Source of the DNA: Escherichia phage FL12
Direction: 5' to 3' (one strand)
DNA: 64,000 nt
Sequence record: PP400786
Shown: positions 1-64,000 of the stretch, one piece after another
Layout of the letters: every line of letters starts with the position of its first letter
Numbering within the stretch: position 1 is the stretch's first letter
Program-made: the position numbers and the translations under genes
The notes under the pieces: generated by a model
Database searches by the model: none
The model's input: only the letters and a program-made list of their open reading frames with translations
Told to the model about the DNA's origin: nothing

Positions 1-719
1 TCATACTGCCGTGCATATTTCTTAAAATTGCCCTGAACCTTTTTACCATTAAAGGTAAATTGAATATCAGGATAAACAACAGCAAGTGTCTGGAGACGAT
101 CCAGTGTAATGTCAAGATAAACCTGAGACAGCTCATTAGTTTCAAATGACATAAAATCAGGAATGAAAGTAACGCGAGTTCCTTTCCATTTTCCAGGAAT
201 ATCTTCCCATGATTTATTTTCCATGCCGTTTGAACAACGAACTACAATATTATTTTGACCATCGCCAGTTTCACCAACAAACATCACAGAAAAAATGTTT
301 GTCAAACTAGAACCAACACCATTCATACCACCGGTGACACGTTCTTTATCATCACCAAAGTTACCACCTGCTTTTGGAATAGTCCATGCAGCAACAGGAC
401 CAGGAATTTCTTCACCGGTAGGTGTTTTAACCATCGCTTGTGGAATACCACGACCGTTATCTTCAACTGTTACTTGATTGTTTTTAATAGTAACATTAAT
501 TTTATTTGCGAATTTAAACTTAGTACGAATACCTTCATCTACTGAGTTATCGATAATTTCATCAATAAGCTTAACAAGACCAGGTACATACTGAACACTT
601 TCCCATTTACCAAACAGAAAGCGCTCATGCATTTCATTAGCTGAAGAGCCAATGTACATGCCGCTACGCTTTTTGATATGTTCAATATCGCTCAGAATTT
701 TAATTTCATTCTTAATCAT
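1..719 (-). CDS. 39: DNA topoisomerase II large subunit (GyrB-like ATPase), N-terminal part; gene continues beyond window start
   Basis: Own minus-strand translation from ATG 717-719: MIKNEIKILSDIEHIKKRSGMYIGSS...; RBS GAGGA; synteny with dexA/dda. Confidence 0.8.
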   Translation of the reverse strand, partial: MIKNEIKILSDIEHIKKRSGMYIGSSANEMHERFLFGKWESVQYVPGLVKLIDEIIDNSVDEGIRTKFKFANKINVTIKNNQVTVEDNGRGIPQAMVKTPTGEEIPGPVAAWTIPKAGGNFGDDKERVTGGMNGVGSSLTNIFSVMFVGETGDGQNNIVVRCSNGMENKSWEDIPGKWKGTRVTFIPDFMSFETNELSQVYLDITLDRLQTLAVVYPDIQFTFNGKKVQGNFKKYARQY

Positions 720-744
720 CACTTATCCTCGTTTGGTTTCGGGA

Positions 745-773
745 ATATTATACTCCAATAATCATAAAGCTAA
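745..773 (-). promoter_or_regulatory. putative MotA-dependent middle promoter for gene 39 (MotA-box-like TAGCTTTA, ~12 nt, TATAAT)
   Basis: minus strand reads cTTTAGCTTTAtgattattggagTATAAT just upstream of gene 39 RBS. Confidence 0.35.
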
Positions 774-789
774 AGGCCCGAAGGCCTTT
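772..789 (-). terminator. GC-rich hairpin (aaaggcccgaaggccttt) after small lipoprotein gene
   Basis: perfect stem with CGAAG loop flanked by A/T runs. Confidence 0.45.
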
Positions 790-1058
790 TATTTAAAACG
801 AATAGTCGAATCCTTGAAGAATAGTCCAGAACATACTGTTCCTTCTACTTTCTGCCCGGTAGGTCCAATAGCACGAAATCCAGTATGCTGGAAATCATTT
901 TCAGAGCAACCGAACCAATTATATCCAGTGATTTCAATATTAGTAAAACCACTTGAAGACAAAACTTTGGTTGCATTATCAGCATCAGTACATCCTATTA
1001 AAGACACTGCTAATACTAATGCTGCAATAGAACGATTAATATATTTCATAATTTTCAC
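789..1058 (-). CDS. small putative lipoprotein (signal peptide plus LIGC lipobox)
   Basis: ORF track 89 aa; MKIMKYINRSIAALVLAVSLIGCTD. Confidence 0.5.
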   Translation of the reverse strand: MKIMKYINRSIAALVLAVSLIGCTDADNATKVLSSSGFTNIEITGYNWFGCSENDFQHTGFRAIGPTGQKVEGTVCSGLFFKDSTIRFK

Positions 1059-1426
1059 TTAAATTTAATGGCTTGAAGGAGACTAATAACTCTCAAGCGA
1101 CTTCTTTCATCTTTAACTGTAAAAGAAAGAGGGTCACCAGACTTCATAGTAATAGTGCATTCAAAATCAAAATCTTCAGGAACTTCTTCGAAGAAGTCAA
1201 ATTCTTCATCATAAATTAGAACATTACTCTGAAAACTGTGAAGAATTTTTCCATCATTTCCAGATGCTGTACTAATCATTGTAACATTATTACCTTTCAT
1301 ATCTTCAACGATAAATTCGCTTGTAGATATTACAGCATTAATAGAACCATTCCTATAAATAGCAGACATTAGATATTTCTTTTCTTCGCCTTCGCGAATA
1401 CGATATTTCTTACCGATTTTAAACAT
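1055..1426 (-). CDS. hypothetical protein
   Basis: ORF track 123 aa; overlaps neighbours by 4 nt. Confidence 0.5.
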   Translation of the reverse strand: MFKIGKKYRIREGEEKKYLMSAIYRNGSINAVISTSEFIVEDMKGNNVTMISTASGNDGKILHSFQSNVLIYDEEFDFFEEVPEDFDFECTITMKSGDPLSFTVKDERSRLRVISLLQAIKFK

Positions 1427-1428
1427 AA

Positions 1429-1605
1429 TTACCCTTTAAGTAAGTCGTAAAATCCGCCATTCACATGCTTAGGGGCAGAGACTAACCGAATAGCAATCCG
1501 ATGACAATCAGGACATACATCAGTATCTCTTTCAGAAATTTTCTTGATTTTTTCGTATTCTTTTGCGCAGTCTTTTGATTGACATTTATAATCATAAAGC
1601 GGCAT
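1429..1605 (-). CDS. small zinc-ribbon protein (CxxC-N18-CxxC, FmdB-like)
   Basis: Own translation, 58 aa: MPLYDYKCQSKDCAKEYEKIKKISERDTDVCPDCHRIAIRL...; not in ORF track (<60 aa). Confidence 0.45.
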   Translation of the reverse strand: MPLYDYKCQSKDCAKEYEKIKKISERDTDVCPDCHRIAIRLVSAPKHVNGGFYDLLKG

Positions 1606-1607
1606 AA

Positions 1608-2021
1608 TTATTCCTTAAAGTGAGCTTTCAACATCTGATACAAGGACCATGCCTGTTCATCATTTTCAATAGTAACTTTCATTACAGGGAATTTAGATTG
1701 ATCAGTTATCGGTGCAGATTCTTCCTGCTCTTCAGCTGCCTGGTATGGATTTTCAACTTCATTAAAGAATTCAGCTTCATTCGATGAAAGCCAAATAAAA
1801 TCTTCATCCAAAATATCTTTACCAGAAGATAGTACTAAATTTCCAGCAAATGACATAATTTTAATAGGACGCCCAAGAGCATCCACATCTAAAATTTTAA
1901 AAGGATGCATACCTAAACGGCGTGCATAGATTCCGTTATCAGTATGGTCTTTAATAAAATTTTCTTGAGCTTGTTTATTTTTAAATTGATACCATTTATT
2001 AACTTCAAATTTAATAGCCAT
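1608..2021 (-). CDS. hypothetical acidic protein (goF position/size in T4)
   Basis: ORF track 137 aa. Confidence 0.45.
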
Positions 2022-2239
2022 TAATAAATTTCCTTCCAGTAAGTTGTACCATCTTCAGTGATTTCACGAAATACACCGTAAATTGGTTGTTTATCCCCAA
2101 CCTTTTCATACACATAAACCGAAGTCAAGTGAGTAAACTTAGCAGTGTGTTCCTTTTGAACTACTACCAAATCTGGATCGAATAACACATCTTCAAATTC
2201 GTCATTAGTGCAATTCTGAACAATTTTACGTTTCATCAT
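2021..2239 (-). CDS. hypothetical protein (cef position/size in T4)
   Basis: ORF track 72 aa; ATGA overlap with downstream ORF. Confidence 0.45.
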
Positions 2240-2299
2240 AATTTCCTCATTAATTGAACATTGGAGCGATGCGTTTCAGAAGAGTATCAGCGCACCTTT

Positions 2300-2370
2300 A
2301 ACGAATTATTCATTTTATTCTCCAAGTTGTTTTCTGTATCAGTAGTTGATATTGATATAGTACCATAATC
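2300..2370 (-). repeat. copy of conserved early promoter/5'UTR leader cassette (…GGTACTATA…CAACTACTGATACAGAAAACAACTTGGAGAATAAAATG) followed by an 8-codon mini-ORF
   Basis: near-identical to leaders at 22340-22410, 47551-47620 and 62021-62090. Confidence 0.5.
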
Positions 2371-2409
2371 AACTACTGATGTATATAGTTTTATGAAAAA
2401 ATTTAAACT

Positions 2410-2901
2410 TTATGCATAGCGAGCTTTGCTGTAGTGTTTAATCCAACTTTCAGGAATGACTTTGTATGTTCCTAAAAATACCGCGTTGTATAACTTAACG
2501 CCATCTTCTACCCATTGATCAGTAATGTATGCACACATAGCGCGAGTACGGTTAACAACACCTTCCTCACCTTCAGTAAATTCAAACTCATAAGGAGCAA
2601 CGAACTTGATAGCTTGACCGAGTTTCCACTTAAAGTCTACACCTACATGCGAAGTATCAATCGTTTCAATTCCTTTAGCAGGAACAGCTTTCAAAAACGC
2701 AGATTCAAGAAATTTCGCGCGAACATAACCAAACTGAGGTTTAGACTTTCCATCTTTAGGAATGATACGAACTTTTACTTCAGAATCTTCATCTTTAACG
2801 CCGTGTTTAAGCTGAATGCTTACAATTTCGACCAATTTTCCTGCTGCTTTAGAACGGGATTTATCAGATACACGAGCAATTTCACCAATATTAATAATCA
2901 T
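2410..2901 (-). CDS. hypothetical protein, paralog of 3018-3521 (motB-like position/size)
   Basis: ORF track 163 aa; shared C-terminal motif TDQW(V/I)EDGV(K/E)L(Y/L)N(A/V)V with the next gene. Confidence 0.5.
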   Translation of the reverse strand: MIINIGEIARVSDKSRSKAAGKLVEIVSIQLKHGVKDEDSEVKVRIIPKDGKSKPQFGYVRAKFLESAFLKAVPAKGIETIDTSHVGVDFKWKLGQAIKFVAPYEFEFTEGEEGVVNRTRAMCAYITDQWVEDGVKLYNAVFLGTYKVIPESWIKHYSKARYA

Positions 2902-2945
2902 AGTTATCTCTCACTTGTTAAAAAGATTTTATACTCCACAGGACC

Positions 2946-2975
2946 ATTATACTCTGGTCCCAAGAGTTTGTAAAC
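2946..2975 (-). promoter_or_regulatory. T4-type early promoter (GTTTAC-N18-TATAAT)
   Basis: minus strand GTTTACaaactcttgggaccagagTATAAT upstream of ORF 2410-2901. Confidence 0.5.
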
Positions 2976-3017
2976 TATTAATTCAAAATAGCTACCACCG
3001 CACTACGAGGTACTACA

Positions 3018-3521
3018 CTAAAATCTCCTTGCATGGACAACGTTCAGAAGCTCAACACCATCTTCAATCCACTGGTCTGTTACCCAACCACAGACCGAAA
3101 TAAATGGGGTCTTGATAGCTACTGCACGAGTTAGAAGGTCAGTAGGATCAACTTCTTTGAAGAGGATAAGCTCTGCTTCAAAGACTATAGTTTTAATTAC
3201 TTCATCATTATCTAAGCGATGTGCTCGAATCACGTAAGCTTTATTCTTATCATACCAATTACTTTTTGAAAAACTTTTAACCACAAACTCACCTTCACCA
3301 AAAACACTGGTCAATGCTTTATAACCCAAATTTAATTCAGTAGTTTTAATTTCAGTTTCAACCAGTTTGTAGGTTTTGCCAGTTTCGATGGTCCGAGCAG
3401 TCATAAATGTTTCCTTAATTTCCAGTGGTTTAACAGGGCATACATAAGTGCTTACAACATCAAAATCAATCAGTTTAGCTACCGGATTTGGTATGTATTC
3501 AAGATTATAATTAAATTTCAT
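3018..3521 (-). CDS. hypothetical protein, paralog of 2410-2901
   Basis: ORF track 167 aa. Confidence 0.5.
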   Translation of the reverse strand: MKFNYNLEYIPNPVAKLIDFDVVSTYVCPVKPLEIKETFMTARTIETGKTYKLVETEIKTTELNLGYKALTSVFGEGEFVVKSFSKSNWYDKNKAYVIRAHRLDNDEVIKTIVFEAELILFKEVDPTDLLTRAVAIKTPFISVCGWVTDQWIEDGVELLNVVHARRF

Positions 3522-3523
3522 AA

Positions 3524-4024
3524 TTATCTCATTTCAATAAAATCTACGAGTTCAGCATGCGATTTGCGGAACATTACTTGATGCCCACCAATGATAACTT
3601 CATCTTCAGGAACTTCGTATACAGCGAGATAAAATCCTTTAGAAGATAATTCTTCCCGCTCTTCTCGTGTGAACCATCTCATCATATCATATTCGCTAGC
3701 GAAAGCAAAATGATAAAGAGCTATAAACCATCCTGGAATATGATATTCTACTCCAACATAATCTTTCTTGAACTTAGTATTAATTACTATATTAGCGTTT
3801 TTAACTAATAGTTTATCTTCGTGTGGTAAAGGAATTCTTTTATTATTATCGCTATGATGCATAAAATTAGGTCTGTCATAACCTACGTGTAATAGCCACT
3901 CTTCGCTCCATGAATCTATTATACTCCTGTATGGCGTTATTTGAACACAAAGATTTCGACGTATTGTTATAGCATCTTCACAATTAAGAATACTAAACGA
4001 TGATTCAACACGGTAAATTTTCAT
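3524..4024 (-). CDS. hypothetical protein
   Basis: ORF track 179 aa from TTG; start moved to ATG 4022-4024 (MKIYRVESS) with RBS GAGGA, downstream of promoter at 4051-4081. Confidence 0.5.
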   Translation of the reverse strand: MKIYRVESSFSILNCEDAITIRRNLCVQITPYRSIIDSWSEEWLLHVGYDRPNFMHHSDNNKRIPLPHEDKLLVKNANIVINTKFKKDYVGVEYHIPGWFIALYHFAFASEYDMMRWFTREEREELSSKGFYLAVYEVPEDEVIIGGHQVMFRKSHAELVDFIEMR

Positions 4025-4050
4025 TTTATTATCCTCAGTAGCTATGGTGT

Positions 4051-4081
4051 TATAATACCACAACTAACCGAGGAAGTAAAC
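4051..4081 (-). promoter_or_regulatory. T4-type early promoter
   Basis: minus strand GTTTACttcctcggttagttgtgGTATTATAA. Confidence 0.45.
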
Positions 4082-4087
4082 AACTTT

Positions 4088-4771
4088 TTATCGTTTTGTT
4101 GGAAGAGATAGAGGATCGCATTCTTCCTCTGATGGAGCATCTTCAAGACCCATAGCATAGCGCAAAGCATACTTCATCATCAGGATGTCTTTCGCACAGT
4201 CATGAATAGAATCATGTGCAACGAATCCATCTAAAGTTCCCTTTGGAAGGGGGCATGTGGTCATATCACGAACAAGCAGAAGTGCTTCAATTCTGGTACG
4301 AATATCACGCTGATTCCAAAATTTACAAGGTTCTAACTTAAATGTATCAAGCTCATTCTCAGAAACGCCATTAAGACGTTGAATATCACGAATGAGATCG
4401 ACTAAAATTGGAAAATCAAACGACATTCCACGGCACCAGCCTTGAGATTTCCAAGGATCGATATTATGTGCATTGATGTAATCATTAAATTTTGCAATAC
4501 CATCGATAGTGCTTACATCTTCATCGGATGGTGCAATATTTTTTCGAGCTTCAGGAGACTGATTTTTCCACCATTCGATAGTGCTTTTAGTAAAAAGACG
4601 ATGTCCTTTTTGGCTTTTTAAATCAAATTTGATTTTAATGCCACGTGAAACTAATTCATCAAATGTTTCAACTACTTCTGGGTTAGGGTCAAAAGCAATT
4701 ACAGCCAAATCAATAACAGCTGCTTTTTCACCGCTTCCCATTGTTTCAAAATCTATAATAAAATCAAACAT
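4088..4771 (-). CDS. dexA: exonuclease A (DnaQ-like 3'-5' exonuclease)
   Basis: 227 aa as T4 DexA; N-terminal FDFIIDFETMG DEDD-type motif; adjacent to dda. Confidence 0.8.
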   Translation of the reverse strand: MFDFIIDFETMGSGEKAAVIDLAVIAFDPNPEVVETFDELVSRGIKIKFDLKSQKGHRLFTKSTIEWWKNQSPEARKNIAPSDEDVSTIDGIAKFNDYINAHNIDPWKSQGWCRGMSFDFPILVDLIRDIQRLNGVSENELDTFKLEPCKFWNQRDIRTRIEALLLVRDMTTCPLPKGTLDGFVAHDSIHDCAKDILMMKYALRYAMGLEDAPSEEECDPLSLPTKR

Positions 4772-5013
4772 TAAATTTTCCTCGCTAAATCACGAATTTG
4801 GCCTACAGTATAGTCTTGAATATAAACTTTATTAATAGGTTCATCAATAAATTTTGCCATAGATTCAATGTCTTTTTGCATCTCTTCAAGACTGTATATT
4901 ATCTTTAAAGCTTTTTCGCGAATAGTAACATTATCAGGTCCTGAATTTTCTTGAATGACAGCTTTAACATTTGCCGTAAGAGATTTAAACTGATGCAAAC
5001 TTAATTCAATCAT
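4771..5013 (-). CDS. small hypothetical protein, member of tandem paralog trio
   Basis: ATG 5011-5013 overlaps upstream stop (AATGATTGA); stop overlaps dexA ATG (TAATG); ~80 aa. Confidence 0.5.
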   Translation of the reverse strand: MIELSLHQFKSLTANVKAVIQENSGPDNVTIREKALKIIYSLEEMQKDIESMAKFIDEPINKVYIQDYTVGQIRDLARKI

Positions 5014-5251
5014 TAATAACCGCCTTATAAAGATGGCTAATTTCACCTAAAACATAATCACTGATTGTAACAGTTTTCACTTCGCCGCAAAAGAATTCTA
5101 ACGCAATCAAATCTCGTTCAATTTCTTCCAATTGAAGCATTAACTTGCCTGATTCAATTTTCACGTTTTTGCGATTTTTACTATAAGCTATTTCATAAAT
5201 TTCGCTCACTTTATCTTGAAGCAGATAAAACTGGTCTTTAGTTATTTCCAC
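5006..5251 (-). CDS. small hypothetical protein, member of tandem paralog trio
   Basis: probable GTG start 5249-5251 with RBS GAGGAA; shares ...LEE(I/M)(E/Q)(R/K)D(L/I)...DY(V/T)(L/V)G(E/Q)I with 4771-5013. Confidence 0.45.
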   Translation of the reverse strand: MEITKDQFYLLQDKVSEIYEIAYSKNRKNVKIESGKLMLQLEEIERDLIALEFFCGEVKTVTISDYVLGEISHLYKAVIND

Positions 5252-5498
5252 GAATAGCTTCCTCAAATTTAATCAGCAACTTACAGACACTTTCATCTAA
5301 TGTAATTACCGTATCTGTATTACTGTGATATGATTGTTTTTCAATTCGTTTAATTGCTAGTATAGTATCACTTATAAGATTAAGCTTATAAAGGAGCTCA
5401 GCTCCTGTTACCATAACACTGAGGTTATCTTGCTTATCAGTGTGCTTCTTTATACCATCTATTAGACGATTTAAATATTTTGAATTGATGTTAATCAT
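5238..5498 (-). CDS. small hypothetical protein
   Basis: ORF track 86 aa. Confidence 0.45.
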   Translation of the reverse strand: MININSKYLNRLIDGIKKHTDKQDNLSVMVTGAELLYKLNLISDTILAIKRIEKQSYHSNTDTVITLDESVCKLLIKFEEAIRGNN

Positions 5499-5504
5499 AT
5501 ATCC

Positions 5505-6824
5505 TCACACATAAAACACATCATAACGACCACGAGTGACACCAACATAAAGAAGCTGCTGAGCCAATTCAGCATCTGCATAATGAATACAAGGCGTATA
5601 GATGAAAGCACGGTCTACAGACATACCCTGCGCTTTATGGAATGTTGATGCAGGAAGTGCTTTCACTTTACTAAACTGTGATTTAGCATCCCAAAAATCA
5701 CTCCACGGAGCTTTTCCACCTTTATTCCAATTTTTATAAGTTTCTGCTGTTTTACCTAAAAATAGGTTAAACTTATATAGCTCTTCATCAGATGAAATTA
5801 TTTTAATCTTTTCACGATAATATTCATCATCGCCGTAAGTTTCTACTGTTAAATCCCAATGACGAATTAGATATTCTCCAGGAACACCACGAGCTTTAAC
5901 AAACGTTGATGTATACTCTGCTTCTATAATACGAACTAATTGTCCGTTATTAAAAATAATTTCTGACACAGGCTTTCCATCAATTTTATATGTTTTAATT
6001 AATGGTTCCTGCATTACAATAATTTCACCGACAATAAAATCTTTATCAGTTTCAAAAATCTTTTTACGAATAATGCTATTTAACTTGTCAACAGATTTAT
6101 TCGTAAATGCCATTACGCGATTTTCAAACAAATCATCTAAAGATTTGACGATTGAAAAATAATTTACCATAAAATCGCGTAAAGCGGTATCACCAGTAAA
6201 TCCACGTACTCCATGCCCGTCAACAACTTTATCATAAATCCACTTACCGTTACGAACATCAGTAGCTACATCAATAATAGGAGCATTACTGCGTTTAACT
6301 TCAGTGAGTTCACACTGATAAAAATCTTTGTGTGTAAAGAACGGACTGATATAAGCAGTGTTTTCTCCTGGGTCAACAGGTCTAATTTGCTTATTATCGC
6401 CTATTCCAATTATAGTACACCAAGGTGGGATAGTTGAAAGCAGAATTTTAAATAGCTTTCTATCATACATTGACACTTCATCGCAGATTAATACTCTGCA
6501 TTTAGCTAAATCTGGTACTTCCTTCTGTTCAAAAAGAACATTTTCTTCATATGTTACTGGGTTAATTTTAAGAATACTATGAATAGTACTTGCTTCTTTC
6601 CCTGATAGTTTTGAAAGAATCTTTTTAGCTGCATGAGTAGGAGCTGCCAAAATGATACCAGTTTCACCCGTAGATATTAAAGCTTCAATGATGAACTTAG
6701 TAAGAGTAGTCTTACCGGTACCAGCAGGTCCATTAATAGTTACATGATGTTTCTTTTCTTTAATAGCCTTCATAACAATGTTAAAGGCATTTTTCTGGCC
6801 TTCGGTCAAATCATCAAATGTCAT
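5505..6824 (-). CDS. dda: Dda SF1B DNA helicase
   Basis: 439 aa as T4 Dda; Walker A GPAGTGKTT; Walker B LICDEVSM. Confidence 0.9.
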   Translation of the reverse strand: MTFDDLTEGQKNAFNIVMKAIKEKKHHVTINGPAGTGKTTLTKFIIEALISTGETGIILAAPTHAAKKILSKLSGKEASTIHSILKINPVTYEENVLFEQKEVPDLAKCRVLICDEVSMYDRKLFKILLSTIPPWCTIIGIGDNKQIRPVDPGENTAYISPFFTHKDFYQCELTEVKRSNAPIIDVATDVRNGKWIYDKVVDGHGVRGFTGDTALRDFMVNYFSIVKSLDDLFENRVMAFTNKSVDKLNSIIRKKIFETDKDFIVGEIIVMQEPLIKTYKIDGKPVSEIIFNNGQLVRIIEAEYTSTFVKARGVPGEYLIRHWDLTVETYGDDEYYREKIKIISSDEELYKFNLFLGKTAETYKNWNKGGKAPWSDFWDAKSQFSKVKALPASTFHKAQGMSVDRAFIYTPCIHYADAELAQQLLYVGVTRGRYDVFYV

Positions 6825-7132
6825 CGTAAATTCCCTGCAATTGGAATACTAACAATACGCCCAGTATCTAAAATTCGCTGATATAATCTTTGTGTGTCTA
6901 CGTCAGGCTTAACATGTTTAACTTCTATTTTATTAAACCAAAATTTACGTGGAGTCTCAACTAATCTCGGAATTCCCATACCTAAAGCTAGTCGATACTG
7001 CTCTTTAAGAGTTGTAAAAACTTTATCAGCAATCTCCCTTTCAAAAAATACAGCAGGGCGGTGTTCATCAAGAGGAACTGGCGCCGTAAATCCGTCTTTG
7101 TCTCGGTAAACTATCGCGTATACATAAACCAT
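6821..7132 (-). CDS. hypothetical protein (dda.1 position)
   Basis: ORF track 103 aa; ATGA overlap with dda. Confidence 0.5.
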   Translation of the reverse strand: MVYVYAIVYRDKDGFTAPVPLDEHRPAVFFEREIADKVFTTLKEQYRLALGMGIPRLVETPRKFWFNKIEVKHVKPDVDTQRLYQRILDTGRIVSIPIAGNLR

Positions 7133-7133
7133 A

Positions 7134-7880
7134 TTATCCTCGGATAAGTTTAAAAATTGAACAATTTAGCGGGTATCCTCTTTTCAGTTTAAGTTTATCA
7201 ATAAAAGACAAATTTTGATACCGCTCTACACCTTGAATAATTTTATCACACATATCATATTGCATTTCTGCTTCTGACAACTTTTTCACAATTTTCCAAT
7301 CCGAGCCTTTAAGAAGAACATTCAGTTTAACAACTTCAGCGCCTTCTGCTATGCGAGAACCATCAATACGTGCTTTAAGTGCTATAATCCTTAGCTTAAT
7401 GTCAGAGGTCTGTTTTGATTTAGAAAGCTGAGAAATGTGTTCAATTCGGTTTTCACGTTTTTTCTGTATAGCTTTAATTTGATTATAAGTCTTTTTGATT
7501 TTAGCCCATTTCTTTTCATCTAAATTTAGTTTATGAACTTTTTTCGCAGATGAACGACCAATTCGCAAAGCAAATAAATCCCGTTTTTCAATCAACTCCT
7601 CTAAAGTATAATCAGAACGAAATGTATTATACTTTTTCTTTACTGCAATAACATTCCCTTTAATGTATCCAACGTTATTATCAAAACGTTCTAATGATAA
7701 TTTCTCTCCTTCAATACGATTATCAAAAGGTTCTCCCGAGTAAGCACAAACTTTTTGATCTAAAATGTTCTTAATGTAATTGAAGTCTAAGTTAAAATCT
7801 TTAGAACGTCTTTTTGCAGATGCCTGAGTATGCTCTAAACGACGTTTAATTTTACGAATTTGGTTATTAGACAGCTTCAT
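7134..7880 (-). CDS. hypothetical basic protein (srd position/size in T4)
   Basis: ORF track 248 aa; early promoter directly upstream. Confidence 0.4.
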   Translation of the reverse strand: MKLSNNQIRKIKRRLEHTQASAKRRSKDFNLDFNYIKNILDQKVCAYSGEPFDNRIEGEKLSLERFDNNVGYIKGNVIAVKKKYNTFRSDYTLEELIEKRDLFALRIGRSSAKKVHKLNLDEKKWAKIKKTYNQIKAIQKKRENRIEHISQLSKSKQTSDIKLRIIALKARIDGSRIAEGAEVVKLNVLLKGSDWKIVKKLSEAEMQYDMCDKIIQGVERYQNLSFIDKLKLKRGYPLNCSIFKLIRG

Positions 7881-7911
7881 ATTTTTCTCACATCTTACGG
7901 ACGGTTAACTA

Positions 7912-7946
7912 CTTATACTATAACATTTTTACTTTAACTTGTAAAC
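7912..7946 (-). promoter_or_regulatory. T4-type early promoter
   Basis: minus strand GTTTACaagttaaagtaaaaatgttaTAGTATAAG. Confidence 0.45.
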
Positions 7947-8003
7947 AACTTTATGTAAAAATGCTTTAAAAATTTCATGGTATAATGAATCTAAGTCCTT
8001 CCA

Positions 8004-8606
8004 TTATAGATTAAATCCTTCAAAATCAAGAGTATAGATAGTGTATGTTGAATACTTTTTGTACTCATATCTATCTGCAATTCTAAATACACTTCCAGCT
8101 GGTATCATTACTTCTTGTTCATCTGAAACTAATTCCATATTACGATAACGATGGCTATCTGGAAACTTAAAACTTGGACTATATTCTTTACAACGTAGAG
8201 CTTTTATAGCATACTCCTGGAAATTAAACACCATAGGAGCTTTGAATTCAAAAATAACTTGTGTGTTGTATTCTAATCCAGAAGCAAAATGTAGAGCTAT
8301 ATTTTTATCATATGAAGCTGATACTACTTTATCAAATGTAATAATATCAATTCCTTGATTTAACACCTGTTTAGTCTCAACTGGAACACCTCTCCAAAGA
8401 GGTTTATCGTTTGGAACCAAACGAGATTTGATTATTTCATTTAACCAAGAATGATCGTCTGGCTTATTAGTAATACAATGAATTAAAAGTTCAATTTCGG
8501 ATAAATTAAATCCTTCAGAAAGTAATTCTTCACGAATAGAAGCACGCACCGATGCATCCATTGATTTGATTTTAAAATCTTTTAATTGCATTGCTGAATA
8601 TTTCAT
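8004..8606 (-). CDS. modA: ADP-ribosyltransferase ModA-like
   Basis: 200 aa as T4 ModA; R...S...EQEVMIP ADP-ribosyltransferase signature. Confidence 0.6.
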   Translation of the reverse strand: MKYSAMQLKDFKIKSMDASVRASIREELLSEGFNLSEIELLIHCITNKPDDHSWLNEIIKSRLVPNDKPLWRGVPVETKQVLNQGIDIITFDKVVSASYDKNIALHFASGLEYNTQVIFEFKAPMVFNFQEYAIKALRCKEYSPSFKFPDSHRYRNMELVSDEQEVMIPAGSVFRIADRYEYKKYSTYTIYTLDFEGFNL

Positions 8607-9226
8607 TCAACTACCTCAATATCATACACTTTAAATGTTCCAAACGAATCGTGTAATTTTTCTTTTGAAATAGAAGTTATTTTATACTTTCCAATTGGAA
8701 TCATCCATTCTTGTTCACGTACAATCATCATTAAGTTATCAGTACGTTCTGAATCTAATCCATCTGTATCTTCATATGTATACTTAAACTCAGTATTAGG
8801 AGAAGAAAGTATAATATCGCTGATATGGTCAGAATAATTAAAAGCTTTATCAGTTTTTAAGCGAAATATTATTTCAGTGAAATACTCAAAATAAGAAAAA
8901 CCACATGCTGTGTGCAAACTAGTAGTAAATGAATCTACTCTGTTCGTTGAAAACACTTCTCCGACTTGTAAATCTTTAATGAGTTCTTTTGTCGATTTTG
9001 ATATACCACGATATAACTGATAAGGCGATTTAGTTAAATGCTTTTTAACGATTTTATTCAACTGTTGATGAAGAGCTTCATTCTTTTTGGCTTCCATACA
9101 TTGCCAAAGAACTGACTGTTCAAAGTCAGTAAATTTTTCACAGACCTTTTTATACATATCATATTGAAAATCAACACTTTCAGCTTTTATAGATAATTGT
9201 TCAACATCTGCAAGATTAATAATCAT
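8603..9226 (-). CDS. modB: ADP-ribosyltransferase ModB-like
   Basis: start moved to ATG 9224-9226 (RBS GGAGG) giving 207 aa as T4 ModB; YRG...S...EQEWMIP signature. Confidence 0.6.
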   Translation of the reverse strand: MIINLADVEQLSIKAESVDFQYDMYKKVCEKFTDFEQSVLWQCMEAKKNEALHQQLNKIVKKHLTKSPYQLYRGISKSTKELIKDLQVGEVFSTNRVDSFTTSLHTACGFSYFEYFTEIIFRLKTDKAFNYSDHISDIILSSPNTEFKYTYEDTDGLDSERTDNLMMIVREQEWMIPIGKYKITSISKEKLHDSFGTFKVYDIEVVE

Positions 9227-9252
9227 GATAGCCTCCATATACTTCAGAAGCT

Positions 9253-9282
9253 ATCATATCATTGTTAGGAAGGAAAGTAAAC
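9253..9282 (-). promoter_or_regulatory. T4-type early promoter upstream of modB
   Basis: minus strand GTTTACtttccttcctaacaatgaTATGAT. Confidence 0.45.
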
Positions 9283-9293
9283 AACTTTTTGAA

Positions 9294-9476
9294 TTATTTT
9301 GCCCAGGGAGCCCAGGGCGGAGGGTCAAGATGGTATGAAGCTAGTTCTTCTAGAAGAGCATCTGGGGCTTCAATTCCATAATTCTGTAATACTATACGGT
9401 ACTCTTTCTTATAATCACTAGAATCATTCTGGATATTCGTAGAATGATTATCTTCTAACATCTCAAATAAATCCAT
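9294..9476 (-). CDS. small hypothetical protein
   Basis: ORF track 60 aa. Confidence 0.4.
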   Translation of the reverse strand: MDLFEMLEDNHSTNIQNDSSDYKKEYRIVLQNYGIEAPDALLEELASYHLDPPPWAPWAK

Positions 9477-9484
9477 ATTAATTC

Positions 9485-9967
9485 CTAGCGATAAAAACCA
9501 AACCGACGATTAGTTTCAATAATCTTTCTTTCTTCTTCGGACATTCTCCAGCGTAGTCCAACATCAAAATGAGCCCAGACCATCTTAACAAATGCATTTA
9601 TATCTTTAATATCTTCAATAATGAATGTTTTACTTTTAGAAGGTTGACCTGCTAAATTAAGTGCTAATTTAACTTTATCGTCTTCAAACATGTCAAAAAG
9701 ACCATATTCATGAGCTCTTTTATAGCCTTTAATAGTTAAAGCTTCGGAAGAAGAAAACGGTGAATCTGTATTCTGCAAAATATCTTCAGTATGCTTTATA
9801 ATTAGAATAACATTTTCTGGATATTTTCTTTCTTTTATATCTTTAATTAAAATATCCGGATTTTCTGCTAAAGGAATAATTAACGAGCATTTTTTATCAA
9901 GTGTATTTACTGATTTACCTTCTTTAGACATAAATTCTATTGAATAATGTTTTGCTACTTCAATCAT
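9485..9967 (-). CDS. hypothetical protein (mrh position/size in T4)
   Basis: ORF track 160 aa. Confidence 0.4.
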
Positions 9968-10124
9968 GGGATTTCCTTTTGCCTACTAATGGACCATCGG
10001 GAATTTTGTTTTCCTGAATGTATTTCTCATTTTCTTCCATCATTTTACTACCGATTTTAAGAAGCAAATCCAAGGCTTCATTTGCTTTTGCTTTGGCCTC
10101 TTCTAACGTCATATCTTTGCTCAT
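9960..10124 (-). CDS. small hypothetical protein
   Basis: Own translation 54 aa [25 protein letters not shown]...; ATGA overlaps with both neighbours. Confidence 0.4.
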
Positions 10125-10324
10125 GATTTATCACCGTAAATATCTCTCATTAATTTAAGAGCTGAGCGCTCTAATTTCTTTTCTTGCTCAGCTTTAATCA
10201 TAGATTTCATCCACTCTTCTGATTCGTTCTGCATTTCTTTATTTGCTTGTTCAACCCAGCCATCGTCAATATACATTGAGTTTGATCTATTGAACCATTC
10301 AAGCATTTTCTTCAGAACTTTCAT
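10121..10324 (-). CDS. small hypothetical protein
   Basis: ORF track 67 aa. Confidence 0.45.
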
Positions 10325-10333
10325 TTGTTTTAC

Positions 10334-10801
10334 CTAAAACAATAGTAGGAGCATCGTCAAATTCATGAATTTTAGCAATTTTGGATTTAAATTATTCCAT
10401 ACATAATAAATAAAGTATGATAAAGCATCTTCACTCGCAATTATAAATTTATTTCCTTTATCTATTTTCCAACTATATAATGAATCGTACGAATAGAAAG
10501 ATAAAGGTTTATCATTATATTGTTCTGCGCTAACATTAATGTATTCGGATTTAGTAAATGCTTCAATTGCTCTAAACGGAATATTTGGTACAGTTTCAAT
10601 AATACCAATCTTTTTAAGTTTTATTTCAGCATCTTCTGGAACTGGCATTGAAACGAAATTTTCTACGAGATACATAGGGTTACAATAACCCTTATCAATC
10701 ACTACGGCTACAGTAATTGGAACATCTTTAGCAAACGACATGCTATTACTGCTAATATACATTTCAAACAAAATCGCTTCCATAATTTTCCTCAATCGCA
10801 A
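10334..10801 (-). CDS. hypothetical protein
   Basis: ORF track 155 aa. Confidence 0.45.
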
Positions 10802-11133
10802 GATGTAGATGAACAGCCAGAATCACAAGAACTTCCACATGAATCGCCCATCCATACATGAACAGGAACATTAGTATCATATGAATCAGAACTAGACTGT
10901 GTATTCTGTGCATTAGATGATGTAGTAGGTACTGACCAGCGCCAAGGATTTTTATAATATTCTTGGGCTTCTTCATAAGTCATAGTAACTGCTTCTACTG
11001 TTCCATCTCCCATATAAACATACTCAACTACAGTTAAAGGAAGATAGTCATTTGAAATAGGAACTACACCTTCTCCGGGAGTTGTAGAGAAAAAATCTGT
11101 AAAGAAACTTTTAAACCAATTAAAGATAAACAT
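10792..11133 (-). CDS. hypothetical protein with Cys/Ser-rich C-terminal tail
   Basis: ORF track 113 aa; C-terminus [18 protein letters not shown]. Confidence 0.45.
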
Positions 11134-11339
11134 TACAAAAAGCCTCTCTTGAATTCGACTTGCTTTTCGCCATAATCATATCGAATCTCTGCATTAAATT
11201 CGACAGAACCATCTGCGTACATCATAAATGAATGCACAACAACTTCTGTGGACCATGGCTGCAGTTCATATTTCTTCATTACATGCCGTGAAATGATAAT
11301 ATCTAAATCTTCATTTGGTTTAATCCAACGATTTAACAT
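11133..11339 (-). CDS. small hypothetical protein
   Basis: ORF track 68 aa. Confidence 0.45.
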   Translation of the reverse strand: MLNRWIKPNEDLDIIISRHVMKKYELQPWSTEVVVHSFMMYADGSVEFNAEIRYDYGEKQVEFKRGFL

Positions 11340-11365
11340 AGTGCTCTCCTCTATAAGATAATTCT

Positions 11366-11395
11366 ATTATACCATACTCATTTTGATATGTAAAC
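11366..11395 (-). promoter_or_regulatory. T4-type early promoter
   Basis: minus strand GTTTACatatcaaaatgagtatgGTATAAT. Confidence 0.5.
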
Positions 11396-11407
11396 TGCAA
11401 AAACGAA

Positions 11408-11430
11408 AAAAGGAACCCCGAAGGATTCCT
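11408..11430 (-). terminator. hairpin with T-run after soc
   Basis: aggaaccccgaaggattcct stem-loop followed by TTTTTT on the minus strand. Confidence 0.45.
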
Positions 11431-11436
11431 TAAATT

Positions 11437-11694
11437 TTAACCACCAATACCTGGAGTTGGCGTAACAGTCCAAAGACCTTCATTAGCAGTAATCCATTCA
11501 GTACGCTGATTTTCTTCATATACTGTAGAATATGCTGCTTTTTCAGAAGGGAATGTCTGATAATGAGCACCAGAAATTTTGTGAACATCAGAATAAAGAG
11601 GGAAAGCTACAGAAATTTCTTTACCCTGAATTGTACCACCATCAACTGCTTGGTCAAATGTTTTGATATTAACATAACCGCGAGTACTAGCCAT
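11437..11694 (-). CDS. soc: small outer capsid protein Soc
   Basis: MASTRGYVNIKTF...ISVAFPLYSDVHKISGAHYQTFPSEKAAYSTVYEENQRTEW closely matches remembered T4 Soc. Confidence 0.85.
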   Translation of the reverse strand: MASTRGYVNIKTFDQAVDGGTIQGKEISVAFPLYSDVHKISGAHYQTFPSEKAAYSTVYEENQRTEWITANEGLWTVTPTPGIGG

Positions 11695-11710
11695 GTAATT
11701 CTCCTTTTAT

Positions 11711-11920
11711 TTAAATTACATGATTATTTATAATAAATTCTCGCGGAACGTTAAAATATCCGATTTTAGTTAATATAACAACATCACCGTTAATAATTAC
11801 CGGAGAATAATCTTCTGGAGCATTAAATTTCCAATGGGCTCTAATATTATATCCATCAGAACCAAATGCTCGAGTAGCCGGTCTCCCGGCTTTTTGCCAC
11901 GCGTAGAAATCAAATTTCAT
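11711..11920 (-). CDS. small hypothetical protein
   Basis: ORF track 69 aa. Confidence 0.45.
   Translation of the reverse strand: MKFDFYAWQKAGRPATRAFGSDGYNIRAHWKFNAPEDYSPVIINGDVVILTKIGYFNVPREFIINNHVI
11725..11732 (-). promoter_or_regulatory. T4 late promoter box TATAAATA upstream of soc
   Basis: exact TATAAATA on the minus strand ~30 nt upstream of soc ATG. Confidence 0.5.
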
Positions 11921-12117
11921 TTTGAATGCTCTATAATTAATTTTAAGGCTTCTTCGCTGACAAAAATTTCGTCAGGACCTTCTTCTATAACCCAATCAAC
12001 CATACGAAGTTGATTAGTTAAGAGCTCACATACGAGCTCCTTGTTATAATCTTTAAATAGCTGGTTAATACGTTTCTTATGGGCTTTCTTAAGCTGACGC
12101 TTATTTAAACGAGCCAT
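11917..12117 (-). CDS. small basic hypothetical protein
   Basis: ORF track 66 aa. Confidence 0.45.
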   Translation of the reverse strand: MARLNKRQLKKAHKKRINQLFKDYNKELVCELLTNQLRMVDWVIEEGPDEIFVSEEALKLIIEHSK

Positions 12118-12635
12118 TAATAACCTCGGTCTTGACGAGCGAAGTTTTCAGCATTTTTCAGGTAATAAAGTTTAAAGATTTCTTCAGCTGACATTCCAAG
12201 AGCAATAAATTTATTCATGAAAAAGTGAAATTGGTCAATCAGTTCAAATTTAATTTCAAGCTGATCTTCGGGAGATAAATCTTGAATTTTCTTGGATTGC
12301 ATTTCAGAATAACGTTTCTTCCAAGGTTTCCATACAGCAGAAGCTTCTTTTTCACCATTACTCATACCACCAAGAGAAGTATATAGTTCGCGAGTTTCAT
12401 CTGCGATATAATCGTCTTGGTTTCGCAACCAAGCAAGAACTTCTCCTGCGGTTTCAAGTGAATCAGGATGACGATTTGTTTCTGGTTTATCATTAGCCAA
12501 ACGAATCTGTAAATGCCGCTGCATATCAAGCATAACCTGCAGTGGGTCAATATTGTGCATAATATTCTCAGCATATGCACGATTTGCTTTATCAACACCT
12601 TCGATCAAATGAGCACATTCATTAAAGTAAGCCAT
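12117..12635 (-). CDS. 56: dCTPase/dUTPase (MazG-like)
   Basis: start moved to ATG 12633-12635 (MAYFNECAHLIEG; RBS AAGGAAAAA) giving ~171 aa as T4 gp56; MotA-box-like TTGCTTTA plus TATAAT upstream. Confidence 0.7.
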   Translation of the reverse strand: MAYFNECAHLIEGVDKANRAYAENIMHNIDPLQVMLDMQRHLQIRLANDKPETNRHPDSLETAGEVLAWLRNQDDYIADETRELYTSLGGMSNGEKEASAVWKPWKKRYSEMQSKKIQDLSPEDQLEIKFELIDQFHFFMNKFIALGMSAEEIFKLYYLKNAENFARQDRGY

Positions 12636-12706
12636 TATTTTTCCTTTCAATTCATGGGTTAGTAGATTAATTATACAATAAATATATAAAGCAATAAGGA
12701 GGACAT

Positions 12707-12907
12707 ATGGTACAAAAATTAATGGCACTTGTTAATGCCATAAAAGGTAATAAAAAACGTATAGCTTTTACTATTTCTGCTATGGTAGGAATTTTACTCT
12801 GGAACTTTATTCTATCACCTGTTGCAATTGCGCATGGTATTAATATTCCAGTAGTTACTCTTGATACATTTGTAGATTTAGCATTTGCTTTAGTTGGGTT
12901 GATTTAA
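12707..12907 (+). CDS. plus-strand small membrane protein (two predicted TM segments)
   Basis: ORF track 66 aa; strong SD AAGGAGG 5 nt before ATG; sits in the 268-nt gap between genes 56 and 61. Confidence 0.45.
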   Translation: MVQKLMALVNAIKGNKKRIAFTISAMVGILLWNFILSPVAIAHGINIPVVTLDTFVDLAFALVGLI

Positions 12908-13932
12908 ATCTTAGCATATTTAGATAGCCGCATTTTAGCCATCAACCCCTGGGCAATATTATTTTTCATATATTCCATAATTTGTTCAGGGGTTGCACCT
13001 TCCTTTCTAATCATATCATTGACATCTTTTGATTTCCAGGGAGATTTATCCCAAAACATAACCCTTTCTCCTGCATCAACTAATTTAGTCATTCGTTTGA
13101 TAGTGTCAGGGTGACGAGGTTCATTATCTAAAACCCACACTCGTCTATCTTTAAATGGAACAACTTCTAGGTCTAATTGACCACCTGTAATAGCTATACC
13201 ATTTTCAATAAAAAGTGAATCTATAGGTCCTTCTAGAACATATACATCACCATCTTTAACTCGTTCAACTCCATAGATTTTTGTTGCCTCAGGATAAGCT
13301 TTGATGGTGATATATTTTTGAGGAGCATCTTTCTTTAATGCACGTCCTTGAAAAGACTCAGCTTTTCCATTAGCATTATAAATTGGAATAACAAGACGAG
13401 GCTCAGATATTTCCTTTTTATATGTTCCCGGTGCTATACTATTAACTAATTTAGGCCATTCGGTTGTAAACCAAAGATATTTCCATTTATCCTTTGGAAT
13501 ACAACGAGCTTTTACGTATTTTATAATTGGGTGGTCTTCCGCCAGTTTATCTAATCTAACACATGACGGAAGAGATTTAATTATTTTCTTCTCAGGTTGT
13601 TTAGGAAGTTCTTTAGGTTTTTCTACTGGACGACTTTTACCTTTTTCTTTTCTTATTTCAAAGATATACTCACGATATAAATCAGGTTCAAACTCCTTTA
13701 AATATATTCCGATTGGTGCATGATAGTTACAGTTATAACAATGAATATTTCCTTCATTATTATCACCATAATACCATCCACGAGCTTTATTCTGGTCGGT
13801 TTTTGAATCTCCACAAACAGGGCATCTAAACCGCAATTTAAAAGTTGAACTATTATTTACTTGTGTGAATTTAGGTAAATGAGCTAATGCACGGTATGCA
13901 AACTCATTATCAATCCAAGGTATTGATGACAT
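12904..13932 (-). CDS. 61: DNA primase
   Basis: 342 aa as T4 gp61; zinc ribbon CPVCGDSK...CYNC. Confidence 0.9.
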   Translation of the reverse strand: MSSIPWIDNEFAYRALAHLPKFTQVNNSSTFKLRFRCPVCGDSKTDQNKARGWYYGDNNEGNIHCYNCNYHAPIGIYLKEFEPDLYREYIFEIRKEKGKSRPVEKPKELPKQPEKKIIKSLPSCVRLDKLAEDHPIIKYVKARCIPKDKWKYLWFTTEWPKLVNSIAPGTYKKEISEPRLVIPIYNANGKAESFQGRALKKDAPQKYITIKAYPEATKIYGVERVKDGDVYVLEGPIDSLFIENGIAITGGQLDLEVVPFKDRRVWVLDNEPRHPDTIKRMTKLVDAGERVMFWDKSPWKSKDVNDMIRKEGATPEQIMEYMKNNIAQGLMAKMRLSKYAKI

Positions 13933-13934
13933 TT

Positions 13935-14099
13935 TTACTCTTCTTTTTCTTTAGATTCCTCTTTTTTCTTTTTAGGAATCTGCTCAGGACCTTTATTTAC
14001 TACAGCGCCTGACGTTGTTCCAGTAGAGATATTTTCAGGATTACCACCTGAATCTCCAGCGACCATATCTTCTTTGATAAATTCTTTATATGTTTTCAT
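13935..14099 (-). CDS. small protein with internal-protein-like capsid targeting leader (MKTYKEFIKE)
   Basis: Own translation 54 aa MKTYKEFIKEDMVAGDSGGNPENISTGTTSGAVVNKGPEQIPKKKEESKEKEE; RBS GAGG; not in track. Confidence 0.45.
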   Translation of the reverse strand: MKTYKEFIKEDMVAGDSGGNPENISTGTTSGAVVNKGPEQIPKKKKEESKEKEE

Positions 14100-14100
14100 A

Positions 14101-14456
14101 TTAACCTCTATTCATAAAAGCATTAAAAATTTGGTCATCAATAGATGGCGCAGTAATATTTTCTGCATCATTTAGCAAATCATTAATTTCATCAGATAGC
14201 ATAACACATGTACCTTTATTTCCTGTAATTGTTACTGCACAATTACGAACGTTTTCTTTATCAAATTTTAGGTTAATATTTTCGTAGTGAAAATCCTTTA
14301 ATGCCGAATATATCTTTAAAATGAAATTGTCTTTTACTACAATAAACCCAACCTCACTATTAAAACGTGGTTCATGGAAACTGTAATAAACCTTTTCATC
14401 TATAAAATCGTATGAAATTTTTCCATTTTTAAATATGAAAATTCAGAACTATACAT
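14101..14456 (-). pseudogene. degenerate partial duplicate of the downstream 210-aa gene; no clean start
   Basis: ATG 14454-14456 opens an 18-codon frame; the +2 frame encodes ...VGFIVVKDNFILKIY...SIDDQIFNAFMNRG paralogous to 14458-15090; ~45-bp near-identical junction repeat at 14097-14144 and 14454-14501. Confidence 0.45.
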
Positions 14457-14457
14457 A

Positions 14458-15090
14458 TTAATCTCTATTCATAAAAGCATTAAAAATTTGATCGTCAATA
14501 GAAACTTTTACTTTAGGCTGTTCTTCAAACGGTAATTCATATCCACATATTACAATTTTGTGATCGATACCAAAATACACAGAAGCAATATTATTAATAT
14601 TATTTTCAGTGAAATCTAAATCAACATCAATATCTTTTTGACTAACGCTCAAAGGATAATTAATACGAATAATTCGATTATCTTTAACAAAGATTCCACC
14701 GACATACTCTGTGCTGCGTTTAAAGTTTACACGTTTCCTAAATGAAAAATATTCAGGTTCTTTATGGGCTCGACTCATAGGGCTTAAAGTGTATTCCGAA
14801 TATGAAATATCAAATCCTACACCTTCAATATGAGCCAAAGTGTCATGATTAAACCAATTATAATCGTATGCCAAATCCATTAAATTGTAATATGTGAAAG
14901 GCACCGGATTAACATCATATGTTGTACCTTTAAAATCTGCCCAGGCAACGATTTCGTTATCTTTAACAATTACAAAAATTGTGCCAATAAGATATCCACG
15001 GTTATTTTCATCAGGCGTTATATTATAACATTGTGCATCAGGAAATTTACCGTATTTAAACGGTGGATTTTTGTGCATATAATAAATCAT
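14458..15090 (-). CDS. hypothetical protein with internal repeat (61.2 position in T4)
   Basis: ORF track 210 aa; repeated IFV(I)VKDN modules. Confidence 0.5.
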   Translation of the reverse strand: MIYYMHKNPPFKYGKFPDAQCYNITPDENNRGYLIGTIFVIVKDNEIVAWADFKGTTYDVNPVPFTYYNLMDLAYDYNWFNHDTLAHIEGVGFDISYSEYTLSPMSRAHKEPEYFSFRKRVNFKRSTEYVGGIFVKDNRIIRINYPLSVSQKDIDVDLDFTENNINNIASVYFGIDHKIVICGYELPFEEQPKVKVSIDDQIFNAFMNRD

Positions 15091-15091
15091 A

Positions 15092-15385
15092 TTATTCGCC
15101 TGTGATTTCGGTTACGATATTTTTATTATTGAAGTTTTTATCACAATACAGAACGTAATTATACTGCATTACCCCACCAGACTTAAGCTGTTTTTGTACT
15201 TCAGCTTTCATTTCAGGACGATCACGCTCAACGATATTCATAATATCTGCTTCAATTTGAGTTTCAACCTCAGTCTGATCCGCAGTCATAGACCATTCGC
15301 ACAAATCTTTATCATAGCCTGCCATAGCAGGCTGAGCAGCACAAGAAGATAAAGCAAAAATTGTAGCAAAGATAAATTTTTTCAT
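15092..15385 (-). CDS. sp: periplasmic protein Spackle-like
   Basis: 97 aa with signal peptide MKKFIFATIFALSSCAAQPAMA; length and position as T4 Sp (61.3). Confidence 0.55.
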   Translation of the reverse strand: MKKFIFATIFALSSCAAQPAMAGYDKDLCEWSMTADQTEVETQIEADIMNIVERDRPEMKAEVQKQLKSGGVMQYNYVLYCDKNFNNKNIVTEITGE

Positions 15386-15443
15386 GATAATCTCCTCAGT
15401 AGTTTATGTTTATAGTATCTCAATTTCCAACAAAAGTAAACAG

Positions 15444-15701
15444 TTATTTTAAAACTTCTGCATAATCACATGTTACAAACTGTTTCTCTAACTTGACGAT
15501 TTTACGAAAGTATCTTTTGCATTGGCGAATCTGCCGCTTCGTAGGGCGAACAGCAAACTTAATAAATTCCACTCGACCAAATGGAGGGTTTTCTTCTGCT
15601 GGAATATCTAACACCAATTCCCACGTATCCGCAATAAGTGCTTTGAATTGAGTATTTTTCCTAACGTTATACGGAGTAGGTTTAAATAAAACAATATGCA
15701 T
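15444..15701 (-). CDS. small basic protein (61.4 position; possible TifA-like)
   Basis: start moved to ATG 15699-15701 (MHIVLFKPT; RBS GAGGA), 85 aa. Confidence 0.4.
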   Translation of the reverse strand: MHIVLFKPTPYNVRKNTQFKALIADTWELVLDIPAEENPPFGRVEFIKFAVRPTKRQIRQCKRYFRKIVKLEKQFVTCDYAEVLK

Positions 15702-15702
15702 A

Positions 15703-15885
15703 TTATCCTCGGCAATCCACTTCACATACTTTCTTGTCATCAATAAAAGCTTCAACTAATGCTTTATTAACTTCAGCATACTGAGTAGTAGCCCATTGAA
15801 CGTCATCTTTCATCATTGTGGTTTCTTTAGTAAACATGCTTTCATTCTTAAACCACCCCATAAAAACTACCTTTACCAATTCCAT
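15703..15885 (-). CDS. dmd: Dmd-like antitoxin (inhibitor of RnlA/LsoA)
   Basis: 60 aa MELVKVVFMGWFKNESMFTKE... as remembered for T4 Dmd; directly downstream of gene 41. Confidence 0.6.
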   Translation of the reverse strand: MELVKVVFMGWFKNESMFTKETTMMKDDVQWATTQYAEVNKALVEAFIDDKKVCEVDCRG

Positions 15886-15912
15886 AACAATCTCCTCATT
15901 TAACCAACAAGA

Positions 15913-15944
15913 CTACTATACCATAGTCTCGTCAGCTTGTAAAC
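15913..15944 (-). promoter_or_regulatory. T4-type early promoter upstream of dmd
   Basis: minus strand GTTTACaagctgacgagactatgGTATAGT. Confidence 0.45.
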
Positions 15945-17371
15945 TAAAATTTTAATTCATTCGCCAAAGCATCTAACTGAGCTCGAGCTGATTCGTTTCT
16001 TTGATAGCGATTCTGTTCAGCCTGAATCTGTTGTGAACCTGCTACTTCGTTCACTTCAGTTGGAGTAGAATCTTGTTCAATTTCTACCCATTTCTGATTT
16101 CCCTTTTGAACACCCATCAAAAACTTATTCCATTTGTTCTTATCGCCATATCGTGATTTGATTTGCTTAATGAGTTGTTGTTCAGCAGCTGCTAGCTCCT
16201 CGGTTTCAATGACTGCAAGCATAAAATCAGCTGTTGCTGGAAGACCGGCAGATTCTGCAATATCGCTCATGTTAACATCGGAAGAGTCCCAAGCTTGTTT
16301 ACCAACCTGTGCTGCAGTCCAAAGAACAGTTTCGGTTTCAACAGCCAGAGCACGCAATTCCTCGGCAATAGCTTTAACAGTTGTGTAACTATTTTCTGAA
16401 TAAACTCTAATGCGGCAAGATTTACAAATACCTAGATAGTCGACAATAATGATTGTTGGAACAAAATTCTTCTTGAGCTTCAATTCGTTTAAAAGTGATC
16501 GAAATGTATTAGCATCTGCTCCACCAGTAGGATATTGTTTAACGATTAAACGACCGAGAGTAGATTTCTCACGCCATTTTTCCATTTTTCCTTTATACTC
16601 AGCGTAAGAAATATGCCCATCATCAATGTCATCAAGAGAAACATCAAGCATATTAGCGTCAATACGTTTAGCACAGACTTCTTCTGCCATTTCCATGGAG
16701 ATATAAAGAACGTTATGACCAAGCTGTAAATAATCTGCTGCCAATGAACACAATCCTAATGATTTACCAACGTTAACGCCAGCCATTAAAACGTTCAGTG
16801 TTCCAGTCTCAGCTCCGCCTTTAGTAATTTTGTTTAGAATTCTGAGTTTAAATGGAACCTTACGAGCTTTATTCATATAAGATAGCCAGCGTGCTTCGTA
16901 GTCATCCATCCAATCATGACCAACGTAGCTATCAAATGAAATTGATAATGCTTGACGCATGATGTCAGGAATAGCACCAACATCCGGCATTTTCTTATTT
17001 CGTTTTTCCGGAGGAAGCTCAGCATTAGTTTGAATTTCGATTATTTTAGACGTAGCATTAAACATCGCCCTTTGCTGAACATATTTTTCTGTTTCTTTTA
17101 CTAACCAGCTGTGGTCTTCTGGAGAATCGGCTAGTTTTGAAATAAGTGTTTTTACACCAGAATATTCCGTTTCAGTAAATGAACTATTTTCTAATGCAAC
17201 ATTTAACGCATTAATAGATGGAACGCTATGATACTCATTGACATGAGATTTAATTAATTTGAATGTATTTTTAGCTGGACCACTTTCAAAATATTCTGAA
17301 TCCATATATGGCCAAACTTTTGAAAAATAAGCTTGATCAAATATGAGATGAGAAAGAATAATTTCTACCAC
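15944..17371 (-). CDS. 41: replicative DNA helicase (DnaB family)
   Basis: 475 aa as T4 gp41; Walker A GVNVGKS. Confidence 0.9.
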   Translation of the reverse strand: MVEIILSHLIFDQAYFSKVWPYMDSEYFESGPAKNTFKLIKSHVNEYHSVPSINALNVALENSSFTETEYSGVKTLISKLADSPEDHSWLVKETEKYVQQRAMFNATSKIIEIQTNAELPPEKRNKKMPDVGAIPDIMRQALSISFDSYVGHDWMDDYEARWLSYMNKARKVPFKLRILNKITKGGAETGTLNVLMAGVNVGKSLGLCSLAADYLQLGHNVLYISMEMAEEVCAKRIDANMLDVSLDDIDDGHISYAEYKGKMEKWREKSTLGRLIVKQYPTGGADANTFRSLLNELKLKKNFVPTIIIVDYLGICKSCRIRVYSENSYTTVKAIAEELRALAVETETVLWTAAQVGKQAWDSSDVNMSDIAESAGLPATADFMLAVIETEELAAAEQQLIKQIKSRYGDKNKWNKFLMGVQKGNQKWVEIEQDSTPTEVNEVAGSQQIQAEQNRYQRNESARAQLDALANELKF

Positions 17372-17380
17372 ACTTACTCC

Positions 17381-17725
17381 TTAAAAGAATTTAAACTTTT
17401 TCTTTGACCTTTTATTAAATGCATCTTGTAGTTGCATTGTAATACATTTTTCTACATGAGGAGCTAACTCAGCTTTTCTTTCTTGGTCAAGAACAGCAAA
17501 GTCCATTACGACTTTTCCATCAACCCAATCTAATTTTGTCACATACACAATGTGCGTAGAACCATCTTCTAGTTTAATGACAATCTCCTGGATAACATTT
17601 TCCATGGCAGATTTAATTATCTTAAGAGACTCATTAAAAAGACGTTCTTTTCTTTCTTCTTCCCCCTCCGAAGAGGGGGATTCATCGATAATTTCTAGAT
17701 CTAAATCTAAATCATCTTTATTCAT
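17381..17725 (-). CDS. 40: gp40-like protein (head vertex assembly chaperone position)
   Basis: start moved to ATG 17723-17725 (MNKDDLDLDL), ~114 aa; between 41 and uvsX. Confidence 0.5.
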   Translation of the reverse strand: MNKDDLDLDLEIIDESPSSEGEEERKERLFNESLKIIKSAMENVIQEIVIKLEDGSTHIVYVTKLDWVDGKVVMDFAVLDQERKAELAPHVEKCITMQLQDAFNKRSKKKFKFF

Positions 17726-18893
17726 TAAATTCTTCCATATCACTTAACTGTTCGAGGTCAGTTTCTAAATTAGCAGCTGATTTACTTTTACTTTCTGGAG
17801 ATTTAAATTTTTCAACCTTTGAGTTAATCAATTCATCAACTTCAGCTTCAACAATTTCATTACTATCAATAGCACCTAACTGATAAGCACGTTTAATAGC
17901 ATCTCGGAATGGTTGATGCTTAAATAAAGGACCCCAGAATGTAGTGCAGTTGGTATCTTTTGCACGCCAAGATTTTTCTTCGCGAATCATCTCGCCGGTT
18001 TCTTCATCAAGAAATTCACGAGCATACCAGCCATTTTTAGGTTTTACCACGAATCCTAATTCTAGAGCCATATCTAACAATCCAGAATAAGGATCGATAC
18101 CACCGTCAAATTTAACATCAATAAAGAATTTACTTTTTTCTTTAACGGTACGAGATTTTTCTACATTTAGAACAAATTGATACCCTTGAAGATCAGAACC
18201 ATCTTTAATCTGGCGTTTACCGATAATGAATACGGTATCAGCCGAATACATCGGTCCAGTACCACCTCCCATAACTGTTTTACTAAACATTTCTTGTGTT
18301 TCGTATGTATGGTTAATAGCAATACATGGAATATTTTTAGTACTAAAATAGGGAGTTACGATACGAAATAAGCTTTTCATTGTTTTAGCTCTAGTCATAT
18401 CACTAACAACTTTTTCATTTAAAGCATCTTCAGTTTCTTTCTTAGAAGCTAAGTTACCAAGTGAATCGATAAAAACGACTACCTTTTCGCCACGTTCAAT
18501 TGCATCCAATTGATTAACCATGTCAATACGTAATTGCTCAAGTGATTGAACCGGAGTATGAATTACTCGTTCTGGATCGACTCCCATAGACCGCAAATAA
18601 GCAGGAGTAATACCAAATTCACTATCATAAAACAAACATACTGCATCAGGATATTGACGCATGTAAGATGACACCATTGTTAATCCAAAGTTTGATTTAA
18701 ATGATTTTGATGGACCTGCCAAAATTAACAGACCAGATTGCATACCACCAGTAATTTCACCAGAAAGTGCAATATTCATCATAGGAATTTTTGTTCGAAC
18801 TACATCTTTTTCATTAAAGAATTTAGATGCTGTTAATTCTGCAGTCAATTTAGAAGTAGAAGCTTTAATCAAACGAGATTTTAAATCAGACAT
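17718..18893 (-). CDS. uvsX: UvsX recombinase (RecA-like)
   Basis: 391 aa as T4 UvsX; Walker A GPSKSFKS. Confidence 0.9.
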   Translation of the reverse strand: MSDLKSRLIKASTSKLTAELTASKFFNEKDVVRTKIPMMNIALSGEITGGMQSGLLILAGPSKSFKSNFGLTMVSSYMRQYPDAVCLFYDSEFGITPAYLRSMGVDPERVIHTPVQSLEQLRIDMVNQLDAIERGEKVVVFIDSLGNLASKKETEDALNEKVVSDMTRAKTMKSLFRIVTPYFSTKNIPCIAINHTYETQEMFSKTVMGGGTGPMYSADTVFIIGKRQIKDGSDLQGYQFVLNVEKSRTVKEKSKFFIDVKFDGGIDPYSGLLDMALELGFVVKPKNGWYAREFLDEETGEMIREEKSWRAKDTNCTTFWGPLFKHQPFRDAIKRAYQLGAIDSNEIVEAEVDELINSKVEKFKSPESKSKSAANLETDLEQLSDMEEFNE

Positions 18894-18901
18894 ATAATAC
18901 C

Positions 18902-19567
18902 TTATAGTAGTGTTCTTGTTCCACGAAATACTTCGAGCATTCTTGCATAAGATTTATTTGGAAATCCAGCTTCAATTGCTAATTTTTTAAGCTTAATAGC
19001 ACCGGGTTTTCCAGAGTTTTCCCATATTTCTTTAATCTTTTCAATGTTATCCCACATTATTGGGTCACGTTTATGTGATGGTTTATTTCTATTATAACCA
19101 TATGGATTATTAAGCAAAGCTTCTTTTCGTTTTGCTTTAGTTTCTTCTGACTGCTTTTTGCCTAGCTGGGCTTTCCGGCAAACATCACTAAATCCAAGAT
19201 GTTTTGGTTTTCCTTTTTGAGCTTTTGAAATTTTTTCTTTGGTTTCTGATGAAACTCTATAACCAATTCTTCTACCACCCTCTCCACCAATTTTTAAATT
19301 ATAAGTCATAGGATCATTTACCACATCTATTGTTACTAATTCTCTTTCAGCATCACGGGCTGATTTAAAATCTTTATAAAACCCAAGAATGCTTAAATTA
19401 AAATTTTTCTTACCATACTTTTTCTTGGCTTGTGCTAATAAAGTTCCTGATCCCATATAACCATCATTTAAATCATCGGTTGAATGAGTTCCATAGTAAA
19501 TTTTATTATTAACTAAATTAGTTATAACATAAGTATAATTATATTTCTTTTCTTTATGTCTTTTCAT
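18902..19567 (-). CDS. segA: GIY-YIG homing endonuclease SegA-like
   Basis: start moved to ATG 19565-19567 giving 221 aa; KYNYTYVITNLVNNKIYYGTHS GIY-YIG motif; between uvsX and beta-gt. Confidence 0.7.
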   Translation of the reverse strand: MKRHKEKKYNYTYVITNLVNNKIYYGTHSTDDLNDGYMGSGTLLAQAKKKYGKKNFNLSILGFYKDFKSARDAERELVTIDVVNDPMTYNLKIGGEGGRRIGYRVSSETKEKISKAQKGKPKHLGFSDVCRKAQLGKKQSEETKAKRKEALLNNPYGYNRNKPSHKRDPIMWDNIEKIKEIWENSGKPGAIKLKKLAIEAGFPNKSYARMLEVFRGTRTLL

Positions 19568-19731
19568 GTCATTAATCAACTGCTATTCGATGAACTTCTC
19601 TCTTTTCTAATCAATATAACAAAAGAAGTCCCAAAAAGCAAACAGACCTAAACCGATAATAAGCAATAAAGGTCCTAACATTTATTCCACCGGTTAAAGA
19701 TAAATAACTTTCTAATAATAGTTCATAATTT

Positions 19732-20787
19732 TTATAAATCAATAGCTTTTTTGAACGCATCTTGCCATTCGGCTTTCTTTGCACGGGTTTTATTTAAAAT
19801 ATCATGTTGAATAGAAAGCATCTCTTTACGTAAAACATCACTGTGTTTTAACTCATTGACTCTATCAATGAGTTCAGCACGATTATTTACATAAAAACGA
19901 GCATCATTAATAATTCGATGTTTGGTATCAAATTCTTCGTCAATTAGCATCACTGCATCAGATGCCATTGTTTCCCAGACGCGTAAGGTAATAAAGTTGT
20001 CATTATAATTCTTGTCACCAATAATTAATGCAGCAATAGCTTGACTATTCTTTTCAGATACCATGTTCATAGGAATTTTTCCAGTAAACGCCGGAGCTTT
20101 GGTCCAAGGATATTTAGGATTTTTAAACTGTTTTTCTCGTGCATTGCCAAAAAACTCAATATTTAAACCGGTGTCAAATAAGAATTCTACCATCTTGGAT
20201 TCGCGTTGACCGGACCGAAATGAACCGCCATAAATAACATCCAAAGTTTTCTTGGTAGGCTTAGATAATTGAAAATCGTTCATATGAATTTTATATTGTT
20301 CAATAGGAAAATATTCAAATTCAATAACATTATCAACTTTCTTATGCGCAGCCTTAGCAATGTCTAAATTTATACCTTGGGAAATCACTTTAATTGGTGA
20401 TTTAATTAATAGCTCTTCTTCAGTGTACAAATATGCCCATGGTCTATTTTTAACATTTGGCCAAGACTGCGAAAACGGCAAACGTATATCTGTAAATAAA
20501 TAATAAATTTTACTTTTGTATTTTGCCATAAATTTTTGCGCAGATAAAATTGCTAAATTAAGTTTACCGCCAAAAAAGTTAATAGAAGAATTAACAACTA
20601 TCAAACGGTCATAATCATTAACATCTACTTCATCAAAAGATTTAGTGTAAACACCATTTTTAAGAGAAATAATGTCGACATTAAGACCCATTTCAGAAAT
20701 AACTTTAAAAAGATAAATAGTTTCAGAAGATGGAACAGTTTTAAAATTAATAACATTATTACCCATATTAATTATAGCAATTTTCAT
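19732..20787 (-). CDS. bgt: DNA beta-glucosyltransferase
   Basis: 351 aa; MKIAIINMGNNVINFKTVPSSETIYLFKVISEMGLNVDIISL matches remembered T4 BGT. Confidence 0.85.
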   Translation of the reverse strand: MKIAIINMGNNVINFKTVPSSETIYLFKVISEMGLNVDIISLKNGVYTKSFDEVDVNDYDRLIVVNSSINFFGGKLNLAILSAQKFMAKYKSKIYYLFTDIRLPFSQSWPNVKNRPWAYLYTEEELLIKSPIKVISQGINLDIAKAAHKKVDNVIEFEYFPIEQYKIHMNDFQLSKPTKKTLDVIYGGSFRSGQRESKMVEFLFDTGLNIEFFGNAREKQFKNPKYPWTKAPAFTGKIPMNMVSEKNSQAIAALIIGDKNYNDNFITLRVWETMASDAVMLIDEEFDTKHRIINDARFYVNNRAELIDRVNELKHSDVLRKEMLSIQHDILNKTRAKKAEWQDAFKKAIDL

Positions 20788-20810
20788 ATTATTCCTTTTA
20801 TGTTAAACGA

Positions 20811-21551
20811 TTAAGCGTATTTTCCTACATAATCTTTTTTCGAAATATGTGTTTCGCCAGTTTTCCACCAATGATCAACCAAATAAAAATGACGAGAATA
20901 CACATGTAGGCTTCCAACATTCCATATAATGGAACCTGCTTTATACTGGCGAGTTGAATCACCTGCATTCAAATCAGATACTAATTTATCTAATACGTAT
21001 TTTTGCCATGCATAATCATTACGGAATCCGAAGACCACGTCATTTGAGCGCATGCTTACTACTGCATTGACTTTCTTGTCACGAATCAGGTATTGTACTG
21101 TATTCGTGCACATGAAATCTGACATACCATCTTTATTATAGTCAAACTGCATAGATGGACGAGTATAAATCATGATACCACGTCGAGAATCAGGATTTTG
21201 ACCAAGTTCAGCTAAACACATGTCATATTGAGCATAGTTATCTTCTGACCAGATAGCCCAACCATAATTCGAGTTAATTTCACCTTTAGAAGATGCTACT
21301 TGTTGCCAAATCTTCGGTGTTTCACCTGGAATATCTTTAACAAACAAACTCTTAGATTTATACCATTCAAGTTCACGCTGAATGTATTCATCATTAAGAG
21401 CGCCAAAAATAAAAGGTTCATCTGCTACAAATGATGCGCCAATAATTTCAATAGTTTTAACACCAGTTTTATCAACTACGAAATCTTTTTCTTTTAATGC
21501 AAGCCCCAAATGAAGACGGATTTCTTCAACTGTCATAGAGTCACTAATCAT
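20811..21551 (-). CDS. 42: dCMP hydroxymethylase
   Basis: 246 aa as T4 gp42; thymidylate-synthase-like; between beta-gt and imm. Confidence 0.8.
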   Translation of the reverse strand: MISDSMTVEEIRLHLGLALKEKDFVVDKTGVKTIEIIGASFVADEPFIFGALNDEYIQRELEWYKSKSLFVKDIPGETPKIWQQVASSKGEINSNYGWAIWSEDNYAQYDMCLAELGQNPDSRRGIMIYTRPSMQFDYNKDGMSDFMCTNTVQYLIRDKKVNAVVSMRSNDVVFGFRNDYAWQKYVLDKLVSDLNAGDSTRQYKAGSIIWNVGSLHVYSRHFYLVDHWWKTGETHISKKDYVGKYA

Positions 21552-21558
21552 TTAAACC

Positions 21559-21708
21559 TCAATTGATACATTCATATTTAACTTGTAACAGTAATAAACC
21601 CCAACCTAAAATAATAGTTGGAATCATAAGAGGAACCGTTACACTATAGTATATACTTATTATAACCATCAAGATTAAAAGCAATGCTGCTATAATTTTG
21701 CTTTTCAT
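21559..21708 (-). CDS. small hydrophobic membrane peptide
   Basis: Own translation 49 aa MKSKIIAALLLILMVIISIYYSVTVPLMIPTIILGWGLLLLQVKYECIN; ATGA overlap with imm stop. Confidence 0.35.
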   Translation of the reverse strand: MKSKIIAALLLILMVIISIYYSVTVPLMIPTIILGWGLLLLQVKYECIN

Positions 21709-21956
21709 TCCTTCTCTCTGATGATAATTACCTGATTTGGCTGTGCAGACTTTTTAGTTTCACCTGCAATTGACCAAATAAATGTAATAAACCAACCAAT
21801 AATTGACCAGTTAAACAGTAAAGATGTGAAAAAGATTCCTACTGTCGATTTTGACCCACGCATCAAGGCGATAAACCATGGAAGCATGTATATAATAATA
21901 GCCAACACACCTGAAACTAAAACCATAAAAATTGAACCTGCTACTAAAGTTTCCAT
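21705..21956 (-). CDS. imm: immunity to superinfection membrane protein
   Basis: 83 aa polytopic membrane protein as T4 Imm. Confidence 0.75.
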   Translation of the reverse strand: METLVAGSIFMVLVSGVLAIIIYMLPWFIALMRGSKSTVGIFFTSLLFNWSIIGWFITFIWSIAGETKKSAQPNQVIIIREKE

Positions 21957-21963
21957 CTTTTCC

Positions 21964-22344
21964 TCACTTAGTCAAATTTTTTACACATGAATTATAAGAA
22001 TTCACTACATACTCCATCGGAGCAGTTTTACCTGTGCGCCATTGGTAATTATTAGCCCAATTTGCCCAAAGTTCAGCGCAGTAGTTTTCAATTTTTTCTT
22101 CGCGTGTAATTACATCAGAATTACGATATGCTTGAGCAGATTCATCTGGACGAATAGCTTCGTCAAAATTCGCCTGCATTTGTTCTACTGTCTGTTTTGG
22201 AGCTTCTTTATAACACTTGACATTAGGATTATAAAATTTGCTTGAACAGTTTACAATTTTTCCTACATCAGACTGATTTACTACCGGTCCTTGAGCTACA
22301 CAACCAGCAAGACCTAATGCAATAACCAAAATAGCGATTTTCAT
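21964..22344 (-). CDS. lipoprotein (imm.1 position)
   Basis: start moved to ATG 22342-22344 (MKIAILVIALGLAGC lipobox; RBS GGAG), 126 aa. Confidence 0.5.
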   Translation of the reverse strand: MKIAILVIALGLAGCVAQGPVVNQSDVGKIVNCSSKFYNPNVKCYKEAPKQTVEQMQANFDEAIRPDESAQAYRNSDVITREEKIENYCAELWANWANNYQWRTGKTAPMEYVVNSYNSCVKNLTK

Positions 22345-22410
22345 TTCATTCTCCAAATCCGTATCAGTTGATAGTTGTATAGTACTATAGAAGAGCAGGG
22401 ATGTAAACAG
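22340..22410 (-). repeat. conserved early promoter/5'UTR leader cassette (GTTTAC...GGTACTATACAACTATCAACTGATACGGATTTGGAGAATGAAATG)
   Basis: ~45 nt identical to 47551-47598; similar to 62021-62090 and 2300-2370. Confidence 0.55.
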
Positions 22411-22490
22411 TTATGTGAAAAAATTTTTAGGGAATCCAAAGGGTCCAGAATCATCTCTTTTTCATAAGTATAGATTTATATTACTTGTAT

Positions 22491-22512
22491 GAAAAAGGGA
22501 CCTGGAGGTCCC
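22491..22512 (-). terminator. rho-independent terminator after gene 43
   Basis: gggacctggaggtccc hairpin followed by TTTTT on the minus strand. Confidence 0.55.
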
Positions 22513-22525
22513 TAGATTTATTCTA

Positions 22526-25222
22526 TCAGCCAAACAGGAAGTCTAACGAAGCTTTTTCTTCATAGTCCATGCCAGCCGATTCACACATACCCGCAAGCGG
22601 TTTAACAAACGATTTTTGGAACAAAGTTGAGTAGTCAATCCAAGACAATACATCAGAACGAATTTCTTTTGGAAGTTCTGTACCCGACGGCCAAGCAATG
22701 CACTTATCACCAAATGGATTTCCTTCACGCAATGGAAGAACCATTACCTTATTTCCATCCAAAATTGGAGCTACACCTAGACCACTAACAGCTCGACGAT
22801 AAGTTAGCACCCCACGAATGTGGAACGGGCATTTAAATCCTGGCCAACCTTTATCATCATATTTCGCTATATCGTTCGCAGTTTTTACTTCAGCAATAAC
22901 TTTATAGTCAAGTTGACGATATTCTTTCTCGAAGTTCTTGTAATATTCTTGGACAGACTCTTCACCTTCCTGAAGAATACGACGAATACTTTCTTCGAGA
23001 GCTTCTTGTACTGCTTTTGGTGTTGAACTCTGTTGAGTTTCCATACCCATGATTTTTAGATGCGGTTCAGCAAATCGCTTATCTTCCATATCATAAACGT
23101 TCAGAGCATAACGCTTTTTCGCTTTCCAAAATCCACCAACGCCCTTTGAACCAAGCGGAGGGCAAGAAATAGCTTCACGGTCCATATGCATCAGATGCTC
23201 GCGGTTATTCATATAATCACATAACTCGCGATATGCAACATCAATCATAGGTTCCATCTTTTTCTTACCGAACTGATTCATGAATTCAACTAAATCGTTC
23301 TGCTCTTTGAATCGGTCAAGACCAGCTTTTTCAATAACTTTATCTACACAAACATATACCGAATCAGTATCACCTGCTGCGATGAAATCTTCATCATTAG
23401 TTCCGCATACTTTATTCAGATATTCATTAATTTTGCGAGCAATCCACTGAATACCAACTTGACCGAAAATTGTGATAGCAGTAGCATTTCGCAAATCATA
23501 GTAGCGGAAATGAATATTACCAAGAGCACCATAAAGACTGTTAATAAGAATTTTACGGTTCAGCTGATTTGTGTTAGCAAGTGTAGCAGCTTTTTCACAT
23601 TCTTCAATCAGACTATTAAGAACAGATTCGGTGTAATTCGATAATTCGTTTAAGAAATCATCACTGAACTTAACATATCGTTCAACTTCCGGTTTAGTTG
23701 AACAAGACCCTGCACCTTTCATAATAATTTTTTTAATAGCTTCGGCATTCATTTCTTCCGCGAACATTTTCTTTTTCCAGTCTTTACGCTGGAAAAATAC
23801 TTTAGCGATTTCCTTTGGAATGATACCTTCTTGATGCTTATCATACATCCATCCATTCGGAGAACAAGAATATTCATCACTCGGTTTAGGAGCTGTTCCT
23901 GCAATATATTCATGAATTGGATGAACTTTAAACTGCCCACGAATAGTCTCAGGACTAATGTTAACCTGACGAATAATGCTAGGATACAGAGACGTCAAGT
24001 CAAAACTCATAATATATCGACGAGCAATTGGTTTAGGTTCAAACACAAATGCACCCGGAAAACTTTGTTTAACGTGCGAACCCTGTTGAGGAATAACCTT
24101 ATGTTCACCTTTCAATGAGTTAAAAATAATAGCATCCCAAGTTTTAATAGGACTCATTACACCAGAAAAAGGCATTTTAGCATAATAAGACATACTTAAA
24201 ACTAGATCGATAAACCCGCGAATTTTATCAATTGCTTGAACTGATTCTACGTCAATGATGTTATAACTAATGTATCGTTGATGATTAGTCTCACGAAGTT
24301 TATTAATAGGACCGTCGTATGGTAATTTACCTTTTTTGGTTTCATGTTGAGCAACTGATTCCAAAGAGAATGACGGCAAATTAGTAAATGCGAATTTCTT
24401 GTACAAATCTAAATAATCAAGAATAGATACACCATCAATAGAATAAATTTCTTTGCTACCGTACACATTTTGAATTAGTTTAGATTTTACCCGACCGATT
24501 GGAGAGAAACGTTTCATACTGCGTTCACCGAGAACCATTTTAACGCGATTCATGATATATGGAACGTCAAACCCCTCAATATTCCAACCAGTAAAAATAG
24601 CAGGTCGTTTCTGTTCCCAGAGATTGATATATTCCATGAGCATATCACGCTCATTATCGAATGGCATATAAATTACTCGGTCAAGAATTTCTTGAGGAAC
24701 TTCATCACCACCTTCACAGTCAAGCTTAGCAGCTAACTTTGCATCCCATTTTGATACTGAACCGTACATTGAATTCAAAAGGTCGAAAACATAAAAACGA
24801 TCATCAATTGAATCGTAATGAGTGATAGCATCAATTTCATATTCAGCTTTCATTGGGTCAGGAAATTTATCACCAGTAACCTCAATGTCACAGTTAGCTA
24901 CACGAACAAATTTTCGGTCATAAACAATTTCTGAACCGTATGTATCACTGATATAAGCGAGTTTAAAATCGTTCATACCGAGAGCTTCGAGACCGATGTC
25001 TTCCATTCGCTTCATCCAATCTCGAGCATCTTTCATTGATGGAAATTTTTGAGGAGAGCAGTTTTTACCATAGATGTCTTTGTATTTTGACTCTTCCTTA
25101 CAATGTCTAAACATAGTTGGAAGATATTCTACTTCACGAGTACGTTCCTTTCCGTTTTCATCAATATAACGTTCAACAATGTTATTTCCGACTGTTTCAA
25201 TAGAGATATAAAATTCTTTCAT
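22526..25222 (-). CDS. 43: DNA polymerase (family B)
   Basis: 898 aa as T4 gp43; MKEFYISIETVGNNIVERYIDENGKERTREVEY...; polymerase motif AAGDTDSVY. Confidence 0.95.
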   Translation of the reverse strand: MKEFYISIETVGNNIVERYIDENGKERTREVEYLPTMFRHCKEESKYKDIYGKNCSPQKFPSMKDARDWMKRMEDIGLEALGMNDFKLAYISDTYGSEIVYDRKFVRVANCDIEVTGDKFPDPMKAEYEIDAITHYDSIDDRFYVFDLLNSMYGSVSKWDAKLAAKLDCEGGDEVPQEILDRVIYMPFDNERDMLMEYINLWEQKRPAIFTGWNIEGFDVPYIMNRVKMVLGERSMKRFSPIGRVKSKLIQNVYGSKEIYSIDGVSILDYLDLYKKFAFTNLPSFSLESVAQHETKKGKLPYDGPINKLRETNHQRYISYNIIDVESVQAIDKIRGFIDLVLSMSYYAKMPFSGVMSPIKTWDAIIFNSLKGEHKVIPQQGSHVKQSFPGAFVFEPKPIARRYIMSFDLTSLYPSIIRQVNISPETIRGQFKVHPIHEYIAGTAPKPSDEYSCSPNGWMYDKHQEGIIPKEIAKVFFQRKDWKKKMFAEEMNAEAIKKIIMKGAGSCSTKPEVERYVKFSDDFLNELSNYTESVLNSLIEECEKAATLANTNQLNRKILINSLYGALGNIHFRYYDLRNATAITIFGQVGIQWIARKINEYLNKVCGTNDEDFIAAGDTDSVYVCVDKVIEKAGLDRFKEQNDLVEFMNQFGKKKMEPMIDVAYRELCDYMNNREHLMHMDREAISCPPLGSKGVGGFWKAKKRYALNVYDMEDKRFAEPHLKIMGMETQQSSTPKAVQEALEESIRRILQEGEESVQEYYKNFEKEYRQLDYKVIAEVKTANDIAKYDDKGWPGFKCPFHIRGVLTYRRAVSGLGVAPILDGNKVMVLPLREGNPFGDKCIAWPSGTELPKEIRSDVLSWIDYSTLFQKSFVKPLAGMCESAGMDYEEKASLDFLFG

Positions 25223-25240
25223 AGATATTCCTTAGTTTAT

Positions 25241-25258
25241 AGCCCGAGTTATTAGGCT
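25241..25258 (-). promoter_or_regulatory. gene 43 translational operator hairpin (gp43 autoregulation site)
   Basis: minus strand AGCCUAAUAACUCGGGCU (5-bp stem, 8-nt loop) just upstream of the RBS, as remembered for T4. Confidence 0.55.
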
Positions 25259-25280
25259 CTTGATATATTATACTCCAAAT

Positions 25281-25298
25281 AAGGGGCCGAAGCCCCTT
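25281..25298 (-). other. stable GC hairpin (aaggggccgaagcccctt) after regA
   Basis: perfect stem with CGAAG loop; no T-run. Confidence 0.4.
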
Positions 25299-25300
25299 GC

Positions 25301-25669
25301 TTAATTACCAATCGTATATTTAGGAACGAGTTTCCATTCATGTTTTTGTTTAAAAGAAATAACTCGGAAGTTATTAGTTAAATCTTTCATAAAAGTTCTT
25401 TGACCAGGGACGATTTCAATCAGTCCCCAATCTTCTAACAACCATGCAATCGAATCACGACGAACTTCATCTTCTTCTGTCATTTCAACTTGGCGACCAT
25501 CCATACGAAGCATTTCTTTAAAATGAACGATATAGTATAGTCCTTTTTTCTGAAGAATATGACAGGACTGATACAGAACTTTATCTTTATTATTAGCAAT
25601 TCCCATACGAGTCAAAGTTTCTTTTACTTTCAGAAAATCTTCAGGTTTTTTAAGAGTAATTTCAATCAT
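25301..25669 (-). CDS. regA: translational repressor RegA
   Basis: 122 aa as T4 RegA; between 62 and 43. Confidence 0.8.
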   Translation of the reverse strand: MIEITLKKPEDFLKVKETLTRMGIANNKDKVLYQSCHILQKKGLYYIVHFKEMLRMDGRQVEMTEEDEVRRDSIAWLLEDWGLIEIVPGQRTFMKDLTNNFRVISFKQKHEWKLVPKYTIGN

Positions 25670-25670
25670 T

Positions 25671-26234
25671 TTACCATTCCAATGCTAGTTTTTTGAGTTG
25701 TTTCTGTTCTTTTACGTTCTTAGTCACTTCTTTCAAAAAATCATCCGTGACTAATCCTTTTAGTTCTTTTAATACTAAAGGTAGTTTTCCATTTTTAGTA
25801 AGAATTGATTTATAGTTAATTGCATCATTTGTATTAACTTGATACCGCTTAGCAAGTAACTTAATAATCAATACTTCGGTGGAATCTTCAACTAGTTTTG
25901 CCCATTTACCATATCTTTTACCACGAGGAACTGCAGCCATTAGATAATTAAAATGAGCTTCATCACTTAAGCCTGATCCAATTAAATTCATAGCATATAC
26001 AGCTGGCATGCACTCCGGAAATTGCGATAATGCATTTTCAACCATGAATTTTGAATAATCTTTTTGAGCAATAGAGCATTTAGTTTTATTATTAATAGCT
26101 CCAATTATTTCAAAAAACTCATTTTCAGCTTTTTCTTTAAAAGAATCAGCAGCGGATTGGACAGCTGTCCAATCTTTAGAATACCAAGCAACTTGATGCT
26201 CGTTTAATTGAATATCATCTTCAAATAAGCTCAT
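25671..26234 (-). CDS. 62: clamp loader small subunit
   Basis: 187 aa as T4 gp62; adjacent to 44. Confidence 0.8.
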
Positions 26235-26235
26235 A

Positions 26236-27195
26236 TCACTTCCACTGCATTTCGCATGCTAATTGAATGAAAAGATAAGCTAGATGCAATTCAGTATTAG
26301 CTGCAATACCATGATACTGATTATTTTCGCCGACAATTTCGTACATACGAATAATACTTTGTGGAGTTACACGTGAATAGATTTCTTCGGCAAGTTTACC
26401 TACGAACCACGAATAATCAGCTGCATATTTTGGTGCTAAAGCTCTGAGTTGTTTAACATCTTTATTTTTGAGAGATTCAAGAACATCATCAATAGCACCA
26501 CGATCGTTAGTAACCAGTGATAAAATACCAGCATCCAAAACACCTTTAGATGAATAACTATCGAGCTCGCCAATAGTTTTACGAAAATCAGGAAAATTCT
26601 TTTTAACCAAAGCTGCTACAACTTTCATATCAGCTATAGCAATTCCTTCGTGCTTACAGATTTCAGTCAATCGACGAATCATCTGCTTCATCATTTCAAT
26701 TTTATCTTCATCAGTCGGTTGACCGAATGTAATAACTCGGCAGCGTGACTGAAGTGGTTTAATAATACCATCAATGTTGTTAGCAGTAATAATAATACTA
26801 CAGTTTGAACTATAAGCTTCCATAAAGGAACGAAGATGTCGCTGAGACTCTGCTAACCCTGAACGGTCAAATTCATCAATAACGATTACTTTTTGACGAC
26901 CATCAAATGAAGCTGCACTGGCAAAATTAGTCAAAGGACCACGAACGAAATCAATTTTACAGTCTGATCCATTTACAAACATCATATCAGCATTTACATC
27001 ATGACACAATGCTTTTGCTACAGTTGTTTTACCTGTTCCTGGAGAAGGAGAATGAAGAATAATATGTGGAATCTTACCTTTACTTGTAATAGATTTAAAG
27101 GTTTCTTTATCAAAGGCGGGAAGAATACATTCATCGATAGTAGATGGACGATATTTCTGTTCAAGAATGTGTTCTTTTTCATTTACAGTAATCAT
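26236..27195 (-). CDS. 44: clamp loader ATPase subunit (AAA+)
   Basis: start moved to ATG 27193-27195 ([19 protein letters not shown]) giving 319 aa; Walker A GTGKTT. Confidence 0.9.
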
Positions 27196-27229
27196 AATTT
27201 CCTCATTCAAGTTTTAGTGTAAATTATAA

Positions 27230-27243
27230 AGGGCCGAAGCCCT
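27230..27243 (-). other. GC hairpin (agggccgaagccct) in the 45-44 intergenic region
   Basis: CGAAG-loop hairpin. Confidence 0.35.
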
Positions 27244-27246
27244 CTA

Positions 27247-27933
27247 TTAAAAATCGTGGGTAGAATCAGCTTCAAGAGCTACTACATAATTCGAGTGTTC
27301 ACCTTCAAATTTAGCAGCGCCTTGTTTACCTTTTGCCCAGAGCAGAAGTTTATAATTTCCTGGTTGCATTTTCATATTTGCCATATTGATAATGAAATTA
27401 AATGTATTTTCACCATCATAATCACCAAGAGTCAAAGAATATTTAACACGGGTCAAAGCAGAATCTTCTACTTTATTAAAACCGTTAATTACGATTTTAC
27501 CTTCTTTTACTGTGATAGCAATTGTATCAATTTGCAGACCACGAGATACACGCAACAGTTGTTGAAGGTCTTCAGCTTTAATTTCAGTAACAACAGATGC
27601 TACCGGGAATGGAATTGGTTTATTAGGAGCAACTACTGTACTCGGATCGGCTGCTGGCCAAAAAATTGTTGAGCGGGCATCAGCAATTTTAATATTTCCA
27701 TCTTCTGACTGGGAAATTTCTGCATCATCATTAACTAGAGACAGAATACCGAGAAAACCGTTCAAATCGTAAATTGCTACATCAAAATCAATAACGTCAG
27801 AAATATTTGCTTCCGCATAAGTTGTACCATTAACTGCACGAGTCATAATAAATTGACCTGATTTAAGCATAATACCGGAGTTAATAGTAGCGAAATTTTT
27901 CAAAATATTCAGTGTATCTTTAGACAGTTTCAT
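27247..27933 (-). CDS. 45: sliding clamp
   Basis: 228 aa as T4 gp45. Confidence 0.85.
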   Translation of the reverse strand: MKLSKDTLNILKNFATINSGIMLKSGQFIMTRAVNGTTYAEANISDVIDFDVAIYDLNGFLGILSLVNDDAEISQSEDGNIKIADARSTIFWPAADPSTVVAPNKPIPFPVASVVTEIKAEDLQQLLRVSRGLQIDTIAITVKEGKIVINGFNKVEDSALTRVKYSLTLGDYDGENTFNFIINMANMKMQPGNYKLLLWAKGKQGAAKFEGEHSNYVVALEADSTHDF

Positions 27934-27988
27934 GTAATTTCCTTCAATTCAAATGAGATTTAATTTTATAACTAATTTAATAAAGCAA

Positions 27989-28378
27989 TTAACGATTAAA
28001 ATCAGCCGCAATTGTTTCCGCAACAATTTGAGCAGCAACAATTAGACGTTCATCTGCATTACCGCAATATTCATCTTCTAAACGTTCACCGCATGAAGTC
28101 ATAATAAATTTAGCACCAGCGTTTAGGGATTCTGTAGTATGTTTGCGCATTAGTTCAATCCATTTATTACTTACTTCACGATCGATAGCTTCATAATACG
28201 CATGACGAGCAGGTGCAGATTTAATTTTATTCTGAATAACTTCCATTGCGTTATCAGAAAGAGACAAAACCCATGCTCGACGAATTTTATTTTGGTTTTG
28301 TGGATTTGATTCAGAACGCACGTGTTTTGGCTGAATATCTTTTACATCAACAGTATAATTCACAGTAATTTTAGTCAT
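27989..28378 (-). CDS. rpbA: RNA polymerase binding protein RpbA-like
   Basis: 129 aa as T4 RpbA; between 45 and 46. Confidence 0.55.
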
Positions 28379-28387
28379 AATACACCT

Positions 28388-28576
28388 TTAGTCATAATAA
28401 TCAGTAACAGTCCAAGCTTCATTTCTATTGGACATTATTTTTGTATATTCTGCTTTAAATGCATTCCTAAGCATAGATTCAGTAACTATATGCTCTTCAT
28501 TAGAAAAATTATTTCTCAGAATATATCGTTTTATTTCAGGAATAGTTAATAGATGCTGTCCAGTTGAATATTCCAT
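28388..28576 (-). CDS. small hypothetical protein (45.2 position)
   Basis: ORF track 62 aa. Confidence 0.45.
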   Translation of the reverse strand: MEYSTGQHLLTIPEIKRYILRNNFSNEEHIVTESMLRNAFKAEYTKIMSNRNEAWTVTDYYD

Positions 28577-28593
28577 GTTTTTCCTCCATAGAG

Positions 28594-28619
28594 ATTATAC
28601 TCTAATAAATTAAAGCATA
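28594..28619 (-). promoter_or_regulatory. MotA-dependent middle promoter (TATGCTTTA-N11-TATAAT)
   Basis: MotA box consensus at -30 and TATAAT on the minus strand. Confidence 0.5.
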
Positions 28620-28631
28620 ATCTCTTATAAA

Positions 28632-30314
28632 TTAAACCATTACAGTAAATCGACCAACTTTCTTCATTTGAAGATGCTGACCATATTCTTGCGGGTCATG
28701 GTCTTTATGCGAAATTATAAAAACATTAGTGTTTTTCATTGAATTTATAATATTAGCTACACCTTTAATACCTTCGGCATCAAATGACCCATCAAACACT
28801 TCATCAAGAATTAATGTACTAATACTAACACCAGATACGATAGAAGCAATATCACGCCAAGTAAATAAAAGAGCAATATCAATTCTTGCTTTTTCACCTT
28901 CACTAAATGAAGCATAACTAAAATCTTCGCGACCACGGGATTTAATTGTCTCATTAAATTCTTCATCTAATGTAAACACATAATCCGCTTCCATTATTTT
29001 AAGATAATGGTTAATCTGCTTATTAAATAATGGAATGTACTTTTTAATAATAGCACCTTTAATACCAGAATCTTTGAGCATATCAGTCAAAATTCCTCGG
29101 TGGTATTTTTCCATTACTAAATTAGTTTTTGTCTTAACAATTTTATCAAGTTCTTCTTGAAGCAGTGCTATTTCATCAGCATGGTCAATAAACTCAGAAG
29201 ATGCTTTTTCTATAGCCGCTTTAACTTTTTTAGCTTTATCTACTGCTGCAATCAGAGATTGCTTTTTATTGCGAATATCATTTGCCAACGACTGTTGGGT
29301 TTTAATATTATCTCGGTATTCATCAACAAGAACTTTTAAATTATCACGATGCGTTGAAAGCAGTTCAAACGAATGCGTACATTCAGAAACTTTATCTTTA
29401 ATTTTAGAAACAACTTTATCACCGGAACTCAATTGTGACAAACAGGTTGGACATAATCCACCTTCGTGATACATATTAATGACTTTATTATATGAGTCAA
29501 TTTTTGATTTAATTAAAACTGCTTCTTGACCGATTTTATTAAATGCATCAGTCGGGTCTTCATCTAAAACAATATTAACTAATCTTTCATTAGCTTCTTC
29601 TATTTCCGATTTTAGCGTTCTAGCTTCTTTTGCCAAATCATCATACATATTTTGCAGACGAGTAAGGTTGTCACCCGTTAATTTTTTCTGGCGTTCAACG
29701 TTATCATTATATATTTTAATTTGTTGGATAATACTATCTTTTTTAACATCAAGCACTTGGTTTTGTGAATTTAATTCGCGTATTAGTGCTTTATTAAGCT
29801 TATCCATTTCAGCTAATGTTCCTACCTCGAGCAGGTCTTCCACAAGCTTTCTTCGCGCAGGGGTCGACAAACCCATGAAAGGGGTATACCCTGCTGTACC
29901 AAGGACAACAATCTGCTTGAAACTGGCATATGACATTCCGATAAGCTGTTCAAATTCTGCTTGGAAATCTTTGCTGCTGGCAGATTCATTAAGACGTGTA
30001 CCGTTAACGGTGATTTCGAAAACGTTTGGTTTTTGTCCTCTTTTGATATAGTACTTTTTCTCATCATATTCCATCCACAGTTCAACTAAAAGTTCTTTCT
30101 TATTTGTGCTGTTTATTAATTGACCTTTCTTTACATCGCGAAATGGCTTGCCAAAAAGCCCAAATGTGATGGCTTCTAACATAGTAGACTTACCACCGCC
30201 ATTTCGTCCAGTAATAAGAGTTTTTTGAACCTTATCTAATTGAATGTCAATCCCATTTTGACCAACTGACATTATATTTTTATATTTTACTCTATTAAGT
30301 TTAAAATTCTTCAC
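28632..30314 (-). CDS. 46: recombination nuclease subunit (Rad50/SbcC-like ATPase)
   Basis: 560 aa as T4 gp46; Walker A GRNGGGKST; zinc hook CPTC. Confidence 0.9.
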   Translation of the reverse strand: MKNFKLNRVKYKNIMSVGQNGIDIQLDKVQKTLITGRNGGGKSTMLEAITFGLFGKPFRDVKKGQLINSTNKKELLVELWMEYDEKKYYIKRGQKPNVFEITVNGTRLNESASSKDFQAEFEQLIGMSYASFKQIVVLGTAGYTPFMGLSTPARRKLVEDLLEVGTLAEMDKLNKALIRELNSQNQVLDVKKDSIIQQIKIYNDNVERQKKLTGDNLTRLQNMYDDLAKEARTLKSEIEEANERLVNIVLDEDPTDAFNKIGQEAVLIKSKIDSYNKVINMYHEGGLCPTCLSQLSSGDKVVSKIKDKVSECTHSFELLSTHRDNLKVLVDEYRDNIKTQQSLANDIRNKKQSLIAAVDKAKKVKAAIEKASSEFIDHADEIALLQEELDKIVKTKTNLVMEKYHRGILTDMLKDSGIKGAIIKKYIPLFNKQINHYLKIMEADYVFTLDEEFNETIKSRGREDFSYASFSEGEKARIDIALLFTWRDIASIVSGVSISTLILDEVFDGSFDAEGIKGVANIINSMKNTNVFIISHKDHDPQEYGQHLQMKKVGRFTVMV

Positions 30315-30574
30315 AAAAGATTCCTTTTAATGTATCTTTTAGACCATTCTATCATATCATCATAATCTAAAAAGTATTCATCAAATTCAGCCATGCAAAC
30401 AACACCTTGTGCTGCTTTTGATGTGATATAAATTATTCCAACATATCTAGAATCTTCTTCGGTATAATCAATATTTGCTATGAATTCATCATTAATGTCA
30501 AATGTCGAAAACTTCACAGTATGCATCCTTAATACAAGATACAGCCATATCTCGTAATGATTTAGGTGTGTCAT
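30311..30574 (-). CDS. small hypothetical protein (46.1 position)
   Basis: ORF track 87 aa. Confidence 0.45.
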   Translation of the reverse strand: MTHLNHYEIWLYLVLRMHTVKFSTFDINDEFIANIDYTEEDSRYVGIIYITSKAAQGVVCMAEFDEYFLDYDDMIEWSKRYIKRNLL

Positions 30575-30761
30575 TATCTAAAATGTTGAAGTTAAAAGAT
30601 ACAGCCCAGTCAGTGCAGACCGTGACCTTTTTAATACAATTATCTTCAACCTCTAGCGGTTCAAACCAATATTCAATAATTTCTTTATGACCAATATCAT
30701 CTTTTACTTCGCATTCAAAATGCTGACTCATCATAACATTTTTAAATTCATCAAAAGTCAT
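30498..30761 (-). CDS. small hypothetical protein (46.2 position); start probably internal
   Basis: ORF track 87 aa overlapping previous ORF. Confidence 0.4.
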   Translation of the reverse strand: MTFDEFKNVMMSQHFECEVKDDIGHKEIIEYWFEPLEVEDNCIKKVTVCTDWAVSFNFNILDNDTPKSLRDMAVSCIKDAYCEVFDI

Positions 30762-31777
30762 TGTGTTGCCTCTACATATAGCTGATTTGCATATTGAATA
30801 AGTGCTTCACGGTCAGAATCAGTGATGTCTGGAATTGCATTAATGTATTCTTCCATCAACGTCTGAAGCGATTGAACTTCAACTTCTTCACTGTCATCTG
30901 ACTCGACAGAGTTATCAATCTTTGACACAACTCGTAACGAATGCACAACTTTTTCTAGTTCAGATTCGAACTTCGTCAGATTTTTGTCTACTTCAGTTAC
31001 TATAACACGTACTGATAGATTTGTAAAATCTTTATAGTCAATTTTTCCTTTAAATGGATAATGAATTCTACGATGCCAGGTAGTATTGTTTGGAATAAAT
31101 TCCATTCGTTCTGTTTCTGTATCAAACATCCAGAACCCACGAGGGTCATTCTCGTCACCTGCAGTTAGTGTCCATGGTGTCCCAATATATCTGACGTTTG
31201 CAGCCTCAGAAATAGTATGGAAGTGACCAGACCACACTTCTTTATAAGTCTTAAGGAAATCAGGTTCAAGACCGTGAGATTTCATTCCTTTATAAAAATA
31301 AAATCCATTCAGTTCCCAGTGACCAACACAAAAAGAAGCAGATGAAGTTTTGATGTGCTCAAGAATTTCACCAGTATTTTCTTCGCACATCCAAGGAATC
31401 AAATCAATCAAACACCCGTCAAAATCTACTGTAGTAGGCTTATCATACACTTTAACATTAGGATATTTAGCCAAAAGCTCAGTAGAGGCATTTGGATGCA
31501 TTACATTTTTGTAGTGGAGATCGTGATTTCCTACAATAGTGTGTAATGTAATTCCAGCAGCATTAAGCGTTTGAACTATTTCACGGGCAAACTCCATAGT
31601 TTTATGTGTGATCGCTTTTCTCACATCAAAAATATCACCGTATTGAATCCAGGTAGTAATTCCATTTTTCTTAGAATATTCTATTGCTTGTTTAATTCCA
31701 TCAATTTGAATACCGCGAATCCACTCATCATCAGCTTTAACACCTAAATGCCAATCACCTAAATTTAAAATTTTCAT
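30758..31777 (-). CDS. 47: recombination nuclease subunit (Mre11/SbcD-like)
   Basis: 339 aa as T4 gp47; phosphoesterase motifs GDWH and GNHD. Confidence 0.9.
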   Translation of the reverse strand: MKILNLGDWHLGVKADDEWIRGIQIDGIKQAIEYSKKNGITTWIQYGDIFDVRKAITHKTMEFAREIVQTLNAAGITLHTIVGNHDLHYKNVMHPNASTELLAKYPNVKVYDKPTTVDFDGCLIDLIPWMCEENTGEILEHIKTSSASFCVGHWELNGFYFYKGMKSHGLEPDFLKTYKEVWSGHFHTISEAANVRYIGTPWTLTAGDENDPRGFWMFDTETERMEFIPNNTTWHRRIHYPFKGKIDYKDFTNLSVRVIVTEVDKNLTKFESELEKVVHSLRVVSKIDNSVESDDSEEVEVQSLQTLMEEYINAIPDITDSDREALIQYANQLYVEATQ

Positions 31778-31929
31778 ATATCAAGAACCGTCATTGAAAT
31801 GCAAAATAAAATTATTGAAATAAATCCATCTGGAGTGCTAAAGAACCCAATCCAACATGCTCTAGTGAGCAGATAAAATGCAAGAAAAAGTATCACATAT
31901 CCAAGAAATATCATTATATCAAACTCCAT
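31774..31929 (-). CDS. small hydrophobic membrane peptide
   Basis: Own translation 51 aa MEFDIMIFLGYVILFLAFYLLTRACWIGFF...; stop overlaps gene 47 ATG. Confidence 0.35.
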   Translation of the reverse strand: MEFDIMIFLGYVILFLAFYLLTRACWIGFFSTPDGFISIILFCISMTVLDI

Positions 31930-31937
31930 ATAAAGCT

Positions 31938-31955
31938 AAAGGGCCGAAGCCCTTT
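31938..31955 (-). terminator. GC hairpin (aaagggccgaagcccttt) at end of alpha-gt
   Basis: perfect stem, CGAAG loop, A/T flanks. Confidence 0.45.
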
Positions 31956-33156
31956 ATTTTGTAATAATGTCAAACTGTTCTTTAAAGCAGAAGCTTGAAT
32001 CTTGATGCTGATACAAAAATTCATATGCTTTTTCTCGCTCACGGTCATAAAGAACTCGGTCAGATGACAATTCTTTAATACGTTCAAATGTTGATTCCAT
32101 GTCATTTTCATCAAACCAAATGATACCGCTATCATGTGAGGTCAAAGGAGTATTATCAACACGGAATTTTAAATTTTCGCCAGTAGATTTCCAGAAAACA
32201 GGAATTGTACCGCAAGCACCTAATTCAAGATGAGTATATTCGAGTGAGCGTTGTAAGTATTTCTGGTTAAGTTTACTCAACTGATATCCAAAGCCAGATT
32301 TACTCATTCGTTCAAGCATTTCACTATTAATATAACAATCTAGGATTTGTGCCGGTTGATTCGGCGCGAGATTCATTTTATCAATCTCACGATTACCGTA
32401 ATATTCATGCGGAATACCTTTTTCCTTAATTGCAATAAAAGCAGGGGAACGTTCAAGACCTTCCATTACAGTGGATTTACCAGCAGGTTTTAAGAATTTT
32501 TCATGAAAATCAAACATCTGATAAAAACCTTTCCATGTAGTCGTACGACCAATCCAACGGTTGGTGTTCATGTTAATTTCAGAAACATCTTTCCAATAAG
32601 TTGACCGAACCTTCGCAATATCCATAGGAGGCTGAAAATTATATACTGTTGGTGCTTCTTCAATATCATCAAACAGAGAAACAGTTTCTGGATACCATTC
32701 TTTCATCAGAACTTTATTAAAATCACCATTATCAGAATGGCTAAAAATAACATCAGCTCGACGAACAGTTTCTTCTAATCCCAAATTTCGACGCAAAGAA
32801 AGAACAGAATGATCATGCTGATAAACTACAACACGAATAGAAGGTTTAATATTATCTAAAAGTTTTTTATAGTTATTAATCGTAGCTTCTTGAACGGAAG
32901 TAGCAGGAACAGAATTAATAATTAGAATATCACAATCATTTACCAGCTTAAGTGCTTTATCGTATTCTTTAGCTAAAATAACTGGAATTGAAAATGATTT
33001 GTGGTCATGAGAACTTGTACGAGTAAATGATTTATCTTTAGCATAAACCAAAGTTACTTCATGGCCATTTTTAATAAACCAATCACGCTGCTCAAGAGAA
33101 AATTTAGTTACACCGCAACCTTCAAGACCCCGAGCCAGAAAAATGCATACTTTCAT
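31954..33156 (-). CDS. agt: DNA alpha-glucosyltransferase
   Basis: 400 aa as T4 AGT; between 47 and 55. Confidence 0.8.
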   Translation of the reverse strand: MKVCIFLARGLEGCGVTKFSLEQRDWFIKNGHEVTLVYAKDKSFTRTSSHDHKSFSIPVILAKEYDKALKLVNDCDILIINSVPATSVQEATINNYKKLLDNIKPSIRVVVYQHDHSVLSLRRNLGLEETVRRADVIFSHSDNGDFNKVLMKEWYPETVSLFDDIEEAPTVYNFQPPMDIAKVRSTYWKDVSEINMNTNRWIGRTTTWKGFYQMFDFHEKFLKPAGKSTVMEGLERSPAFIAIKEKGIPHEYYGNREIDKMNLAPNQPAQILDCYINSEMLERMSKSGFGYQLSKLNQKYLQRSLEYTHLELGACGTIPVFWKSTGENLKFRVDNTPLTSHDSGIIWFDENDMESTFERIKELSSDRVLYDREREKAYEFLYQHQDSSFCFKEQFDIITK

Positions 33157-33207
33157 TTAATATCCTCTTTGTTTTGGTTTATTTTATCAAAAAAATTTAT
33201 AAAGCAA

Positions 33208-33227
33208 TATAGGAGCCGAAGCTCCTA
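33208..33227 (-). other. GC hairpin (ataggagccgaagctcctat)
   Basis: CGAAG-loop hairpin. Confidence 0.4.
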
Positions 33228-33401
33228 TCCACATAATACGCCATACAGAGGCTCATTAGAGCTTCTAAATTTTATGCGCTTATATGTTATAGTTTCTTCT
33301 GCTTTAGCTTTATCATGAGACTCTTTAAAGCGTCTCATCATTTCCTCTTTAGAGGAACGATTTTTATTATAATCTATTTCAGAAGTCTGGATGTTCATCT
33401 T

Positions 33402-33608
33402 TCATAACTGCCACCATTTTTTGACTTGATAAGAATCAACCCACACTTTCATATTAGGGTCTGCTCTTACAATAGGAGGATTAACTTCTTTAATTGAACT
33501 ATCATGGTATTCTTTTTCAGAAATTTTCACACAAAGATGACCATTCAAAGATTCAGTAAATCCTGCATTAATTTTAAGACGCTTGAATTTTACGTGTGTA
33601 AGCATCAA
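33402..33608 (-). CDS. small hypothetical protein
   Basis: ORF track 68 aa. Confidence 0.4.
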   Translation of the reverse strand: MMLTHVKFKRLKINAGFTESLNGHLCVKISEKEYHDSSIKEVNPPIVRADPNMKVWVDSYQVKKWWQL

Positions 33609-33891
33609 TCATATCCTCAATCTGCGATCTAGTAGTCTTCCAAAGAATACTAATGAGTTCATCGTTATATGGCTGTTTTAGAATATCCCGACTTTTCTTG
33701 ATAGCATATTCGTATTGAGCAAAATTATTATTTTCAGCTGCAATCTGAGCGTGCTTATAAAGACGATTCAGTTCGCGTTTGTTTTTAGACAATAACTTAT
33801 TTGCTTTTCTTTCTGCTTCAAGACGGTTCTTTTCTTCAATAGAAGAAATAAGCTTTTCCACTTCATCATTAATTTCGGGTTTATCAGTCAT
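33574..33891 (-). CDS. hypothetical protein
   Basis: ORF track 105 aa. Confidence 0.45.
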   Translation of the reverse strand: MTDKPEINDEVEKLISSIEEKNRLEAERKANKLLSKNKRELNRLYKHAQIAAENNNFAQYEYAIKKSRDILKQPYNDELISILWKTTRSQIEDMIDAYTRKIQAS

Positions 33892-33892
33892 A

Positions 33893-34111
33893 TTATTTCT
33901 CTAATATAAAATAAAAATCATCATCTGTTAATTGATACCGATAGTTTAATTCTACACCATTAGATTTAAAAGCGGTATCATACGGATTTTCTGGATCAAT
34001 ATCAATGTCAAGAGCTAAAACTTCCCTGAGATACATTTTAAGTAAATAGGGAATAGCTTCAACTTCAGGTATTTCTTCCAAGAATCCGGAGAGGTTAATC
34101 GTTAGCCTCAT
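33893..34111 (-). CDS. small hypothetical protein
   Basis: ORF track 72 aa. Confidence 0.45.
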
Positions 34112-34652
34112 ATAAAAAATCCAAACTAGGAGAATCGTCTACAACACTTTTCTTTTCAGCCCCCGGTGTTCTATAGGTTGATTCTTCGTAATGCGTCATT
34201 TTATCGTAGATGTCTTGAATAAAAGTTTCATCTACTAACGCAACCATATCGTCGTCACGACTGTCATAGACATTGTGAACGAAGTAACTATATTTCTTTG
34301 CAACTTCCTTACGTTCTTTTTTAATACGTTGGACGAATGCATTAAAACAAGCTTGAGTTATATACGCATGTGGGTTTTTATATTTCGTTTCATCAAAATT
34401 GTGAAGCCCCTTAATAGAAGCTTCTATACCATCTGCAATCATTTCTTGTTTCCAAGACTGGGTGTATCCTGAAAAGTTGAAACGTTTAGATAAGCCTTCT
34501 GCAATAAGCATAATGGCTAATCCGATAATATCATTTTGACGAACTACTTTATTTGGGTCTTTATTATTTGCTAGTTCTGTTTTCCAATCAATAATAGCTT
34601 GTAAAAGCTCTTTATTGTTTACGTAATTATATTTAGGCTTAGTTTCTGACAT
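34095..34652 (-). CDS. 55: late transcription sigma factor gp55
   Basis: start moved to ATG 34650-34652 ([20 protein letters not shown]; RBS AGAGGTGA) giving 185 aa as T4 gp55. Confidence 0.85.
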
Positions 34653-34734
34653 TTTCACCTCTTAGCTCAATTCATAGATCTATTATATCATAATATTTGA
34701 AGATCTATCTTAAAGCATAGAGGATGAATCAATT

Positions 34735-34950
34735 TCAAGAATTCATCAGCTTAGCCGCTCCAAGAGCTGCATCTAGTGAATCAAATTGGTCAACATATTC
34801 AATCAATTCGCCGTAATTAGCATATAACCACCATTGGCTAAATTCATACTCAAGGATGAATCCATTTCCTTCAATTTGAGTTAAACCACTGCCATTTGTA
34901 TTTACTTCATATCCGGCAAGACGCAAATCGTTAATAAGAGCTTCGTTCAT
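34735..34950 (-). CDS. small hypothetical protein
   Basis: ORF track 71 aa. Confidence 0.45.
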   Translation of the reverse strand: MNEALINDLRLAGYEVNTNGSGLTQIEGNGFILEYEFSQWWLYANYGELIEYVDQFDSLDAALGAAKLMNS

Positions 34951-34952
34951 AA

Positions 34953-35279
34953 TTATACCTTAGTAATTTTCAGGTCTGCAAATTTTTTCTTGCGTTGATT
35001 TTTCATGCGACGAATAGTTTTATCGGAAATTTCATGCTTTTGATAAGCTTTAGATTCTACACCAAAAGCTTTAACATCAAATTCTGACAAGATATATTGA
35101 ACCAACAATTCACGGACAGTATTGCGTCCAATCTTCTGATCATTCTGTTTCATCGTTTGATGAAGCTCTTTTTCCCATTTATCCAAACTTTGAGGAGTTA
35201 CAATATCGCCTTTTTCTAGCAAAGAAACTACTTTATCATATGCGTAAGAATTAATGGCATTTTTAATTTGAATAGTCAT
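34953..35279 (-). CDS. hypothetical protein
   Basis: ORF track 108 aa. Confidence 0.45.
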   Translation of the reverse strand: MTIQIKNAINSYAYDKVVSLLEKGDIVTPQSLDKWEKELHQTMKQNDQKIGRNTVRELLVQYILSEFDVKAFGVESKAYQKHEISDKTIRRMKNQRKKKFADLKITKV

Positions 35280-35307
35280 ACATTATCCTCAATTACGTTA
35301 AAATTTT

Positions 35308-35323
35308 ATTATCCAAAAAGGGC
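35308..35323 (-). terminator. GC hairpin (aagggccgaagccctt) with T-run on the minus strand
   Basis: plus-strand AAAAA precedes the hairpin. Confidence 0.45.
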
Positions 35324-35335
35324 CGAAGCCCTTAG

Positions 35336-35533
35336 CTAAACTTTTTGGGCACCCTTCCAGCCTTCATACATCATTGCGGCTGATATTAATATTGCTCCTG
35401 AGCAACTCGAATATTTGTGATTCCAAAACCAGTTTAGAAAAACTTCATCATCAATACCTTGGGCTATCATATTTTCAAAGAACTGACGACGAGATTCGGC
35501 AATTCGCTGTGATAATTTAGATTCAGGATTCAT
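35336..35533 (-). CDS. small hypothetical protein
   Basis: ORF track 65 aa. Confidence 0.4.
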   Translation of the reverse strand: MNPESKLSQRIAESRRQFFENMIAQGIDDEVFLNWFWNHKYSSCSGAILISAAMMYEGWKGAQKV

Positions 35534-35752
35534 TTAAATTTCCCACCAATTGCCATTTTCATCAATAAATTTAATCCAGTCATTTACTGACCACTTGGTC
35601 GTATCGCCTTTTGGAGTAACATTTAAAGTATATAGTCCTTGTTTAAAAAGCATTCGTTTGATATTCATATTTTCCTCAGCTGTAACGATAGCACTCGTTT
35701 GATTTACGTTTAGCAACTCGTTGAGAAGTATTATAATCAAAATCATCGTCAA
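35534..35752 (-). CDS. small hypothetical protein
   Basis: ORF track 72 aa. Confidence 0.4.
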   Translation of the reverse strand: MTMILIIILLNELLNVNQTSAIVTAEENMNIKRMLFKQGLYTLNVTPKGDTTKWSVNDWIKFIDENGNWWEI

Positions 35753-35969
35753 TGTAAACTGATTTTTTCAACTTTCTTACTTCACCGCGTAATTGGCGAT
35801 TTAGCTCATCTTTAACTTCTGAATCAATACCTTTCATTCTACGCCATTTATCTGAGCGAAAAATGTTTTCAACCATATCTTTATGACTTACACCGTCTGG
35901 AGCTTTACGCTTTCCGAAATAGTCATAATCACGCACTTTTAAGTCTTTACGACGATACGTTTTACCCAT
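35676..35969 (-). CDS. small highly basic protein
   Basis: start moved to ATG 35967-35969 (MGKTYRRKDLKVRDYDYFGKRK; RBS AAGGAA), 97 aa. Confidence 0.4.
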   Translation of the reverse strand: MGKTYRRKDLKVRDYDYFGKRKAPDGVSHKDMVENIFRSDKWRRMKGIDSEVKDELNRQLRGEVRKLKKSVYIDDDFDYNTSQRVAKRKSNECYRYS

Positions 35970-36138
35970 GGAGTTTAATTTCCTTAGCAACTGAACTAAA
36001 TACAGCACGATCACAAATCATACGTTTGTTCCATTTAATCACAGTATAATGAACATCTAGATCATCGACTGCTGTAACAATAACGATATGTCCGTTAACA
36101 CGATAGTACTGGTCAATTTTAATCTCTTTATCAACCAT
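35962..36138 (-). CDS. small hypothetical protein
   Basis: Own translation 58 aa MVDKEIKIDQYYRVNGHIVIVTAVDD...; early promoter upstream. Confidence 0.4.
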   Translation of the reverse strand: MVDKEIKIDQYYRVNGHIVIVTAVDDLDVHYTVIKWNKRMICDRAVFSSVAKEIKLHG

Positions 36139-36168
36139 ATCAATTCCTCAAAGGTAATTCATATGTTA

Positions 36169-36198
36169 ATAATACCATGGTTTGAACTTGTTGTAAAC
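36169..36198 (-). promoter_or_regulatory. T4-type early promoter
   Basis: minus strand GTTTACaacaagttcaaaccatggTATTAT. Confidence 0.45.
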
Positions 36199-36279
36199 AA
36201 CTTTGTGAAAAATATTTTAGGGAATGATAAGAAAGGAACGATAGCTTAGAATGGTAATATACAGAATGTGAGAAAGAAA

Positions 36280-36293
36280 GGCCCAGAGGGCCC
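36280..36293 (-). terminator. GC hairpin after nrdH
   Basis: ggcccagagggcc. Confidence 0.35.
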
Positions 36294-36296
36294 GTC

Positions 36297-36605
36297 TTAG
36301 TCTTCTATGATATCTCTATCATATCCAAGTGAAATGAGAGTTTCTTTGAAGTGTTTAATGTTCTTTTGTCTAGAATCATTAATGAAAATGACTGGATAAC
36401 GAATGTTAAGAGATGTGAATCCAGCGCGTTTAGCAAGAGATACAATCAGTGGACGATCATACTCAATCTTACCATTATTTGTAAGAACTTTATAGAAAGT
36501 AAAAGGAGCATTGAGCTCCTTTAGAAGTTTTGTAACTAATTGACATCCAGGACAACGACCTACTTCATCTGGAATTCCATAGACTTCAATCTTATTTTGT
36601 TTCAC
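36297..36605 (-). CDS. nrdH: glutaredoxin-like NrdH
   Basis: 102 aa; CPGC redox motif; upstream of nrdG/nrdD. Confidence 0.7.
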   Translation of the reverse strand: MKQNKIEVYGIPDEVGRCPGCQLVTKLLKELNAPFTFYKVLTNNGKIEYDRPLIVSLAKRAGFTSLNIRYPVIFINDSRQKNIKHFKETLISLGYDRDIIED

Positions 36606-36607
36606 AA

Positions 36608-36844
36608 CTATTCCTTACTAAGAGCAGCATTCAGCTTGTTAGTAATTTTATCCAGACGCTCATTGAACTCACTAGAAGATAGTCCTTTTTCTGGAGAAAT
36701 CAAACTAATCACGAAAAATATAGCAATAAAAGGAATAAGGAAAATAGCTCCAACTGCCATAAACAAAAAGAATGTTACGGTTGTAAGAAAATCAGCTAAA
36801 CCTTTACGAAATTTATACATATTTACCCTTAATTGATTAACCAA
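36608..36844 (-). CDS. small membrane protein
   Basis: ORF track 78 aa; hydrophobic core TFFLFMAVGAIFLIPFIAIFFVISLI. Confidence 0.4.
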   Translation of the reverse strand: MVNQLRVNMYKFRKGLADFLTTVTFFLFMAVGAIFLIPFIAIFFVISLISPEKGLSSSEFNERLDKITNKLNAALSKE

Positions 36845-36934
36845 GCATTGATAAGCACTAAACTATATTGCGAATAAAATTCTGGACCAAAATGAAAAAT
36901 CATATCATTTATAGTGTCCATAATATAATTCAAT

Positions 36935-37405
36935 TTAATCATGTTTCCACACCCCATCGGTATTTGACCAAAGTCGCTGATTATCTGATCCTCGCCACAG
37001 CTTTTTGGTCGGAAGATTTTTCTCATACTTCCCATCAATAATAACATCAACATATTTAAGCATTTCTAGTTGTTTAATATCTTCAAATTTATATCCTGTC
37101 CACAACCAAATGCTTTTATTGGGATAAAGATTTTTTACTGTTTGAACAATGCAATGAACAACATCTCGGTTATCAGGATAGAGAGGGTCTCCTCCAGTTA
37201 TAGTTAATCCTTCTATATAATCATTATTCAAACATTCAATTAATTGTTCTAGTGTTTCACCAGTGAATGGAACGCCATTTCTAGCGTTCCATGTTGATTT
37301 ATTATAACACCCTTCACATTTATGCAAACAACCTGTAACGAAAAGAACGACCCTGCATCCAGGGCCATTCACAAAATCGCAAGGATAAAATCTATCATAA
37401 TTCAT
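36935..37405 (-). CDS. nrdG: anaerobic ribonucleotide reductase activating protein (radical SAM)
   Basis: 156 aa; CLHKCEGC CxxxCxxC motif. Confidence 0.85.
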   Translation of the reverse strand: MNYDRFYPCDFVNGPGCRVVLFVTGCLHKCEGCYNKSTWNARNGVPFTGETLEQLIECLNNDYIEGLTITGGDPLYPDNRDVVHCIVQTVKNLYPNKSIWLWTGYKFEDIKQLEMLKYVDVIIDGKYEKNLPTKKLWRGSDNQRLWSNTDGVWKHD

Positions 37406-39219
37406 TGGTGTTTAACCCTATGCATGATTTCTTTATTTTTGCCGAGATTAAATCCACGTTCGTTCGGATTTCCCAAATAACCACAAGTTCTTCTTATTGT
37501 GTTCATCTTTTTAGGATCAGTTTCTCCACAAATAGAACAAACAAACCCGTTTTCAGTAGGAGTCATTTCATGGGTACTTCCACACGTAAAACATTTATCT
37601 ACTGGCATGTTAACACCAAAATAATCTAAATGTTGTGCAGCATAATCCCATACAGCCTCAAGACCTTTTAGGTTATTTTTCATATCAGGAAGTTCAACAT
37701 AAGAAATGTGACCGCCTGTCGCAATGAAATGATATGGGGCTTCGCGAGAAATCTTTTCAAACGGAGTAATATTTTCTTCTACTGAAACGTGGAAACTGTT
37801 AGTGTACCAGCCTTTATCAGTAACATCCTTTACACTTCCATATTTCTCAGTATCAAGTTTACAGAAGCGATAACAAAGGTTTTCAGCAGGTGTAGAATAC
37901 AAGCTAAAAGCAAAACCAGTTCTTTCAGTCCACTGCTTAAGACGAGCATTCATTTTAGTTAAAATTTCCTGTCCAATATCACGACCGACAAGAATATTCA
38001 ATTCGTGAATACCAATGTATCCTAAGGACACTGAACTTCTACCGTTTTTAAATAACTCAATTATATCATCATCGGGTTTAAGACGAACCCCGAATGCACC
38101 TTCTTGGTAAAGAATAGGAGCAACAGTAGCTTTAACTCCTTTTAATGAACTAATTCTACACATCAATGCTTCAAAACACAAATCCATTCGTTCATTGAAC
38201 AATTCGGCAAATTTCTGTTCATTGAACTGTGTTCCAATATAAGAATCTAATGCAATACGAGGAAGATTCAGTGTTACAACGCCAAGATTATTACGTCCAT
38301 CAAGAATTTCATTACCAGTCGAATCTTTCCATACGCTCAAGAAACTGCGGCAACCCATTGGAGAAACAGGAATAGATGAACCTGTGATAGCTTTATTGTT
38401 CTTAGCTGAAATAATATCAGGATACATTCTTTTGCTTGCACACTCTAGAGCAAGCTGCTTAATATCATAGTTCGGATCGTCTTTATAAAGATTAACACCT
38501 TCTTCAACGAACATAACAAGCTTAGGGAAAATAGGAGTTATCCCATCGCGACCAAGGCCTTTAATACGATTTTTCAGAATTGCTTTCTGAATCATTCGTT
38601 CAGTCCAGTCAGTTCCCGTGCCAAATGTAATTGTTACAAAAGGCGTTTGTCCATTTGAACTAAAGAGAGTATTTACTTCATATTCATAAGCTTGGAACGC
38701 ATCGTATACGTCTTTTTCTGTTTTAGATTGGGCATAATTCAACGCATCAGCGATTTGCCATTTTTCTGCATCCTCAATATGTTTTGCATAGGTGCGTTTA
38801 ACATAAGGAGAAAGGACTTTGTCTACATTTGCAAAAGTCGTTCCACCGTATTGATGGGAAGCAACCTGTGCAGTAATTTGTGCCATAATTGCAGTAGCAA
38901 CACCGATTGATTTAGGAGTTTCAATCTGTGCATTACCGAGCTTAAATCCGTTCTCAAGCATTCCTTTTAAATCTACTAAACAGCAATTAGTAAATGGAAG
39001 AGCAGGGGAATAATCAATATCATGGAAATGAATAATTCCGCTTTCATGCGCTTTCATAATAAAAGACGGGACCATATTTTTGGCAATGTGTTTAGACACA
39101 ATACCAGCCATAAGGTCCCGTTGAGTTGGAAAAACACGAGAATCTTTATTAGCATTCTCGTTCAAAAGGTCTTTATTAGTTTTATGAATCAATCCTTCAA
39201 TTTCTTTTTCAATTGTCAT
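37402..39219 (-). CDS. nrdD: anaerobic ribonucleoside-triphosphate reductase (glycyl radical enzyme), uninterrupted
   Basis: 605 aa; C-terminal glycyl radical motif RRTCGYLG; zinc ribbon CFTCGS...CSIC. Confidence 0.9.
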   Translation of the reverse strand: MTIEKEIEGLIHKTNKDLLNENANKDSRVFPTQRDLMAGIVSKHIAKNMVPSFIMKAHESGIIHFHDIDYSPALPFTNCCLVDLKGMLENGFKLGNAQIETPKSIGVATAIMAQITAQVASHQYGGTTFANVDKVLSPYVKRTYAKHIEDAEKWQIADALNYAQSKTEKDVYDAFQAYEYEVNTLFSSNGQTPFVTITFGTGTDWTERMIQKAILKNRIKGLGRDGITPIFPKLVMFVEEGVNLYKDDPNYDIKQLALECASKRMYPDIISAKNNKAITGSSIPVSPMGCRSFLSVWKDSTGNEILDGRNNLGVVTLNLPRIALDSYIGTQFNEQKFAELFNERMDLCFEALMCRISSLKGVKATVAPILYQEGAFGVRLKPDDDIIELFKNGRSSVSLGYIGIHELNILVGRDIGQEILTKMNARLKQWTERTGFAFSLYSTPAENLCYRFCKLDTEKYGSVKDVTDKGWYTNSFHVSVEENITPFEKISREAPYHFIATGGHISYVELPDMKNNLKGLEAVWDYAAQHLDYFGVNMPVDKCFTCGSTHEMTPTENGFVCSICGETDPKKMNTIRRTCGYLGNPNERGFNLGKNKEIMHRVKHQ

Positions 39220-39689
39220 TTTAAACTCTTTCTAAGCTGCTTCTTAAATGAAGCTATTAATTGTGTTTTAGTGTCAGATTCATTATATTCAAATCCTCTT
39301 TGAAGCATCTCAGCCATCATTTCCTCTTTTCCTAAACGAGAAAATTCCTTTGATTTATCTCCAACGAAGTTAGGGTGAATATTATTTTGGGTGTAATCGG
39401 ATTTTAAATAAGTAAGTAAATTTTCTAACCATTCAAGATAATCAACACCCTGTCCCTTTAAGCCAGAACGATTAAATTTATGCTTCATTTGACCTTCTGC
39501 GGCATTGCATAGATTACAAAGCAATCCACGTACCTTTCCTGCTTTTGGTCCATTTAATTCATGGTCATGGTCGAGGTGATTAGCTTGAACGTCAGGATTT
39601 AGTTCTCGTTGGCAAATTAAACATTTACCGTTTTGTGCATCATAAAATTTCTGTTTTTCTTCTTTATATAATTTGCCAGTCAATAACAT
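39216..39689 (-). CDS. 49: endonuclease VII (Holliday junction resolvase)
   Basis: 157 aa as T4 gp49; zinc motif CLICQ...CNLCN and HLDHDHE. Confidence 0.85.
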   Translation of the reverse strand: MLLTGKLYKEEKQKFYDAQNGKCLICQRELNPDVQANHLDHDHELNGPKAGKVRGLLCNLCNAAEGQMKHKFNRSGLKGQGVDYLEWLENLLTYLKSDYTQNNIHPNFVGDKSKEFSRLGKEEMMAEMLQRGFEYNESDTKTQLIASFKKQLRKSLK

Positions 39690-39730
39690 AATAAACCCTT
39701 ACCTTAAATAGATAAGGGTATTTATTATTT

Positions 39731-40216
39731 TCAAGTATTGTAAAACATTTGATTCAATCGCTTATATTGCCGAATCTTTTGGTCAGAAAAAGAAATTTGA
39801 GTTTCAAGCCATTCAATGTACTCTGCGGCAGCTTGCATCAAATTTCCTTCATAGCCATCGTTATTTTCTTGTGCAGCTAATTTAGCTAATGCGTATGAAA
39901 TACGTTCACCTTGAAAATCGGCTTTAGGCTTCTGAACAACTTGATTAGTTCGCTCTACAACTTCTTCAATTTCGCCGTTTTCGACTGATTCAGTATTCCA
40001 TAAGCACCAATACGTAATTGGCTTATCGTAGATGTTAATAATCTTTCCATCAGAAAGTTCAATTTCAATAATTCCAGTATCAGGTTCTATATCATCTTCG
40101 CATTCTTTTGCAAGTTCACGAACTTTAAAGACAGTACCTGCACTAAGTTCCGGCCAGTAATTACATAGCCCTGTATCAGCACGATTAATTCTAAACCACT
40201 TATCTACTGTAATCAT
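39731..40216 (-). CDS. pin: Pin-like protein (Lon protease inhibitor position)
   Basis: start moved to ATG 40214-40216 (MITVDKWF) giving 161 aa as T4 Pin; downstream of gene 49. Confidence 0.5.
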   Translation of the reverse strand: MITVDKWFRINRADTGLCNYWPELSAGTVFKVRELAKECEDDIEPDTGIIEIELSDGKIINIYDKPITYWCLWNTESVENGEIEEVVERTNQVVQKPKADFQGERISYALAKLAAQENNDGYEGNLMQAAAEYIEWLETQISFSDQKIRQYKRLNQMFYNT

Positions 40217-40338
40217 GTCCCATCTCCATATCAATTAAGTCATTTATCGTTGGTTCATTATATACTGTTTCTTCATCAGTGTAAACCGGTTCTTCCGGCT
40301 CTGGCTCTACAGTTTCCCATCTAACCGCCCACCAGGGT

Positions 40339-40548
40339 TTAACCCCGAAGCTTATTAAGTTCTTCATAATCAATCCAGGATTCTAGTCCTGATGGCAAAT
40401 CAGATTCAATTTCCCAAAGAAGCTCTTCAATTTTCTGAAGACGATCTAGTTCTTCGGCTGGAATAGTAACCATTGACGGAGTTCTTGATACACTAATATC
40501 GTAAATCATATTTATCCCAGTTTGACCATACAATCGCCGTATTTCCAC
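40339..40548 (-). CDS. small acidic hypothetical protein
   Basis: ORF track 69 aa. Confidence 0.4.
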   Translation of the reverse strand: MEIRRLYGQTGINMIYDISVSRTPSMVTIPAEELDRLQKIEELLWEIESDLPSGLESWIDYEELNKLRG

Positions 40549-40727
40549 TTAGAAATAGACTTTTCACCATTAGAATAATAAACTTCAAGTTTAGCACGAT
40601 TATTTTTAATTTGAATAACCTTTGCTGTCATCAAAGTTCCATACCCATAATAAACTGCAACTTCATCACCTACATATACCGCGCTTCCGCGGTAATCGTG
40701 AATATAGTCAGTTCCTTCGAGCATCAT
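40512..40727 (-). CDS. small hypothetical protein
   Basis: ORF track 71 aa. Confidence 0.4.
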   Translation of the reverse strand: MMLEGTDYIHDYRGSAVYVGDEVAVYYGYGTLMTAKVIQIKNNRAKLEVYYSNGEKSISKWKYGDCMVKLG

Positions 40728-40987
40728 TTAAAATATTCTCGCAGTTGGTCAAATCCACCAATATAACTTTCATCAGGAGCAAATACCTGAGGCATTGTCA
40801 AGCCGATTTGAGTATCACGACCTAATTTAGTCAGAAGCTCAGCGATTTTCTCATCATCAAAAACACCTTTTTCCGGCATAATGTTGATAAATTCAAACGG
40901 CTGTTTCTTCACGGTCAAAAGACGTTTTGCATTATCGCAATACACACATTTATGAATGTTGCTATCATAACCATATACTTTAAACAT
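40724..40987 (-). CDS. nrdC: thioredoxin/glutaredoxin NrdC
   Basis: 87 aa; CVYC active site; MFKVYGYDSNIHKCVYCDNAKRLL. Confidence 0.85.
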   Translation of the reverse strand: MFKVYGYDSNIHKCVYCDNAKRLLTVKKQPFEFINIMPEKGVFDDEKIAELLTKLGRDTQIGLTMPQVFAPDESYIGGFDQLREYFK

Positions 40988-40988
40988 A

Positions 40989-41231
40989 TTATTCCTTAAT
41001 TCCTAGTACTTGTTTAAAAGTCTCGTCGTAATCAAGACTTTGGCCCGTTTGTTCTTTATGTTTGTATATAATATCACTTACTTCTGATAGCATATTTTTA
41101 TATGAACGAGTTAAAGCAGATTTAAGCACGCTGTATCTATCAGGAAATTTACCGTGTTCATTATAATAAGCTATTGCTAATTCACGGACTGCCTTTTCAG
41201 CAGCCTCCATATATTCTTTACGCTTGGTCAT
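40989..41231 (-). CDS. small hypothetical protein
   Basis: start moved to ATG 41229-41231 ([15 protein letters not shown]), 80 aa. Confidence 0.4.
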
Positions 41232-41532
41232 TTTCTTCTCGGTCAAATCGGTGTTTACAATGGCGGCATTTATAACGAAGATTACTAGTCTGCCAATGGA
41301 CCAATTGCACCTGTTCAGTTCCACATTCAGGGCAATTAGGAACGTTTTTAGAAGCACGTTCGCGGCGTTCAACCATGACCATTACAGAATCCCAATTAAC
41401 AGGAGGGCTATAATCATCACAACCATGAATCTTTCCACGCATTTCTAGATCGTCTTCTTCACCAGCCATAATAATTTTAATTAAACTGGAATTACTTGAA
41501 GCTGCAATGTCTTCTAATAGACGCTTTTTCAT
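41218..41532 (-). CDS. zinc-ribbon protein
   Basis: ORF track 104 aa; CPECG-N18-CRHCKHRF. Confidence 0.45.
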
Positions 41533-41574
41533 TTCAATACCTCAATAGCATTACGTAAACCATTTGCTTTTGCA

Positions 41575-42207
41575 TTAAGAGCTTTTAACAATTTGGTGTG
41601 TTCTGCAATTTGGGGCTTCAACTTCAATCAAACGAGCATTGAGATATTCGCGTTCTTCTTTCATAGTATCATTCCCATGATTGGGTTTTGGTGCAGATTT
41701 AAATTCACTAGGGTCCTTTAATTTAATAACAAATTTAGTTTCAAACAGTGAAAGACCATAATTCGTATTATCATCAAAGGATTTGACTACATCCATATCA
41801 GATAATAACACGCGCAAATTATAAGCCAAAGAACTAATAGTTTCATTGTGTTTATTAGCTTCGCGTGGTTTCATATACGGAAGATTTTTATATATCTCGT
41901 GCGGAGCACAAATGATAATTGACAATTCAAATTGTCCATTCTGGGACGATGGAGTGAATTTAGCCGTAACCCAGTCTTTTACATTCACATTAATAGTACG
42001 GTTATCACCATGACAAAACAGTCTACGAGAATGCTTAAAAAGCATATTCACGTTATTATTGAATTCGTGTGAAAATTCACTAGCAAATTTTTCTTTACTA
42101 CATTTAGAAAGCCATTCTTCTGAATAAGTTCTTTTCACGTCGTTAATAATATTAAATGTAACAACACTAGCATTTGATACATTAGTCTCAATGTAGCTTG
42201 GATACAT
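41575..42207 (-). CDS. hypothetical protein
   Basis: ORF track 210 aa. Confidence 0.45.
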   Translation of the reverse strand: MYPSYIETNVSNASVVTFNIINDVKRTYSEEWLSKCSKEKFASEFSHEFNNNVNMLFKHSRRLFCHGDNRTINVNVKDWVTAKFTPSSQNGQFELSIIICAPHEIYKNLPYMKPREANKHNETISSLAYNLRVLLSDMDVVKSFDDNTNYGLSLFETKFVIKLKDPSEFKSAPKPNHGNDTMKEEREYLNARLIEVEAPNCRTHQIVKSS

Positions 42208-42452
42208 AAATTTTTAACATTATTAACAGCTATTATAGAAGATAGTAATCGGGAACGTTTGAACCACTCGAGCAAAGAACCAAGAGAATGTGAATACGCA
42301 TTTTGTGTATCTTTACAAATATGGTTTTCCCATCCAATATAGTCTAAAAAATCACGAAGAATATTATTGATTACTGCTCTGTGTCCTATCTGATAATTAC
42401 GGTGTTTAGTAATAAGACTGTCAAAATAATCAATATAATGTTTACGAGTCAT
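42135..42452 (-). CDS. hypothetical protein
   Basis: start moved to ATG 42450-42452 (MTRKHYIDYF), ~105 aa, downstream of early promoter. Confidence 0.45.
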   Translation of the reverse strand: MTRKHYIDYFDSLITKHRNYQIGHRAVINNILRDFLDYIGWENHICKDTQNAYSHSLGSLLEWFKRSRLLSSIIAVNNVKNLCIQATLRLMYQMLVLLHLILLTT

Positions 42453-42480
42453 AATAATCTCCTCAGTAGAAAATAAGAAC

Positions 42481-42510
42481 ATTATACCACATCCTTGTGG
42501 CAAAGTAAAC
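42481..42510 (-). promoter_or_regulatory. T4-type early promoter
   Basis: minus strand GTTTACtttgccacaaggatgtgGTATAAT. Confidence 0.5.
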
Positions 42511-43532
42511 TAGTTCAGTGCATTTAGTGCATTGTTCAGTTTAGAACGTTGCTTCGTGAGATTTTTGACTTTTTCTTGTGCTTTTTCTAGCATCTTTTCA
42601 GCTTCTAACACTTCATTGGTCGCTTTAATGAGTTCAGCATCTACTGCCTTAAGAGACTTCTCAATCGCATCCGCGTGCCATTTTTCTACAGGTTTAAAAT
42701 TTGAATTTTCAGTAGGAAGAAAACTCACTTTATTAAGTTTACATGCATCTATATTGCTTGAGCTATACATCCAAAATTTAGGATCGTTTGATGAGTAATT
42801 AGATGAATTTAAGGTATCTTGCACTTCCTGCTTTTTCTCTTGCGGGACTTCATCTTTTCTCAAAAATTCATATTTAAATGAAACGATCATATCAAGTTCA
42901 TATGATGTTGTATCTAACTTAAATCGTTCAAAACGAGGTAAAATCTTAGATTGAACAGCAGCAACAACATCCATATACTTAAATGCTTCTGTCAACTGCG
43001 ATTTAAGGCATTCGCAAATTGAAAGAGAATTTTTTGTATTAGGTTTAAAGCTAATTCGTGCAGTTCTATTATTTTCTTTTAATGGTCTTACTTCCATCTG
43101 AAGAGTATAACCATCAAATTTCAGGTTCTTTAAGTTAATATCAGAACCTTTTAATCGACTCGCAGTTGATAAAATTTGCTTTAACTGTCTACGGAACAGA
43201 GCAATAAATCTCCATTCAATACGATAATGATTTGGATTGAAGAATCCAGATGATAAATCGACCTTACTTTGACCAACGCCTTGAACAAATAGAGGATTTT
43301 TATAATCAATAGTTTTACAGAAATCGGTGAGCTGCTCACGAGCCGTCATTTGTGTGATATACCCTGCTTCATTAAAATTACGCACCCATTCACTGCTGTT
43401 CAGATGTTTAAAGGCGTGAATGGAACAATTAACTTTATTAAGGTCTAAATTATTTTCACACAAAAATGTCATAACATCACGAGTATAACTGGCATTACGA
43501 ACCATATCTTCAATTTGAGAACGAGTTTTCAT
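42510..43532 (-). CDS. hypothetical protein with C-terminal coiled coil
   Basis: ORF track 340 aa. Confidence 0.5.
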   Translation of the reverse strand: MKTRSQIEDMVRNASYTRDVMTFLCENNLDLNKVNCSIHAFKHLNSSEWVRNFNEAGYITQMTAREQLTDFCKTIDYKNPLFVQGVGQSKVDLSSGFFNPNHYRIEWRFIALFRRQLKQILSTASRLKGSDINLKNLKFDGYTLQMEVRPLKENNRTARISFKPNTKNSLSICECLKSQLTEAFKYMDVVAAVQSKILPRFERFKLDTTSYELDMIVSFKYEFLRKDEVPQEKKQEVQDTLNSSNYSSNDPKFWMYSSSNIDACKLNKVSFLPTENSNFKPVEKWHADAIEKSLKAVDAELIKATNEVLEAEKMLEKAQEKVKNLTKQRSKLNNALNALN

Positions 43533-43540
43533 AGTGTTCC

Positions 43541-44449
43541 TTAAGATTTAAGTAAATCAACAATTTTAATTAACTTTTCACGCTCAGATTTAGCTTTACT
43601 ACTCAGTCCAGATAGTCTGAAAATTTCATCGTCATATTGTTGAATAGAAATATTCAGCTCTTCAATTTGCTTATTAAAATAATCAATTTGTTCAGAATGT
43701 TTTTCGTTACTACGAACTGGTACAGGTTTTGTAGGCAATTTAGTTGAACTGGATTCATCCGGGCGATAAATTAAAATACAACTTGAACCAATCGGGCATT
43801 TAGCACCAGATGAATATTCTAACGTTCCAGCTTCTTTTAAAACTTCAAAAGCTAAACAGAGATGATGCCCCATATTAACATAATCTGTAGAGCGAGCTCT
43901 GATATAATAATCATCGCCGCGAATACTAAATTTAAAGCATTTAAGGTCTTCTGTATTATTGGTCTTAAAAATCATTTGTTTATCTAGACCTTTAGCCAAT
44001 CGAGCGCCTAATGCTAATAATCGTCTTTGATTTTCCCACAAATCTGCGATCATTTGGTCAAATGATAATTTCGGCATTAGTCGACCATAAAGGTCGTATC
44101 CTTTATTATAATTGCGAAGGATTTCACTCGCATTAATACGAGACAATGCTCCAATTTTATTAAGGGCTTTCATAATGCGATTAGATAAACCCATTCCAGA
44201 CCCGTTTGTTCGCTGCAAATGTTTTTCTAATCCAAATCCAATATCAACTTTAAATTTATCTAAAATTTCAGCATGAACATCTCTGTCAATAATATTCAAA
44301 TCCAAAGTTGGGTTAAATCTATGAAAAAATTTATCTGGCTCTCCACGACGAAGTACAGTCCATTCATTTAATTTTTTATTAACTAAAGATTTAATTACTG
44401 CATTGACATTATTAATTACTACTGACATATTTTCCTCACTCAATTTCAA
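43541..44449 (-). CDS. hypothetical protein with C-terminal coiled coil
   Basis: ORF track 302 aa. Confidence 0.5.
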   Translation of the reverse strand: MKLSEENMSVVINNVNAVIKSLVNKKLNEWTVLRRGEPDKFFHRFNPTLDLNIIDRDVHAEILDKFKVDIGFGLEKHLQRTNGSGMGLSNRIMKALNKIGALSRINASEILRNYNKGYDLYGRLMPKLSFDQMIADLWENQRRLLALGARLAKGLDKQMIFKTNNTEDLKCFKFSIRGDDYYIRARSTDYVNMGHHLCLAFEVLKEAGTLEYSSGAKCPIGSSCILIYRPDESSSTKLPTKPVPVRSNEKHSEQIDYFNKQIEELNISIQQYDDEIFRLSGLSSKAKSEREKLIKIVDLLKS

Positions 44450-44843
44450 TTTTACTAAATATACAGAATAAGATGGAACAGACTATATAAGCACCGCATA
44501 CAGATTGAACTAATACCATTCCAAAGAACCAAACAATATTATCAAACAATGTCTGTTTTACGTCGAAAGGACGTAAACTTACAGTAATATTATCACCTTT
44601 TTCTATTGAAGAATACATCTCTGGGGAAATATATTCGCTAAATCTATAACCGTCTTTGAGTTCATATACGGCAATAAACGATAAACTAGACCCTTTTCCT
44701 TGTGTTCCTGTAATGGTATTAACTACAGTAACATCATAATCTTTATAATGCATATAATCATTAATTGCGTAATAACCATATGCAACTACTACACATAAAC
44801 AACATATCAATAAATTCAATCTTTTAATTATCAACTGTTTCAT
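44436..44843 (-). CDS. membrane protein (N- and C-terminal TM segments)
   Basis: ORF track 135 aa. Confidence 0.45.
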   Translation of the reverse strand: MKQLIIKRLNLLICCLCVVVAYGYYAINDYMHYKDYDVTVVNTITGTQGKGSSLSFIAVYELKDGYRFSEYISPEMYSSIEKGDNITVSLRPFDVKQTLFDNIVWFFGMVLVQSVCGAYIVCSILFCIFSKIEIE

Positions 44844-44898
44844 AATAATCTCAATTAAAAGGGCTTAGAACCATTATACCATCCTTGGTATAAAGCGG

Positions 44899-45426
44899 TT
44901 ATGCGAGTACCGTCTTTAACCGTTCTTCAAACTTCCGAAGAGTATTTTGGCGTTCAGCTCTTTGCTTTTTGTAAGTTTCAATACGCTCTGAAATGAGAGT
45001 GTATCGTTCATTTACTGATTCTTTCATAAAATCAGGAATTTCACGAGAAGCTTTAATCTCATCAAATTTATCAATAACAGCTTGCTCTTCAGCAATTAAG
45101 TTATCATACATCAAAATATCTTTCTTGATGAACTCAATATCTTCTTGAGTTACACGAGATAATTTAGATGCTTTATCCTTTTTGTACTGTTCGTTAGTAT
45201 CACGAGACCAGTATAATGTACGATTTTTATTCGTATTTTTGTAAATTTCTACAATACCAATTTCATCAATAATAACGATCCAATTCCAACGAGATTTGTA
45301 AATTTGTCCTCCATCAACAGTGATTTCACCTCCGATTGAGATGTCATTAAAGAACTTGCTTTGTGCTTCAGATTTAAATTTACCATCGTTATAATTTACC
45401 AGGTTGAAAATATCTTTAGCATTCAT
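44899..45426 (-). CDS. hypothetical protein
   Basis: start moved to ATG 45424-45426 (MNAKDIFNLVNY; RBS GGAGGAA), 175 aa. Confidence 0.45.
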   Translation of the reverse strand: MNAKDIFNLVNYNDGKFKSEAQSKFFNDISIGGEITVDGGQIYKSRWNWIVIIDEIGIVEIYKNTNKNRTLYWSRDTNEQYKKDKASKLSRVTQEDIEFIKKDILMYDNLIAEEQAVIDKFDEIKASREIPDFMKESVNERYTLISERIETYKKQRAERQNTLRKFEERLKTVLA

Positions 45427-45485
45427 TTTTGTTCCTCCGTAGTTGATAGTTGTATAGTACCACAGAGGAACAGTCTTGTAAACCA

Positions 45486-45800
45486 CTAAAAGAAACTTCT
45501 TTCACAATTTTTTCCACTGAACCACGCGCTCACTGCTTTCTTAGTCTCAGGAGCAGTGTTATCCATAAACCATTCAAAAGCAGCCTTTTTATGATTCTGG
45601 AGGGCTTCTCGGGCTTTAATCTGCTCACGGTCTATTAACACTAACATATGAGCCTTTCTTGTCACCAAGGGCTTCTTATGATTTTTTGAATACTCCCAAT
45701 CATTTGTCCATCGCATCGTTGTTGCGAACTGAAATACAGCTTCTTTAATTTTAGTTTCGTAAATTTCACGAGCCTTTGAGTATAACATCACTACCTCCAT
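45486..45800 (-). CDS. hypothetical protein
   Basis: ORF track 104 aa. Confidence 0.45.
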   Translation of the reverse strand: MEVVMLYSKAREIYETKIKEAVFQFATTMRWTNDWEYSKNHKKPLVTRKAHMLVLIDREQIKAREALQNHKKAAFEWFMDNTAPETKKAVSAWFSGKNCERSFF

Positions 45801-45870
45801 TTACCAGTTTAATTCTAGTCATCTTTTTGATGGCAGTCCATATAATCTATTTCTGAACTGCCTTTTTGTC

Positions 45871-46590
45871 TTAGGATTCTTCTAAATGTCTTTTCTGAAA
45901 AGTTGATACCATACTACGATACGGTTCATTTGGATATCCGTGTTTTATAGCTTCCTTTGTAAATTTTCTCCATCCACATTTAGTTTCTTTCCAGAGCTCG
46001 AATAATTCATCTTCATACTGCCATATAGTTAAATGAGAACGCTTTGCAGCTTTAATTCCATTAATATGCTTTTCTTTTACTGCAGGATTGCTTAGTTTCT
46101 TTTTAATAATATTACTAACTTTTCTAACAAAAACCGGGTCCTTATATCGTTGCGAAGTTTTTATTGAAGTGTTTTAATTTAGCTTCCGGCGTGGATGTGA
46201 CCTCTTTCATCTTTTTCTTCATATGCTGTATATGATTAGGATTTTTCCATAAATTTATAGAATGCTTTTTGCATTTTATCCTAGTTTCATCTGCAACCTT
46301 TCCTCCTTCACCCCCGTATGACAGGTTAACACAGTTTTTCCCATATTTCAATTTACCTGCCATGATATATAATATTTCAGCTTGTACCATTTTATCATAA
46401 TTATCAAAAACTTCTAAAACCGTTTTTGATAATATGTGGTCATTTGACACTTTTACACGTTCTATATAATTTCCACTACCAACATACGAATCATTGATAT
46501 TATTAGTTATATGTCGACCATAATAGTATTTCTTAATACCTGTCTTTAAATTTAATATTTCAGTTTTATAGATAGTAAAATATTTTTCAT
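45871..46590 (-). pseudogene. decayed GIY-YIG (Seg-like) homing endonuclease gene with two frameshifts
   Basis: ATG 46588-46590 then A5 run; GIY-YIG motif (FTIYKTEILNLKTGIKKYYYGRHITNN...SYVGSG) is in the +2 frame; GGEGG middle segment is ORF 46142-46450; C-terminal remnant (…KKKLSNPAVKEKHINGIKAAKRSH…) is in a third frame to 45871. Confidence 0.55.
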
Positions 46591-47555
46591 TTTAATAATA
46601 CCGTTTCAGCGATTTCTTCCCAATGGTTTTTGTCGGTCATAATAAAGTCAGCAAGATAAAGAGCAGTACGCAGTGAAACATTGCGTAAACGATTAACATT
46701 GACTTTCATCCATGATAATGCTTTATAAGTTTCTTCATCAGAAAGACCGCGTTTTTGCATCATGTCAGTTGAAAGAATAACATCTTCAACCCTGACCATA
46801 ATTTCTTCATTAGTGTGAACACCCAAATCTAAATAAACTGAGCGGGAAACTAATGCTTGTAAATGTGGAGCAAGTTTAGTACCACGGTCTAATTCGCGGT
46901 CAATATCAACGTTTGTGATAAAAACAATCGTTCCTTTAAATTCAAACTCGCGCTCAATGCCTTTTTCTTCTAAGTAAGAAGATGCAGTGCTCCAGCAGAC
47001 TTTACGGGTCTCTCCAGTGTCCAGAGCAGCTTTCAGAAGATTAAGAATGTCCATATCAGAGAAAACATCCACATCATCAATCAAAAGGACAGAATTCTCT
47101 TCACGATTATTCCAAAGCTGCTCATAAAGACCAATACCAGAGATTTTACCGTTAATGCTTTTATATTCAATGTATCCAATATCATTTGCTTTATTCAAAG
47201 CTTTATCTAAAGAATACGTTTTACCAATACCCGCCGCACCAGAGATAATTAATGAACGAATGTTTCCGTTAATAATACCATTCGTCATCATTCCCATAAC
47301 ATTAAATCTTTTATTAATGCGGGTTTTCATATCTTCATATGATTCTTTAACTTCTTCAACTTTTACACCATCATATGAAATGTCTGATTTGTAAACCCAA
47401 ACACCGCGACGCTTACCGTCAATTTCAACAAAAACTTTACCATCTCCTTGTGCATCTACCGGAGCATTATCTGGGAACCATTCGCCTAAGAGCTCAAAAG
47501 TTCCAGAGATTTCTTTACCGAAGTAGATACCCTTATTGATAGTTACAGTTTTCAT
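46587..47555 (-). CDS. P-loop NTPase (AAA-like)
   Basis: start moved to ATG 47553-47555 (MKTVTINKG; RBS GGAG), 322 aa; Walker A GAAGIGKT; Walker B VLLIDDVD. Confidence 0.55.
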   Translation of the reverse strand: MKTVTINKGIYFGKEISGTFELLGEWFPDNAPVDAQGDGKVFVEIDGKRRGVWVYKSDISYDGVKVEEVKESYEDMKTRINKRFNVMGMMTNGIINGNIRSLIISGAAGIGKTYSLDKALNKANDIGYIEYKSINGKISGIGLYEQLWNNREENSVLLIDDVDVFSDMDILNLLKAALDTGETRKVCWSTASSYLEEKGIEREFEFKGTIVFITNVDIDRELDRGTKLAPHLQALVSRSVYLDLGVHTNEEIMVRVEDVILSTDMMQKRGLSDEETYKALSWMKVNVNRLRNVSLRTALYLADFIMTDKNHWEEIAETVLLK

Positions 47556-47648
47556 TTTATTCTCCAAATCCGTATCAGTTGATAGTTGTATAGTACCATA
47601 AAGCTTTATGCTTGTAAACAGTTTTGTGAAAAATTTTTGAAATAAAAA

Positions 47649-47668
47649 AGGGAGCCCGAAGGCTCCCT
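47649..47668 (-). terminator. GC hairpin (agggagcccgaaggctccct) with T-run on the minus strand
   Basis: plus-strand AAAAAA precedes the hairpin. Confidence 0.5.
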
Positions 47669-47669
47669 A

Positions 47670-48680
47670 TCATTTATAATAACTTCGGTGGTTTTCAAGA
47701 TAGACCTTCTCAAGGAAGTCATCCCAAAAACCCATGTCTACTTTTTGCTGCATACCGTTCTTAGAAGCTTCAATAGATGCTGCTTCTACTTGATCGACCA
47801 CATCTTCCAAAAACTCTTGAACCGTTTTAAATGGATGTTTACCCAACTTCACGTCGAGAATAAATGGAGCATCTTTGAGTGGATAAACCAAGTCACCAGT
47901 TTTGTAAATTTCCAATAGTTGAAGTCCACCACGACAAGCATGACTCAAAGCTTTCCAGTCAATACCTTCGTTGGCTTCGGCCTTACGAGCACGTTCACCA
48001 TATTCAGCATCTAGTTTGTTCAGTGACTGCTTAAGCTCAATAAGAGAAAGCGTTGTCTGATATTTACGACCCAACACAGTGTAGAACGTTTGTGGGCCTG
48101 TTTTCTCATGATTATGGAACACCCATTCACAAAATTCGTTTTCTGGAAGACGATGCTTAATATCTTCAACTTTAGTGCGACGTTGCTTAATAGAACCATC
48201 TTCTTGGTAATCAACCCATTGCTCAGGGATTTGATTAACTACTTTCAATACATCACGTAATGCAGCCAAACGAGAACCCTTGACACCGTATTTAGAAGCT
48301 TGCTTGCGGACATATCCTAAATATGATTTCATGTTAGTCGTATAAAAACGAGAACGGTTGTCTTGAATAAACTTCCACACATCAGGCAAATCAGATTTAA
48401 CCACTAGCTCAGGTGGAGTGTGAAGCATATCTAATGCTACAGTTTCACCATCTGCTGCTAATTTAAAGAAATATTTAAGACTGTATAGTTCATGGTCAAT
48501 ATCATCTTTAGTGTTTTTAGATGATGTGTTGTTAGTGTTTTTACTCATGTGCTCTTTGACATTTCCGATAAGAATATCGCGAGCAGGAGGAACAAAAATT
48601 TCTTTAAAATCTACATCAGATTCTGGGGTAGAAGTTCCATAAAGATGACTACCAAAATAAGACTTAACTACAGTTTTCAT
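47670..48680 (-). CDS. Pol-beta superfamily nucleotidyltransferase
   Basis: start moved to ATG 48678-48680 (MKTVVKSYFGSHLYGTSTPESDVDFKEIFVP; RBS AAAGG), 336 aa; hG[GS]x9-13Dh[DE] NTase signature. Confidence 0.5.
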   Translation of the reverse strand: MKTVVKSYFGSHLYGTSTPESDVDFKEIFVPPARDILIGNVKEHMSKNTNNTSSKNTKDDIDHELYSLKYFFKLAADGETVALDMLHTPPELVVKSDLPDVWKFIQDNRSRFYTTNMKSYLGYVRKQASKYGVKGSRLAALRDVLKVVNQIPEQWVDYQEDGSIKQRRTKVEDIKHRLPENEFCEWVFHNHEKTGPQTFYTVLGRKYQTTLSLIELKQSLNKLDAEYGERARKAEANEGIDWKALSHACRGGLQLLEIYKTGDLVYPLKDAPFILDVKLGKHPFKTVQEFLEDVVDQVEAASIEASKNGMQQKVDMGFWDDFLEKVYLENHRSYYK

Positions 48681-49443
48681 TATTAGACCTTTCATAATCT
48701 TCATTAAATTGTACAATCAATCGATGATAATTAGATTTTGGATATCCTAATTTACTTATATAAGTTCCGAATGACCCACGTTTAGGTCTATTTAATTTAA
48801 TCCATAACTTATAAAGTAAGTCATAGTCTTGCCAATGTTTACCAGTTCTTTGTCTAATTTTAGATGAATTTGATTGTTTCTTTTTAGTTTCAAAATTATT
48901 CAAAGATTTTTTGACTGCAGCAGAGTGTTTTTCTTTAACTCCCGGTCGTTTAAAAGCAGCTTTCACCCCTTTAGATATTTTTTCTTTAACTTCCGGTTTG
49001 TTTTGTGCTTCTAACTGGGATTCTGAAATTTTAGCCCTTATTTCAGGAAGACTTAATGTTATCGAACGTTTTTCTCTGTATTCATTAGACTTCCACATTT
49101 CTTTCATTGTATTAGAATGTATTTTTGAAAATTTTTCTCTAACTAACTGATATCCTCTTGAAGTTAATTTGAGATTTCTTCCTAAAGAATCTTCTCCAAA
49201 ATTATAAAATGACCACCATGCATAAATTAATCCAGGCGAATTATAATGAATTTTAGCTAAAAGCCAATGGGCTATAAAATGCTCTCTAGCTGTTAATAAA
49301 ACTAGATTATCAGAATCATCATTACCACCAATACAAGATGGAATAATATGATGCTTTTCCGTATAAAAATTTAATTTAGATTTATCTAATTTTCTGAGTT
49401 TTCCTTTCTTAATTAAATTATTATATACTTTAGTATAATTCAT
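48664..49443 (-). CDS. mobD: HNH homing endonuclease MobD-like
   Basis: 259 aa; HNH motif HHIIPSCIGGNDDSDNLVLLTAREHFIAHW. Confidence 0.55.
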   Translation of the reverse strand: MNYTKVYNNLIKKGKLRKLDKSKLNFYTEKHHIIPSCIGGNDDSDNLVLLTAREHFIAHWLLAKIHYNSPGLIYAWWSFYNFGEDSLGRNLKLTSRGYQLVREKFSKIHSNTMKEMWKSNEYREKRSITLSLPEIRAKISESQLEAQNKPEVKEKISKGVKAAFKRPGVKEKHSAAVKKSLNNFETKKKQSNSSKIRQRTGKHWQDYDLLYKLWIKLNRPKRGSFGTYISKLGYPKSNYHRLIVQFNEDYERSNNENCS

Positions 49444-49517
49444 TGGTTCTTCGTCTCATTTAATTTTGCTTTGCATTTATAACACATGTCTGTTCCACCT
49501 GAAATAAACATATTTCC

Positions 49518-50075
49518 TCACTTTGAAATCATAGTTGGAATGACAGAATCAAGATAAGTCTTTAGCGCAATAGCTTCGTCTTTGGTAAATGTGACAATAT
49601 GTGATCGAAAATCGTCAATTTGGCGAATAGATACTACATCTCCCTCTTCATAACATTTTGATACATTTAAAAGAGTTTCATCATTCTGATTGCAAGCGTT
49701 AGTAATAATAGCATTGCAATTTTTGAGCCATTTTAAACTATGTTTTCTTTCATTAGAATAATAAAAATATTTAATCTTAGCTATAAAACTATCCCAATGG
49801 ATAACTGATAAACGCATTGACTCACTTTTAATATTAAATCCTGGGCATGAAGAATAAAAATGAATTTTGTGCTCATCATTGATGCTTACAATTTTATCAG
49901 TATAAGGATATTCAATTTGGGTTAAATGAATAATTTCACTAGATGTAAAATACAGCATATCGTCTTTTTGCGTCAAACGATACATGTTATTTACTTTTTC
50001 TATAGCCAATTCACCAAAAAGCGGACTAACTTCTAATACTAATCGTTTCATATTGATTCTCTTCGACTCGCTCAC
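49518..50075 (-). CDS. hypothetical protein
   Basis: ORF track 185 aa. Confidence 0.45.
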   Translation of the reverse strand: MSESKRINMKRLVLEVSPLFGELAIEKVNNMYRLTQKDDMLYFTSSEIIHLTQIEYPYTDKIVSINDEHKIHFYSSCPGFNIKSESMRLSVIHWDSFIAKIKYFYYSNERKHSLKWLKNCNAIITNACNQNDETLLNVSKCYEEGDVVSIRQIDDFRSHIVTFTKDEAIALKTYLDSVIPTMISK

Positions 50076-50201
50076 AATTACATACTCCTTTGAATAATAT
50101 CAATAATGTTGTTCACCAAATTATAAGTAAACATTGGGTAATTTTATATTGAATCATCACATACACAACAAACAAAATTTTCATTCTCTTCTCCCCAGCA
50201 G

Positions 50202-50242
50202 TTGACAAGATTACTATACCATAATCTTGTCAACTTGTAAAC
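50202..50242 (-). promoter_or_regulatory. T4-type early promoter whose -10 is embraced by a perfect 12-bp inverted repeat
   Basis: minus strand GTTTACaagTTGACAAGATTAtggTATAGTAATCTTGTCAA; arms TTGACAAGATTA/TAATCTTGTCAA. Confidence 0.45.
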
Positions 50243-50244
50243 CA

Positions 50245-50418
50245 TTAAATGACGTTTTCAATAAAATTTTGAAGCTTTGTGTGAGCATCAACCATGATTT
50301 TCATTTCTTCTTTGGCGAAAGCTGTACCTCTTTCCCGAGCAGAATACTCATAGTCAGAAACTGCATTAGCATATTCTTCAATTAGCTTCATTAAAAACAT
50401 CTGCTTTTCAGTTTTCAT
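50245..50418 (-). CDS. small acidic protein
   Basis: Own translation 57 aa MKTEKQMFLMKLIEEYANAVSDYEYSARERGTAFAKEEMKIMVDAHTKLQNFIENVI. Confidence 0.4.
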   Translation of the reverse strand: MKTEKQMFLMKLIEEYANAVSDYEYSARERGTAFAKEEMKIMVDAHTKLQNFIENVI

Positions 50419-50602
50419 TATTCCACCTAATCATTTCAAGATATTGAACTAACTTAGCTTTAGATTTATCCAAATCCTTTTTAGCTGCTTCTATACCGTC
50501 GTATGAATATCCTTCACAATGCTCAACTGCTAATTGATATGAATCCATTTCAATATCACGTGCTAATTTAATGATTTTTTCAAACTGTTCGCATGTTAGC
50601 AT
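50408..50602 (-). CDS. small acidic protein, tandem paralog
   Basis: ORF track 64 aa; MLTCEQFEKIIKLARDIE similar to next ORF. Confidence 0.45.
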   Translation of the reverse strand: MLTCEQFEKIIKLARDIEMDSYQLAVEHCEGYSYDGIEAAKKDLDKSKAKLVQYLEMIRWNNEN

Positions 50603-50604
50603 AC

Positions 50605-50808
50605 TTACACTCTCGTGTTATGATCGATAATTTCATCAAGAAACATATCTAACGCTTCTAAAGCATTATCAACTTTAGCTTCAAGTTCATCAATGCCTTT
50701 ATTTGCAATGCCTGACGAAAACCAAGCAAAGTCACTAAGTTCCTCGTCTGCTTTACGAATTAAAGCTACCAATTCTTTAATCTTATCCGCTTGTTCGATA
50801 CTAATCAT
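50605..50808 (-). CDS. small acidic protein, tandem paralog
   Basis: start moved to ATG 50806-50808 ([19 protein letters not shown]), 67 aa. Confidence 0.45.
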   Translation of the reverse strand: MISIEQADKIKELVALIRKADEELSDFAWFSSGIANKGIDELEAKVDNALEALDMFLDEIIDHNTRV

Positions 50809-50996
50809 TATTCCACCACATATGAAAGAGAGAATATTGCACACGCCATGTGAGTTGCAACTTCATCACACATATTATAACGTTTCTTAAGAAGTTCTAC
50901 AAGTTCTTCACTAGTAACTTCATCCATGTCGACGAAAAAATCACCATTAATGATGACGTAGATATTTCCTTCTTGATTGAGTGCTTCAATTTTCAT
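50808..50996 (-). CDS. small acidic protein
   Basis: start moved to ATG 50994-50996 ([21 protein letters not shown]; RBS AAAGAGGAGAA), 62 aa. Confidence 0.45.
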
Positions 50997-51069
50997 GATG
51001 TTCTCCTCTTTATCCGATAGTTGTATAGTACCACAGCTCAAACGGAAAGTAAACCGGTAAAATGAAAAA

Positions 51070-51087
51070 AGTCTCCCGAAGGAGACT
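51070..51087 (-). terminator. GC hairpin (agtctcccgaaggagact) with T-run on the minus strand
   Basis: plus-strand AAAAAA precedes the hairpin. Confidence 0.5.
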
Positions 51088-51091
51088 AATG

Positions 51092-51478
51092 TTATTCGAG
51101 GGAAAGAAGATACTTACTCTGATAAAACATTCCAGTAATATCATCTATCGTGCTTTGGATGGCTGGAGGCATTTCTTTATAAATGCTGTTAGATTGGTCT
51201 AGTATGCGATCAATCATTTTAATTGTGTCGGTAGGAAGTTTACTAGCATCTGGAATTGAAGGTGTGTATTTTCTACCAGAATACCCCAAATATTGCTCAC
51301 CAAATTTATCAATCAAATCTGGCAACTCGGAGAAAATAAAATCGTATGCTTTGTGTCTAGCATAACTTTTAGTTTCAAAATGTGCAGAATGAAAATAAGC
51401 TTGTGCAGCCATTAATAAACCTAAGTATTCATCTGCCTTTGAAGGTTTTCCACTTTGTGAAAAGTCGCTGAATTTCAT
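51092..51478 (-). CDS. hypothetical protein
   Basis: ORF track 128 aa. Confidence 0.45.
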
Positions 51479-51768
51479 TCAGTCTCCAATTTAATGTTCA
51501 TAATTCTAGCGTATGATTGTGCCATCTCCGCGCCTCGTTCTATACATTCAAAATCAGAAGAGCACGGGTCATTTTTATAGGTCGTTCTCATAAAACTATA
51601 GAATTGTTCAGACGATTCTACGCTTTTATTTTCAAAAAGTGTATAAACGTGCCTAATACCAGATTCCATAAATTTATCAAAATGAGGATCGACATTCGCT
51701 TCAATCGGTGGAGATAAAGCAAACGCTAATCCTAGCATGGCAAATAGTGCCGTTGCTTTTAAGGCCAT
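51475..51768 (-). CDS. rI: lysis inhibition regulator RI
   Basis: 97 aa; MALKATALFAMLGLAFALSPPIEANVDPHFDKFMESGIRHVY matches remembered T4 RI. Confidence 0.8.
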   Translation of the reverse strand: MALKATALFAMLGLAFALSPPIEANVDPHFDKFMESGIRHVYTLFENKSVESSEQFYSFMRTTYKNDPCSSDFECIERGAEMAQSYARIMNIKLETE

Positions 51769-51780
51769 AAAGGCCTCCTA

Positions 51781-51993
51781 TCATTTTTGTCCTGTATTTA
51801 CTTTATGCCGATGCACGGCCTTAACTTTATCAAGGTATTTTTCAAAATTTCGCAATCTAGTATAGTCTGCCGGAGATTGGTTGAGTGATACTTCTCGACG
51901 CAAAGCTGAAATGATATTTCCAACTTCCCTACGAATTTCATCTAATTGAAGAACAGTAAGATTGCGAAGTTGCTTTTCAGTTAATTGTAGCAT
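51781..51993 (-). CDS. small hypothetical protein
   Basis: ORF track 70 aa. Confidence 0.45.
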
Positions 51994-52035
51994 ATATACC
52001 CCTTTAGTTAGATAAACCTATTTATAACTTTTGCA

Positions 52036-52617
52036 CTAACCGAGCTTTTTGGTTAATTCATTCCAATGTTTTCTACACAAAGAAACATAAATTTCATCAC
52101 CAATACAGATTTGATTACCTTCTTTAACTGGTGTTCCATCTTCCATTAATCGAGCTGTCATAATCGCTTTTTTACCGCAATGACAAACTGCTTTTAGTTC
52201 AATAAGTTTATCTGCAATCGCTAAAAGTTCTTTAGAACCTTCAAATAATTTTCCAGCGAAATCAGTCCTTAATCCATAAGCCATAACAGGAACATTATAT
52301 GTATCAACAATTCGGCTCAATTGATGCACCTGTTCAGTTTTTAAAAACTGAGCTTCATCTACAAATACGCAATGAATATCTTTTTGTGCTTCAGCCCATT
52401 TATAGAACTCGAAAATATCCATATCATCTGTAATAATATTCGCTTCCTGCTTAATTCCAATGCGAGAAACGACTTCACAGACAGAATCGCGAGTATCAAT
52501 AGCAGGCTTAAGAACTAATACACTCATTCCACGTTCTTTATAATTATGCGCAGCAGTCAAAAGAGAAGCAGATTTTCCAGCATTCATTGCTGCATAAGTA
52601 AAAATTAAACTCGCCAT
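52036..52617 (-). CDS. tk: thymidine kinase
   Basis: 193 aa as T4 Tk; P-loop NAGKSAS; C-terminal zinc ribbon CHCGK...CRKH. Confidence 0.85.
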   Translation of the reverse strand: MASLIFTYAAMNAGKSASLLTAAHNYKERGMSVLVLKPAIDTRDSVCEVVSRIGIKQEANIITDDMDIFEFYKWAEAQKDIHCVFVDEAQFLKTEQVHQLSRIVDTYNVPVMAYGLRTDFAGKLFEGSKELLAIADKLIELKAVCHCGKKAIMTARLMEDGTPVKEGNQICIGDEIYVSLCRKHWNELTKKLG

Positions 52618-52626
52618 ATCACCTTC

Positions 52627-52818
52627 TTAAAGCGTATTCACATAAGCTATTAATTCATTTTCTTTCTTATCAAACCGATCAGCAAATTCTTCCTGCTGTT
52701 CAGGAGATAGCGGGCCGTATTCATCATAAAAGGTGTTTGCTTCTGTATGCTCATCTAGAAGTTCATTGATAAGCTCAAACAATTTATCTTTTTGTTCTTT
52801 ACTCAGACTCATAACCAT
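52627..52818 (-). CDS. small acidic protein
   Basis: ORF track 63 aa. Confidence 0.45.
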   Translation of the reverse strand: MVMSLSKEQKDKLFELINELLDEHTEANTFYDEYGPLSPEQQEEFADRFDKKENELIAYVNTL

Positions 52819-53036
52819 GTCACCTTTAAGCAGTATTCTTCTACATGCTGTTTACGACCTTTCTTATCAATAAAGGTATATTCAACGAATGTTCCAATGT
52901 AGTCTTTATCTACATCATGTGGACTATTAATTGGACATTTAGTACGGCAAATGCGTTCCCATTGACGAATAATTACTGCCTTATTCTTTGGGTCATACGG
53001 ATGTGGATAATGTATATTCATAATAACGGTTCCCAA
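52809..53036 (-). CDS. small hypothetical protein
   Basis: ORF track 75 aa. Confidence 0.45.
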   Translation of the reverse strand: MGTVIMNIHYPHPYDPKNKAVIIRQWERICRTKCPINSPHDVDKDYIGTFVEYTFIDKKGRKQHVEEYCLKVTWL

Positions 53037-53485
53037 TCAACAATCACAATTTCTAATTTAGAGGAATATGTATCTAAAATCCCCTCAATAATATCCCAGT
53101 TCCCTCTACCTATGCCTGCACCAATCCTAGGCACATAGATTGTAGGTTTAATCAGTTTATTTTCACCAAACTCATTTAATTCTAACATACAATTCATTAA
53201 AGCGGAATACTCAAAATTTGGCCCTGGTTGAAATTGAGTATAAAGGTTGAAGCAATACGCTTTATGAGTCCTAAAGTATTTTTCATAGACTGAGTAAGAA
53301 CCGAGTTTAGTTACATCACCCCATTCAGTCTGTAATTTATCAGCTTCCAAAATTTTAGGGAAAGCTTTGGTTAATTGACCCGCTACGCCTGAACCCATAG
53401 TATGAAAACAATTGCATCCATGCGCAATATTTTTACCTTCAGCGAAAAGGGCGACAATATCGCCCTTGATATATTTTACAATCAT
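53018..53485 (-). CDS. macro-domain protein (TARG1/OARD1/DarG-like ADP-ribose hydrolase fold)
   Basis: 155 aa; GDIV-x7-NIAHGCNC-x4-MGSGVAGQ and C-terminal VPRIGAGIGRG; ATGA-coupled to upstream gene; RBS GAGGA. Confidence 0.55.
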   Translation of the reverse strand: MIVKYIKGDIVALFAEGKNIAHGCNCFHTMGSGVAGQLTKAFPKILEADKLQTEWGDVTKLGSYSVYEKYFRTHKAYCFNLYTQFQPGPNFEYSALMNCMLELNEFGENKLIKPTIYVPRIGAGIGRGNWDIIEGILDTYSSKLEIVIVDWEPLL

Positions 53486-53829
53486 CTAGTACTCAATCCT
53501 CGATTATAAGAATCTACCAAACGGTCAACCATTGAATGACAAGCGGCTTTATCTTTCTCCTCCGCAACTGAGCATTCTAAGGTATTCCACTTTTTAGCAT
53601 ATCGTTTTAATAATGTATCGTTTTTGTATCTGCTTGATTTATCTCTTTCTCCGTCTTTATATGCATATATTAATTTCTGTGCAAATTCAGCTTGGCATGC
53701 TTTATTTTTCCCACAATAATCTGCCGCAGTGCGGTTTACATATTCTCTAATTTCAGTATATGATGTATCTGCTGACGCAGAAGCAGAAAATGAAATTAAT
53801 CCTATACATAAAACCAAAATTTTAGTCAT
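53482..53829 (-). CDS. secreted/periplasmic Cys-containing protein
   Basis: 115 aa; signal peptide MTKILVLCIGLISFSASASA. Confidence 0.45.
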   Translation of the reverse strand: MTKILVLCIGLISFSASASADTSYTEIREYVNRTAADYCGKNKACQAEFAQKLIYAYKDGERDKSSRYKNDTLLKRYAKKWNTLECSVAEEKDKAACHSMVDRLVDSYNRGLSTR

Positions 53830-54367
53830 TTACTATTTCCAAAAGTTTATTATTTTTAAGGTAATTAGCCTTTTCTAGGACTTCAGAAGCATATTTAGAA
53901 CCAGCTTTAACATTCCATCCCGAATTATAAGAGGATATTGCTTTTCTTATATCACCCTTATGTATATTTAACCAATAAGAAAGTTCAATGTACGCCCAGG
54001 AAGCTGAATTGGATCGTTTATTCAACATTCTTTTTATTTCAGCATCGGTCATATTATAACCAAGTTCCTTAACTCTTGCTCGCATAGTAGGCAAATAATT
54101 TTGGAACATTCCGTAGGCGTGATGCTTTGGTTTAGATTTTAAATTAACTCCGCCAGAGCTTTCTTGCCATAAAATGGCTGCCATTATATGACCTAATCCA
54201 CTCTTGTGGATATTTTTGTGTGTTTTATATTTTCCATCCTTAGAAAATTGTTCCCCGAATTGATATGCATAACGCATGTTATCGAGTTGGACATTACTGA
54301 AAGTATGCTCGGAGCTATGTGCCATCATTGAAATGGCCAATAGACCAGCGAGTAGTGCTTTTCTCAT
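53822..54367 (-). CDS. secreted lytic transglycosylase-like (SLT/lysozyme-like) protein
   Basis: 181 aa; signal peptide; ILWQESSGG and AYGMFQ motifs. Confidence 0.5.
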   Translation of the reverse strand: MRKALLAGLLAISMMAHSSEHTFSNVQLDNMRYAYQFGEQFSKDGKYKTHKNIHKSGLGHIMAAILWQESSGGVNLKSKPKHHAYGMFQNYLPTMRARVKELGYNMTDAEIKRMLNKRSNSASWAYIELSYWLNIHKGDIRKAISSYNSGWNVKAGSKYASEVLEKANYLKNNKLLEIVND

Positions 54368-54374
54368 GCTTACC

Positions 54375-54836
54375 TCATTGAGTTTTAATTACTGCTTTAG
54401 AAGCCTTTCCTGGTAAACGACGACTGTTAATAATTGCCATCCTGCATTGAAGTGACGGGTTTTTGAACTTCTCATTAGGCTTACAAACTGTAAATCCAAG
54501 CCAAAGATTTCCATCTGTGATTTCTAAACGTCCAGGACGATATTCAACCCCATCAATAAAATCCTCATCAATGTCAGGACGCGGAGGCATACTTAGGAAT
54601 TCATTAACTTCTAAAACATGGTCTTTTATTTTATGGAATAATTCAAAAACATATGTCTCATCAATCTCCCGTTGAATTGCACGATCAAGAAGATGTTGAG
54701 AATATTTTAGATGAAACGATGAGACCCCTGCTGCTTTTGATGCCTCACGAATCTCATTGTTAATTTGACGAAACTCCGACTCAAAGTGACGACGAAGCTT
54801 ATTTCGACGGATAAAAACTTCTGTATTGATAGTCAT
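54375..54836 (-). CDS. regB: endoribonuclease RegB
   Basis: 153 aa as T4 RegB; MTINTEVFIRRNKLRRHFESEF. Confidence 0.75.
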   Translation of the reverse strand: MTINTEVFIRRNKLRRHFESEFRQINNEIREASKAAGVSSFHLKYSQHLLDRAIQREIDETYVFELFHKIKDHVLEVNEFLSMPPRPDIDEDFIDGVEYRPGRLEITDGNLWLGFTVCKPNEKFKNPSLQCRMAIINSRRLPGKASKAVIKTQ

Positions 54837-54864
54837 GTTATTCTCCTCTTAACTGATAGAAAAA

Positions 54865-54893
54865 TTATACCACAGTCAAGAGGAAAAGTAAAC
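54865..54893 (-). promoter_or_regulatory. T4-type early promoter upstream of regB
   Basis: minus strand GTTTACttttcctcttgactgtgGTATAAT. Confidence 0.5.
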
Positions 54894-54895
54894 AG

Positions 54896-55171
54896 TTATT
54901 CTTTAAATCTAATCAATTTATTCATAGACTTTGAAACTTCGGCACGAACCTCATGTAGATTTTTGAGCTGTTCAAGACGCTGCGTATAGTAAGCAATTTC
55001 ATCTTCTTCGAGACAGTCCTGCGAATCTTCTTTAAGATAGCGTGCATAGTCCTGGAAAGCGTTACGGACTACTTCCTGGAAGTCATCAAGACTTTGAATT
55101 TTCTTAGGAGCAACAGATACACGACGAGGTGCAGTATAATACTCATAACCAAACCCTGCGCTTAATTGGGC
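54896..55171 (-). other. 91-codon open frame lacking any ATG/GTG/TTG start, in frame with and homologous to the upstream gene across a TAG codon
   Basis: Own translation [91 protein letters not shown]. Confidence 0.4.
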
Positions 55172-55438
55172 CTAATATTTTTCCTCTGGTTGGAACACAG
55201 CACGACAAGCCCACATACTGGCTTCTTTGAGTTTCGTTTTAGCAATAGTTAACTGATCGAGGCTTTCGGCGTAATTCTTCGCGAGTTCATCATCTTCACA
55301 GCTATCAAATGCTTCCCAGAATTCATCATATAAAGCATCAAAGATAAGTCCTAAACGAACTTCAGCGTCTTTGATAGCATTCACTTTACCGATTTTCTCT
55401 TCAGTATGTGGCTTATAACCCTTAATGTCTTCAATCAT
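55172..55438 (-). CDS. hypothetical acidic protein terminating at an in-frame amber codon
   Basis: start moved to ATG 55436-55438 (MIEDIKGYKPHTEEK), 88 aa; TAG stop at 55172-55174. Confidence 0.45.
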   Translation of the reverse strand: MIEDIKGYKPHTEEKIGKVNAIKDAEVRLGLIFDALYDEFWEAFDSCEDDELAKNYAESLDQLTIAKTKLKEASMWACRAVFQPEEKY

Positions 55439-55652
55439 ATTTGACTTCCTCACCAGTACATAAATCATATTCAACTAAACGAATAGGTTCATGAATGCCA
55501 TATCCCTGAACAGAAATTTCTGTCGTAGGATAAATTCCATCAATATCACCCATATTCCACGCTTCATTAAATTGCTGTTCGCCTGAATTACTAAACCATT
55601 CTGCGAAAGCATTTAGCACATCTTCAGAACCTTCAATAATTATCTTTGCCAT
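55431..55652 (-). CDS. small acidic protein
   Basis: ORF track 73 aa. Confidence 0.45.
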   Translation of the reverse strand: MAKIIIEGSEDVLNAFAEWFSNSGEQQFNEAWNMGDIDGIYPTTEISVQGYGIHEPIRLVEYDLCTGEEVKYD

Positions 55653-56014
55653 TACAAACTCTCGGTGAAGGTACGAGCGATAACGTCGCGCTGCTGTTCC
55701 GGAGTCAGAGAGTTAAAGCGAACTGCATAACCGGATACACGGATGGTCAGCTGCGGATATTTTTCCGGATGCTTAACTGCATCTTCCAGAGTTTCACGAC
55801 GCAGAACGTTAACGTTCAGGTGTTGACCACCCTCAATTTTAACTGTAGGTTGTGTTTCAATTTCAATTTCACGGGCATGCAAACCATAGAAAATTTCTGG
55901 GTCTACAATAGCGTCTTCTTTAAAAGTCTTAGAGACAATAATCCGGGCTTGAATACCGTCTTCAAAATAAATAGTACCTTTATGCGTGCCTTCAAGAATT
56001 TGATATGCTTTCAT
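55652..56014 (-). CDS. autonomous glycyl radical cofactor (GrcA/YfiD-like)
   Basis: 120 aa; C-terminal half [60 protein letters not shown] is the GrcA glycyl-radical domain; T4 encodes the homolog Y06I. Confidence 0.8.
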
Positions 56015-56021
56015 ATAAACC

Positions 56022-56351
56022 TCAATTAGAAAATAAATTTATCCAAGATTGTTCTTTAATTAAAAATGGCTCAGAATCATATGCCATTAAACTTTGGGTG
56101 ATTAGTCCTTTAAAAGGTCCATCAATAAATTCCATGGTAAAATATGGAATTTTATTCATTAGCCGTGCATTAGGAGCAGTACACAAAACTCTGCATCCTT
56201 TGAATACGCCTTTTTGTAATTTGTATTGCTTAGGATAAAATTCGCTCAAGACGTTGTTATTTGCCAAAATTTCAAAATGATTCACCAATTTATTTTTAAT
56301 AGTTTTTGGCGAAAAATAAAGATATTCGAAAAGCTGAGTGTCTGTCATCAT
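56022..56351 (-). CDS. hypothetical protein
   Basis: start moved to ATGATG 56346-56351 ([13 protein letters not shown]), ~109 aa. Confidence 0.4.
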
Positions 56352-56887
56352 TGCATTCCGATTACGAAAAACTGTGGACGAGTAATACCACCAATGCAGC
56401 ATTTACTATTGCAACAGTGGTGCACAGTTTCAATATGAGCATCATAAATCTTATCCATATCAGGAGATTTGACAGGCTCATCAATTATATACAAAATTCG
56501 CGAAAGCGATAAACCTCTGAACTTGCTTCCTTTATTACCAATAAAACTGCGCACAGAATCAGTAAATAAACGAAAACGTATATCATCATTAGAATAACGC
56601 GAAAATTCCTTTTTAATGTCATCTGCGGAATTTTTAGCATAAACTGAAGTATTAGAAAGAACAATAACTGTTCCGCCATCATACAACCAGTTAGCAGCGA
56701 AGTTAGTCACAGCAATTGATTTACCGGATTGACGTCCACCATCTATACGAAGTGTACAGTACTGCTTGAGTACGTCTTCAAATGGTGGGACATAACCGTT
56801 CTTACAAATTTCTTCTACTCTAGCATCAGAATGGTGTGTAAAAGCATTCATCAGGGATAGATAAGGTCCAGTTAAAAATGTTCTCAT
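56348..56887 (-). CDS. small P-loop NTPase with C-terminal Cys cluster
   Basis: 179 aa; Walker A GGRQSGKS; Walker B LYIIDEP; HHCCNSKCC. Confidence 0.5.
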   Translation of the reverse strand: MRTFLTGPYLSLMNAFTHHSDARVEEICKNGYVPPFEDVLKQYCTLRIDGGRQSGKSIAVTNFAANWLYDGGTVIVLSNTSVYAKNSADDIKKEFSRYSNDDIRFRLFTDSVRSFIGNKGSKFRGLSLSRILYIIDEPVKSPDMDKIYDAHIETVHHCCNSKCCIGGITRPQFFVIGMQ

Positions 56888-57000
56888 TTAGTTTCTCTTT
56901 TAGGTTGGGCCATTCCGTGGCGCATGAATTGTCCATTTCTGTATTTACCCCTCCAAGTAATTATGAATATACTATCACAATTCTAGGAGAAAGTAAACTG

Positions 57001-57304
57001 TTATTTACCTTTAATTACTTTAGCTGCTTCGATAGCCGCTTGCTGAAGGTCATCCATAGACATACCGAATTTAGAAGCAAAGTTATCAATTTTCTTTTCG
57101 ACAGCATTCAAAGGCTTTGCCTGTTTACCTTCATTAGCGCCAGGAAGAGCGAGAATACGCTCTTTGTCAATATAAAGGCTTACAAGTTTCTTACGGTCTT
57201 TATCGGACAAATCATGAAATGAATGGGCCTTTTTATTTATAGCGGGCTTCTAATTTACCTGCACTCACTCGCGCTTCAGTAATAAATTCTTTATATGTTT
57301 TCAT
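57001..57304 (-). pseudogene. internal-protein-like gene disrupted by a +1 frameshift
   Basis: ATG 57302-57304 encodes MKTYKEFITEARVSAGKLEARYK then TAA; the body (…SDKDRKKLVSLYIDKERILALPGANEGKQ…) continues in the +1 frame to 57001. Confidence 0.5.
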
Positions 57305-57367
57305 TTTTGTTTCCTTGTTTGTTTTGATAGAGTAATTATACCATATTAATACTTAAGCGTAAACAAT

Positions 57368-57628
57368 TTAAGCTTTACCGCCAGAAATAATTCCGAAGTT
57401 GTTAAAATCGTATCCAATATCGTCAACATCTACTTTAGGACTTGCTACAACATAAGCAATTTCACTACGTTTTGCATAGGTGTTGATTTCTTTACCATCG
57501 CCACCTAAGAAAAAGTACCCATTACGTTTTAATGAGCCAAAGTCTTCCGCATCACCAATGAAAGCTTTAACTTTAAATTTAGGACCTTTGGCATCTGCTT
57601 CAACGATAAATTCTTGATACATTTTCAT
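57368..57628 (-). CDS. internal protein (capsid-targeted), IPII-like position
   Basis: 86 aa; N-terminal capsid targeting sequence MKMYQEFIVEA. Confidence 0.6.
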   Translation of the reverse strand: MKMYQEFIVEADAKGPKFKVKAFIGDAEDFGSLKRNGYFFLGGDGKEINTYAKRSEIAYVVASPKVDVDDIGYDFNNFGIISGGKA

Positions 57629-57795
57629 TTTTCCTTAGTAAATTGATTTACCAAAGTATTTGTACCAAGTCGGGCGTTGAGCAATTTTTTATCTAAGCGT
57701 GCTTGACTTATCGCAATGGACGCTTCGGACGGGTCATAATTTCCTCCAAGTAGTTGATGAATGTATAGTATCAAAACCCTTGGAGGAAGTAAACA

Positions 57796-59036
<1,241 letters not shown>

Positions 59037-59055
<19 letters not shown>

Positions 59056-59540
59056 TCAGTGATAAAGTTATTTAAATTTTGAGTATATTTCTTTTCATCA
59101 AAAATCTTTTGTTGTCTGCGTAACCGCCATGGCATTTCAATGAACGCGCACCATATCCCAGATAATATTGCTGCTGTCAAAATATTAACAAGCATAATTA
59201 AAAGAATCCAATCTCCTGTTCTGCCTATTGGACTTTCTCCAAAGAAGCAAAATACGAATGATGACACAGGAAGACTAATAATATACCACAGAATCATAAT
59301 TTTATTTGTAAACCAATCAGCATTTGTTAACTTAGCGCGACCATTATGAATACACACGAATTTATCATCTGTTATAATAGATGGCTTAGCTGCTTGATAT
59401 CCCATTCTAAACTCCCTAATCAACAAATTTTTCATATCTTCGGAACAACCATTCCAGTCAACTCTATCAACTGAAATGCCATCATCCCCGTCATCTAAAT
59501 CATACCAGCGAGTTTTTAAAATCATTTGATTTTCCTGCAA
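59037..59540 (-). CDS. membrane protein
   Basis: ORF track 167 aa; two hydrophobic segments. Confidence 0.45.
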
Positions 59541-59884
59541 TCACTCACAAACTCTTCCATTGATTCTTTTTCAATATAAGACATGTAGCTATTATATTCC
59601 TTTAATTGTATTTTGTAATCTTTTTTTCTTTGCCAATTTATTTTAAAATTATCATAATGAAAATATAACATGGTACCAAAGAATGAAAATAATGAAATAA
59701 TTTTAGTATAGTGAAGTTCACTCCAAACTTCTATTATATTTACTGTGCCGTCAATGTTTAAAATAAGACAGTCAATTAACAATCCAAAAAGACTACCCGC
59801 AAGAGCTGCAGCCAACGCCACAGCAAAAATTAAAAATGACTCAGGAAGCGAATATTTGACTTTATTTAGTTTTGGCTTTTGCAT
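59522..59884 (-). CDS. membrane protein
   Basis: ORF track 120 aa. Confidence 0.45.
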   Translation of the reverse strand: MQKPKLNKVKYSLPESFLIFAVALAAALAGSLFGLLIDCLILNIDGTVNIIEVWSELHYTKIISLFSFFGTMLYFHYDNFKINWQRKKDYKIQLKEYNSYMSYIEKESMEEFVSDCRKIK

Positions 59885-60279
59885 CGTGATTCCTTAACAA
59901 ATTTCATAATTTCATCAAATTCATACGCAGCAAGTTTAAGCTGATGTTCCTTTTTAATCTTTTTACACTGTGCTTTCCAATCACGTACACGTTTACGATA
60001 GTGTCTTCCTTGATACCAGTATCCTATCCAATTTACAGGTACTAATAAAAGCGGAACTACCAATGGAAGAATTAGTGTTGCTCCAAATATTGCACCAGAT
60101 TCAATATCAGTCATAACGTCTATAACTATTCCAGCAATCAGCAGAATCACAAATGATACGGCTACCACAGGACCTATTAACACATCAGTAGAAATTATCT
60201 GACGCTTTAATTCATACTTCAAAGGTTTACTTGGAAGGTATAGTGATGGCTTTGACATATTCTCTACATTCCTTAACAA
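59866..60279 (-). CDS. membrane protein
   Basis: ORF track 137 aa. Confidence 0.45.
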   Translation of the reverse strand: MLRNVENMSKPSLYLPSKPLKYELKRQIISTDVLIGPVVAVSFVILLIAGIVIDVMTDIESGAIFGATLILPLVVPLLLVPVNWIGYWYQGRHYRKRVRDWKAQCKKIKKEHQLKLAAYEFDEIMKFVKESRCKSQN

Positions 60280-60835
60280 ATTTTTCTAGTAATAAATCAC
60301 TTTCAAAATTAGGATTTTCCACTAATTTATCAAAAAGATCATCAACAATAGTTAAGATATTCTTTTTACTAAGAATACGTTTATTTTCATGCTTCGTTTC
60401 AGAATCAACTATAAGAGTAAAGAAATATTTCTTGCCCTGAAATTTTACAGTAGTATCAATATAGAATAAATTTGACTTTTGTAAATTACGTTTAAACCAT
60501 GCATCACTTAAACTATAAACGCCAAGATAATCATAATCGTCGTTTAAATAACAGACCGTCCATTCAGGAGAAACAAAATCAGTAAATTCAACATCAAAAT
60601 CACACGTCAATAAATGAATTGATTCAATACTGTTAATAAGTATTCCAGGACGTATTAAAGACTTTTTACCTCTAGAAAATCTTCCAGAAAGACTTTCATC
60701 AGTTTCATATGAAGAACCCCAATAATAATTACGTCCTTCTGCCATACGTTTAAGAGCATTTAGTAATTGGTCTGGAACATCAACTTGTCTTTGGAACTCT
60801 TCAAACATTGAATTGAAATCATTTTGCATTCTCAT
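60227..60835 (-). CDS. hypothetical protein
   Basis: ORF track 202 aa. Confidence 0.45.
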   Translation of the reverse strand: MRMQNDFNSMFEEFQRQVDVPDQLLNALKRMAEGRNYYWGSSYETDESLSGRFSRGKKSLIRPGILINSIESIHLLTCDFDVEFTDFVSPEWTVCYLNDDYDYLGVYSLSDAWFKRNLQKSNLFYIDTTVKFQGKKYFFTLIVDSETKHENKRILSKKNILTIVDDLFDKLVENPNFESDLLLEKFVKECREYVKAITIPSK

Positions 60836-60855
60836 TCCTATTTACTCCAAGTAAT

Positions 60856-60871
60856 AGGGGCCGAAGCCCCT
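60856..60871 (-). terminator. GC hairpin (aggggccgaagcccct)
   Basis: perfect stem with CGAAG loop. Confidence 0.4.
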
Positions 60872-60876
60872 TATCA

Positions 60877-61470
60877 TTATTTCAGAGAATTAATGTATTC
60901 CTGAACATCGGCAGAGGTAGTTTCAACCCCGGAAATATTACCGTTAAAGGTTTCAACTCGAGCAAGGGTATCTTCAATATCAACCTTAGTCAGTGCTGCA
61001 ATTTCAACTACATCATCAGCAGTACTAATTCCAAGGGCATTTGCCGCACGAGTTTCACGGATATATTCCAATTTAACTGCAAGTTCTTGGCGAGCATCAT
61101 CTAACTCAACTACTTTCTTGGCGATTTCAATTCGCATTTCAGCATAACCATCAGCTTTAGTAGTCAACTGTTCAGCTGTTCGACGATATAGCAAGCCGAG
61201 TTTAGCATGCATTGTTACATCTTGACCTTCAGAAAGAAGCTTGCGAATTTCACGCTCTTTTGATTCAGCCTGTCGATTCTTTTCAACAATAAGTTCACGA
61301 ATACGTTTTTCTTCATTAATAGATTTAATAGAAGCAGTTTTTAGATCTTTAATTTTATCAAGCAGTTTTGCTGCTGCAACAGTATACTGTTCTTCAACAG
61401 ATAGATTTTTAGCCATAGCAGAACCAAGTTTAGTGCGAATAAACTCAACAATTTTCTTCAGTGTGTTCAT
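60877..61470 (-). CDS. coiled-coil protein (possibly PspA/IM30-like)
   Basis: ORF track 197 aa; long amphipathic helices; family assignment is tentative. Confidence 0.4.
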
Positions 61471-61513
61471 AGTATTTCCTTAGGTTGATTAAGATTTAAA
61501 ATCCGTGGGAGTA

Positions 61514-61690
61514 TTATACTCCAAAGAGTTTATAAACTATTTCGACATCGCCTTTTGCTGCTTTATAACCTTCAGCCCAGGATACAACTGAATTTTTATC
61601 TGAAGATTCAAACTCTGGCATTGGGCTTTCGCCAATGTTCACACAGTATGTTTCTTCATTTTCGTCGAACCAAATAATTAAAGTAGTCAT
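61514..61690 (-). CDS. small acidic protein
   Basis: Own translation 58 aa MTTLIIWFDENEETYCVNIGESPMPEFESSDKNSVVSWAEGYKAAKGDVEIVYKLFGV. Confidence 0.4.
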   Translation of the reverse strand: MTTLIIWFDENEETYCVNIGESPMPEFESSDKNSVVSWAEGYKAAKGDVEIVYKLFGV

Positions 61691-61758
61691 TTATTTCTCC
61701 GTTTCTGTATTTGTTTTGATAAGTCTATAATAACACCGTCCTTGGTGTTTGTACACAA

Positions 61759-62022
61759 TTATTTCATATTATTGAAATATTCTTCTGCGATTTCGTCGTT
61801 ATCATGGTAAACTTTAGAAGACAGTTTAACATAACTTTCAGCAGTGAACATGTTAATCACAACCTTTACAGTATACCACTGACCGTCTTCATTACCCATT
61901 ACTGCATAGGTTTCAAACATCGGATGGTCAGGACCGATAACTTTAATATCATTCACTGTACGACCGAAATCTTCTGAAACACATTTCATAAAGAAGTTGA
62001 ACAGTTCGCCGTAATTATCCAT
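61759..62022 (-). CDS. hypothetical protein
   Basis: start moved to ATG 62020-62022 (MDNYGELFNFF; RBS GGAGAA), 87 aa; conserved leader cassette upstream. Confidence 0.45.
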   Translation of the reverse strand: MDNYGELFNFFMKCVSEDFGRTVNDIKVIGPDHPMFETYAVMGNEDGQWYTVKVVINMFTAESYVKLSSKVYHDNDEIAEEYFNNMK

Positions 62023-62206
62023 TTCATTCTCCAAGTTGTTTTTCTGTATCAGTAGTTGATAGTTGTATAGTACCACGGAAGAACAAGGATGTAAACCGTT
62101 TTGTGAAAAAATTTTTTAAAAAGTTTTGGGGAATTCTAGGGCAGGGAGGGGCAATTAAAGGATAGGATAATATATTATAAAGGATAGAAACTAAATGATG
62201 CCTAGA

Positions 62207-62255
62207 GAGGCCCGGAAAGGCCTAGATACCAAAAAGCCCTATCATTTAGATAGGG
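62207..62255 (-). terminator. two tandem hairpins, the second followed by a T-run on the minus strand
   Basis: aggcccggaaaggcct and ccctatcatttagataggg preceded on plus by AAAAA. Confidence 0.45.
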
Positions 62256-62263
62256 ATTTAAAA

Positions 62264-62830
62264 TTATTTACCTAGTTTAGTTATTATAGCTTCGGCAGCA
62301 GCTTTTAGCTTAGATGCAGTGTTAATACGATTTTTAATTTCAGTATACGCATCGCCAAGAACATCAAGGCTATCAGAATAAACACTTACACTATTGCGTT
62401 CGCTATTTGAAATAGAACCTTTAGTTTTACGATCAAAATCGGTGTACACGTCTTGAAGATCGCGGGCTGCCTTCTTTGCATCATCCAATGCATCAAGAGC
62501 TTTATTCAAAGCATTGACATATTTTTTAGTGTCGAACATATTCTTAGAAATTTTGACAGGTGCACGTTCAGGAGTAGCTAAGGCAGATTTAGGAAGAACC
62601 TGTTTGCCAGATGCCAGTTTCTTAGAAATTTTGAAAAACGCTTTATTGAAATTATTTTCTTGACTCATCGTAAAAGAACTATTATCAATGTTATACATTT
62701 CAATAGCTTTAGCTTTCCACTTAAGAAAATCGCCACGGTCTTTTGGGTCCAAGTGGAAGAATACTTTAGTAAGATCTGCTTCAGATGGTAATTTTGCTGC
62801 TTCGGTTAAAAATTCGGCGTAGGTTTTCAT
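62264..62830 (-). CDS. internal protein, IPIII-like (capsid-targeted, Lys-rich)
   Basis: 188 aa; N-terminal MKTYAEFLTEA; length and composition like T4 IPIII (194 aa). Confidence 0.55.
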   Translation of the reverse strand: MKTYAEFLTEAAKLPSEADLTKVFFHLDPKDRGDFLKWKAKAIEMYNIDNSSFTMSQENNFNKAFFKISKKLASGKQVLPKSALATPERAPVKISKNMFDTKKYVNALNKALDALDDAKKAARDLQDVYTDFDRKTKGSISNSERNSVSVYSDSLDVLGDAYTEIKNRINTASKLKAAAEAIITKLGK

Positions 62831-62916
62831 TTAAAATCCTTGAAATAATTTATTGGTTATTAATTATTTATCACGTTGTTATATGTAACAGCATTCTCCG
62901 AGCGATTCAAACTAAA

Positions 62917-62940
62917 AGCCCCAACCTTTCGGTCGGGGCT
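62917..62940 (-). terminator. rho-independent terminator after the stable RNA cluster
   Basis: minus strand agccccgaccgaaaggttggggct followed by TTTTAGTTT. Confidence 0.5.
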
Positions 62941-62991
62941 AAGCCTTGCGGCAACCTTGTCGGGGTTCCACCTGCTAAGGCAAGTGTTTGT

Positions 62992-63083
62992 ACGAAACGC
63001 CGGGATTCGAACCCGGTTATTAAGCAGTTGACGCTACTCAATATTTTTAAAAGGCCATATCTCGACCATATCCGAACGTTCCG
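62992..63083 (-). ncRNA. tRNA-like stable RNA (canonical T-arm CCGGGTTCGAATCCCGG and acceptor-like ends; ~92 nt)
   Basis: Own inspection; 5' CGGAACG can pair with 3' CGTTTCG; no clear anticodon arm, so possibly a T4 species-1/2-type RNA. Confidence 0.35.
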
Positions 63084-63256
63084 TCAAAAACGCTACTCGG
63101 CTTACGGCAAAGATATTTCCTCGAATCGATAATTCGGTGCGCCGTTTCTGCTGTGATGTAAGAGGGCATTAGCAGATCGTAAAGATTTGTTAATGCCAGT
63201 CCTTAAACAGGGAACATCAGTCCGACGACTTACCGGTAGCGACCCGGTTTCTTATT
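63084..63256 (-). ncRNA. GC-rich structured RNA segment between tRNA-Arg and the tRNA-like RNA
   Basis: no ORF; 7-bp hairpin GGCATTA...TAATGCC; ~50% GC versus ~35% background. Confidence 0.3.
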
Positions 63257-63333
<77 letters not shown>

Positions 63334-63336
63334 TAA

Positions 63337-64000
63337 TTAAAATTTCATTTTTCGACCTTTAAACCATCCTTCTGGAATTGGGTCAGTTTTCTTAATACGT
63401 TTAGAAACTTTTTCATCTAATGAATGAATCCACATCATACCAAATTGGGAATTCTTTTCGCCCTGTTGATGTTTATTTCTGGCGTGAGATTCTTTCATTT
63501 TATTAATAGTTTCAGGAGTATGGGTCTTACCCAAGAAAGATTTAGTATTTAAAAATTTCTCTCTATACTTAGGATTATCCCAAAGCTGTTTAAACCTTTC
63601 TGAACCCATTTTACGATATTTTTCTTTAAGGTCTGGGTCGTTCTCAAATCTGGTTTTAAAAGCGGCAGCTCCTTTTAAGGAAGCTTCTTTCTTTTTATCC
63701 AAATATTCTTTAGTGTTTAAATGGTCCCAACCACCTTCACCACCTAATTTCAAATTATAAGCATCAGGGCGCTTTAAAAACTCTTCAGTCACAATATTCT
63801 TTTCTGACTCAAACATAGAGGTTTTATCGTCAAAGAACTCTAATATTTCTTTAGAAAAATTTTCTATACCATACTTATCTTGGGCTCTTTTTAATAATTT
63901 ACCAGAACCCATATATCCATCATCTAAATTTTCGGTAGAATGAGCGCCTATATAGATTTTATTATTAATTTTATTTGTTATTTTATAAATGTAATGGAAC
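63337..64000 (-). CDS. segB: GIY-YIG homing endonuclease SegB-like; N-terminal few codons beyond window end
   Basis: minus-strand frame open to the window edge: ...FHYIYKITNKINNKIYIGAHSTENLDDGYMGSGKLLK...; adjacent to the tRNA region as in T4. Confidence 0.65.
   Translation of the reverse strand, partial: FHYIYKITNKINNKIYIGAHSTENLDDGYMGSGKLLKRAQDKYGIENFSKEILEFFDDKTSMFESEKNIVTEEFLKRPDAYNLKLGGEGGWDHLNTKEYLDKKKEASLKGAAAFKTRFENDPDLKEKYRKMGSERFKQLWDNPKYREKFLNTKSFLGKTHTPETINKMKESHARNKHQQGEKNSQFGMMWIHSLDEKVSKRIKKTDPIPEGWFKGRKMKF

Follow-up and report, generated by a model that had tools for sequence, protein, structure and literature searches.

Tk.4/AdfM of a T4-like phage is a glutamine-type macrodomain and a probable eraser of DarT2-made ADP-ribose on DNA

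The closest described counterpart of the gene analyzed here is tk.4 of phage T4. A match between tk.4 orthologs and the A1pp (macro) domain was already recorded in 2006 (PMC1524935). In 2025, loss of both AdfA and AdfN was reported to leave T4 still able to resist DarTG2, an indication that another factor was at work (PMC11825919). When a T4 transposon library was subsequently placed on a DarTG2 host in the HIDEN-SEQ study, tk.4 was the single significant hit, the hit was reported to be confined to that host, and T4 with a clean knockout of the gene lost plating on it, after which the gene was named adfM (bioRxiv 10.1101/2025.11.20.689424). The same authors described the protein as structurally similar to M. 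tuberculosis DarG and wrote that an enzyme activity taking ADP-ribose off DNA "seems likely"; the phenotype in this preprint was recorded for a single DarTG2 system, with growth in M9 glucose at 30 C (bioRxiv 10.1101/2025.11.20.689424). Our literature searches for further biochemistry on T4 Tk.4/AdfM gave the HIDEN-SEQ preprint alone, and no in vitro hydrolase assay of T4 Tk.4 or of a close homolog was found in the literature searched.

A second phage protein that is also named AdfM, gp104 of PhiKZ, is the subject of a Cell Reports paper (Morgan et al., Cell Rep 2026, PMC13309987). In vitro, it stripped DNA of the ADP-ribose added by DarT2, and the N23A substitution lowered this activity. Among cellular macrodomains, wild-type SCO6735 of Streptomyces coelicolor outpaces both DarG and TARG1 in clearing DNA of the thymidine ADP-ribose that DarT makes, and in vivo it rescues cells from the toxicity of DarT (PMC9411070). 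Its Q85A variant is inactive and its N27S variant nearly so, and Asn27 holds the catalytic glutamine in place (PMC9411070). TARG1, too, cleaves thymidine-linked ADP-ribose on DNA (PMC8501950, PMC9411070).

Here, we examined a 64,000-nucleotide stretch of Escherichia phage FL12 (record PP400786), referred to below as the window, which carries an ortholog of T4 tk.4, now adfM (anti-DarT factor, macrodomain), in a sister Tequatrovirus. The surrounding region is 98 to 99% identical to many Tequatrovirus (T4-like) genomes, the product matches T4 Tk.4 over its full 155-residue length with 98.7% identity (153/155 residues), and the synteny is shared with T4 and phage ESh31, in which tk.4 likewise sits between vs and tk.3. 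The anti-DarTG2 role of the near-identical T4 gene is already known from the published genetics, and the window contributes another ortholog. The need for adfM on DarTG2 hosts was established by genetics in T4 and may extend to the phage of the window. The two proteins differ only by V118M and R127K, with Val118 and Arg127 in the window and Met118 and Lys127 in T4. Both changes are conservative and fall within 53102..53134 on the minus strand, position 118 next to the second phosphate-binding loop, PRIGAGIG(R/K)G, and position 127 in it. Position 127 is glycine in most family members of a 119-sequence homolog alignment.

The preferred reading, to which we assign a probability of roughly 0.78, is that this Tk.4 ortholog is an orphan antitoxin-like eraser of DarT2-made thymidine ADP-ribose that uses SCO6735-like chemistry. 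The original prediction, made from the DNA letters, had proposed that a phage-encoded macrodomain could reverse host ADP-ribosylation-based immunity, and the published T4 tk.4 screen and knockout on DarTG2 support that proposal.

The locus was largely as first described. The open reading frame at 53018-53485 was confirmed on the minus strand with an ATG start and 155 codons for amino acids, and the motifs quoted for it were all found in the product, with GDIV at residue 8, NIAHGCNC at 19, MGSGVAGQ at 30, and VPRIGAGIGRG at 118; only the gap between the second and third motifs had been miscounted, being three residues (FHT) rather than four. The proposed placement in the regB-tk region also held, with annotation and domain searches giving the order regB-vs.1-vs-tk.4-tk.3-tk as in T4. 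The ATGA overlap claimed with the upstream gene is present, and reading the letters directly revealed a second ATGA, in which the tk.4 stop overlaps the tk.3 start, and an 8-nucleotide overlap, ATGACTAA, between vs.1 and vs. The genes thus overlap on both sides of tk.4 and therefore form a tightly packed run that is probably translationally coupled. Because tk.4 was the sole hit in the T4 screen, the coupled downstream genes are not behind the phenotype. Of the sigma-70-like sites in the region, the one with the best match lies about 28 nucleotides upstream of the regB start and has 10 of 12 consensus matches, in a regional consensus scan in which such sites were no commoner than in shuffled sequence (21 versus 22.7). 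By its consensus match, this site is a candidate that would fit an early promoter for regB through tk. All coordinates are collected in Table 1.

Table 1. Features of the tk.4/adfM locus, listed from the candidate promoter down to tk, with the stretches of DUF7438 paralogs last. Positions are those of the window unless another genome is named.
Feature	Position	Strand	Evidence or remarks
Candidate promoter, sigma-70-like, TTTACT-17-TATAAT, extended -10 TG	54864..54892	-	Consensus scan, 10/12 matches
regB endoribonuclease, first gene of the packed run	54375..54836	-	Pfam REGB_T4 E=5.9e-69
vs.1, 181 aa, SLT lytic-transglycosylase domain	53822..54367	-	Pfam SLT 25.1 bits, cut-off 21.3; PHROG 600
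vs.1/vs overlap, 8 nt	53822..53829	-	Read directly
vs, valyl-tRNA synthetase modifier, 115 aa, upstream of tk.4	53482..53829	-	PHROG 1256 E=1.7e-39; T4 annotation; TGA overlaps tk.4 ATG
vs/tk.4 overlap, ATGA	53482..53485	-	Read directly
tk.4/adfM coding sequence, 155 aa, single macrodomain	53018..53485	-	ATG start; TGA stop 53018..53020
Hairpin within tk.4, codons 7-13	53447..53467	-	mRNA sense is the minus strand
Codons H22-G-C-N25-C	53408..53422	-	Translation; His22 = SCO6735 His24, Asn25 = SCO6735 Asn27
Codons M30-GSGVAGQ-37, first glycine-rich ADP-ribose/phosphate loop (GxG)	53375..53398	-	Translation; aligns with TARG1 MGAGIA, DarG MGKGVA
Codons Y82-T83-Q84	53234..53242	-	hhalign and hmmsearch; Gln84 = TARG1 Lys84, DarG Lys80, SCO6735 Gln85
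Codons P119-RIGAGIGRG-128, second glycine-rich phosphate loop	53102..53131	-	Translation; aligns with TARG1 PRIGCGLDRL
tk.4/tk.3 overlap, ATGA	53018..53021	-	Read directly
tk.3, 70 aa, DUF7202, downstream of tk.4	52809..53021	-	Pfam DUF7202 E=2e-38; T4 annotation 70 aa; ATG overlaps tk.4 stop
Small DUF7438 gene between tk.3 and tk	52627..52818	-	PHROG-653/DUF7438
tk, thymidine kinase, distal end of the run	52036..52617	-	Pfam TK E=6e-61
Small PHROG-653/DUF7438 paralog stretch, window (the DUF7438 gene listed above)	52627..52818	-	
Small PHROG-653/DUF7438 paralog stretch, L002	3674..4044		
Small PHROG-653/DUF7438 paralog stretch, L001	2128..2694		

Several further observations were made on the neighboring genes. 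The upstream gene had been called a secreted-protein gene; by PHROG 1256 and the T4 annotation it is T4 vs, but its product does begin like a classical Sec signal peptide, with MTKILVLCIGLISFSASASA preceding DTSY and an Ala-x-Ala site. The N-terminus of Vs.1, the SLT-domain protein, is likewise signal-like (MRKALLAGLLAISMMAHS). A periplasmic location of the vs product is difficult to reconcile with its binding to the valyl-tRNA synthetase, a cytoplasmic enzyme. The HIDEN-SEQ preprint found that vs is required for plaques in minimal medium and left the role of the modification unexplained (bioRxiv 10.1101/2025.11.20.689424). For tk.3, the DUF7202 match covers residues 6-75 of a longer, TTG-started open reading frame. 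Between tk.3 and tk, the number of small PHROG-653/DUF7438 paralogs varies among close relatives, with one in the window, two in T4, and three in Shigella phage ESh31, which accounts for a length difference of about 370 bp in the megablast matches. Within tk.4 itself, a perfect GC-rich hairpin of 8 to 9 bp, AAGGGCGAUAUUGUCGCCCUU, lies about 19 nucleotides past the ATG; a terminator scan had flagged it on the opposite strand. We did not retain this hairpin as a functional element, because the 96-nucleotide region around it has only a modest folding advantage over shuffled sequence (z=-1.8).

The family to which Tk.4 belongs is widespread. A tblastn search identified homologs in 2,747 of 50,697 phage records, from phages of Escherichia, Klebsiella, Salmonella, Pseudomonas, Vibrio, Acinetobacter, and Bacillus, and a search of the protein database returned 196 homologs. 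The family is also common in a viral structure library, where one member, from Acinetobacter phage 133, is annotated tk.4. The window protein matches PHROG 335 with E=5e-65, and its assignment to the family is well outside what chance would give.

Tk.4 is a stand-alone macrodomain. Residues 22-132 match Pfam Macro PF01661 with 26.5 bits against a curated gathering cut-off of 22, and an AlphaFold2 model built from a 51-sequence alignment of homologs (pLDDT 94.1, pTM 0.90) has the three-layer alpha/beta macro fold with a central mixed sheet and carries both glycine-rich loops for the ADP-ribose diphosphate, G31-S-G33 and G122-A-G124. A Foldseek search of the PDB with this model placed the macrodomains of TARG1, BT1257, Poa1p, and DarG in the top ranks (E 9e-10 to 2e-7; TM-scores 0.7-0.8), human TARG1/OARD1 being the best match with E=8.9e-10. 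A tabulated comparison gives values of 18.4 for BT1257, 18.0 for Poa1p, 17.3 for M. tuberculosis DarG, 16.9 for Thermosipho DarTG, and 16.7 for TARG1, whereas no MacroD-type, coronavirus, alphavirus, or PARP macrodomain exceeds 13.4. Searching the solved structures by sequence gave the same relatives. The nearest structural and sequence neighbors are all ALC1/TARG1-like, and Tk.4 therefore falls in the ALC1/TARG1-like class, which comprises TARG1, DarG, SCO6735, and BT1257. The structure comparison that the original prediction had proposed against TARG1 and DarG thus returned a confident macro fold with both proteins among the top matches.

The description of the product as a TARG1/OARD1-type domain was correct as to class and as to the shared motif skeleton, GDxx...AH...MGxG...PRIGxG, but it does not extend to the catalytic pair of TARG1. 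The positions of TARG1 Lys84 and Asp125 are taken by Gln84 and Gly126 in Tk.4, and Asn25 stands where TARG1 has a serine. The equivalents of the catalytic lysine and aspartate, which had been put forward as a check on the prediction, are absent from the whole family, with neither the TARG1 Lys/Asp pair nor the DarG lysine in any of 119 aligned homologs, which reach down to about 35% identity. In this alignment, Gln84 and Tyr82 are invariant (119/119), as are G33 and A35 of the first loop and P119, I121, G122, and G124 of the second. Asn25 is present in 118 and His22 in 113 of the 119 sequences, and position 126 is alanine or glycine in every one. The residue equivalences were taken from HMM and profile-profile alignments that agreed with one another and that also pair Gly122 and Gly124 with Gly126 and Gly128 of SCO6735. 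A plain MAFFT alignment with the PDB relatives set NMIGQ of BT1257 and SCO6735 three columns off NLYTQ of Tk.4 and was not used for this purpose. As aligned, the active site is of the SCO6735 type, with a glutamine and without the catalytic lysine of TARG1 and DarG. SCO6735 also lacks both TARG1 residues and yet is active, so the missing pair is no argument against hydrolase activity of Tk.4. The candidate targets for mutation that follow from this assignment, and which we add here, are Q84 and N25 rather than a lysine.

The similarity to SCO6735 of Streptomyces coelicolor and to BT1257 of Bacteroides thetaiotaomicron covers the glutamine at the site of the catalytic lysine, the conserved asparagine, and a histidine three residues before that asparagine. 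Tk.4 differs from both in being only 20-29% identical to them and in being encoded by a phage, theirs being cellular proteins. It also differs in the mobile loop, which is about 5 (5-6) residues longer in SCO6735 and BT1257, whereas Tk.4 has a short loop as in TARG1 and DarG; the alignments require a gap of 5-6 residues in Tk.4 right after Gln84-Phe-x-Pro. Neither of the lysines through which SCO6735 contacts DNA or phosphate has a counterpart, Lys34 lying opposite Ser32 of Tk.4, a position that is alanine or serine across the Tk.4 family, and Lys89 lying inside the 5-residue insertion that Tk.4 lacks. Within the ALC1/TARG1-like class, Tk.4 is thus of the Gln type and has a short loop.

Despite the reported structural similarity, Tk.4 was not filed as a DarG. 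The DarG macrodomain (T. aquaticus 5M31/5M3E, M. tuberculosis 5M3I) carries Lys80 in FPTK, which in the alignment with the T. aquaticus protein stands opposite Gln84 in LYTQ of Tk.4. The 155-residue protein matches only positions 2-146 of the 338-position NCBIfam DarG model NF048014, scoring 30.3 bits against a cut-off of 250, and the PADLOC DarG model gives it 36 bits; both models match far under the level of true DarG-type proteins. There is also no adjacent darT, the neighbors being vs, vs.1, and regB upstream and tk.3, the DUF7438 gene, and tk downstream. PhiKZ gp104 resembles Tk.4 as a phage-encoded orphan macrodomain that counters DarTG2, which for Tk.4 was shown in T4, and in its conserved asparagine. 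However, gp104 is DarG-type, with E=9e-25 to M. tuberculosis DarG, the FPTK lysine present, and 133 bits to the PADLOC DarG model, and Tk.4 and gp104 are only 20% identical (BLASTP E=0.004). Judged from their sequences, the two proteins that two groups have named AdfM belong to different macrodomain subfamilies of one class, and the T4-type and PhiKZ proteins are probably independent acquisitions.

On this basis, we propose the following mechanism for the eraser. Tk.4 would be expressed from the regB-vs.1-vs-tk.4-tk.3-tk run and would bind ADP-ribosyl-thymidine on single-stranded phage DNA, with the loops G31-S-G33 and G122-A-G124 clamping the diphosphate. Gln84, positioned by Asn25, would orient the distal ribose, and water would cleave the N-glycosidic bond. 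The unmodified DNA restored in this way would allow phage replication to continue and would neutralize the abortive defense of DarTG2. Both the hydrolase activity and the part of Gln84 in catalysis are inferred from SCO6735, and the chemistry is probably SCO6735-like rather than TARG1- or DarG-like. Because Tk.4 has neither the extended mobile loop nor the two DNA-contacting lysines, the mechanism of SCO6735 is transferred to it by analogy. With these differences, the Tk.4 clade might represent a third mechanism among thymidine-ADP-ribose erasers, with a Gln active site, a short loop, and no DNA-contacting lysines, a view that we regard as unlikely. If it were true, the substrates may exceed the products of DarT2 and include ADP-ribosylated RNA bases, the products of other nucleic-acid ADP-ribosyltransferase toxins, or soluble ADP-ribose signals, and the clade might pair catalysis with direct inhibition of DarT2.

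Protection of the phage by Tk.4 could also be stoichiometric, the protein binding or blocking DarT2 or shielding its DNA target with catalysis unneeded. In vitro, the inactive variants SCO6735 Q85A, DarG K80A, and TARG1 K84A each inhibit DarT through interaction, SCO6735 being the strongest of the three inhibitors (PMC9411070), and the anti-DarT factors AdfA and AdfB of T-even and Vibrio phages act by toxin binding (PMC11825919). Nevertheless, the ADP-ribose-binding and catalytic residues of Tk.4 are invariant down to 35% identity, which argues for selection on catalysis and not on a toxin-binding surface co-evolving with varying DarT2 proteins, and Tk.4 has no counterpart of the C-terminal DarT-binding domain of DarG. 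As a replacement for erasure by hydrolysis, this explanation is improbable, but stoichiometric inhibition of DarT2 could contribute beside catalysis.

GenBank labels tk.4-type records either "macro domain protein" or "phosphatase," and the latter name, also used in PHROG, suggests an enzyme that takes the phosphate off ADP-ribose-1''-phosphate or processes other small soluble derivatives of ADP-ribose, for example by-products of RNA repair or immune-signaling or toxic ADP-ribose metabolites, and that erases no mark on DNA. The likeness to yeast Poa1p (6LFQ), which is such a phosphatase of small molecules and has no known role against DNA ADP-ribosylation, speaks for this possibility together with the inherited labels. 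However, we did not take the label as functional evidence, since it goes back to A1pp, the former name of the domain, and none of the phage proteins was assayed for it. Poa1p is also longer (180 residues in the deposited chains), has extra insertions, and carries a serine at the position of Gln84, whereas Tk.4 shares its glutamine with the DNA-active SCO6735. Direct functional data link tk.4 only to DarTG2, a DNA-modifying system, and a phosphatase role leaves the DarTG2 phenotype unaccounted for. We therefore consider it quite improbable that Tk.4 is solely an enzyme of small molecules, although phosphatase activity and DNA de-ADP-ribosylation are compatible and not mutually exclusive.

Macrodomains of the ALC1/TARG1-like class cleave ester linkages to acidic residues and linkages to thymidine, and arginine-linked ADP-ribose, which is removed by ARH/DraG-type enzymes, is not known to be a substrate for them. 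It is therefore highly improbable that Tk.4 removes or adjusts the ADP-ribosylation or RNAylation that the phage itself applies to proteins through Alt, ModA, and ModB, as the original prediction had offered for ModA/ModB: that T4-type phages encode three ADP-ribosyltransferases is circumstantial, and SCO6735 and TARG1 do act on protein substrates too, but the targets of Alt and ModA are arginines (MazF Arg84 and RNA polymerase alpha Arg265, respectively; PMC8120803), and the screen hit in tk.4 was reported to be specific to DarTG2.

Our analysis makes a modest addition to the published genetics, namely the invariant SCO6735-type glutamine in Tk.4 and the subfamily split between the two AdfM proteins. 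Read as an eraser of thymidine ADP-ribose, Tk.4/AdfM would take its place among the anti-DarTG layers of T-even phages, in which AdfA acts against the toxin, the NADAR enzyme AdfN against the guanine modification made by DarT1, and Tk.4/AdfM most likely against the thymidine modification made by DarT2. Phages would then carry orphan antitoxin-like erasers that undo the DNA ADP-ribosylation of DarTG.

Follow-up and report, generated by a model that had tools for sequence, protein, structure and literature searches.

Why should one end of a small gene in an AT-rich phage genome read, in its DNA as well as in its protein, as if it belonged to the host? The question is raised by an open reading frame of Escherichia phage FL12 at positions 55652–56014 of the 64,000-nucleotide stretch analysed here (sequence record PP400786; the whole of this stretch is referred to below as the window). 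A preliminary description, made from the letters of the sequence, had taken the C-terminal ~60 codons for a host-derived GrcA glycyl radical domain visible as a GC-rich island and fused to an AT-rich phage-like N-terminus, and had named two observations that would count against this, a lack of nucleotide similarity to host grcA and a uniform composition across the gene. The analysis presented here leads to a somewhat different picture: the gene is very probably a mosaic, an autonomous glycyl radical cofactor gene in which the domain segment has been overwritten by E. coli grcA DNA in one or a few acquisitions. The gene and its neighbours are located as follows.

55652..56014, minus strand: vs.6/Y06I ortholog, the phage GrcA, identified from the open reading frame, Pfam, TIGR04365, PDB 6OWR and identity to T4
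55730..55732, minus strand: codon of the radical glycine, Gly95, within RVSGYAV (aa 92–98); equivalent to YfiD Gly102 and PFL Gly734
56022..56402, minus strand: vs.7 homolog, upstream of vs.6; used as background for synonymous diversity
55431..55652, minus strand: vs.5 homolog, with its ATG overlapping the stop codon of vs.6 (TAATG)
55172–55474: vs.4/Acb2 homolog, a neighbour of vs.6
54375–54836: regB, a neighbour of vs.6

The reading frame begins with ATG and extends for 363 bp, encoding 120 amino acids. The Pfam Gly_radical model matches residues 60–101 with 67.3 bits (cutoff 22.2), and the best NCBIfam model is TIGR04365 (GrcA), which scores 156.9 bits with residues 20–120 aligned to model positions 25–126. 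The score does not reach the curated equivalog cutoff (170), a shortfall explained by the divergence of the N-terminal half; since the validated T4 protein has the same N-terminus, the cutoff reflects the bacterial training set of the model and not a loss of function. Among solved structures E. coli YfiD/GrcA (6OWR) comes closest, aligned over 99 residues (22–120) with an E value of 1.8e-42, and the next match is the C-terminus of pyruvate formate-lyase (PFL), whose residues 697–759 align with residues 58–120 at E 5e-26. The last 60 residues (E61–L120) are identical at 60 of 60 positions to residues 68–127 of E. coli GrcA, so that the protein match stated in the preliminary description is borne out. 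The product is a standalone small protein (~14 kDa class) with neighbouring reading frames on each side, and not a full-length glycyl radical enzyme. Many GenBank records annotate vs.6 as an 'autonomous glycyl radical cofactor'.

The T4 and FL12 versions of vs.6 share 116 of 120 residues (97%) and are 95.6% identical in nucleotide sequence. The order of genes around vs.6 is that of T4 (vs.8-vs.7-vs.6-vs.5-vs.4-vs.3-regB), the neighbours match the annotation of both T4 and ECO4, and vs.6 together with its 2-kb surroundings is 95–97% identical to many T4-like coliphages; judged by its sequence, the window is that of a Tequatrovirus. This combination of high identity and conserved position makes the frame at 55652–56014 a member of the T4 vs.6 orthologous group, and the T4 homolog had been correctly named beforehand as Y06I. 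Neither the gene nor its family nor its activity is new. What is of interest here is the arrangement of the DNA within the gene, which is divided as follows.

55837..56014, minus strand: phage-lineage 5′ half, gene nt 1–178, aa 1–59/60; an AT-rich, diverged GrcA N-terminal region
55652..55836, minus strand: host-derived patch, gene nt 179–363, aa 61–120; the 3′ part of E. coli grcA, which specifies the glycyl radical domain
55668..55831, minus strand: 164-bp core of the patch, gene nt 184–347; ungapped alignment with 0 mismatches to the SK1144-type grcA allele
55655..55667, minus strand: tail, last codons TFTESL, with five synonymous differences from E. coli

There are several features of the patch that bear on its origin. 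First, its composition differs from that of everything around it. GC content is 49.7% in the patch (55652–55836), compared with 34.8% in the 5′ half of the gene and 34.2% in the 64-kb window, and GC3 rises from 0.22 in the 5′ half to 0.48 in the 3′ half. Just 0.07% of all 185-bp segments in the window are as GC-rich as the patch, and the sole other place that equals it, at 62889–63115, corresponds to the T4 stable RNAs rnaC/rnaD (an Rfam scan of this region returned nothing but tRNA). The gene is thus far from uniform in composition and the island first noticed by eye is real, although the extent originally given for it (55655–55860) runs about 25 bp too far upstream; the true boundary lies at 55836/55837.

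Second, the patch is host-like in its nucleotides. By blastn, gene nt 179–363 match grcA at 96.8% identity in every one of the 5,426 complete E. coli genomes searched (5,426/5,426), as the preliminary description had anticipated of such a comparison, whereas gene nt 1–178 give no blastn match in the same 5,426 genomes. Mismatches to the SK1144-type grcA allele, all of them synonymous, lie on either side of the 164-bp exact run, with one at nt 183 and five more in the last five codons. Third, the 5′ edge of the similarity is abrupt. A maximum chi-square scan divides the alignment after gene nt 178, identity being 51% to the left of this breakpoint and 96.7% to the right, and the observed value was not attained in any of 5000 permutations. 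This identity at the DNA level, the exact run and the breakpoint together establish the host derivation of the glycyl radical domain that had been proposed. Fourth, the similarity is confined to this one place. Beyond the vs.6 stop codon it drops to 22%, with no homology to host grcA, and a megablast search of the whole 64-kb window against E. coli genomes found no match besides the patch and an echo of pflB, to which the patch is ~80% identical in nucleotides as against 96.8% for grcA.

The 3′ edge is less sharply drawn. Tail sites vary among the T4-type phages, with a pairwise pS of 0.70 in the last five codons, and the synonymous states 354G, 357T and 360A are common to outgroup phages, which puts the 3′ junction within the coding sequence. 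The tail also contains a GAGAG sequence 6 nt upstream of the vs.5 ATG, and because this ATG overlaps the vs.6 stop codon, the tail is at the same time the translation initiation region of vs.5; a role in vs.5 initiation may favour keeping the phage version of these few codons. An internal segment replaced in this way, with conserved coding sequence on either side of it, bears the signature of recombination between homologous genes.

Recombination of this kind calls for a homologous recipient, and the 5′ half of vs.6 has the character of one. In a codon alignment with E. coli grcA it is 51% identical in nucleotides, and 18 of 51 amino acids are identical (~35%). Pairwise BLASTP between phage and host N-terminal halves gives no match, but profile methods do reveal homology: a hidden Markov model built only from host GrcA N-termini (the first 66 residues from each of 68 different host proteins) recognises residues 21–59 of vs.6, colinear with model positions 27–66, at 18.6 bits and E 7e-8, and the TIGR04365 and 6OWR alignments both extend over the N-terminal region. 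In addition, full-length vs.6 homologs lacking the patch are present in Mosigvirus-like/RB69-like, Pseudotevenvirus, Slopekvirus, Jiaodavirus, Krischvirus, Aeromonas T4-like and T5-like phages, and vs.6 nt 1–354 have ~79% nucleotide identity to vs.6 of Klebsiella Jiaodaviruses. Since the N-terminal half is itself homologous to GrcA and unpatched versions occur elsewhere, vs.6 is an old phage grcA homolog that was partly overwritten, and not a fusion. The N-terminus is therefore AT-rich and of phage lineage, as was first thought, but it was not joined to a foreign domain; it is homologous and colinear to the GrcA N-terminus.

Could the near-identity of the patch have arisen with no transfer of DNA, through selection on the protein, on codon usage or on mRNA structure that forced convergence? 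In favour of such an account, the 60-residue domain shows extreme conservation, its amino acid sequence in several phage lineages being that of E. coli without a single change. However, the identical 60 amino acids are encoded in Citrobacter phage Maroon with a pS of 0.59 relative to E. coli and a longest exact run of 17 nt, so protein constraint cannot explain the identity seen in the vs.6 patch. Among Maroon and RB43-type phages, which have the same or nearly the same 60 residues, pS relative to E. coli is 0.59–0.70, whereas the 164-bp run in vs.6 has no changes at about 42 synonymous sites. The sharp breakpoint and the host-like GC3 inside an AT-rich genome are equally at odds with convergence, as is the fact that identity tracks E. 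coli specifically and not other enterobacteria. Taken together, the Maroon/RB43-type pS values and the breakpoint test effectively refute convergence without transfer, and we give it hardly any credence.

With transfer of DNA accepted, its source and direction can be considered. Identity across the core is 100% to E. coli, 98.8% to Escherichia sp. MOD1 (cryptic) and 92% to Citrobacter amalonaticus, and is lower in other genera. In the grcA 3′ segment pS is 0.05 for MOD1, 0.31 for Citrobacter and 0.61 for Salmonella, with other genera within 0.31–0.66, and outgroup phages differ from E. coli in this segment by pS values of 0.38–0.70. Identity by itself carries no direction, and one could suppose that the 3′ end of E. 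coli grcA was instead acquired from a T4-like phage. But the surroundings of E. coli grcA (ung-grcA-eamB) are conserved, divergence among the enterobacteria is graded in the order just given, the composition of the segment is normal for the host and anomalous for the phage, and the sequence is missing from phage lineages outside the T4 type. These same four observations (host context, graded divergence, the compositional island in the phage and phage distribution) establish the direction as host to phage and effectively refute the reverse, to which we assign next to no likelihood at all. The donor of the patch is Escherichia. The patch has what is looked for in a segment transferred from host to phage: near-identity, sharp breakpoints, the composition of the donor, an identifiable donor and relatives without the segment.

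How widely is the patch distributed, and how old is it? Phage records fall into a bimodal distribution according to their identity to the E. coli 185-bp segment, with 638 at ≥95%, just 8 at 90–95%, 298 at 80–90% and 566 at 60–80%. Members of the class at ≥95% (~640 records) are Tequatroviruses, T4 and T2 among them, and a small number of genomes labelled Mosigvirus; the E. coli-type patch is also carried by phages isolated on Salmonella or Pseudomonas. A search for host-identical patches in other lineages, comparing more than 80 phage copies with 80 host grcA sequences (K. pneumoniae grcA not among them), found none. The best case outside the T4 type in this comparison is 88.5%, between a Jiaodavirus and Pseudocitrobacter. 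One contig (L117) is 91% identical to Yersinia grcA but looks bacterial or prophage. Overall, the other phage lineages are 70–91% identical to any sampled host grcA, even where their 60 amino acids are identical.

Within the patched class we aligned 16 copies, which are phylogenetically non-independent. The 5′ junction at nt 178/179 is common to 16 of 16, and 10 of these copies agree with E. coli at every one of about 42 synonymous sites. Mean pairwise pS in the core is 0.057, falling to 0.030 when two Mosigvirus records are set aside, compared with 0.20 in the 5′ half of vs.6 (from a codon alignment in which OES_C-2 carries a 6-nt indel), 0.32 in vs.7 (16 copies) and 0.11 in vs.5 (11 copies). 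The segregating sites differ in kind as well as in number, 12 being singletons and 4 shared in the core as against 4 singletons and 25 shared in the 5′ half. Synonymous diversity in the patch is thus 3.5–6 times below that of the vs.6 5′ half or vs.7, from which it follows that the patch is more recent than the diversity seen in the flanking DNA. In the Mosigvirus-labelled phage EP32a the differing bases of the core are mostly those that RB69-like or other outgroup phages have at these positions, a pattern that points to probable phage-phage recombination between patched and unpatched alleles.

The number of transfers is a more complex matter. The commonest E. coli core allele is the SK1144 type, found in 2,419 of 5,426 genomes (45%, in a genome collection that is no sample of natural hosts); others are the K-12 type with 219C, the O157:H7 type with 192G and one with 339C. 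Several core variants in the phages equal host alleles, namely 219C (IMGVR90 and JN02), 192G (IMGVR90) and 282T (the MOD1 type), and among phage records matched exactly over a 60-mer, 384 are of the SK1144 type and 65 of the K-12 type with 219C, the latter including RB3, RB5–10 and AR1. Phage variants that match natural E. coli alleles could mean that there was more than one donor. Nor can the shared 5′ junction be taken as proof of a single event: host homology runs out at this position, and every conversion tract would end here too.

An alternative to one or a few acquisitions is therefore recurrent gene conversion, in which fragments of host grcA keep recombining into infecting phages and erase mutations in the core, helped by a stretch of 164 bp or more in which phage and host chromosome are now identical. 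Several observations are in keeping with this. Diversity in the core is low and star-like around the E. coli sequence; differences from E. coli cluster near the edges of the patch; the 3′ endpoint looks variable and partly nested (in the order window/ECO4, IMGVR91/T2, IMGVR90, T4); and 219C, 192G and 282T are all natural host alleles, the first of them in 65 exact records. Nonetheless, there are reasons to think that this is not the process at work. First, the phage allele spectrum is unlike that of the host: the SK1144 core accounts for 45% of E. coli, and yet it is exact in 10 of 16 phage copies, while at most 2 of the 16 carry a known alternative host SNP (a rough binomial P of ~6e-4, the copies being non-independent). 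Second, the combination of 192G and 219C in IMGVR90 was found in no E. coli genome searched. Third, outgroup phages have the same bases at these sites, and recombination with unpatched alleles or recurrent transitions explain them equally well. Fourth, phages isolated on Salmonella or Pseudomonas keep an E. coli-type patch. Finally, the 65 records with 219C (RB3, RB5–10 and AR1 among them) may represent one related group and not independent events. On balance we regard recurrent conversion as rather doubtful, though still a contender, and favour one or a few acquisitions from an SK1144-type allele followed by spread among phages, which is the most parsimonious account, with one event more likely than many. 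If vs.6 does evolve in concert with host grcA, through repeated sub-genic conversion that resets the domain segment in spite of host DNA degradation and cytosine modification, a scenario that we hold to be improbable without dismissing it, then the spare part carried by the phage would go on matching host PflA and PflB exactly, and vs.6 would be a natural read-out of the rate at which a strictly lytic phage recombines with host DNA.

The events that we propose under one or a few acquisitions can be put together as follows. The recipient would have been an old AT-rich phage grcA homolog of the type found in T4-like and T5-like phages. Recombination within conserved coding sequence would then have replaced gene nt 179 to about 347–357 with DNA of E. 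coli grcA, and the SK1144-type segment, acquired once or a few times, would have spread from phage to phage within the Tequatroviruses and some Mosigvirus-labelled phages.

What such a patch could do for the phage depends on the function of the protein. E. coli YfiD and T4 Y06I both receive a radical from PFL-AE and rescue O2-cleaved PFL (Wagner et al. 2001, as given in PMC8683613), so that the restoring activity ascribed to Y06I in the preliminary description is documented in the literature, insofar as the later source reports it. Oxygen cleaves PFL at Gly734, where the glycyl radical resides (PMC8683613), and in YfiD the N-terminus is disordered while the C-terminus resembles the PFL glycyl radical domain (PMC13450708). 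For FL12 vs.6 the biochemical activity is taken by analogy from the literature on the T4 ortholog. Host PflA would install a radical on Gly95 of vs.6, and the radical-bearing protein would dock onto host PFL that had been cleaved by oxygen at Gly734; recovery of PFL activity would in turn allow infected cells to go on producing acetyl-CoA and formate during anaerobic-to-microaerobic shifts, which is the presumed benefit. No infection phenotype of vs.6 was found in the literature searched. The patch (aa 61–120) coincides with the region that aligns to PFL 697–759, and an exact host copy of a module that is recognised by PflA and fits PflB would be expected to guarantee compatibility with both.

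A second glycyl radical enzyme is encoded in the same window, together with its activase, as the preliminary description had correctly stated.

37402..39219, minus strand: nrdD, anaerobic ribonucleotide reductase (Pfam NRDD 572 bits, Gly_radical 90.5 bits)
36935..37405, minus strand: nrdG, radical-SAM activase of NrdD (Pfam Fer4_12 165 bits, Radical_SAM)

The presence of these genes raises the possibility that vs.6 serves as a spare part for the phage NrdD, activated by NrdG, instead of for host PFL. A role in nucleotide metabolism was speculated upon from the shared Pfam domain in a comparative paper of 2006 (PMC1524935), and it has been noted that other glycyl radical enzymes might conceivably have spare parts too (PMC8683613). 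However, the domain is identical to that of GrcA at 60 of 60 positions and has the PFL alignment noted above (697–759, E 5e-26), whereas BLASTP against the NrdD of the window yields a best E value of 2.6 with the radical motif unaligned, and hence no significant similarity; and the T4 protein works with PFL-AE and cleaved PFL, again as given in PMC8683613. It seems unlikely from these comparisons that vs.6 has such a role, and we would put its chances very low. The earlier remark that the phage has two glycyl radical systems stands as a count of genes, with the qualification that vs.6 belongs by its domain with PFL/GrcA and shows no significant similarity to NrdD. A cofactor for host PFL remains the preferred reading.

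The biochemistry of vs.6 is textbook-level for T4 specialists, and in this respect the finding mostly confirms a correct annotation. In a full-text literature search that key older papers fell outside of, the mosaic with grcA, its exact boundaries and the low diversity of the patch were undescribed; the fine-scale mosaic is a modest new detail and no priority is claimed. Its appeal lies in the clean picture at the level of DNA, the only E. coli patch in 64 kb lying within an older phage homolog of the same gene and corresponding to the very part of the protein that host PflA must recognise and that cleaved PflB must accommodate. This clean sub-genic patch, its coincidence with a functional unit and its youth make vs.6 a convenient natural marker of host-to-phage and phage-to-phage recombination in T-even phages. 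It also illustrates how a phage can keep an auxiliary protein matched to the machinery of its host.

Comparison with known systems places these findings in context. The nearest is T4 Y06I (NP_049730), an ortholog in the same place between vs.7 and vs.5, with the same patch and the same 5′ junction. It differs at four residues (A35S, I36F, T54P and R73H in T4), and FL12 vs.6 keeps R73 like E. coli GrcA where T4 has H73. In the last five codons FL12 has five differences from E. coli (more phage-type states) and T4 has two. E. coli GrcA/YfiD (P68066; 6OWR) is a standalone protein like vs.6 and shares with it the C-terminal 60 amino acids, the 164 nt and the RVSGYAV motif. In comparison with GrcA, vs.6 is 7 amino acids shorter, and its AT-rich N-terminal half is ~35% identical, colinear and weakly homologous; the setting differs also, vs.6 lying in a run of small same-strand reading frames of a lytic phage and E. 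coli grcA at ung-grcA-eamB. The C-terminal domain of PflB (PDB 1H16, 2PFL) is aligned by vs.6 and is the part of PFL that is lost or inactivated upon cleavage by O2, but vs.6 is without the catalytic barrel of PflB and can therefore act only as a complementing fragment.

The homologs in RB69-like phages, RB43/Maroon, Slopekvirus, Jiaodavirus, Krischvirus and Epseptimavirus are of the same family and domain organisation, and in the T4-like genera they also occupy the same neighbourhood as vs.6. Unlike vs.6, these homologs of other genera have no host-identical patch, their longest exact runs with host grcA being 11–53 nt, and they represent either the unpatched state or much older acquisitions. 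A broader parallel is provided by psbA of the cyanophages, a host metabolic gene that likewise sustains metabolism in cells infected by a lytic phage, and parts of which have been exchanged between host and phage copies. In vs.6, unlike psbA, the exchange is a 185-bp sub-genic segment of a 363-bp gene, it is found in a coliphage that degrades the DNA of its host, and the product is a repair cofactor and not an enzyme.

The 3′ segment of E. coli grcA, from which the GC-rich patch in the phage gene vs.6 derives, exists as several common synonymous alleles (records L001, L178, L179 and L181–L183). The SK1144-type allele is present in 45% of E. coli genomes, while 219C (numbered, as below, by nucleotide of vs.6) is found in K-12-type strains; O157:H7 carries 192G, and a soil isolate carries 339C. 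At base 219 the vs.6 genes of T4 and T2 are of the SK1144 type, not the K-12 type.

In two phages that are Mosigvirus by classification, vs.6 is nonetheless of the T4 type and includes the E. coli patch:

about 1023-1385, vs.6 in Escherichia phage JN02 (L174), T4-type, with E. coli patch
about 1201-1563, vs.6 in vB_EcoM_EP32a (L176), T4-type, with E. coli patch

The majority of the positions at which the EP32a copy of the 164 bp core differs from E. coli have RB69-like or other outgroup-phage states, and these substitution patterns suggest that patched and unpatched phage alleles of vs.6 have recombined across genera. An E. coli-type patch within a T4-like gene order is also present in Pseudomonas phage PsgM02F (L175; 95.7%) and Salmonella phage F13076 (L172; 98.4%), and because these phages are labelled for other hosts, its presence points to a recent change of host or, alternatively, to host labels that are in doubt.

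In Klebsiella phage KPV15 (L004), vs.6 (1501-1862) appears to be disrupted, judging from its reading frames: it is annotated as two short CDS (1501-1650 and 1707-1862), and an ORF scan of the locus gives only a 243-nt ORF. The gene is intact (363 nt) in the related Jiaodavirus L177. One further grcA has a fully host-like N-terminus:

grcA of L117, on the 19 kb IMG/VR contig IMGVR_UViG_2706794630_000006

This N-terminus scores 134.5 bits against a profile HMM of host GrcA N-termini, and the gene shares 91% nucleotide identity with grcA of Yersinia artesiana; the contig probably stems from a bacterium or prophage, and its grcA would then not be a lytic-phage copy.

On the opposite strand, a TTG-initiated ORF covers all of vs.6; most likely it arises as a side effect of the coding sequence on the sense strand:

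55646-56029, plus strand, 127-aa antisense ORF

At a 185-bp scale, only one other place in the window, 62889-63115, matches the grcA patch in GC richness. No Rfam family was found over this stretch; it aligns (88%) with the part of the T4 genome that, by annotation, encodes the small stable RNAs rnaC and rnaD, and is adjoined by a tRNA gene:

63257-63333, minus strand, tRNA-Arg

Two genes downstream of vs.6 lies a homolog of vs.4:

55172-55474, minus strand, vs.4 homolog with Pfam Acb2/Tad1 hairpin domain (70.6 bits)

Proteins of this family serve phages as sponges for cyclic-nucleotide immune signals (anti-CBASS).
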